IMG/VR virus record: IMGVR_UViG_2657245634_000021 | Span: 1-6,535 of that record | Reading direction: 5' to 3' (one strand) | DNA length: 6,535 bases | Origin: a virus | Taxonomy: Duplodnaviria; Heunggongvirae; Uroviricota; Caudoviricetes | In this document: positions 1 through 6,535 of the stretch, in pieces | How the letters are laid out: each line of letters opens with the position of its first letter | Numbering within the stretch: position 1 is the stretch's first letter | Translations under genes and position numbers: made by a program | Notes under the pieces: generated by a model | Databases searched by the model: none | What the model was told of the DNA's origin: nothing | Seen by the model: the letters and a program-made list of their open reading frames with translations, nothing else

Positions 1-1101
1 ATGAAATTTACCGTAGAACGTGAGCATTTATTAAAACCGCTACAACAGGTGAGCGGTCCGTTAGGTGGTCGTCCTACGCTACCGATTCTCGGTAATCTGC
101 TGTTACAGGTTGCTGACGGTACGTTGTCGCTGACCGGTACTGATCTCGAGATGGAAATGGTGGCACGTGTTGCGCTGGTTCAGCCACACGAGCCAGGAGC
201 GACGACCGTTCCGGCGCGCAAATTCTTTGATATCTGCCGTGGTCTGCCTGAAGGCGCGGAAATTGCCGTGCAGCTGGAAGGTGAACGGATGCTGGTACGC
301 TCCGGGCGTAGCCGTTTTTCGCTGTCTACCCTGCCAGCGGCGGATTTCCCGAACCTCGATGACTGGCAGAGTGAAGTCGAATTTACCCTGCCGCAGGCAA
401 CGATGAAGCGTCTGATTGAAGCGACCCAGTTTTCTATGGCGCATCAGGACGTTCGCTATTACTTAAATGGTATGCTGTTTGAAACCGAAGGTGAAGAACT
501 GCGCACCGTGGCAACCGACGGCCACCGTCTGGCGGTCTGTTCAATGCCAATTGGTCAATCTTTGCCAAGCCATTCGGTGATCGTACCGCGTAAAGGCGTG
601 ATTGAACTGATGCGTATGCTCGACGGCGGCGACAATCCGCTGCGCGTACAGATTGGCAGCAACAACATTCGCGCCCACGTTGGCGACTTTATCTTCACCT
701 CCAAACTGGTGGATGGTCGCTTCCCGGATTATCGCCGCGTTCTGCCGAAGAACCCGGACAAACATCTGGAAGCTGGCTGCGATCTGCTCAAGCAGGCGTT
801 TGCTCGCGCGGCGATTCTCTCTAACGAGAAATTCCGCGGCGTACGTCTTTATGTCAGCGAAAACCAGCTGAAAATCACCGCCAACAACCCGGAACAGGAA
901 GAAGCGGAAGAGATCCTCGACGTTACCTATAGCGGTGCGGAGATGGAAATCGGCTTCAACGTCAGCTATGTGCTGGATGTTCTGAACGCGCTGAAATGCG
1001 AAAACGTCCGCATGATGCTGACCGATTCGGTTTCCAGCGTGCAGATTGAAGATGCCGCATCACAGTCGGCTGCCTATGTTGTCATGCCAATGAGACTGTA
1101 A
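1..1101 (+). CDS. dnaN: DNA polymerase III beta sliding clamp (DnaN), full length 366 aa
   Basis: Intact ORF from ATG at 1 to TAA at 1099-1101. The translation ([37 protein letters not shown]...VVMPMRL) matches my recollection of E. coli DnaN over its whole length. Its stop overlaps the next start as TAATG, as in the native dnaN-recF arrangement. Confidence 0.96.
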
Positions 1102-1601
1102 TGTCCCTCACCCGCTTGTTGATCCGCGATTTCCGCAACATTGAAACCGCGGATCTCGCTTTATCTCCCGGCTTTAACTTTCTGGTAGGTGCCAACGGCA
1201 GTGGCAAAACCAGCGTGCTGGAAGCCATCTATACGCTCGGCCATGGTCGGGCGTTTCGCAGTTTGCAGATTGGTCGCGTCATTCGCCATGAGCAGGAGGC
1301 ATTTGTTCTCCATGGGCGATTACAGGGCGAAGAGCGCGAGACGGCGATTGGCTTAACCAAGGACAAACAGGGCGACAGCAAAGTCCGCATCGACGGTACT
1401 GACGGGCATAAAGTCGCGGAACTGGCGCACCTGATGCCAATGCAGCTGATAACGCCAGAAGGGTTTACTTTACTCAACGGCGGCCCCAAATACAGAAGAG
1501 CATTCCTCGACTGGGGATGCTTTCACAACGAACCCGGATTTTTCACCGCCTGGAGCAATCTCAAGCGATTGCTCAAGCAGCGCAATGCGGCGCTGCGCCA
1601 G
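1101..1601 (+). pseudogene. recF: recF 5-prime fragment (about the first 167 codons), fused in frame to phage-derived sequence
   Basis: ATG at 1101 overlapping the dnaN stop. N-terminus [38 protein letters not shown] carries the RecF Walker A motif (GANGSGKT). RecF-like sequence is recognisable up to ...[14 protein letters not shown] (ending near 1601); after that the protein no longer resembles RecF, and the distal two-thirds of RecF (about 357 aa in E. coli, from memory) is absent. The hybrid ORF continues to a TGA at 1899-1901. Confidence 0.85.
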
Positions 1602-1901
1602 ACAAATGCGGAGCTGTACGAGTACCGCGAACAGAAAATTGCCGCCGGTTTTACGTGTCTGGCGGACGTCCCGGCGGACGATATCGACGGTGAAAGCATC
1701 AAAGTTTTTTACTACGAGCGCGCCGTGTGTGCGATGGCGACCGCGTCGCTTTATGAGCGTTATCGCGGCGTGGATGCCAGTGCGAAAGGTGACAAGAAGG
1801 CTGACAGCATTGACAGCACCATTGATGAGCTGTGGCGGGATATGCGCTGGGCGGTGGCGCGTATCCAGGACAAACCGCGCTGCATCGTGAGTCAAATCTG
1901 A
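1602..1901 (+). pseudogene. 3-prime fragment of the P2-type phage late gene upstream of X (probably head completion protein gpL), 5-prime end missing
   Basis: Same reading frame as the recF fragment. Translation [99 protein letters not shown] is unrelated to RecF. Its stop overlaps the start of X (TGATG at 1899-1903). Assignment to L is by position in the P2 late gene order (L-X-Y-K-lysA-lysB-R) and is not verified by search. Confidence 0.55.
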
Positions 1902-2104
1902 TGAAGACCTTTGCGCTACAGGGCGACACGCTCGACGCCATTTGTGTCCGGTATTACGGGCGCACTGAGGGCGTGGTCGAAGCCGTGCTCGCCGCAAATC
2001 CGGGACTGGCTGAACTGGGTGCAGTGCTGCCGCACGGCACCGCCGTCGAACTGCCCGACGTTCAGACCGCGCCCGTGGCTGAAACTGTCAATCTGTGGGA
2101 GTAA
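1901..2104 (+). CDS. X: P2-type phage tail protein X (gpX), 67 aa
   Basis: ATG at 1901 overlapping the upstream stop. Translation MKTFALQGDTLDAICVRYYGRTEGVVEAVLAANPGLAELGAVLPHGTAVELPDVQTAPVAETVNLWE matches recalled P2 gpX. The ORF-track start at 1832 is rejected as an upstream extension. Confidence 0.85.
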   Translation: MKTFALQGDTLDAICVRYYGRTEGVVEAVLAANPGLAELGAVLPHGTAVELPDVQTAPVAETVNLWE

Positions 2105-2107
2105 CGC

Positions 2108-2389
2108 ATGACAGCAGAAGAAAAAAGCGTCCTGTCGCTTTTTATGATTGGGGTGCTGATTGTTGTCGGCAAGGTGCTTGCCGGTGGTGAACCCATCACC
2201 CCGCGTCTGTTTATCGGGCGCATGTTGCTCGGTGGTTTTGTCTCGATGGTTGCCGGTGTTGTTCTGGTGCAGTTTCCTGACCTGTCACTGCCTGCGGTGT
2301 GCGGCATCGGCTCCATGCTGGGTATCGCCGGTTATCAGGTGATTGAGATTGCCATTCAGCGCCGCTTTAAGGGCAGGGGGAAACCGTAA
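2108..2389 (+). CDS. Y: P2-type holin (gpY), 93 aa
   Basis: ATG at 2108 with a GGGAG Shine-Dalgarno 6 nt upstream. The product is hydrophobic with membrane-spanning stretches (LSLFMIGVLIVVGKVLAGG..., GGFVSMVAGVVLVQF..., GIGSMLGIAGYQVI) and a basic C-terminus (RRFKGRGKP), typical of holins. Position and size fit P2 Y. Confidence 0.85.
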   Translation: MTAEEKSVLSLFMIGVLIVVGKVLAGGEPITPRLFIGRMLLGGFVSMVAGVVLVQFPDLSLPAVCGIGSMLGIAGYQVIEIAIQRRFKGRGKP

Positions 2390-2886
2390 TGCCGGTAATT
2401 AACACGCATCAGAATATCGCCGCCTTTCTCGACATGCTGGCGGTGTCCGAAGGGACGGCAAATCATCCGCTGACGAAAAACCGGGGCTATGACGTGATAG
2501 TCACCGGACTGGACGGGAAGCCGGAAATTTTCACCGACTACAGTGACCACCCGTTCGCGCATGGCCGACCGGCGAAGGTGTTTAACCGTCGCGGTGAAAA
2601 GTCCACGGCCTCCGGTCGCTATCAGCAGCTTTACCTGTTCTGGCCGCACTACCGCAAACAGCTTGCCCTGCCGGATTTCAGTCCGTTGTCACAGGACAGA
2701 CTCGCCATTCAGTTGATCCGCGAACGCGGTGCACTGGATGACATCCGGGCGGGACGCATTGAGCGCGCCATTTCACGCTGTCGCAATATCTGGGCGTCCC
2801 TGCCGGGTGCCGGTTACGGTCAGCGTGAGCATTCACTGGAAAAACTGGTCACCGTCTGGCGTACCGCTGGCGGCGTACCGGCTTAA
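2389..2886 (+). CDS. K: P2-type endolysin (gpK), 165 aa
   Basis: ATG at 2389 overlapping the Y stop (TAATG). Translation MPVINTHQNIAAFLDMLAVSEGTANHPLTKNRGYDVIVTG... matches recalled P2 gpK lysozyme. The holin-endolysin order is canonical. Confidence 0.9.
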   Translation: MPVINTHQNIAAFLDMLAVSEGTANHPLTKNRGYDVIVTGLDGKPEIFTDYSDHPFAHGRPAKVFNRRGEKSTASGRYQQLYLFWPHYRKQLALPDFSPLSQDRLAIQLIRERGALDDIRAGRIERAISRCRNIWASLPGAGYGQREHSLEKLVTVWRTAGGVPA

Positions 2887-2900
2887 ACGGAGTAAACACC

Positions 2901-3326
2901 ATGAAGAAATTATCCCTTTCACTGATGCTGAACGTGTCGCTGGTGATGATGCTGGCACTGTCCCTGATTTACCCGCAGAGCGTGGCCGTCAGTTTTGTCG
3001 CCGCCTGGGCGATTCTGGCGACGGTTATCTGTGTGGTTGCCGGTGGTGTCGGCGTGTATGCCACCGAGTATGTACTTGAACGCTACGGGCGGGAGCTGCC
3101 GCCGGAATCGCTGGCCGTGAAGATTGTCACGTCGCTGTTTTTGCAGCCGGTGCCGTGGCGCAGACGGGCGGCGGCTCTGGTGGTGATGGTGGCGACGTTT
3201 ATCTCGCTGGTCGCTGCCGGGTGGATTTTTACTGCGCTGATTTACCTCGTGGCGTCGGTGTTCTTCCGGCTGATACGTACGGCCTGTCGTCAGCGTTTTG
3301 AGGGGCGGGAACCATGTCAAAGCTGA
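2901..3326 (+). CDS. lysA: P2-type lysis accessory membrane protein LysA, 141 aa
   Basis: ATG at 2901 with GGAG upstream. The product is strongly hydrophobic with several predicted transmembrane segments. Position immediately after K matches P2 lysA. Confidence 0.8.
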   Translation: MKKLSLSLMLNVSLVMMLALSLIYPQSVAVSFVAAWAILATVICVVAGGVGVYATEYVLERYGRELPPESLAVKIVTSLFLQPVPWRRRAAALVVMVATFISLVAAGWIFTALIYLVASVFFRLIRTACRQRFEGREPCQS

Positions 3327-3784
3327 TGATTGTGCTGGTCGTGTTGTTATCGCTGGCGGTGGCCGGTCTGTTTCTGGCGAAGCATGAAAACGCCAGCCTG
3401 CGCACCTCGCTGGACAGGGCGAACAACGTCGCCAGCGGGCAGCAGACGACCATCACCATGCTGAAAAATCAGCTTCATGTTGCCCTCACCAGAGCAGACA
3501 AAAACGAGCTGGCGCAGGTGGCACTGCGTCAGGAACTGGAGAACGCGGCGAAGCGTGAAGCACAGCGCGAGAAAACCATCACGAGGTTACTGAATGAAAA
3601 CGAAGATTTTCGCCGCTGGTACGGCGCTGACCTGCCTGATGCTGTGCGCCGGTTGCACCAGCGCCCCGCCTGCACCGACGCCAGTGATTGTCCCCAACGC
3701 CTGCCCGAAAGTGAGTCTTTGCCCGATGCCGGGCAGCGCCCCGGAGACGAACGGCGATTTAAGTGCCGATATCCGGCAGCTTGA
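3314..3784 (+). CDS. lysB: P2-type LysB, Rz-like inner-membrane spanin, 156 aa as read
   Basis: ATG at 3314 overlaps the lysA 3-prime end by 13 nt. N-terminal transmembrane segment (MSKLMIVLVVLLSLAVAGLFLA) followed by a charged, probably helical periplasmic region, typical of i-spanins. Position matches P2 lysB. Confidence 0.8.
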   Translation: MSKLMIVLVVLLSLAVAGLFLAKHENASLRTSLDRANNVASGQQTTITMLKNQLHVALTRADKNELAQVALRQELENAAKREAQREKTITRLLNENEDFRRWYGADLPDAVRRLHQRPACTDASDCPQRLPESESLPDAGQRPGDERRFKCRYPAA

Positions 3785-3884
3785 GAACGCGCTGGCGCGC
3801 TGTGCCAGCCAGGTAAAAATGATTAAACACTGTCAGGACGAAAACGATGCTCAAACCCGACAGCCTGCGCAGGGCGCTGACTGA
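3594..3884 (+). CDS. lysC: P2-type LysC, Rz1-like outer-membrane lipoprotein spanin, 96 aa
   Basis: ATG at 3594 with GAGG 7 nt upstream, in an alternative frame inside lysB, extending past the lysB stop and into the start of R. Signal peptide with a lipobox-like Cys (MKTKIFAAGTALTCLMLCAGC) followed by a Pro-rich segment (TSAPPAPTPVIVPNACP), hallmarks of o-spanins. Confidence 0.75.
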   Translation: MKTKIFAAGTALTCLMLCAGCTSAPPAPTPVIVPNACPKVSLCPMPGSAPETNGDLSADIRQLENALARCASQVKMIKHCQDENDAQTRQPAQGAD

Positions 3885-4149
3885 TGCCGTCACGGTGCTG
3901 AAAACCAGTCCCGAGATGCTGCGGATATTCGTGGATAACGGGAGTATTGCCTCCACACTGGCGGCGTCGCTGTCATTTGAAAAGCGTTACACGCTCAATG
4001 TCATTGTGACCGACTTTACCGGTGATTTTGACCTGCTCATCGTGCCGGTGCTGGCGTGGCTGCGGGAAAATCAGCCCGACATCATGACCACCGACGAAGG
4101 CCAGAAAAAGGGCTTCACGTTTTATGCAGACATCAACAATGACAGCAGC
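3847..4149 (+). pseudogene. R: P2-type tail completion protein gpR, 5-prime fragment (about 100 codons), 3-prime end replaced
   Basis: ATG at 3847. Translation MLKPDSLRRALTDAVTVLKTSPEMLRIFVDNGSIASTLAASLSFEKRYTLNVIVTDFTGDFDLLIVPVLAWLRENQPDIMTTDEGQKKGFTFYADINNDSS matches recalled P2 gpR. The remaining 24 codons of the ORF (to 4224) are low-complexity and are the antisense of a well-formed ParA-like coding sequence, so I place the breakpoint near 4147-4160. The endpoint is approximate. Confidence 0.7.
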
Positions 4150-4361
4150 TTTGATATCAGCATATCAAATTTCTCAACAAGGGTTATTGCTGGTAACAGT
4201 CCTGCAGCTTCTCGTTCCGCATGATGTTTTGCGGCTGTTCGTTGTAGATCTCCGTTTAACAGGCAGACTTCCCTTCCTTTATTTGCTAGAGCAATAGCCA
4301 GGTTTGATGCAATGGTAGTTTTCCCTGAACCACCTTTGTTCCCACCAACTACAGTAATCAT
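4150..4361 (-). pseudogene. ParA-like (type Ib, deviant Walker A) partition ATPase, N-terminal fragment of about 70 codons
   Basis: Minus-strand ATG at 4359-4361 with GAGG 5-8 nt upstream. Translation MITVVGGNKGGSGKTTIASNLAIALANKGREVCLLNGDLQRTAA... has the deviant Walker A KGGSGKTT (4314-4346) and the downstream D-x-Q region typical of ParA/MinD/Soj ATPases. The ORF ends after 79 aa where it runs into antisense P2 R sequence; intact ParA proteins are about 200 aa or more. Confidence 0.7.
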
Positions 4362-4589
4362 TGCAACCTCATAAATATGATGTGTGAAGTATGATGATAT
4401 TTTGACACGGTAACCTGAGGTGTCAATATGTGTTCATATTTATGAAGTATGAAATATGAAGTGTGTCATGTGATGTAATAAATAATACTTGTGTTTTGTG
4501 ATTTCATAACTATGATAGTGCTCAAATTGAGTATTACATTGCAACCAGAAACAATGATTTACTCAGATTGAGTATTTAAGGGGCTATAG
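4362..4589. promoter_or_regulatory. AT-rich divergent intergenic region with iteron-like repeats; candidate parC-type centromere and promoter/operator
   Basis: Four copies of the octamer TATGA(A/T)G(T/A) at 4376, 4390, 4441 and 4455, as two pairs with 14-bp spacing. The pairs flank a 7-bp inverted repeat TTGACAC (4402-4408) / GTGTCAA (4420-4426) that presents TTGACA, a perfect -35 hexamer, on both strands. A TATGAT -10-like hexamer sits at 4511-4516 and an AAGGGG Shine-Dalgarno at 4577-4582 before the parM ATG. Function is inferred by analogy with R1 parC, where ParR-bound iterons flank the promoter. Confidence 0.5.
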
Positions 4590-5561
4590 ATGAACGTATA
4601 CTGCGATGATGGTTCAACAACAATCAAGTTGGCATGGAATGATAATGGGGAAATCTGTAAGTCGTTGTCGCAAAACTCATTTCGTCATGGATGGAAGGTT
4701 GACGGGTTAGGAATTCGCCAGACATTTAACTATGAACTGGATGGTAAAAAATACACGTATGATGAAGTTAGCAACCAATCTATTCTTACGACTCATATTG
4801 AGTATCAATATACGGATGTTAACCTGTTAGCTGTGCATCACGCTTTACTGAATAGTGGATTAGCGCCTCAGCCTGTATCATTGACTGTGACTTTGCCTAT
4901 CAGTGAGTTCTATACGAAAGAGTGTCAAAAAAATGAACTCAACATTCAGCGTAAAATTGAGAATTTAATGGGGCCGATTCGTCTTAATAAAGGCGATGTT
5001 TTCACCATTGAACACGTTGATGTGATGCCTGAATCATTGCCAGCTGTGTTTTCTCGTCTGGTCGTGGATAAAGTTGGTCAGTTCGAAAAATCGCTGGTAG
5101 TTGATATTGGCGGCACTACGCTTGATGTTGGTGTTATCGTTGGTCAATTTGACTCTGTAAGTGCCATTCATGGTAATTCTGGCATTGGTGTATCTTCAGT
5201 TACGAAAGCTGCAATGAGTGCATTGCGCATGGCATCCAGTGATACCAGTTTCCTCGTTGCAGATGAATTGATTAAACGTCGTAATGACCCGGACTTTGTT
5301 CGGCAGGTTATAAATGACGAAACAAAAACTGATCTGGTCCTTAATACCATTGAGGGGGCTATTGCCAGTTTGGGGGAGCAAGTAGTCAATGAGCTCGGTG
5401 ATTTCCATCATGTGAATCGTGTTTATGTTGTCGGTGGTGGGGCCCCGTTGATCTATGATTCGATAAAAACGGCATGGCACCATCTTGGGCAAAAAGTAGT
5501 GATGATGGAGTCGCCACAGACAGCACTGGTTGAAGCTATCGCGGCTTTCAAAGAGGAGTAA
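4590..5561 (+). CDS. parM: ParM/StbA-family actin-like plasmid segregation ATPase, 323 aa
   Basis: ATG at 4590 with an AAGGGG Shine-Dalgarno. Actin-fold phosphate-binding motifs DDGSTTIKL near the N-terminus and VVDIGGTTLDV mid-protein. Collinear similarity to recalled plasmid R1 ParM (for example FNY, YQYTDVN..AVHHALL, FTI..V.VMPES.PA, GVS.VT, VVGGGA). Confidence 0.9.
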   Translation: MNVYCDDGSTTIKLAWNDNGEICKSLSQNSFRHGWKVDGLGIRQTFNYELDGKKYTYDEVSNQSILTTHIEYQYTDVNLLAVHHALLNSGLAPQPVSLTVTLPISEFYTKECQKNELNIQRKIENLMGPIRLNKGDVFTIEHVDVMPESLPAVFSRLVVDKVGQFEKSLVVDIGGTTLDVGVIVGQFDSVSAIHGNSGIGVSSVTKAAMSALRMASSDTSFLVADELIKRRNDPDFVRQVINDETKTDLVLNTIEGAIASLGEQVVNELGDFHHVNRVYVVGGGAPLIYDSIKTAWHHLGQKVVMMESPQTALVEAIAAFKEE

Positions 5562-5565
5562 TATT

Positions 5566-5958
5566 GTGGACGATGAACGGAAAAGGAAAAAATACACACT
5601 TTATCTGCATCCGGAAAAAGCTGCAGACTTTCAAACTTTGGAAGCGATAGAGTCCGTTCCGCGTTCTGAGCGTGGTGAGCTGTTCCGGAATGCATTTATT
5701 TCTGGAATGGCGTTACACCAACTTGATCCTCGCCTGCCTGTATTGCTGACTGCCATTTTGAGCGAGGAGTTTTCAGCAGATCAGGTTGTAACCTTACTCA
5801 GTCAGACGACTGGATGGAAGCCTTCTCAGGCCGATATCAGAGCTGTGTTGACTGAACTCGGTGCTTCGCAATTTGCTGAAAAAATGCCTCCTTCTGCTAC
5901 TGATTCGGTGCAGGAGGCAATGAATGATGTGCGTCTTAAAATGAAAAAATTATTCTGA
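5566..5958 (+). CDS. parR: ParR/StbB-like centromere-binding adaptor protein, about 130 aa
   Basis: Proposed GTG start at 5566, 7 nt after a strong AAGAGGAG Shine-Dalgarno formed by the last parM codons; stop TGA at 5956-5958. The segment ESVPRSERGELFRNAFISGMALHQLDPRLPVLL resembles R1 ParR (SIPQGERSRLNRAALTAGLALYRQDPRTPFLL, from memory). The ORF-track ATG at 5530 lies inside parM with no Shine-Dalgarno and is rejected. Confidence 0.75.
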   Translation: MDDERKRKKYTLYLHPEKAADFQTLEAIESVPRSERGELFRNAFISGMALHQLDPRLPVLLTAILSEEFSADQVVTLLSQTTGWKPSQADIRAVLTELGASQFAEKMPPSATDSVQEAMNDVRLKMKKLF

Positions 5959-5969
5959 TATATCAGAAT
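5944..5969 (-). terminator. Possible weak intrinsic terminator for the minus-strand umuC-like gene
   Basis: Perfect 18-bp palindrome ATTCTGATATATCAGAAT (5952-5969) about 20 nt past the umuC-like stop (5990-5992), followed on the minus strand by a U-tract (complement of AAAAAA at 5945-5950). The stem is AU-rich and has no real loop, so terminator strength is doubtful. It overlaps the parR stop codon. Confidence 0.3.
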
Positions 5970-5989
5970 GAAGCAATGGGGATCTCAGT

Positions 5990-6535
5990 CTATTGTGTTG
6001 TATACGAAGGCGATAGCATTTCCTGTTTCATTTGCCATTCAGGGGCGGTTCCTCGCCCCGCAAACCACACTTTCCCTTTTCCCGACTGGTTCAGTTCATC
6101 GAGTGTTTTCATTAACTTTTCACTGTTTTTACGGGGCTGGATTTCATCAAATAATCCCGGCTGCGCTATACCCGATGGTGTGAAATCAGCCAGCATGACT
6201 CCTGCCTTCATATAGCGGTACCCTTCACGCCAGACATGGTTTAAGGCTCTGCATGCGGCGGCAATAATGTCCCGGCTGTCCTGTGTGGGCAATGAAAGCT
6301 TTTCCACAGCGGCATTGCTGTAACAGGGTTCTTTTACTGCAAAGGGGGATGTCCGTACAAATGTCGTCACCTGCCGGCAATACTGACGCTCCCCACGTAG
6401 TTTCTCTGCGGCCCGCTCAGCATACTGAACAACAGCCTGGTGCATGGCATCTTTGTCTGTGATTCGTTCACCAAAACTGCGACTACAGACAATCTGCTGT
6501 TTTGCCGGTGGTGCTTCTTCCAGGGATATGCAGGA
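5990..6535 (-). CDS. umuC: UmuC/MucB/ImpB-family Y-family DNA polymerase (Pol V catalytic subunit), C-terminal about 180 codons; 5-prime end beyond the window
   Basis: Minus-strand frame is open from the window edge (6535) to the TAG at 5990-5992; I translated 6446-6535 by hand (SCISLEEAPPAKQQIVCSRSFGERITDKDA) and it continues into the ORF-track protein. The sequence RSFGERITDKDAMHQAVVQYAERAAEKLRGERQYCRQVTTFVRTSPF...VWFAGRGTAPEWQMKQEMLSPSYTTQ is collinear with the recalled UmuC C-terminus (RAAEKLR, TSPF, FAGQG..QWQMK..MLSP.YTT). Confidence 0.85.
   Translation of the reverse strand, partial: SCISLEEAPPAKQQIVCSRSFGERITDKDAMHQAVVQYAERAAEKLRGERQYCRQVTTFVRTSPFAVKEPCYSNAAVEKLSLPTQDSRDIIAAACRALNHVWREGYRYMKAGVMLADFTPSGIAQPGLFDEIQPRKNSEKLMKTLDELNQSGKGKVWFAGRGTAPEWQMKQEMLSPSYTTQ

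Follow-up and report, generated by a model that had tools for sequence, protein, structure and literature searches.

A chromosome-prophage-plasmid mosaic from Escherichia coli is most likely the end of a mis-joined draft contig

In P2 (Peduovirus), the late region follows the canonical gene order L-X-Y-K-lysA-lysB-lysC-R. The pAA-type virulence plasmid pDEC15A-1 carries a ParM/StbB partition locus by umuDC. Chromosomal, prophage and plasmid DNA can come to lie on one molecule in plasmid-chromosome or prophage-plasmid cointegrates (Hfr-type, IS- or integrase-mediated), and those that are known arise where IS copies, att sites or long stretches of homology are present. In misassembled draft contigs, pieces are usually brought together by repeat- or k-mer-mediated misjoins. 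The stretch of 6,535 nt analysed here (the window) resembles each of these in part. It corresponds to positions 20704-27238 of contig CCBW01000004.1 (27,240 bp; assembly GCA_000939035.1), whose 3' end it forms, and its sequence is indeed a mosaic of three blocks that abut at two points. We conclude that the window joins chromosome, prophage and plasmid pieces of one E. coli strain, and that it most likely represents a mis-joined contig of a low-quality public draft assembly and no genuine genomic island or mobile element.

Many E. coli chromosomes have a dnaN-recF region that matches block 1 (1-1601) at 100% identity. The block starts with a complete dnaN (1..1101, + strand; 366 aa), encoding the DNA polymerase III beta clamp, which matches Pfam DNA_pol3_beta domains 1-3 and shows 100% identity to the dnaN annotated in many E. 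coli. The following 5' fragment of recF (1101..1601, +) comprises codons 1-167 of 357; its exact match to recF stops at 1601 and its first 167 residues are those of RecF. At this point, junction J1 (1600..1601) joins recF to P2 gene L, the 2 nt "AG" being common to both sources in a three-way alignment. The break falls after codon 167 in recF and before codon 71 in gpL, and the result is an in-frame chimeric ORF of 266 aa (1101..1901, +), RecF(1-167) plus gpL(71-169), with Pfam matches to SMC_N (residues 3-120) and Phage_GPL (159-266) and supported by a prefix/suffix identity test. Some RecF fragments of the same protein cluster are also exactly 167 aa long; these reflect homopolymer frameshifts and have no connection with J1.

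Block 2 (1600-4163) is a head/lysis/tail segment of a P2-like prophage, identical at 2564/2564 positions to the prophage of strain 15A and 97.5-97.8% identical to P2-group phages, with canonical gene order. On its + strand lie the genes for tail protein X (1901..2104; Pfam Phage_tail_X and 15A prophage annotation), the P2-type holin gpY (2108..2389; Pfam Phage_holin_3_2 and 15A annotation) and the endolysin gpK (2389..2886), which has no Pfam match and is annotated as glycoside hydrolase family 104 in 15A and in phage records. They are followed by lysA (2901..3326, +; PF28015 LysA in precomputed gene calls, 15A annotation) and by a 156-aa variant of the Rz-like spanin gene lysB (3314..3784, +), assigned to the LysB family by a cluster look-up in which it occurs on more than 100 contigs, and flagged as a pseudogene in the 15A annotation. 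The Rz1-like lysC (3594..3884, +; PF23793 LysC, 15A annotation carried over by coordinates) overlaps lysB. The last gene is a 5' fragment of the tail completion gene R (3847..4163, +; codons 1-105 of 155), which matches Pfam P2_Phage_GpR at 1-107 of the 133-position profile and ends where the exact prophage match stops, at 4163; the ORF continues to 4224 through antisense plasmid DNA. Unlike the P2 late region, the window thus holds a 2.56-kb internal slice, L'-X-Y-K-lysA-lysB-lysC-R', cut within L and within R, while integrase, cos, capsid and tail genes and an att site are all absent from the window. In finished 15A and in the independent draft AIHP01000031.1 (GCA_000250515.2) the prophage is intact and encodes full-length gpR. 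P2-like blocks do occur on natural plasmids.

Junction J2 (4163..4163) places gene R head-on to a parA-like gene of block 3 (4163-6535), with 1 nt, "T", common to both sources; only the first 105 codons of gpR and the first 66 of the parA-like ATPase remain. Block 3 is a segment of pAA-type plasmid (parA-like', parM, stbB, 'umuC), collinear with pDEC15A-1. The parA-like AAA ATPase fragment (4163..4361, - strand; codons 1-66 of 214) gives Pfam matches to CbiA/ParA/MipZ N-terminal parts only and is assigned by the pDEC15A-1 annotation; its ORF runs on to 4122 through antisense gpR. The gene is intact in strain 15A. Next comes an AT-rich intergenic region (4362..4589; GC 0.33-0.39) with short direct and inverted repeats (D1, D19, I10) upstream of parM, which from its sequence may serve as promoter and parC-like centromere. 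The single mismatch between block 3 and pDEC15A-1 falls here, at position 4538. The gene for the actin-like segregation ATPase ParM/StbA (4590..5561, +; Pfam StbA_N and ParM_N, pDEC15A-1 annotation) and a stbB-like gene for a plasmid stability or partition adaptor (5566..5958, +; PF10784 Plasmid_stab_B, pDEC15A-1 annotation) complete a partition locus of ParMRC type, with the ATPase, the adaptor gene downstream and the repeats of the putative centromere upstream. The block closes with the 3' fragment of umuC (5990..6535, -; last 181 codons), since the contig ends 2 bp beyond the window. The differences from pDEC15A-1 are thus that the divergent parA-like gene abuts phage DNA and that umuC is cut by the contig end. 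This exact umuC truncation occurs in only two draft contigs, CCBW01000004.1 and CDRY01000017.1, and we therefore rejected the idea that the common end marks a lineage-wide IS boundary.

The initial annotation had viewed the mosaic as drawn from three sources of differing composition. Chromosome, phage and plasmid pieces are present as it proposed, but they represent three compartments of one genome and not three donors: every piece is at least 99.96% identical to the chromosome, prophage or plasmid of strain O111:H21 15A. Each segment is also collinear with its own place in the finished 15A genome, including the whole 'mnmE..recF' block of CCBW01000004.1, of which block 1 is the end (7138/7138 identical to the chromosome). 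In that genome dnaN-recF, pDEC15A-1 and the P2-like prophage, which sits between cpxP and fieF, are separate places; the prophage lies about 248 kb from recF in opposite orientation, so that J1 is an inversion-type join, and recF-gyrB is intact. As for composition, GC is 0.547 in block 1, 0.580 in block 2 and 0.439 in block 3. A change of compositional character is thus seen only at J2; the 3-mer distance between blocks 1 and 2 (0.255) lies within the range for halves of a single block (0.24-0.37).

Several searches addressed the way in which the blocks could have been joined. In agreement with the initial annotation, both breakpoints lie in coding sequence, and the ORFs and Pfam matches of the window include neither an integrase nor a transposase; searches for tRNAs, for Rfam RNAs and for direct or inverted repeats flanking any block found none. 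An IS or composite transposon finds no counterpart here, as transposase and inverted repeats at the block borders are missing and the native sources explain every junction base. The fall in GC at J2 and the mixed functional content could be explained by a natural genomic island, or by a mosaic put together through horizontal transfer from chromosome, phage and plasmid donors. This explanation is already contradicted and we give it practically no credit, because the window has no recombinase gene, no insertion at a tRNA or att site, and neither att repeats nor a target-site duplication, one strain's own replicons match every block at about 100% identity, the arrangement is found in no finished replicon, and the junctions truncate four genes (recF, L, R and the parA-like gene). 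Known cointegrates differ in the same respect, for no junction here shows an IS, an att site or homology.

Blunt joins of random 2.5-7 kb fragments of one genome and the in-frame RecF-gpL fusion would be in keeping with engineering or cloning of strain 15A DNA, such as a cosmid or fosmid clone with several chimeric inserts or a fusion construct made by design. We nevertheless regard this origin as very improbable. No vector backbone, marker or cloning scar was found, and plasmid matches are only to natural pAA/IncF-type plasmids; adaptor, lox, FRT, att, Gateway and primer motifs are absent, and the six break ends have no restriction site in common. The search for scars of restriction, ligation, adaptors or site-specific recombination at these ends was fruitless, two native sources account for all bases of the junctions, and the upstream part of the contig is ordinary chromosome for at least 9 kb. 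Where the initial annotation had favored an engineered construct, a chimeric assembly or an artificial concatenation over a natural island, the evidence thus narrows the choice to the chimeric assembly: the window does not look engineered and, as part of a public draft contig, is not an artificial concatenation.

With 2 nt shared at J1 and a single nt at J2, the overlaps fit chance for blunt joins. Microhomology-mediated joining was considered and dropped, as three overlaps of 1, 2 and 1 nt do not significantly exceed the chance level (P ~0.08 for all three being at least 1 nt), and an apparent 14-nt overlap reported by BLAST at J2 contains 6 mismatches, i.e. similarity of only 8/14. Nor do the block ends look like repeat boundaries, the natural ends of contigs in an assembly graph: native DNA just past both break ends of J2 is single-copy in 15A, and recF, mnmE and yfiR are single-copy genes. 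J1 does not derive from a short local deletion either, since the several complete-genome records with the P2 block at 10-14 kb simply begin inside the prophage (cpxP-fieF), and in 15A about 248 kb separate it from recF on the opposite strand.

No record in the complete-genome, plasmid and phage collections covers more than 39% of the window, and J1 or J2 is spanned by none of 5,426 complete E. coli genomes, 72,556 plasmids and 50,697 phages. The 38-40-mers of the junctions are likewise absent from contigs of GTDB species-representative genomes and from metagenome contigs. In a collection of 15 billion proteins J1 is found on one contig only, private to one assembly, and its reciprocal product, gpL(1-70)-RecF(168-357), is missing. 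J2 is present in two draft assemblies, as CCBW01000004.1 and CDRY01000017.1, and in the IMG/VR copy of the latter. All records of the junction proteins come from the NCBI copies of these contigs, and none from Logan or ENA read assemblies; the LysB variant of the same prophage is recorded in Logan/ENA read assemblies. A single natural replicon running across both junctions, which would have spoken against the initial annotation, was thus not found. The only spanning record is the unfinished draft contig itself; as this is no verified natural replicon, the annotation is in substance not contradicted by it.

The remainder of CCBW01000004.1 and the sister contig are informative in this respect. 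A third gene-cutting breakpoint, J0 (yfiR'/'mnmE), lies 7,137 bp upstream of J1 and is spanned by no complete genome, so that the contig has at least three breakpoints within 12 kb. CDRY01000017.1 (assembly GCA_001373235.1), composed of fimbrial usher, P2 and plasmid pieces, is 100% identical to CCBW01000004.1 over 4,936 bp and has two breakpoints in 6 kb. It keeps J2, reads through the site of J1 in gene L, and thus lacks J1; its left join (J1') is a different one. Ten columns at J1' read NNNTNNGNNN. The native agg3C and native P2 continuations differ in eight of these columns, all of which are N, and the two columns where they agree are called. Because the Ns track the disagreement of two native sequences, J1' is a consensus over conflicting reads, of the type produced by software, which shows that both native configurations were present in the CDRY01000017.1 sample. 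Cross-genus contamination of this assembly was suggested by a match in a Pectobacterium paper and discarded, "CDRY00000000" being there merely a substring of JACDRY000000000.

Our best explanation, with a probability of roughly 65%, is that the window forms the 3' terminus of a chimeric, mis-joined contig from an enteroaggregative E. coli essentially identical to O111:H21 strain 15A. Like other misassembled draft contigs, it has pieces that are collinear with a finished reference and about 100% identical to it, and several breakpoints per contig, located inside genes in unique sequence and seen in no finished genome. The signs of joining by software are the consensus NNNTNNGNNN at J1', the density of breakpoints and the dependence of J1 on the assembly. 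Three separate stretches would have been strung together when the library was constructed, or in the steps of assembly, scaffolding or consensus building, and the fusion ORFs (RecF-gpL, gpR-antisense and truncated ParA-like) would be functionless by-products. We infer that J1 and J2 themselves arose by this mis-joining route. The window differs from the usual repeat- or k-mer-mediated misjoin in its 1-2 nt overlaps; as these cannot come from k-mer overlap errors, chimeric molecules or a joining step outside the graph must be assumed. It also counts against a chimera that J0 and J2 each recur in both draft assemblies, which random chimeras should not do unless the same DNA, library or reads were used.

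This recurrence leads to a mixed case, in which J2 and possibly J0 are genuine private structural variants, J1 is still an assembly artefact, and the window as a whole is still not one existing molecule. A prophage fragment might have been captured by a pAA plasmid, or a plasmid-prophage cointegrate might have formed by illegitimate recombination. J2, the one recurrent junction compared at sequence level, is base-identical and free of Ns in both assemblies, next to a J1' with conflict Ns in CDRY01000017.1, which hints at unconflicted read support for J2. The MnmE-YfiR fusion protein of J0 is found on two contigs, the occurrence of P2-like blocks on natural plasmids is compatible with capture, and the imperfect similarity at J2 has a binomial chance of about 1% (a post hoc hand calculation). 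We still hold the mixed case to be unlikely. J2 is in no other assembly of the collections searched, even though over 100 contigs have this prophage variant, and the junction bears no signature of IS or site-specific recombination. Furthermore, the two drafts may not be independent, given their common private umuC end and their complete identity over 4,936 bp, and the "second sample" of the CDRY contig is only its IMG/VR copy.

If all junctions were real, a chromothripsis-like, homology-independent rearrangement with multiple breakpoints would have stitched oriC-proximal chromosome, P2 prophage and virulence plasmid into one molecule, and a clinical enteroaggregative E. coli isolate would have gained in-frame MnmE-YfiR and RecF-gpL fusion genes. 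That both same-strand junctions are in frame has a chance of 1/9, the joins of CCBW01000004.1 are clean and without Ns, and the pieces all belong to one cell's DNA. Such a scenario is very unlikely, however, as it needs three unrelated illegitimate events in 12 kb, J0 being of duplication or translocation type, J1 an inversion-type join across 248 kb, and J2 a union of chromosome and plasmid. J1 would part dnaA-dnaN-recF' from gyrB, which is essential, and its reciprocal product is absent. The sister draft is without J1, and J1' shows native configurations side by side.

With the chimeric contig as the preferred reading, the biological weight of the mosaic is small, all its genes being well known and the whole most likely not a real molecule. 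It is of more use as a warning about data quality, for these chimeric contigs have spread into downstream resources. Such records will go on turning up in scans for novel islands, phage-plasmids or gene fusions; a quick comparison with a finished genome of the same lineage removes them. The sister contig has been entered in IMG/VR as a viral genome, and RefSeq lists as a "ParA family protein" (WP_283236559.1) the 79 aa encoded by the truncated parA-like ORF with its extension into antisense phage DNA.

Three blocks of DNA abut at two points in the window, J1 (1600/1601) and J2 (4163), and both points lie within genes, as the initial annotation had claimed. The first block (1-1601) carries dnaN (1-1101) and recF codons 1-167 and matches many E. 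coli chromosomes at 100% identity. The second (1600-4163) comes from the interior of a P2-like prophage and carries 'L, X, holin Y, endolysin K, lysA, lysB, lysC and R'. The third (4163-6535) is a pAA-type plasmid segment comprising a truncated parA-like ATPase gene (- strand), parM/stbA, a stbB-like gene and the 3' end of umuC (- strand). Base-by-base alignment leaves 2 nt common to both sources at J1 and 1 nt at J2; a 14-nt overlap suggested by BLAST at J2 turned out to be only 8/14 similarity. At J1, an open RecF(1-167)-gpL(71-169) frame results, while at J2 codon 105 of gpR meets parA-like codon 66 head-on. The blocks had also been described as different in composition. This holds at J2, where GC steps from 0.58 to 0.44, and fails for blocks 1 and 2 in the k-mer and GC check, their difference being no greater than that between halves of one block.

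Judged from sequence identity, the blocks are three compartments of one genome and not contributions of three donors. Reference sequences for all of them are found in the finished E. coli O111:H21 strain 15A. The window lies in a draft contig, CCBW01000004.1 (source of L007), whose 7,138 bp up to J1 ('mnmE-yidC-rnpA-rpmH-dnaA-dnaN-recF') agree with the 15A chromosome at every base. Block 2 is 100% identical to the 15A prophage (2564/2564) and 97.5-97.8% identical to P2-group phages. Block 3 differs from the 15A plasmid pDEC15A-1 by a single mismatch (position 4538, A versus C). In 15A itself, everything is in its native state: the prophage is complete between cpxP and fieF, gyrB follows recF, and nothing interrupts the parA-like gene. 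The prophage also has its native form, with full-length gpR, in an independent draft, AIHP01000031.1 (GCA_000250515.2).

No natural replicon was found to run contiguously over both junctions. In a search of 5,426 complete E. coli genomes (plasmids as well as chromosomes), 72,556 plasmids and 50,697 phage genomes, no single record accounts for more than 39% of the window, and neither GTDB species-representative genome contigs nor metagenome contigs contain the exact 38-40-mers over J1 and J2. Exact look-up of the RecF-gpL fusion protein returned one contig, CCBW01000004.1 (27,240 bp; NCBI draft GCA_000939035.1). The window corresponds to its positions 20704-27238, and the contig ends 2 bp further on. 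Because the window is part of a deposited draft contig, it is not an artificial concatenation, one of the origins initially proposed. The J2 proteins are also present on a sister draft contig, CDRY01000017.1 (L006; 5,996 bp, GCA_001373235.1). The IMG/VR copy of that contig is byte-identical, Ns included; it is therefore a re-import and adds no independent observation.

The window contains no integrase, transposase, tRNA or Rfam RNA, and no repeats bracket the blocks, in agreement with the reported lack of mobile-element hallmarks; a natural island is effectively excluded. We consider an engineered or cloned origin, also envisaged before, highly improbable. Such an origin would have to leave no vector or scar: adaptor, linker, lox/FRT, Gateway and vector-primer motifs are absent from the junctions, and no restriction site is common to the six native break ends. 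Two other accounts were rejected. J2 is not a repeat boundary, the native DNA past both of its break ends being single-copy in 15A, and the records that had suggested a prophage close to recF, with J1 as a short deletion between the two, simply begin inside the prophage.

The draft contig harbors a third gene-cutting breakpoint, J0 (L007:3364), located 7,137 bp upstream of J1 (window position 1601). Here yfiR' and 'mnmE are joined, with 1 nt shared, in an in-frame MnmE(1-344)-YfiR(143-172) ORF of 374 aa. The partner loci have the same orientation and are separated by more than 1 Mb. None of the complete E. coli genomes spans J0, and records of the fusion protein come from 2 contigs. At the three breakpoints the overlaps (1, 2 and 1 nt) are at chance level for blunt joins (P about 0.08 for all three being at least 1 nt). 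Could all the junctions be real? In 15A, dnaN-recF lies on the + strand at 3.173-3.175 Mb and the L to R segment on the - strand from 2.9265 to 2.9240 Mb, so that a real J1 would represent one end of a 248-kb inversion. The reciprocal product, gpL(1-70)-RecF(168-357), is missing among 15 billion proteins, and three unrelated illegitimate events would be needed within 12 kb. We thus regard this reading as very unlikely.

The two same-strand junctions, J1 (window 1101-1901) and J0 (L007:3270-4394), are both in frame (chance 1/9), and both fusion ORFs end at the downstream gene's own stop. To annotation pipelines they look like plausible genes; no mechanism is implied.

The sister contig consists of 558 bp of agg3C plasmid DNA followed by P2 DNA, J2, the plasmid block and the contig end, the last three as in CCBW01000004.1. 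Its P2 DNA extends 490 bp more to the left than that of the window and runs straight through the J1 site; the presence of J1 thus depends on the assembly. The most telling feature is its left join, J1' (L006:559-568), where the agg3C fragment meets P2 gene M and ten columns read NNNTNNGNNN. All 8 N columns are those where native agg3C and native P2 disagree, and the 2 called bases are the only agreeing positions. As Ns stand only at disagreeing columns, this is a consensus over two conflicting sequence sets. It shows that software created or processed the J1' join and that the sample contained both native configurations.

The chief doubt comes from the recurrence of J2 and J0 in both drafts, which speaks for a different possibility, namely that these two are real private rearrangements. 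The bases at J2 are the same in the two drafts and include no N, and the CDRY contig has conflict Ns at J1' but none at J2. Against this, the drafts show 100% identity over 4,936 bp, and each chimeric contig breaks off at one and the same umuC base (window 6535 / contig end; L002:8387), a truncation point present in no other contig of the collection. The common end points to a strain, data or pipeline shared by the two drafts, or else to another breakpoint or gap hidden at this site. One strain, or even one data set, may well underlie both. We find real J2 and J0 rearrangements unlikely; were the drafts independent isolates, this would become the more likely reading of J2 and J0.

Chimeric draft assembly is the explanation we favor, with a probability of roughly 65%. 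The broader artefact interpretation of the initial annotation is thereby supported and narrowed. Chromosome, prophage and plasmid pieces from a single strain would have been joined in library preparation, assembly, scaffolding or consensus building, and the fusion ORFs would be by-products. The data show the sources and breakpoints, the absence from finished replicons, the breakpoint density, the assembly dependence of J1 and the consensus conflict at J1'; a common route of origin for J1 and J2 is inferred. The arrangement fits the familiar pattern of misassembled contigs, whereas it failed every test as a genomic island, IS-mediated mosaic, complete prophage or engineered construct.

The practical point is that the presumed artefact has already spread to RefSeq and IMG/VR. 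A 79-aa ORF (window 4122-4361, - strand), made of 66 ParA-like codons and antisense gpR, stands in RefSeq as WP_283236559.1, 'ParA family protein'. The chimeric CDRY contig stands in IMG/VR as a viral genome, IMGVR_UViG_2690316066_000017 (L018).

Well-known families cover the genes of the window (beta clamp, RecF, P2 late/lysis cassette, ParM/StbB-type partition locus, UmuC). That every gene has such a family, as initially stated, is borne out by annotation and not by the Pfam scan, since the endolysin (2389-2886), LysA (2901-3326) and LysB (3314-3784) had zero hits in the library copy scanned. NCBI annotation names them as GH104, DNZ54_00345 family and LysB, respectively, and precomputed gene calls assign PF28015 to LysA. 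The lysB gene (+ strand) encodes a 156-aa variant with altered and extended C-terminus, the usual length being 141 aa. Although the 15A annotation marks the gene as a pseudogene, this exact protein occurs on more than 100 contigs, which makes it a widespread allele of the prophage and not an error of this contig. The AT-rich stretch 5' of parM (4362-4589; GC 0.33-0.39) contains short direct repeats, CTCAAATTGAGTATT-like and ATGTGTGAAGTATGA-like, and an inverted repeat, and is probably a parC-like centromere with promoter. The sole pDEC15A-1 mismatch of the plasmid block falls inside it.

Follow-up and report, generated by a model that had tools for sequence, protein, structure and literature searches.

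P2-like (Peduovirus) prophages carry their late genes in the order L-X-Y-K-lysA-lysB-lysC-R, and the same order is found in the window analyzed here, a stretch of 6,535 nucleotides in which a phage segment stands between a piece of bacterial chromosome and a piece of plasmid. Unlike such a prophage, the window holds only a slice that is cut within L at one end and within R at the other, and that lacks att, int, cos, the capsid genes and the tail module. This slice comprises 2,564 nt, from mid-L to mid-R, and is 97.5% identical to Peduovirus P2 (window 1600-4163). On its left it is fused in frame to the 5' part of recF (junction A), and on its right it is butted against plasmid DNA (junction B). 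Comparison with closed genomes indicates that junction A is very probably an artefact of the draft genome assembly or of its library, absent from the cell.

The window corresponds to the final 6,535 b, bar 2, of the draft contig CCBW01000004.1 (27,240 b; GCA_000939035.1). The source of this assembly is an enteroaggregative-type E. coli very near the O111:H21 strain 15A, and the three pieces of the window map to three separate places in the one closed genome of that strain (GCF_049570225.1). Among the complete E. coli genomes, plasmids and phages searched, no single record covers more than 39% of the window. Its features, in window coordinates, are as follows.

1-1101, + strand: dnaN (DNA polymerase III beta clamp), complete; the first mosaic piece, with three DNA_pol3_beta Pfam domains
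1101-1601, + strand: 5' part of recF, codons 1-167; exact match to 15A recF up to 1601
1101-1901, + strand: chimeric 266-aa ORF, RecF(1-167)-GpL(71-169), from the ORF list
1584-1616, + strand: direct repeat AATGCGG[C/A]GCTG flanking junction A, one copy per parent
1600-1601, no strand: junction A, dinucleotide AG (contig CCBW01000004.1 22303-22304), where the extensions from both sides overlap by 2 nt
1602-1901, + strand: 3' part of gene L (head completion protein), codons 71-169 and stop; 100% identical to the 15A prophage, Phage_GPL profile
1901-2104, + strand: P2-type X, by annotation of the identical 15A stretch; Pfam Phage_tail_X in the region
2108-2389, + strand: holin Y, by 15A annotation; Pfam Phage_holin_3_2 in the region
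2389-2886, + strand: endolysin K, by annotation of the identical 15A stretch
2901-3326, + strand: lysA, by annotation of the identical 15A stretch
3314-3784, + strand: lysB, by annotation of the identical 15A stretch
3594-3884, + strand: lysC, by annotation of the identical 15A stretch
3847-4163, + strand: 5' part of gene R (tail completion), cut in codon 106; P2_Phage_GpR profile positions 1-107 of 133
4163, no strand: junction B, blunt prophage-plasmid join with 1 nt (T) ambiguous (contig CCBW01000004.1 position 24866)
4164-4361, - strand: plasmid ParA-like AAA ATPase gene, N-terminal 66 codons only (pDEC15A-1 KP524_RS26350; CbiA/ParA/MipZ Pfam)
4590-5561, + strand: parM/stbA (pDEC15A-1 match; Pfam)
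5566-5958, + strand: stbB-like partition gene (pDEC15A-1 match; Pfam)
5990-6535, - strand: 3' part of umuC, cut by the contig end, 2 nt past the window

Exact-match extension against the closed genome of 15A places the breakpoint of junction A between 1599/1600 and 1601/1602. The dinucleotide AG (1600-1601) contains the only bases assignable to either parent, and zero bases are inserted. Leftward, window 1-1601 is 100% identical to NZ_CP077477.1 3172582-3174182 (+); rightward, window 1600-4163 is 100% identical to 15A chromosome 2926523-2923960 (-), both flanks being identical to their parents up to the join, and the G+C content barely shifts across it. At the codon level, CAG (recF codon 167) directly precedes ACA (codon 71 of L, the phage gene for head completion), and the frame is kept, an outcome with a prior of 1 in 3. 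The earlier note on this DNA, made from the letters alone, had recF ending after about codon 167 and continuing in frame into a P2-type late gene, which is confirmed to the base by the exact-match extension. It also correctly described a switch with no stop codon, spacer, att site, integrase or IS end: both parents are continuous at 100%. In strain 15A, recF is intact with gyrB adjoining, and recF (+, 3.174 Mb) and L (-, 2.927 Mb) lie 248 kb apart on opposite strands.

The fused ORF is composed entirely of its two parents. Residues 1-167 equal RecF 1-167 (167/167 identical), residues 168-266 equal GpL 71-169 (100% identical), and the first 70 residues of GpL are missing. In Pfam, residues 3-120 match SMC_N, and residues 159-266 match Phage_GPL over profile positions 32-139 (of 139). 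The RecF part presumably retains Walker A and has lost the signature motif and Walker B of the C-terminal half. Residues 168-266 give no significant alignment to RecF 168-357, and in a single pairwise comparison the 99 C-terminal residues of the fusion show no significant similarity to RecF, the best match being 18 aa at E=0.05. A search of 5.8 billion protein clusters returned 1,460 matches at E<=1e-10, of which the best 120 listed are all RecF, none with a GpL domain. A RecF homologue aligning past residue 167, named beforehand as the observation that would speak against a chimeric reading, was found neither in the pairwise alignments nor among these best 120 of 1,460 cluster matches.

A separate question is whether codon 167 marks a truncation hot spot in RecF, and this idea was rejected: several 167-aa RecF entries in the protein cluster that contains the fusion ORF are frameshift products ending in ...MRRCAR, and the equal length is coincidental.

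Searches for junction A elsewhere cover genomes, plasmids, phages and metagenomes. The junction is found in 0/5,426 complete E. coli genomes, and in the BLASTN check that had been proposed for it, a 301-b probe over the junction is split at 1601 in all 5,425 matching complete genomes. It is absent from 72,556 plasmids and 50,697 phage records, and exact junction-spanning patterns occur in none of the GTDB representative genomes, JGI metagenome contigs and IMG/VR records. The exact 266-aa fusion protein is encoded on one contig only among 153 billion gene positions. A genome carrying the junction inside a prophage context, the second observation named as contrary, was likewise not found in the genome, plasmid, phage, GTDB, metagenome and IMG/VR searches.

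Junction A is flanked by a direct repeat matching at 11 of 12 positions, AATGCGGCGCTG on the recF side (1584-1595) and AATGCGGAGCTG on the phage side (1605-1616), which encodes N-A-A/E-L, in frame, in both parents. The heptamer AATGCGG, reported earlier at 1584-1590 and 1605-1611, is correctly positioned and forms part of this longer repeat. Its proposed role as junction microhomology does not stand: each parent contributes a copy of its own, at distances of 9 nt (left) and 3 nt (right) from the join, and neither copy has been lost. The repeat is not the crossover site because a crossover inside it would leave one copy, and the true overlap of the parents is AG only. By chance, a flanking AATGCGG heptamer is expected at 1.3-3.5% of random joins, and the empirical probability of the 11/12 repeat at a random blunt join is about 0.0003-0.004. 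None of the other three junctions shows a comparable repeat (P = 0.10, 0.98 and 0.98). No mechanism fits the flanking 11/12 repeat, which is at most a coincidence. As for the overlaps themselves, simulated random blunt joins of these loci have an ambiguity of at least 1 nt in 44% of cases and of at least 2 nt in 16%, so the 2, 1 and 1 nt seen at the joins are unremarkable.

Junction B joins codon 106 of gene R to the reverse strand of the ParA-like ATPase gene, cut at codon 66. BLAST alignments (plasmid from 4150, phage to 4163-4167) gave an apparent overlap of 14-18 nt, which was rejected as a mismatched gapped extension; base by base, only T4163 is common. Two chimeric ORFs result, 3847-4224 (+) and 4122-4361 (-), the former opening in gene R and closing at a stop codon in the plasmid DNA (4224). 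At ~0.58-0.61, the G+C content of the phage piece is higher than that of the plasmid piece (~0.35-0.45). Searches of complete E. coli genomes, of metagenome contigs and of GTDB representatives did not find junction B. Together with the same contig end, it is present in two, possibly three, deposited assemblies, which points to a reproducible cause: reads or a reference in common, or real DNA.

The plasmid piece itself (4163-6535) is a segment of an F-type virulence plasmid, parA'-parM-stbB-umuC', 99.96% identical to pDEC15A-1; a single true SNP separates the two, at window 4538. The AT-rich interval 4362-4589 upstream of parM contains inverted repeats and degenerate direct repeats ATGAAGT/ATGATGT (4373-4396, 4438-4461, 4452-4475). 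It resembles the parC-type centromere/operator commonly found at ParMR-type partition loci, which is ordinary plasmid biology. At the other end of the piece, CCBW01000004.1 and a second draft contig, CDRY01000017.1, stop at an identical umuC base where the 15A plasmid continues. This common end could reflect an IS insertion in the plasmid of this lineage, or a shared origin of the data or the assembly. IS3-family insertions are seen in umuC of some related plasmids.

The second contig, CDRY01000017.1 (GCA_001373235.1, 5,996 b), is 100% identical to window 1600-6535. Because this identity includes SNP 4538 and the contig end, the sequence places it in the same lineage as the window's contig, or makes it a product of the same data. 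It also carries both chimeric ORFs of junction B. To the left of the equivalent of window 1600, it runs through an intact L into M, not into recF. Its own join lies ~490 b further left, where the plasmid usher gene agg3C meets phage gene M. The ten bases after this join (CDRY01000017.1 559-568) read NNNTNNGNNN, in which T and G are the sole positions where agg3C and the phage agree, and each N is a difference. Judging by this pattern, NNNTNNGNNN is a software-made consensus computed across two loci. A base called where the parents agree, and an N where they differ, implies that joins in these assemblies pass through a computed consensus, made by software and not by the cell.

A third blunt join is present in CCBW01000004.1 itself, 7 kb upstream at contig position 15167, where yfiR' meets mnmE' with 1 nt common. 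The left piece is rimM-trmD-rplS-yfiB-dgcN-yfiR' (15A 4394644-4398010), the right piece is mnmE'-yidC-rnpA-rpmH-dnaA-dnaN-recF' (7,138 b), and the yfiR and mnmE loci are 1.2 Mb apart in 15A. The join yields a called 374-aa chimera in which TrmE domains are recognized, along with a faint match to DUF4154 (YfiR). Within 12 kb, the contig contains at least three blunt joins, each through unique genes, with overlaps of 1, 2 and 1 nt (positions 3364, 10500-10501 and 13063 in the 15.4-kb retrieved part of the contig). Ordinary chromosome forms the left part of CCBW01000004.1.

Among the prophages matched, the 15A prophage alone is 100% identical to window 1600-4163. It is complete, with Q (portal) and the terminase through the tail genes. 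The lysB ORF is 156 aa long in the window and extends well into lysC. The identical lysB DNA of 15A is annotated as a pseudogene by PGAP, and the 156-aa product is widespread (214 blocks); the pseudogene call is probably an annotation quirk of overlapping spanin genes. A 9-kb deletion linking recF to a nearby P2 prophage was considered and rejected, since the closed records with late genes at 10-14 kb start at gpA and show no adjacency. Several closed E. coli records (e.g. NZ_CP062865.1) begin at the gpA of a P2-like prophage and not at dnaA, presumably through an automatic start-fixing tool that chose the wrong replication gene.

In the reading that we prefer, CCBW01000004.1 consists of unrelated chromosome, prophage and plasmid pieces of one strain, butted end to end. 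By our estimate, the joins were probably created in silico, by assembly, contig merging or gap-free scaffolding; the alternative that sheared fragments were ligated to one another in the sequencing library is possible, though doubtful. The earlier note had suspected an unnatural junction deriving from an assembly or a clone, and the mosaic contig, with at least three joins and intact loci in 15A, supports that suspicion. Several points count against an artefact: junction B and the contig end recur in a second assembly, the joins are blunt and lie in unique sequence, unlike repeat-driven assembler error, and the 11/12 repeat is tied to no assembly mechanism. The main contrary view is a real rearrangement in the isolate, in which illegitimate recombination of the microhomology-poor, end-joining type between recF and L, for example at one end of a 248-kb inversion, would have been accompanied by further prophage-plasmid breaks. 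The orientation of recF (+) and L (-) in 15A fits an inversion end, end joining could leave overlaps of 1-2 nt, junction B is found again in another assembly, and the flanking 11/12 repeat is improbable by chance. However, such a rearrangement needs at least three independent breaks in 12 kb, involving loci 0.25 and 1.2 Mb apart as well as a plasmid, and the phage remnant is merely 2.56 kb. In the sister assembly, L is intact at the junction A site, that assembly's own join is visibly a computed consensus, and the recF-L join is in none of the closed genomes, the near-identical 15A included. A rearrangement of this kind is improbable. It is very improbable that the whole mosaic is physically real in the enteroaggregative-type O111:H21 isolate, as a small-scale 'shattering' of chromosome, P2-like prophage and pAA-type plasmid DNA repaired by microhomology-poor end joining, with junction B inherited by related isolates and junction A specific to one of them. 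An IS- or transposon-mediated rearrangement was also considered and set aside: the sequence is parental to the last base with nothing inserted, and the sole repeat is the 11/12 AATGCGGNGCTG, each copy of which is parental.

The remaining explanations fare worse. A man-made chimera, in which a dnaN-recF' fragment was ligated to phage and plasmid fragments and deposited as a genome, would match the blunt joins without microhomology, which resemble ligation, and the origin of all pieces in the DNA of one strain. Yet no vector, linker, restriction site or adaptor is seen at any join when the parental alignments are inspected by eye, and the record is a WGS contig with ordinary chromosome at its left, making this origin highly unlikely. 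Integration of a natural P2-like prophage into recF, with or without later decay to a remnant, would put phage DNA right beside recF, but the join lies 208 nt inside L, a late gene distant from attP and int. It shows no att core, integrase or duplication, and the window as a whole is without int or att. The phage stretch ends in gene R at the plasmid join, and the complete prophage of 15A is located elsewhere. The chance of such an integration is negligible, and the initial judgment that this is not the end of a natural prophage is borne out by a stretch of 2.56 kb that runs from mid-L to mid-R and then into plasmid, with the complete prophage 248 kb off in 15A. Scarcely conceivable, too, is a true variant of the RecF family, or a fusion protein that functions with a novel C-terminal domain. 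The single uninterrupted ORF of 266 aa would be expected of one, but its residues 168-266 are GpL, both domains occur together in none of the best 120 of 1,460 matches, the protein is confined to one contig, and it is without the RecF signature and Walker B motifs. The RecF-GpL 'fusion protein' would rather be the gene-caller's product of a mis-join and, as such, functionless.

Junction A constitutes no new element, mechanism or protein. Its significance lies in data hygiene: multi-piece chimeric contigs are present in a public draft assembly, and their cut-and-fused ORFs have reached the protein collections. Junction B's 79-aa ParA'/phage chimera is listed in RefSeq (WP_283236559.1) and in UniRef100. 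With one half from RecF and the other from GpL, the RecF-GpL chimera draws RecF fragments and GpL (head-completion) fragments into a single 90%-identity cluster. Searches aimed at 'novel fusions', 'prophages in odd places' or 'plasmid-chromosome hybrids' will continue to meet such contigs, and piecewise mapping of the window to a closed genome of the same lineage provides a quick filter.

Set against known systems, junction A resembles microhomology-mediated illegitimate recombination or alternative end joining in E. coli in that 1-2 nt are shared and nothing is inserted. Its overlap is at the random level (2 nt, AG, are common at the breakpoint; P(>=2 nt)=0.16 for random joins), and the 12-nt repeat is kept twice and hence is no pairing site. 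The likeness to chimeric draft contigs is broader: distant loci and replicons are made adjacent, genes are cut mid-codon, a single contig holds several joins, the join is missing from the closed genomes of the lineage, an alternative assembly disagrees, and a sister join carries an N-containing consensus. Whereas typical assembler mis-joins fall at shared repeats, those of the window are blunt and pass through unique sequence with 1-2 nt common, which points to gap-free scaffolding, contig merging or ligation chimeras in the library rather than to repeat collapse.

Follow-up and report, generated by a model that had tools for sequence, protein, structure and literature searches.

A P2-type R gene running into a plasmid parA-like gene in Escherichia coli: very probably a misjoin within a chimeric contig of a draft genome

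How does a P2-type tail-completion gene come to run tail to tail, and without any spacer, into a plasmid partition gene? We analysed a 6,535-nt stretch of DNA (the window) whose open reading frame (ORF) listing places a GpR-like ORF of 125 aa at 3847–4224 on the plus strand against an ORF of 79 aa, similar to a ParA N-terminus, at 4122–4361 on the minus strand, the two converging frames overlapping by 103 nt. An earlier note had proposed that both genes lose their 3′ ends at one point, near 4149. Exact mapping of both parents bore out the single point and the absence of a spacer, and moved the point by 14 nt: exact extension from internal anchors positioned this junction (junction B) at 4163|4164, where the exact match to the phage parent ends with 4163 and that to the plasmid parent begins with the same base. 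One T (4163) is common to both parents and there is no filler. At the break, the phage parent reads ...GATATCAGCAT|CAGCCTGATG, the plasmid parent ...GTGTCAGGT|TATCAAATTT and the window ...GATATCAGCAT|ATCAAATTT.

What do the two ORFs encode? The authentic 5′ part of the P2 tail-completion gene R occupies 3847–4163 (plus strand; codons 1–105 and two bases of codon 106), and from the junction to 4224 the frame reads through into antisense plasmid parA-like DNA. The translation equals parental R over 107 of its 155 residues; the DNA break falls within codon 106, and the last S of the matching stretch is the same in parent and chimera by coincidence. R is phage-like, as had been noted, but through ...NNDSSFDISIS rather than up to ...NNDSS, so that NFSTRVIAGNSPAASRSA is all that read-through contributes. 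On the minus strand, the authentic 5′ part of a gene for a plasmid ParA/MinD-type P-loop ATPase spans 4164–4361 (codons 1–66 of 214) and its product is identical to WP_000633911.1 of plasmid pDEC15A-1 over 66 of 214 residues. This ORF then runs on to 4122 as antisense-R read-through; the earlier note had recognized the origin of this tail and counted nine residues, whereas the final 13 (MLISKLLSLLMSA) belong to it. Its residue assignments for the two ORFs were off by 4–6 residues.

To judge whether either ORF belongs to its family, we took as a GpR member a protein of about 155 aa that matches the full length of the Pfam profile PF06891 (133 positions). The intact parent covers positions 1–133 and the window ORF positions 1–107, which makes the latter a fragment of a member and not a functional member. 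For ParA/MinD proteins, we looked for a deviant Walker A motif (KGGxGK[ST]) together with the remainder of the ATPase fold (Walker A′ and Walker B) in a protein of about 200–260 aa. The intact parent has 214 aa. The window ORF keeps GGNKGGSGKTT, with KGGSGKT as the deviant Walker A, among its 66 authentic residues; its Pfam matches (CbiA, AAA_31, MipZ and ParA) are limited to the N-terminal P-loop, up to about profile position 54, and it does not qualify as a ParA/MinD ATPase. Both ORFs start as genuine N-terminal parts of P2 protein R and of a plasmid ParA/MinD-type ATPase but, unlike natural proteins of either kind, they break off within a domain and finish as antisense read-through. As the earlier note had suspected, the homologues show that neither protein naturally ends at the join, the full-length parents having 155 aa (R) and 214 aa (ParA-like). 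Neither ORF is a natural short variant of R or of the ParA-like ATPase, and both fused ORFs at junction B very probably encode nothing real.

Where, then, do the pieces of the window come from? Positions 1–1601 (plus strand) are chromosomal and comprise dnaN (1–1101) and the 5′ part of recF (1101–1601, RecF residues 1–167 of 357); in complete E. coli genomes, they find an exact match at dnaN-recF that stops at 1601. A whole-window search matched two separate places on the chromosome of E. coli O111:H21 strain 15A, the prophage described next and a second place that is presumably dnaN-recF. Positions 1600–4163 (plus strand) are a piece of a P2-like prophage, carrying the 3′ part of gpL, X, holin, endolysin, LysA, LysB, LysC and the 5′ part of R. 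This piece is 100% identical to positions 2923960–2926523 of the strain 15A chromosome (NZ_CP077477.1; 0 mismatches in 2,564 nt), where the prophage sits at 2.92 Mb, and the runner-up genome reaches 98.8% identity. Finally, positions 4163–6535 (plus strand) derive from pDEC15A-1 (NZ_CP077478.1; 1 mismatch in 2,373 nt, a substitution at 4538) and are cut by the contig end. The plasmid piece holds the parA-like 5′ part (4164–4361, minus strand), a repeat-rich intergenic region (4362–4589), parM (4590–5561), a plasmid stability gene of the ParR/StbB-like type (5566–5958) and the 3′ part of umuC (5990–6535, minus strand), severed by the contig end.

In the finished genome of strain 15A, R is intact (155 aa) and followed by S and the baseplate genes, and the gene for WP_000633911.1 (214 aa) is complete and lies between a small hypothetical gene and parM. 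The intact R and the intact ParA-like gene reside on different replicons, the chromosome and plasmid pDEC15A-1, respectively. Judged by these identities, the sequenced isolate belongs to the lineage of E. coli O111:H21 strain 15A, an enteroaggregative strain with an AAF/III plasmid. Among the listed proteins, those nearest to parental R are 3–5 residues away from it.

Several features of these loci were seen in passing. The strain 15A chromosome record starts inside a second P2-like region (NZ_CP077477.1, 1–9000) with tail sheath, tube and tape measure genes and an ogr-like gene; its tail tube gene is frameshifted, and the region is separate from the source of the window's prophage piece. The prophage lysB ORF (3314–3884) encodes 156 aa, compared with 141 aa in the P2-like phage P2_4B2, overlaps the ORF of the 96-aa LysC lipoprotein (3594–3884) and is marked in the RefSeq annotation of strain 15A as an incomplete pseudogene. 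In the plasmid piece, the AT-rich stretch at 4362–4589, between the divergent parA-like and parM genes, contains iterated direct repeats of the ATGAAGT/ATGATG type and several inverted repeats, and probably serves as parC-like centromere and promoter for the ParMR system. The substitution at 4538 falls within a 10-nt direct repeat, CATTGCAACC (4359–4368/4537–4546), and is common to both draft contigs.

Does the join occur elsewhere? We queried complete E. coli genomes, phages and plasmids with window positions 3800–4600 by megablast. Thousands of matches all halted at the boundary, those to phages and prophages ending at 4160–4167 and those to plasmids beginning at 4150; no record in these three sets covered at least 80% of the query. 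Junction B was spanned by 0 of 5,426 complete E. coli genomes and was likewise unspanned in 72,556 plasmids, 50,697 phages, the GTDB species representatives and the JGI metagenome contigs. In the scanned collections, the sole occurrence of the 42-nt junction sequence beyond the two draft contigs described next was the IMG/VR record IMGVR_UViG_2690316066_000017, itself the reverse complement of one of them, CDRY01000017.1. The staggered match ends gave the appearance of a 14–18 nt microhomology at junction B, which we rejected as BLAST over-extension (4 mismatches and 1 gap); a single nucleotide is truly shared.

Searching for exact copies of the protein encoded by the chimeric R ORF gave two contigs from draft assemblies, CCBW01000004.1 (GCA_000939035.1; 27,240 nt) and CDRY01000017.1 (GCA_001373235.1; 5,996 nt). 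A literature search with the accession prefixes and assembly identifiers of the two assemblies found nothing. The window corresponds to the last 6,535 nt, less 2, of CCBW01000004.1, and junction B is one of several joins in this contig. Within its last 15.4 kb, loci that are not linked meet seamlessly three times, at dgcN|mnmE, recF|gpL and R|parA, which makes it a serial mosaic with at least three joins; the pieces measure 7,138 and 2,564 nt and, for the third, at least 2,373 nt. The dgcN (yfiN)|mnmE join lies about 5.5 kb upstream of the window (3363/3364 of the 15.4-kb end stretch), where a rimM-trmD-rplS-yfiB-dgcN block abuts a 3′-truncated mnmE with a shortened MnmE product; none of the complete E. 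coli genomes spans it.

The recF|gpL join (junction A, 1600..1601) has a 2-nt overlap (AG) and no filler. It fuses RecF(1–167) to gpL(71–169), in frame by chance, in an ORF of 266 aa (1101–1901). Junction A is present only in CCBW01000004.1, as CDRY01000017.1 reads straight through that prophage position. RecF entries of about 167 aa in the protein cluster of the fusion, considered as a sign of a natural hot spot in recF, proved to be frameshifted or contig-edge fragments with unrelated tails, and the partial gpL members of this cluster that begin at the breakpoint probably reflect cluster-coverage rules.

The second contig, CDRY01000017.1, has junction B, the substitution at 4538 and the last umuC base exactly as in CCBW01000004.1, and disagrees with it to the left. 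There, the prophage extends 490–500 nt further, past the site of junction A, to a left end made of 558 nt of agg3C, 100% identical to pDEC15A-1. What connects agg3C to phage gpM is the string NNNTNNGNNN (559–568). Under this string, agg3C continues as gtaTcaGaaa and the phage is preceded by cggTgcGctg; the two parents agree at just two positions, and these are the T and the G that were called. This marks NNNTNNGNNN as a consensus drawn from two sets of reads that are unrelated, placed over a false join, as a caller yields when reads from two true loci are piled over a gap or join that no read crosses. The two contigs thus give the same prophage piece mutually incompatible left neighbours, and one of the joins is without sequence support.

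What produced junction B? Chimeric contigs are a well-known class in draft bacterial assemblies. On sequence comparison, we consider it very probable that junction B is a false join in such a contig rather than a product of recombination that the bacterium carries, because the pieces are separate and intact in a finished genome of the same lineage and because the join is one among several. Of three marks of a chimeric contig, comparison of the assembled sequences shows two, mapping at about 100% to separate, intact loci of one genome and joins that are multiple and conflicting; for the third, missing read support across the join, the mixed consensus NNNTNNGNNN at the other join of the sister contig is indirect evidence. 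As in misassembled draft contigs, (i) unlinked loci are joined seamlessly, several times per contig; (ii) the joins conflict between assemblies; (iii) the consensus contains ambiguous bases at one join; and (iv) every parental locus is intact in a finished genome.

Sequence comparison establishes directly which loci are the parents, that they are separate, where the breakpoints fall, that the mosaic is serial, that the neighbours conflict and that the N string is a mixed consensus; the step that gave rise to the chimera we infer. The isolate would carry an intact chromosomal P2-like prophage and an intact plasmid parA-like/parM/parR/umuDC region, and pieces of chromosome, prophage and plasmid of 2.5–7 kb would have been concatenated during library preparation and/or assembly. 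One candidate is blunt ligation, or chimeric library molecules multiplied by PCR, creating forks that were then taken by the assembler or scaffolder; alternatively, scaffolding or gap closing may have introduced the misjoins.

Three observations weigh against a chimeric contig, the third of which, on repeats at the joins, is given further below. First, unlike in usual misassembly, the same false join, together with the same contig end, is found in two assemblies with accessions of their own; unless reads or library were shared, this is unusual. Such recurrence implies that the assemblies have reads or a library in common, that a chimeric molecule was present in many copies, or that a rearrangement is real in the population or a subpopulation. 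Second, an assembler that takes three chimeric paths in a row must have found the chimeric links well supported.

The foremost alternative, which we regard as unlikely, is that illegitimate, homology-independent end-joining took place in vivo in the isolate or a subpopulation, linking a copy of the lysis-R region to a copy of parA-parM-umuC, the product perhaps belonging to a more extensive mosaic of duplicated fragments. Seamless joins with 1–2 nt of overlap are known from alternative end-joining in E. coli. The joins described here resemble such products, and microhomology-poor illegitimate recombination in E. coli more generally, in their 0–2 nt overlaps, lack of filler and random intragenic positions. 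A product of this kind would also account for the identity of junction B in two accessioned assemblies with a common contig end and SNP, and the prophage ends in CDRY01000017.1 attach to plasmid positions 7.2 kb apart in consistent orientation. Against end-joining, the finished, near-identical strain 15A has every piece intact at a locus of its own, and more than 5,400 complete genomes and 72,000 plasmids are all free of the join; a genuine rearrangement finds no support in either comparison. Moreover, the assemblies disagree on the left side of the prophage piece, one such join being the mixed-consensus N string, and three unlinked joins within 15 kb would be highly exceptional in a wild isolate. 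Contrary to what alternative end-joining leads one to expect, the parental loci are intact in the reference, the density of joins is far above the in vivo expectation and one join is demonstrably a consensus artefact. That the isolate or an abundant subpopulation truly carries a mosaic of extra mnmE-recF, gpL-R and parA-umuC copies, linked by homology-independent end-joining, seems more doubtful still; shattering and rejoining of this type is an event not documented in wild E. coli.

Do the sequences around the breakpoints point to any other mechanism? The join itself creates an 8-nt inverted repeat, TTTGATAT-CAGC-ATATCAAA (4150–4169), with arms at 4150–4157 and 4162–4169, which encloses a GATATC site (4153–4158). 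Repeat and site are present as the earlier note had described, and the break does lie within the repeat, though inside its right arm (4163|4164) and not at about 4149. The left arm, the loop and 2 nt are phage-derived and the remaining 6 nt plasmid-derived. A straddling palindrome with at least 6 cross-junction pairs arose in about 2–4% of simulated random juxtapositions (2.3–3.6% of trials matched or surpassed the observed one), and the palindrome at junction B is compatible with chance. We therefore rejected it as a signature of fold-back or template switching, given this frequency and a negative result at junction B in a uniform 12-mer test for direct and inverted similarity, run on all four junctions.

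The uniform test gave one nominal match, an 11/12 direct repeat at junction A (p about 0.001 uncorrected, about 0.01 after eight tests), for which no mechanism accounts. The repeat, AATGCGGCGCTG on the recF side and AATGCGGAGCTG on the gpL side (1584–1616), brackets junction A with both copies kept. Together, the palindrome at junction B and the repeat at junction A hint at some possible part for sequence similarity in the joining, the third observation that weighs against a chimeric contig. In intact parental R, two perfectly complementary 10-nt arms separated by a single base form an inverted repeat, TCAGCATCAG-C-CTGATGCTGA (4155–4175 region). The break of junction B lies in its left arm, and a repeat of this form could stall polymerases.

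The flanks show no recombination signature. No sequence of at least 9 nt, no restriction site and no IS end is common to the ten breakpoint flanks, and neither parental locus has a mobile-element gene adjoining the breakpoint. Checked for mobile-element genes and shared sequences, junction B, with 1 nt shared, shows no sign of an IS, a transposon or a site-specific recombinase; the overlaps of 1–2 nt exclude both site-specific and homologous recombination.

The GATATC site at the join had been taken as a possible hint of cloning with EcoRV, and it does sit within the palindrome. The whole site is nevertheless native to phage R, in the parent (TTGATATCAGCATC) as in P2-like phages, so that the two parents do not contribute a half-site each. 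EcoRV would cut at 4155|4156, 8 nt to the left of the end of phage identity at 4163, and the plasmid parent is without GATATC at the breakpoint (GTGTCAGGT|TATCAAA); there is no vector sequence, and the other breakpoints lack a common site. A restriction-ligation junction is, on these grounds, extremely improbable. Equally improbable is a natural phage-plasmid hybrid or satellite linking P2 late genes to a plasmid partition module, which the proximity of P2 lysis and tail genes to parM/parR and the ParA-like gene and the listing of the sister contig as a viral genome fragment in IMG/VR might suggest, since each gene at the boundary is broken off within a domain and non-functional, the partition module matches pDEC15A-1 at 100%, as the phage piece does the resident prophage, and no other phage, plasmid, viral or metagenome record has this combination. 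Both the cloning and the hybrid explanation are contradicted by the features tested.

The false join has already entered databases. RefSeq lists the 79-aa read-through ORF as WP_283236559.1 (UniRef100_UPI0024B57E5D), labelled 'ParA family protein'; the sister contig CDRY01000017.1 is catalogued, as its reverse complement, as the viral genome fragment IMGVR_UViG_2690316066_000017; and fusion ORFs such as RecF::gpL are present in protein clusters. The core reading of the earlier note, two genes truncated at one point, was right, and the conclusion that the contig is most likely an artefactual mosaic goes beyond it, though its call for a look at the reads across the join pointed that way, so that its interpretation as a whole is partly supported. 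Junction B reveals no new gene, element or recombination mechanism, and its value is one of data hygiene. Scans for phage-plasmid hybrids, gene fusions and novel junctions will keep meeting contigs of this kind, and GCA_000939035.1 and GCA_001373235.1 are best treated as holding chimeric contigs.

Follow-up and report, generated by a model that had tools for sequence, protein, structure and literature searches.

The two partition systems of the E. coli EPEC plasmid pB171 are par1, a type II system made up of parC1-parM-parR, and par2, a type Ib system made up of parC1-parA-parB-parC2. A locus of similar design lies at positions 4164–5958 of the 6,535-nucleotide stretch of viral-record DNA analysed here (the window), in which a minus-strand parA fragment, a 228-bp intergenic region, and a plus-strand parM followed by parR can be recognized. 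Its parA, however, breaks off early. Is this the double par locus of pB171 itself, and does the break reflect a deletion in a living plasmid or a fault in the assembled DNA? The reading we favor, to which we assign a probability of roughly 0.85, is that of a pB171-type double par locus on a piece of an IncF-type plasmid, with the cut in par2 most likely being an artefact.

Results

Identity of the locus

The original prediction, made from the letters of the DNA, was that a ParA-type Walker ATPase gene and an actin-type parM-parR operon are transcribed divergently from a common AT-rich region of 228 bp, as in pB171. The length proved exact, and profile searches recovered the operon and its neighbor as follows.

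4164–4361, minus strand: parA', the first 66 codons of a type Ib ParA (par2 of pB171).
4362–4589, no strand: parC1, the shared cis-acting and promoter region between parA and parM; 228 bp, 31% G+C.
4590–5561, plus strand: parM, actin-like partition ATPase, 323 aa, intact; Pfam StbA_N (1e-63) and ParM C-terminal domain (4e-44).
5566–5958, plus strand: parR, ribbon-helix-helix centromere-binding adaptor, 130 aa, intact; Pfam Plasmid_stab_B (9e-30).
5990–6535, minus strand: umuC, 3' part, Pfam IMS_C and DUF4113; a flanking gene outside the par locus, running to the contig end.

ParM is 43% identical to the ParM of plasmid R1 over 291 aligned residues (E = 1.5e-75), and in that alignment it keeps the sequences DDGST, MPES, DIGGTTLD and GGGA, which cover the phosphate-1, phosphate-2, catalytic Glu and adenosine motifs; the actin-fold residues, the loss of which would have spoken against a ParM, are thus retained. 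The GTG start of parR sits 9 nt after GAGGAG. An upstream TTG start at 5530 (142 aa), taken from a mechanical list of open reading frames, was rejected in favor of the GTG at 5566, because the 130-aa form matches the crystallized ParR of pB171 end to end and agrees with the plasmid annotation. In particular, over its full length ParR is identical to PDB 2JD3, the crystallized pB171 protein (PMC5016525), at 128 of 130 positions (98.5%), the two substitutions being F103/A104 in the window versus S103/V104 in 2JD3. All 66 residues of the ParA fragment are identical to the start of UniRef Q0H055, which is listed as the ParA of pB171 (PMC13245405) and is also the full-length ParA of plasmids pDEC15A-1 and 55989p. 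Judged by these two protein comparisons (ParR with 2JD3 and the ParA fragment with Q0H055), as distinct from a DNA alignment, this is the double par locus of pB171 itself or an almost identical allele, and the predicted likeness was therefore correct down to the named plasmid.

At the DNA level the locus is 95–99.5% identical in 979 plasmids, which are enterobacterial. The right-hand 2.4 kb of the window comes from a virulence plasmid of the IncF type that is essentially pDEC15A-1 (NZ_CP077478.1), a plasmid of E. coli O111:H21: the plasmid segment differs from pDEC15A-1 by a single SNP in 2,372 nt, the sole difference in parC1 is at 4538 (A versus C), ParM and ParR are identical to their pDEC15A-1 counterparts, and an annotated umuC stands at the matching place. 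In pDEC15A-1 par2 is intact; there and in 55989p, the two plasmids that we examined, parA (214 aa) is followed by parB (91 aa, CopG family). An Rfam scan of the whole window returned no RNA family.

The ParA fragment

The minus-strand open reading frame extends from 4361 to 4122 and encodes 79 aa, of which only residues 1–66 (4361–4164) are ParA.

4122–4163, minus strand: tail of the parA' reading frame, 13 codons plus stop, on the antisense strand of a P2-like phage gene R.

The fragment contains a deviant Walker A box (GGNKGGSGKTT). Nothing of the 214-aa protein is encoded after residue 66 (about 70% is missing), and neither the complete set of Walker A, A' and B motifs nor the surfaces for interaction with ParB and DNA are present. 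Because everything past residue 66 is missing, the fragment cannot be an active ATPase. The chimeric 79-aa product is already deposited in RefSeq/UniRef as a "ParA family protein" (WP_283236559.1).

Might the fragment instead come from another P-loop NTPase, such as MinD, MipZ, ArsA or an Fe-S cluster carrier, leaving a single type II parMRC (stbAB) locus? The 79-aa frame matches the CbiA/ParA/MipZ P-loop families of Pfam, the fragment also matches MipZ, MinD, ArsA and SRP54 profiles, and some plasmid records label the full-length protein "division plane positioning ATPase MipZ". The non-partition profile matches arise because the fragment holds the Walker A region only. Its best NCBIfam match is ParA_partition, which also comes first for the full-length plasmid protein, whose best PDB relatives are ParA and ParF; Q0H055, with which the fragment is identical, is an experimentally studied partition ATPase; and in intact plasmids the next gene encodes the 91-aa CopG/RHH ParB, with repeat arrays on the flanks. 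The best relatives of the fragment are thus partition ATPases, as the original prediction had it, and the identification as another NTPase, effectively refuted by these findings, has next to no probability.

Repeats and a promoter-like site in the shared region

The repeats predicted for the shared region are present far above chance. In parC1 we counted 12 T(A/G)TGA boxes, eight of which have a partner exactly 7 bp away, against expectations of 3.8 and 0.06, respectively; neither observed value was reached in any of 5,000 dinucleotide shuffles. The boxes form three clusters, with a promoter-like site between the first two.

4369–4394, no strand: box cluster 1, four T(A/G)TGA boxes spaced 7 bp apart; it sits between the start of parA and the promoter-like site.
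4399–4426, minus strand: sigma-70 promoter-like site directed toward parA (TTGACA, 16 nt, TG-CAAAAT); a consensus match only.
4434–4473, no strand: box cluster 2, six boxes spaced 7 bp apart, five of them T(A/G)TGA and one degenerate.
4497–4515, no strand: box cluster 3, another three T(A/G)TGA boxes, spaced 7 bp apart.
4521–4535, plus strand: putative ParR repeat 1, CTCAAATTGAGTATT, containing an exact copy of the 10-mer (4526–4535).
4562–4576, plus strand: putative ParR repeat 2, CTCAGATTGAGTATT, containing an exact copy of the 10-mer (4567–4576), 14 bp before the parM start.

The same boxes recur in pDEC15A-1, where nine phased copies lie within the 137 bp downstream of parB (the parC2 region). 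Boxes both in parC1 and downstream of parB agree with the published description of the pB171 par operon, which has direct-repeat arrays on its upstream as well as its downstream side, and we presume that they are ParB sites. The site at 4399–4426, flanked by box clusters 1 and 2, may act as the parA promoter; it was the only site found by the promoter scan, which detected no plus-strand par1 promoter above threshold. Weaker plus-strand candidates at about 4527–4556 fell below threshold, and we do not claim them as promoters.

The 10-mer ATTGAGTATT occurs in exactly two copies, 41 bp apart, just upstream of parM; when one mismatch is allowed, the window contains four matches where 0.29 are expected. 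Binding of pB171-type ParR to two 10-bp repeats upstream of parM is reported in a published account (PMC9426499), and the repeats at 4526 and 4567 are accordingly named here as putative ParR sites of that type.

The junction within parA

To the left of codon 66 the plasmid sequence gives way to prophage DNA.

3847–4163, plus strand: gene R, 5' part, a P2-like tail completion gene, 106 codons; Pfam P2_Phage_GpR (1e-38).

Alignment of the window with the plasmid and the prophage places a blunt join at 4163|4164, where the joined sequences have about 1 nt in common. Gene R DNA stands in place of the rest of parA, parB and parC2, so that the window contains neither parB nor the second centromere array. 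The prophage segment is 100% identical to a prophage on the chromosome of E. coli 15A; in the closed genome of that strain the prophage is chromosomal and the par DNA is on pDEC15A-1.

The window matches the end of NCBI draft contig CCBW01000004.1 without a difference. This single contig contains at least three blunt joins of unlinked DNA (mnmE|dgcN-like, recF|phage L and phage R|parA), which is why we infer that the cut most likely arose as a chimera in the assembly or the library and not by deletion in a living plasmid. A comparison with 5,426 complete E. coli genomes found none of the three joins, 72,556 plasmids likewise lack the phage|parA junction, and the exact junction 34-mer was found neither in metagenome contigs nor in GTDB genome contigs. 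The same public contig carries a RecF-gpL fusion reading frame and a gpR fusion reading frame. A literature search for the assembly accessions (CCBW01, CDRY01 and GCA numbers) gave no match.

Two observations count against an artefact. First, besides GCA_000939035.1, a second draft assembly, GCA_001373235.1, has the identical phage|parA junction (on a 6-kb contig, in two samples), and a random chimera is unlikely to recur unless reads, strain or pipeline are common to both. Second, in strain 15A the breakpoints do not coincide with the edges of repeats, and they share only about 1–2 nt, so they are not explained by a simple repeat-mediated mis-join in a de Bruijn graph. Indeed, a graph mis-join at a repeat boundary was rejected, both native flanking sequences being single-copy in the closed 15A genome. 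A restriction-site or cloning origin was also considered; an EcoRV site lies 5 bp from the join, and there is none at the join.

These observations bear on the alternative that the truncation is real, namely that illegitimate recombination linked the plasmid's par region, broken at codon 66 of parA, to a fragment of a P2-like prophage, which in one isolate was further joined to the chromosome at recF, leaving an orphan par1 that lacks ParA, ParB and parC2 and is freed of ParB cross-repression. That three samples and two separate assemblies at NCBI have the identical junction, with contigs running straight across it and breakpoints away from repeats, is in keeping with such an event, as are the 1 nt of microhomology and the imperfect 8/14 similarity just before the junction, features also seen in illegitimate recombination. 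However, at least three blunt rearrangements would have had to take place independently in a span of 12.7 kb, interrupting mnmE and recF beside oriC; to the left of the phage segment the two assemblies differ (recF versus phage M); all of the segments are unlinked and intact in a near-identical closed genome; and the junction is found in no complete genome or plasmid. We therefore regard a real truncation as unlikely. The original statement that parA is cut after about 70 codons and that ParB is absent is accurate for the window, where 66 codons remain, but a state in which only par1 is left is probably not biological, given the several joins in the contig and the intact par2 of a near-identical closed plasmid.

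Discussion

The gene identities and repeat anatomy described above, together with ParR repeat binding, dual ParB arrays and pushing by ParM as known from the literature, suggest how the locus would work. The complete half is par1: ParR dimers, of the ribbon-helix-helix fold, would bind the two 10-bp repeats upstream of parM to form a partition complex, ATP-bound ParM would polymerize into actin-like filaments, held at their ends by the ParR/parC1 complexes of sister plasmids, and insertion of subunits at the filament ends would push the plasmids apart. ParR at parC1 would also repress the par1 promoter. The second system, par2, consists of the ParA Walker ATPase, the small RHH protein ParB, the presumed ParB boxes in parC1, and the second array, parC2; what the window holds of it, the parC1 boxes and 66 parA codons, is non-functional as written.

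The locus resembles that of pB171 in gene order, divergent orientation and a central region of about 200 bp (228 bp here), as well as in the near-identity of ParR, the identical ParA N-terminus and the phased short repeats of parC1. It differs in that parA ends at codon 66, with prophage DNA replacing parB and parC2, and in the two ParR substitutions. With parMRC (stbAB) of R1/NR1 it shares the parC-parM-parR operon architecture, a homologous ParM that keeps the nucleotide-binding motifs, and a ParR that is an RHH adaptor acting on direct repeats upstream of parM and autoregulating. Whereas the R1 literature describes ten 11-bp iterons in parC, of which ParR needs at least two, only two 10-bp repeats are present here, and the R1 locus has neither a divergent type I par partner nor ParB boxes in its centromere. 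The likeness to type Ib systems (TP228 ParF/ParG/parH and pSM19035 delta/omega) lies in the full-length plasmid ParA of 214 aa, a small Walker ATPase that lacks an N-terminal HTH and counts ParF among its closest solved relatives, and in a ParB partner that is a small RHH protein binding short-repeat arrays that double as operators. Unlike those systems, the window has just the first 66 ParA residues, and the pB171 type carries a pair of centromere arrays, parC1 and parC2, one of which is common to a type II system.

The double par locus is already known, and the present copy is an ordinary one. References for the pB171 locus are Ebersbach and Gerdes (2001, PNAS 98:15078) and Ringgaard et al. 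(2007, JBC 282:3134). Our findings carry little biological weight, as genetic, biochemical and structural work on this double par locus goes back to 2001 and about 1,000 sequenced plasmid copies are near-identical. What they do bring out is that CCBW01000004.1, a public draft contig, fuses DNA of chromosomal, prophage and plasmid origin at blunt junctions, and that scans for truncated or fused genes should first compare such junctions with closed genomes. It is very unlikely that the junction is real; if it were, an E. coli O111:H21-like lineage would have a rearranged replicon in which a complete par1 lies beside a P2 prophage fragment, without its ParA/ParB partner and cross-repression, and in one isolate this DNA would lie next to dnaA-dnaN-recF', a plasmid ParMRC integrated beside oriC. 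Such a lineage would be a natural experiment on par1 in the absence of cross-regulation by ParB.

A double par locus of the pB171 type

Chromosomal, prophage and plasmid DNA make up the three parts of the window, which is a mosaic with the following features.

1-1600: E. coli dnaN and codons 1-166 of recF, matching several chromosomes at 100% identity
1600-4163: late region of a P2-like prophage (L', X, holin, lysozyme, lysA, lysB/C, R'), 100% identical to the O111:H21 15A chromosome
4164-6535: plasmid DNA
4361 to 4122, minus strand: parA' ORF of 79 aa, starting MITVVGGNKGGSGKTT (ORF list; Pfam CbiA/ParA/MipZ P-loop group)
4362-4589, between parA and parM: parC1 intergenic region, 228 bp, 31% G+C (ORF list and sequence)
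4426-4399, minus strand: promoter-like site toward parA (TTGACA, 16 nt, TG-CAAAAT; promoter scan)
4590-5561, plus strand: parM ORF of 323 aa (Pfam StbA_N, 1e-63; ParM C-terminal domain, 4e-44)
5566-5958, plus strand: parR, 130 aa, GTG start preceded by GAGGAG at 9 nt (Pfam Plasmid_stab_B, 9e-30)

The ORFs, the Pfam and NCBIfam matches and the 31% G+C content therefore confirm the arrangement described in the original prediction, in which a minus-strand ParA-type gene and a plus-strand ParM/ParR operon diverge from a 228-bp region. The ParA fragment, whose top NCBIfam match is ParA_partition, is identical to the first 66 residues of the full-length ParA of the intact plasmids, which is the exact UniRef Q0H055 sequence, listed as pB171 ParA (PMC13245405); its closest homologs are partition ATPases. 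ParM is 43% identical to R1 ParM across 291 aligned residues (E = 1.5e-75), with the conserved actin-fold ATPase motifs retained (phosphate-1 DDGST, catalytic MPES, phosphate-2 DIGGTTLD and adenosine GGGA). ParR is identical, end to end, at 128 of 130 residues to PDB 2JD3, which PMC5016525, citing Møller-Jensen 2007, gives as the crystallised ParR of pB171. Its residues 103-104, in the C-terminal part beyond the Plasmid_stab_B match, are F103/A104 in the window versus S103/V104 in the crystallised protein; E. coli plasmid 55989p has S103. An upstream TTG at 5530 was rejected as the parR start in favor of the GTG at 5566, which gives the 130-aa form.

When positions 4150-6000 were compared with PLSDB, 1,039 plasmids matched, 979 of them with at least 80% query coverage and most at 95-99.5% identity; the hosts were chiefly Escherichia, Salmonella and Klebsiella, and the majority of the plasmids were conjugative. 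On 55989p and on pDEC15A-1 of E. coli O111:H21 strain 15A, the minus-strand gene encodes a complete 214-aa ATPase and is followed by a gene for a 91-aa protein that other sources call a CopG-family (ribbon-helix-helix) regulator. Next to the par2 side of these plasmids (1825-3160 of L005, their DNA beyond the window) come ccdAB and a gene resembling a site-specific integrase/resolvase, with vapBC as a further neighbor in pDEC15A-1, which places the double par locus within a dense plasmid-maintenance block. Taken together, the ParR, ParA and ParM matches, the similarity to plasmid DNA and the gene content identify the locus as the double par locus of pB171 or an allele that differs from it by a few substitutions, with pB171 itself compared through its ParR and ParA proteins. 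The original prediction named the right system.

Repeats of the shared intergenic region

Within parC1, the 10-mer ATTGAGTATT occurs in exact copies at 4526 and 4567, each inside a 15-nt repeat CTCA(A/G)ATTGAGTATT; the repeats are 41 bp apart, and the second copy of the 10-mer ends 14 bp ahead of the parM start, an arrangement reported for ParR binding (PMC9426499). With up to one mismatch, this putative ParR 10-mer has 4 matches in the window versus 0.29 expected. One-mismatch copies lie on the same strand inside parM (4797-4806, ATTGAGTATC; 4956-4965, ATTGAGAATT) and may be due to chance or represent weak secondary ParR sites. Position 4538, between the two ParR repeats, is A in the window versus C in pDEC15A-1 and 55989p; the A creates a second copy of CATTGCAACC, the other copy of which overlaps the parA start (4359-4368).

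The pentamer T(A/G)TGA, counted on either strand, occurs 12 times in three clusters (4369-4394, 4434-4473 and 4497-4515), and for 8 of these the distance to a partner box is exactly 7 bp. In 5000 dinucleotide shuffles the average was 3.8 boxes and 0.06 phased pairs, and no shuffle came up to the observed values. In pDEC15A-1, the 137 bp downstream of parB, where parC2 would be expected, contain the box 9 times in the same 7-bp phase, and PMC7602700 describes direct-repeat arrays upstream and downstream of the par operon in pB171. On this basis we infer that the T(A/G)TGA boxes are ParB sites. The promoter-like site toward parA, the only one above the scan threshold, has box cluster 1 on one side and cluster 2 on the other, a position that would suit autoregulation by ParB; the scan found no par1 promoter above threshold. 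No Rfam family matched anywhere in the window.

Origin of the parA truncation

Base-by-base comparison placed the phage-plasmid join at 4163/4164, with one base in common, and the chromosome-phage join at about 1600/1601, with two. At the latter, recF, downstream of dnaN (1-1101), runs bluntly into the P2-like head-completion gene L at a point midway through that gene, creating a 266-aa RecF-gpL fusion ORF (1101-1901; SMC_N and Phage_GPL matches) found in only one public contig. The phage-parA junction likewise produces both the 79-aa ParA' ORF and a 125-aa gpR' ORF (3847-4224, plus strand) that overlaps it and ends in antisense parA sequence. The chimeric 79-aa ORF (4122-4361, minus strand), ParA' plus phage antisense, is present in RefSeq/UniRef as a "ParA family protein" (WP_283236559.1, UPI0024B57E5D).

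With 0 mismatches, the window equals the terminal part of CCBW01000004.1, an NCBI draft contig of GCA_000939035.1. Elsewhere in this contig (about 617/618 of L007, its part upstream of the window), mnmE is cut to 374 aa and runs directly into a gene for a CHASE8-GGDEF diguanylate cyclase; every one of the 5,426 complete E. coli genomes has the two parts at different sites. This third blunt join suggests an assembly that is chimeric throughout. Three blunt joins of unlinked DNA in 12.7 kb, two of which break mnmE and recF near oriC, point to a chimeric contig and argue against a real rearrangement. So does the closed genome of strain 15A, in which the prophage is chromosomal and the par DNA belongs to pDEC15A-1, where both parA and parB are intact; the plasmid segment differs from pDEC15A-1 by one SNP (4538, A versus C) in 2,372 nt, and the ParM and ParR protein sequences are identical. 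Moreover, no sequence spanning the phage-parA junction was present among the 5,426 complete E. coli genomes and 72,556 plasmids, and the junction was absent from metagenome contigs and GTDB genome contigs.

A real rearrangement, in which this lineage may truly carry a par1-only remnant fused with DNA of the prophage and the chromosome, would nevertheless account for the same phage-parA junction in another assembly (GCA_001373235.1; a 6-kb contig, two samples), where the phage segment runs on into gene M without the recF join, and for breakpoints that do not coincide with repeat boundaries in strain 15A. Recurrence in two assemblies could also arise through common reads, strain or pipeline, and we consider a rearrangement unlikely; that the parA truncation is an artefact of a chimeric contig has a probability of roughly 0.85. 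Window position 6535 lies inside umuC, and the ends of both junction-bearing draft contigs there differ by no more than 2 nt; in pDEC15A-1, umuC runs about 700 nt further, with umuD and a dinI-like gene coming after it.

Proposed working of par1 and par2

As written in the window, par1 (parC1, parM and parR) is complete. In this type II system, ParR dimers would bind the repeats to form a partition complex, which would capture the ends of ParM-ATP filaments, and filament growth by insertion would drive sister plasmids apart; ParR would also repress its own promoter. Regulatory cross-talk between the par1 and par2 loci was reportedly observed by Ringgaard et al. in 2007. In the type Ib par2 system, ParB on parC1 and parC2 would stimulate nucleoid-bound ParA-ATP, after which a ParA gradient or structure positions plasmids (PMC4270457). 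As written, par2 cannot work because the ATPase ends past the Walker A region, after 66 residues, and parB and parC2 are absent; the original prediction that only the ParMR side could function holds for the window in this form. The locus itself is already known and very common, and its only unusual aspect, the truncation, most likely reflects the contig and not the plasmid.

Follow-up and report, generated by a model that had tools for sequence, protein, structure and literature searches.

The window, the whole stretch of 6,535 nucleotides that was analyzed, contains an intergenic spacer of 228 bp at positions 4362-4589. The spacer separates a truncated type Ib parA gene on the minus strand from the parM-parR gene pair on the plus strand. 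The genes and the translation signal bordering the spacer are as follows:

4361 to 4164, minus strand: 5' fragment of parA (type Ib, the ATPase of par2), 66 codons; the mechanical open reading frame runs on to 4122
4578 to 4583, plus strand: Shine-Dalgarno sequence of parM, AAGGGG
4590 to 5561, plus strand: parM, the actin-like ATPase of par1 (Pfam StbA_N, 1e-63; ParM C-terminal domain, 4e-44)
5566 to 5958, plus strand: parR (stbB), the ribbon-helix-helix (RHH) centromere-binding protein of par1 (Pfam Plasmid_stab_B, 7e-30)

In the PDB, the parM product matches R1 ParM (1.5e-75), and ParR is identical to entry 2JD3 at 128 of 130 positions over its full length (98.5%). The latter entry is the ParR protein of pB171 (PMC3074162). 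The 79-residue open reading frame of the parA fragment has Pfam matches to CbiA, AAA_31, ParA and MipZ and scores 92% in tblastn over residues 1-75; ungapped identity with the parA gene of plasmid 55989p begins at 4163. Native plasmids, including 55989p, carry parB and parA transcribed leftward, a spacer of 221-243 bp, and parM and parR transcribed rightward, in this order. In these plasmids, parB encodes 91 and the Walker-type parA 214 amino acids, and the spacer of 55989p has a length of 228 bp, with four intergenic differences from the window allele. The stretch 4100-6000 was found at a coverage of at least 80% in 979 PLSDB plasmids, mostly conjugative IncF-type plasmids of Escherichia, Salmonella and Klebsiella, and the region occurs at 95-99% identity in more than 1000 plasmids.

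Plasmid pB171 carries a "double par locus", in which par2 (type Ib) and par1 (type II) diverge around the common site parC1 (PMC4270457, PMC11950199). Because ParR is nearly identical to 2JD3, the gene order is the same and more than 1000 plasmids carry the region, we are highly confident that 4362-4589 is the pB171-type parC1, the shared centromere and operator of par1 and par2, holding ParB heptads, ParR boxes and the parA promoter P2. The site is already known and characterized, being the pB171-type parC1 itself and not a relative of it. As in pB171, the divergent type Ib parAB and type II parMR operons surround a common region of about 200 bp, and native plasmids carry a second array of short repeats downstream of parB. 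The site itself has no substantial difference from the pB171 parC1; only the par2 side of the window is truncated, with neither parB nor the downstream array parC2 present and parA cut after 66 codons where it meets P2-like phage DNA. The double par locus of pB171 and its parC1 were reportedly described by Ebersbach and Gerdes in 2001 and by Ringgaard et al. in 2007.

The truncation reflects the composition of the window, which consists of three mutually unrelated E. coli sequences that abut sharply near 1600 and 4163:

1 to 1601: dnaN and truncated recF of E. coli, 100% match
1600 to 4163: segment of a P2-like prophage, 100% match to CP077477
about 4150/4164 to 6535: plasmid DNA with truncated parA, parC1, parM, parR and truncated umuC, 99.6% match

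The prophage segment encodes a truncated head completion protein, tail protein X, holin, lysozyme, LysA/B/C and a truncated tail completion protein R. The recF, phage R and parA genes are thus all incomplete in the window. Among 5,426 complete E. coli genomes, we found no place covering 80% of the window, which probably arose by chimeric assembly or by construction.

For comparison, a scan for ParM relatives with one genome per species gave 30 loci, and the 14 closest loci, with five plasmid records included, were used as the comparison set. Four loci of this set carry parMR only, namely those of Citrobacter werkmanii (L011), Dryocola (L012), a Pseudomonas lundensis contig (L013) and Serratia (L014). 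Apart from the comparison, we observed parM fragments of the enterobacterial type, 56-65% identical, in assemblies assigned to an actinomycete (Catenulispora yoronensis, L033, a contig of 558 bp), a firmicute (Vagococcus sp., L018) and a Saccharibacteria MAG (Candidatus Nanosynbacter, L035). These three fragments are probably contaminating plasmid contigs in the assemblies.

The most prominent elements of the spacer are two arrays of short repeats with the consensus T(A/G)TGA(A/T)N and a period of 7 bp, located at 4367-4396 and 4432-4517:

4367 to 4396, plus strand: left heptad array (putative ParB sites), with TATGATG at 4376, TGTGAAG at 4383 and TATGATG at 4390
4432 to 4517, plus strand: right heptad array (putative ParB sites) of about 12 units, all in phase at 7 bp
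4441, 4448, 4455, 4462 (weak), 4469, 4490 (weak), 4497 and 4511, plus strand: direct units of the right array
4476 and 4483: degenerate AT-rich units of the right array
4432 to 4438 and 4502 to 4508: inverted units of the right array

The initial annotation of this DNA had reported the octamer TATGA(A/T)G(T/A) at 4376, 4390, 4441 and 4455, and these four copies are indeed present, against 0.25 expected (P = 2e-4; 5000 dinucleotide-preserving shuffles of 4362-4589). The octamers had been grouped into pairs with a 14-bp spacing. Whereas the copies are real, the true period is 7 bp and not 14 bp, because a third unit sits inside each pair; these middle units, TGTGAAG at 4383 and TATGAAA at 4448, fall outside the strict octamer pattern and had been overlooked. 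Copies of the core T[AG]TGA[AT] are found on the plus strand at 4376, 4383, 4390, 4441, 4448, 4455, 4469, 4497 and 4511, with one 7-bp register in each cluster. The lag-7 autocorrelation of 4434-4517 is 0.52, compared with 0.32 ± 0.05 after shuffling, and was reached by none of 5000 shuffles; Tandem Repeats Finder returned periods of 7 (TATGAAG) and 28.

The left array also contains an inverted unit at 4367-4373, which reads TATGAGG on the minus strand and overlaps the Shine-Dalgarno sequence of parA. The array spans the predicted +1 and the leader of the parA promoter and is perfectly conserved in the Enterobacter-type locus despite an overall identity of 73%. Alleles of the spacer differ by exactly one unit in length (221 vs. 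228 bp and 236 vs. 243 bp), and of the four differences from 55989p, two (4377 and 4463) exchange A and G at the second position of a unit, which is the degenerate one. The alleles therefore behave as 7-bp modules, which supports the assignment of the heptads to ParB discussed below.

A second repeat class, CTCA(A/G)ATTGAGTATT, is located between the right array and parM at 4521-4535 and 4562-4576. It was missing from the initial annotation and is unrelated to the heptads. A third, similar box is found within the parM gene:

4521 to 4535, plus strand: distal ParR-type box CTCAAATTGAGTATT, with the palindromic core CTCA-N3-TGAG and the exact 10-mer ATTGAGTATT at 4526 to 4535
4562 to 4576, plus strand: proximal ParR-type box CTCAGATTGAGTATT, with the 10-mer ATTGAGTATT at 4567 to 4576
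4792 to 4806: third ParR-type box CTCATATTGAGTATC inside parM, codons 68-72 (+202), identical at 13 of 15 positions to both upstream boxes

The proximal box is located at a distance of 41 bp from the distal one, and 14 bp separate it from the downstream ATG of parM. The motif CTCAnnnTGAG occurs three times in the window, compared with 0.1 expected, and every close relative has 2-4 copies of it upstream of parM, whether parAB is present or not. The two CTCA(A/G)ATTGAGTATT boxes are thus likely ParR sites, judging from this distribution. The exact copies of ATTGAGTATT at 4526-4535 and 4567-4576 would then be the published pB171 repeats; going by secondary citations, the B and R repeats of the literature would correspond one by one to the units described here.

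Two further observations concern this motif. CTCAnnnTGAG boxes are found within about 160 bp upstream of parM also in the more distant loci L015-L023, though their ParR proteins are only 27-46% identical, which suggests a half-site preference common to a broad ParR clade. Enterobacter-, Citrobacter- and Dryocola-type loci (L002, L009, L010 and L012) have an additional CTCAnnnTGAG where parR ends, at +1366/+1368 relative to the ATG of parM; the window has no such box at the equivalent place (around 5956).

The intragenic box is retained at +202/+205, with the synonymous sites all unchanged, in the E. coli-, Enterobacter-, Citrobacter- and Dryocola-type loci. In L013 and L014, it is disrupted (ACC CAC ATT GAG TAT), with the encoded peptide unchanged. 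The box could be either an internal ParR site or an inherited coincidence.

The initial annotation had placed a perfect -35 hexamer on both strands of the gap between the heptad arrays, serving two divergent promoters. We ran promoter predictions on both strands and list the candidates here:

4399 to 4426, minus strand: predicted parA promoter P2, with the -35 box TTGACA at 4426->4421, a 16-nt spacer, TG at 4407->4406 and the -10 box CAAAAT at 4404->4399
4527 to 4555, plus strand: candidate A for the parM promoter P1, TTGAGT-17-AACAAT, score 7.5; the distal ParR box contains its -35 box, and the proximal box its predicted start
4489 to 4516, plus strand: candidate B for P1, TTGTGT-16-TATGAT, score 6.5, inside the right heptad array
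4402 to 4429, plus strand: candidate C for P1, TTGACA-16-TGnCAATAT, the mirror image of P2 and the plus-strand promoter of the initial annotation

P2, with a predicted start near 4392, is the sole promoter match of the consensus scan. Using a simple weight matrix, we observed TTGAC[AT]-16-CA[AG]AAT with the TG element as the top minus-strand candidate in all five diverged double loci. The minus-strand promoter is therefore kept in every one of them and is predicted to drive parA, whereas the plus-strand TTGACA promoter is not conserved, its hexamer being lost in the Enterobacter and Citrobacter relatives. The earlier proposal of -35 boxes in both directions is thus supported in part. In the E. 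coli-type alleles, the heptads, both promoter boxes and the ParR boxes are fixed. A consensus scan revealed no terminators in 4250-4700, and no Rfam family reached its gathering score anywhere in the window.

As for the allelic variation itself, substitutions among the E. coli-type alleles cluster in the 11 bp between TTGACAC and GTGTCAA and in 4427-4433, just past the -35 box of P2.

The three plus-strand candidates differ in their conservation and in their position relative to the ParR boxes, which overlap candidate A but neither B nor C. Candidate A has an equivalent in the par1-only relatives, which possess a strong TATAAT/TATAAA just upstream of the proximal box, and is weak in the Enterobacter type. 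Candidate B is located at exactly -101 from the parM ATG in five of the five diverged double loci, a conservation that could be explained equally well by the ParB units it overlaps. Candidate C has the best plus-strand score in the E. coli-type alleles (8.7-9.9). It is absent from three Enterobacter/Citrobacter-type loci, which read TTGTCA, CTGGCA or CTGTCA and have no -10 box. On sequence grounds, we prefer candidate A as the parM promoter, followed by C or B.

If candidate C were the parM promoter, P1 and P2 would form a mirror-symmetric, face-to-face overlapping pair between the ParB arrays; ParB would repress both promoters, and ParR would bind about 90-140 bp downstream of the P1 start. 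This arrangement is possible but, in our judgment, doubtful. Candidate C tops the plus-strand scores in the E. coli-type alleles with a TG extended -10 element, and the pair would give a simple account of the published regulatory cross-talk (PMC11950199, citing Ringgaard 2007). However, its plus-strand promoter is not conserved in the three diverged double loci mentioned above, a leader of about 150 nt with the ParR boxes far downstream of the start would be implied, and in the par1-only relatives a strong -10 box directly precedes the proximal ParR box.

The heptads are most likely ParB (par2) sites and not ParR sites, since they recur downstream of parB and are absent from the parMR relatives without parAB. 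In 55989p (L001), units of the heptad family follow parB at 2162-2290 in a single 7-bp register (parC2), reading TCATAAA TCATAAT TATGAAT TGTGATT ... TATGAAT TCACAAG TGTGATT TCATAAG, and in Enterobacter-type loci TCATACT TCACACA TCATACT TATGATG stands directly after parB. The 250 bp upstream of parM contain 9-11 heptad cores in the ten loci with parAB, compared with 1-4, which is about background, in the four parMR-only loci; this comparison covers few lineages, with two double-locus types and four par1-only loci. We thus observed the co-occurrence of each repeat class with its own protein pair. The 91-residue ParB protein, taken from L001, matches Pfam RHH_1 at residues 45-88 with 21.7 bits, barely above the cut-off of 20.5, and a phmmer search against the PDB (E<=10) found no solved RHH partition homologue of ParB, with adenylate cyclase noise as the only hits. 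The ParB protein of pB171 is listed as an RHH-type ParB (PMC13245405), and repeat arrays on both sides of the par operon, upstream as well as downstream, are described for pB171 (PMC7602700).

The copy numbers of the heptads may also be compared with those of the prototype. Ringgaard et al. (2007) are said to have reported 17 ParB repeats of six bp in parC1 and 18 in parC2; the former number agrees with the 5 + 12 register positions of the left and right arrays.

The initial annotation had regarded the octamers as ParR iterons of an R1-like parC, whose two clusters would flank divergent promoters, with ParR as both centromere binder and autoregulator. The region does lie directly upstream of parM-parR, the iteron clusters of R1 parC flank the promoter (reference given in PMC5016525), and the plus-strand TTGACA-16-TGnCAATAT scores well in the E. 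coli-type alleles. Nevertheless, we consider ParR iterons very improbable: L011-L014 keep ParM and ParR homologues together with the CTCAnnnTGAG boxes and yet have no heptads upstream of parM, and the heptads recur downstream of parB, distant from par1. The assignment of the octamers to ParR was thus not borne out, as the units accompany parB and are missing from the parMR-only loci. The broader proposal of a plasmid centromere that doubles as an operator between divergent partition operons, with repeat arrays flanking a core promoter, is supported, with ParB as the most likely owner of the arrays.

The inverted repeat between the arrays, TTGACAC at 4402-4408 and GTGTCAA at 4420-4426 around an 11-bp spacer, is present as previously noted. 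Counting both strands, TTGACAC was seen twice versus 0.07 expected (P = 0.0014; 5000 dinucleotide-preserving shuffles of 4362-4589). The right arm coincides with the -35 box of P2, and the extended -10 element of this promoter (TGTCAA...) is complementary to the left arm. The inverted repeat is accordingly the -35 and extended -10 boxes of the predicted P2, which happen to be mutual reverse complements, and not a separate operator. A dedicated operator for a dimeric host or plasmid regulator, separate from ParB and ParR, could account for a perfect 7-bp inverted repeat that is improbable by chance and for arms that are invariant among the E. coli-type alleles while the 11-bp spacer varies. We regard such an operator as highly unlikely, because the Enterobacter and Citrobacter loci lose the symmetry (TTGTCAC ... 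AGTCAAC in the Enterobacter type) but keep the -35 and TGn-10 roles at a constant spacing of 16 nt, and the locus has no candidate gene for the regulator. The role as P2 promoter boxes is the one retained in these diverged loci.

Replication iterons were rejected, since none of the native contexts has a neighboring rep gene and the units go along with parAB.

Two features of the locus are possibly unreported, the third ParR-type box inside parM and the mirror symmetry of the central promoter core. We give little credence to the reading that they are a functional intragenic ParR site, which would extend or loop the ParR complex, and, in the E. coli-type alleles, a palindromic core of 25 bp that could act bidirectionally under the control of ParB.

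We infer the binding of ParB and ParR, the repression and the position of the parM promoter from the arrangement of the sequence elements, which points to two unrelated sets of protein-binding repeats in parC1, the ParB heptads and the ParR boxes. RHH dimers of ParB would coat the heptad arrays cooperatively, presumably one per unit, and the coated arrays would constitute the par2 partition complex moved by ParA, while also repressing transcription. The two ParB arrays bracket a gap of 35 bp holding P2, and the left array extends over the predicted parA start site as well as its leader and Shine-Dalgarno sequence. Coating by ParB at 7-bp intervals would then shut off parA-parB while the partition complex forms, as omega does on the heptads of pSM19035. 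On the other side, binding of ParR to the two boxes would start the assembly of the par1 complex, by which ParM filaments are captured, and would subject the parM promoter to autoregulation. Candidate B is covered by the right heptad array, whose end is 10 bp away from candidate A, and either position could explain how par2 influences the regulation of par1. Mutual effects of the two divergent loci on expression have been reported (PMC11950199, citing Ringgaard 2007). Because parB is absent from the window, its heptads would, if this molecule is real, be orphan sites unless ParB is supplied in trans.

The parC1 site resembles two different known systems, R1 parC on the par1 side and the omega/parS heptad arrays on the par2 side. 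Like R1 parC of the type II ParMRC system, it lies immediately upstream of parM, contains repeat clusters flanking the core promoter and would be bound by an RHH ParR protein that autoregulates. R1 parC has ten ParR iterons of 11 bp in two blocks of five (cited in PMC5016525 and PMC9426499). Unlike in R1, there are only two (possibly three) putative ParR boxes here, and the clusters flanking the promoter are tied to another protein and operon.

As in the parS sites of omega from pSM19035, the heptads are contiguous, unspaced 7-bp units in direct and inverted orientation that overlap promoters, and the presumed binding protein is a small RHH protein whose N-terminus is flexible. The heptad of omega reads WATCACW (PMC3074150), and its complement WGTGATW resembles the TGTGAT(T/G) units found here. 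In contrast to omega parS, the arrays of parC1 are split around a promoter and common to a second partition system, and the stoichiometry of one dimer per heptad is presumed here. The heptad arrays resemble omega/parS in mechanism rather than by demonstrated family membership, because ParB has no sequence match to the solved RHH partition proteins. The type Ib systems of pESBL (IncI) and TP228 (parH/ParG) likewise carry arrays of short repeats upstream, and pESBL also downstream (PMC7602700, PMC3130281). Unlike the heptads here, pESBL has octamers of 8 bp and TP228 has 4-bp boxes with AT spacers, and the proteins are unrelated.

The parC1 site of pB171 serves as a textbook model of plasmid partition, both of type Ib and of type II. 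With its allele present on more than 1000 sequenced IncF-type plasmids, the locus carries little weight as a discovery. The value of the analysis is corrective: each repeat class is assigned to its most likely protein, the inverted repeat is recognized as the boxes of the predicted parA promoter, and the missing parB is flagged. For annotation, the comparison of relatives with and without parAB offers a way to separate two overlapping centromeres from sequence alone.
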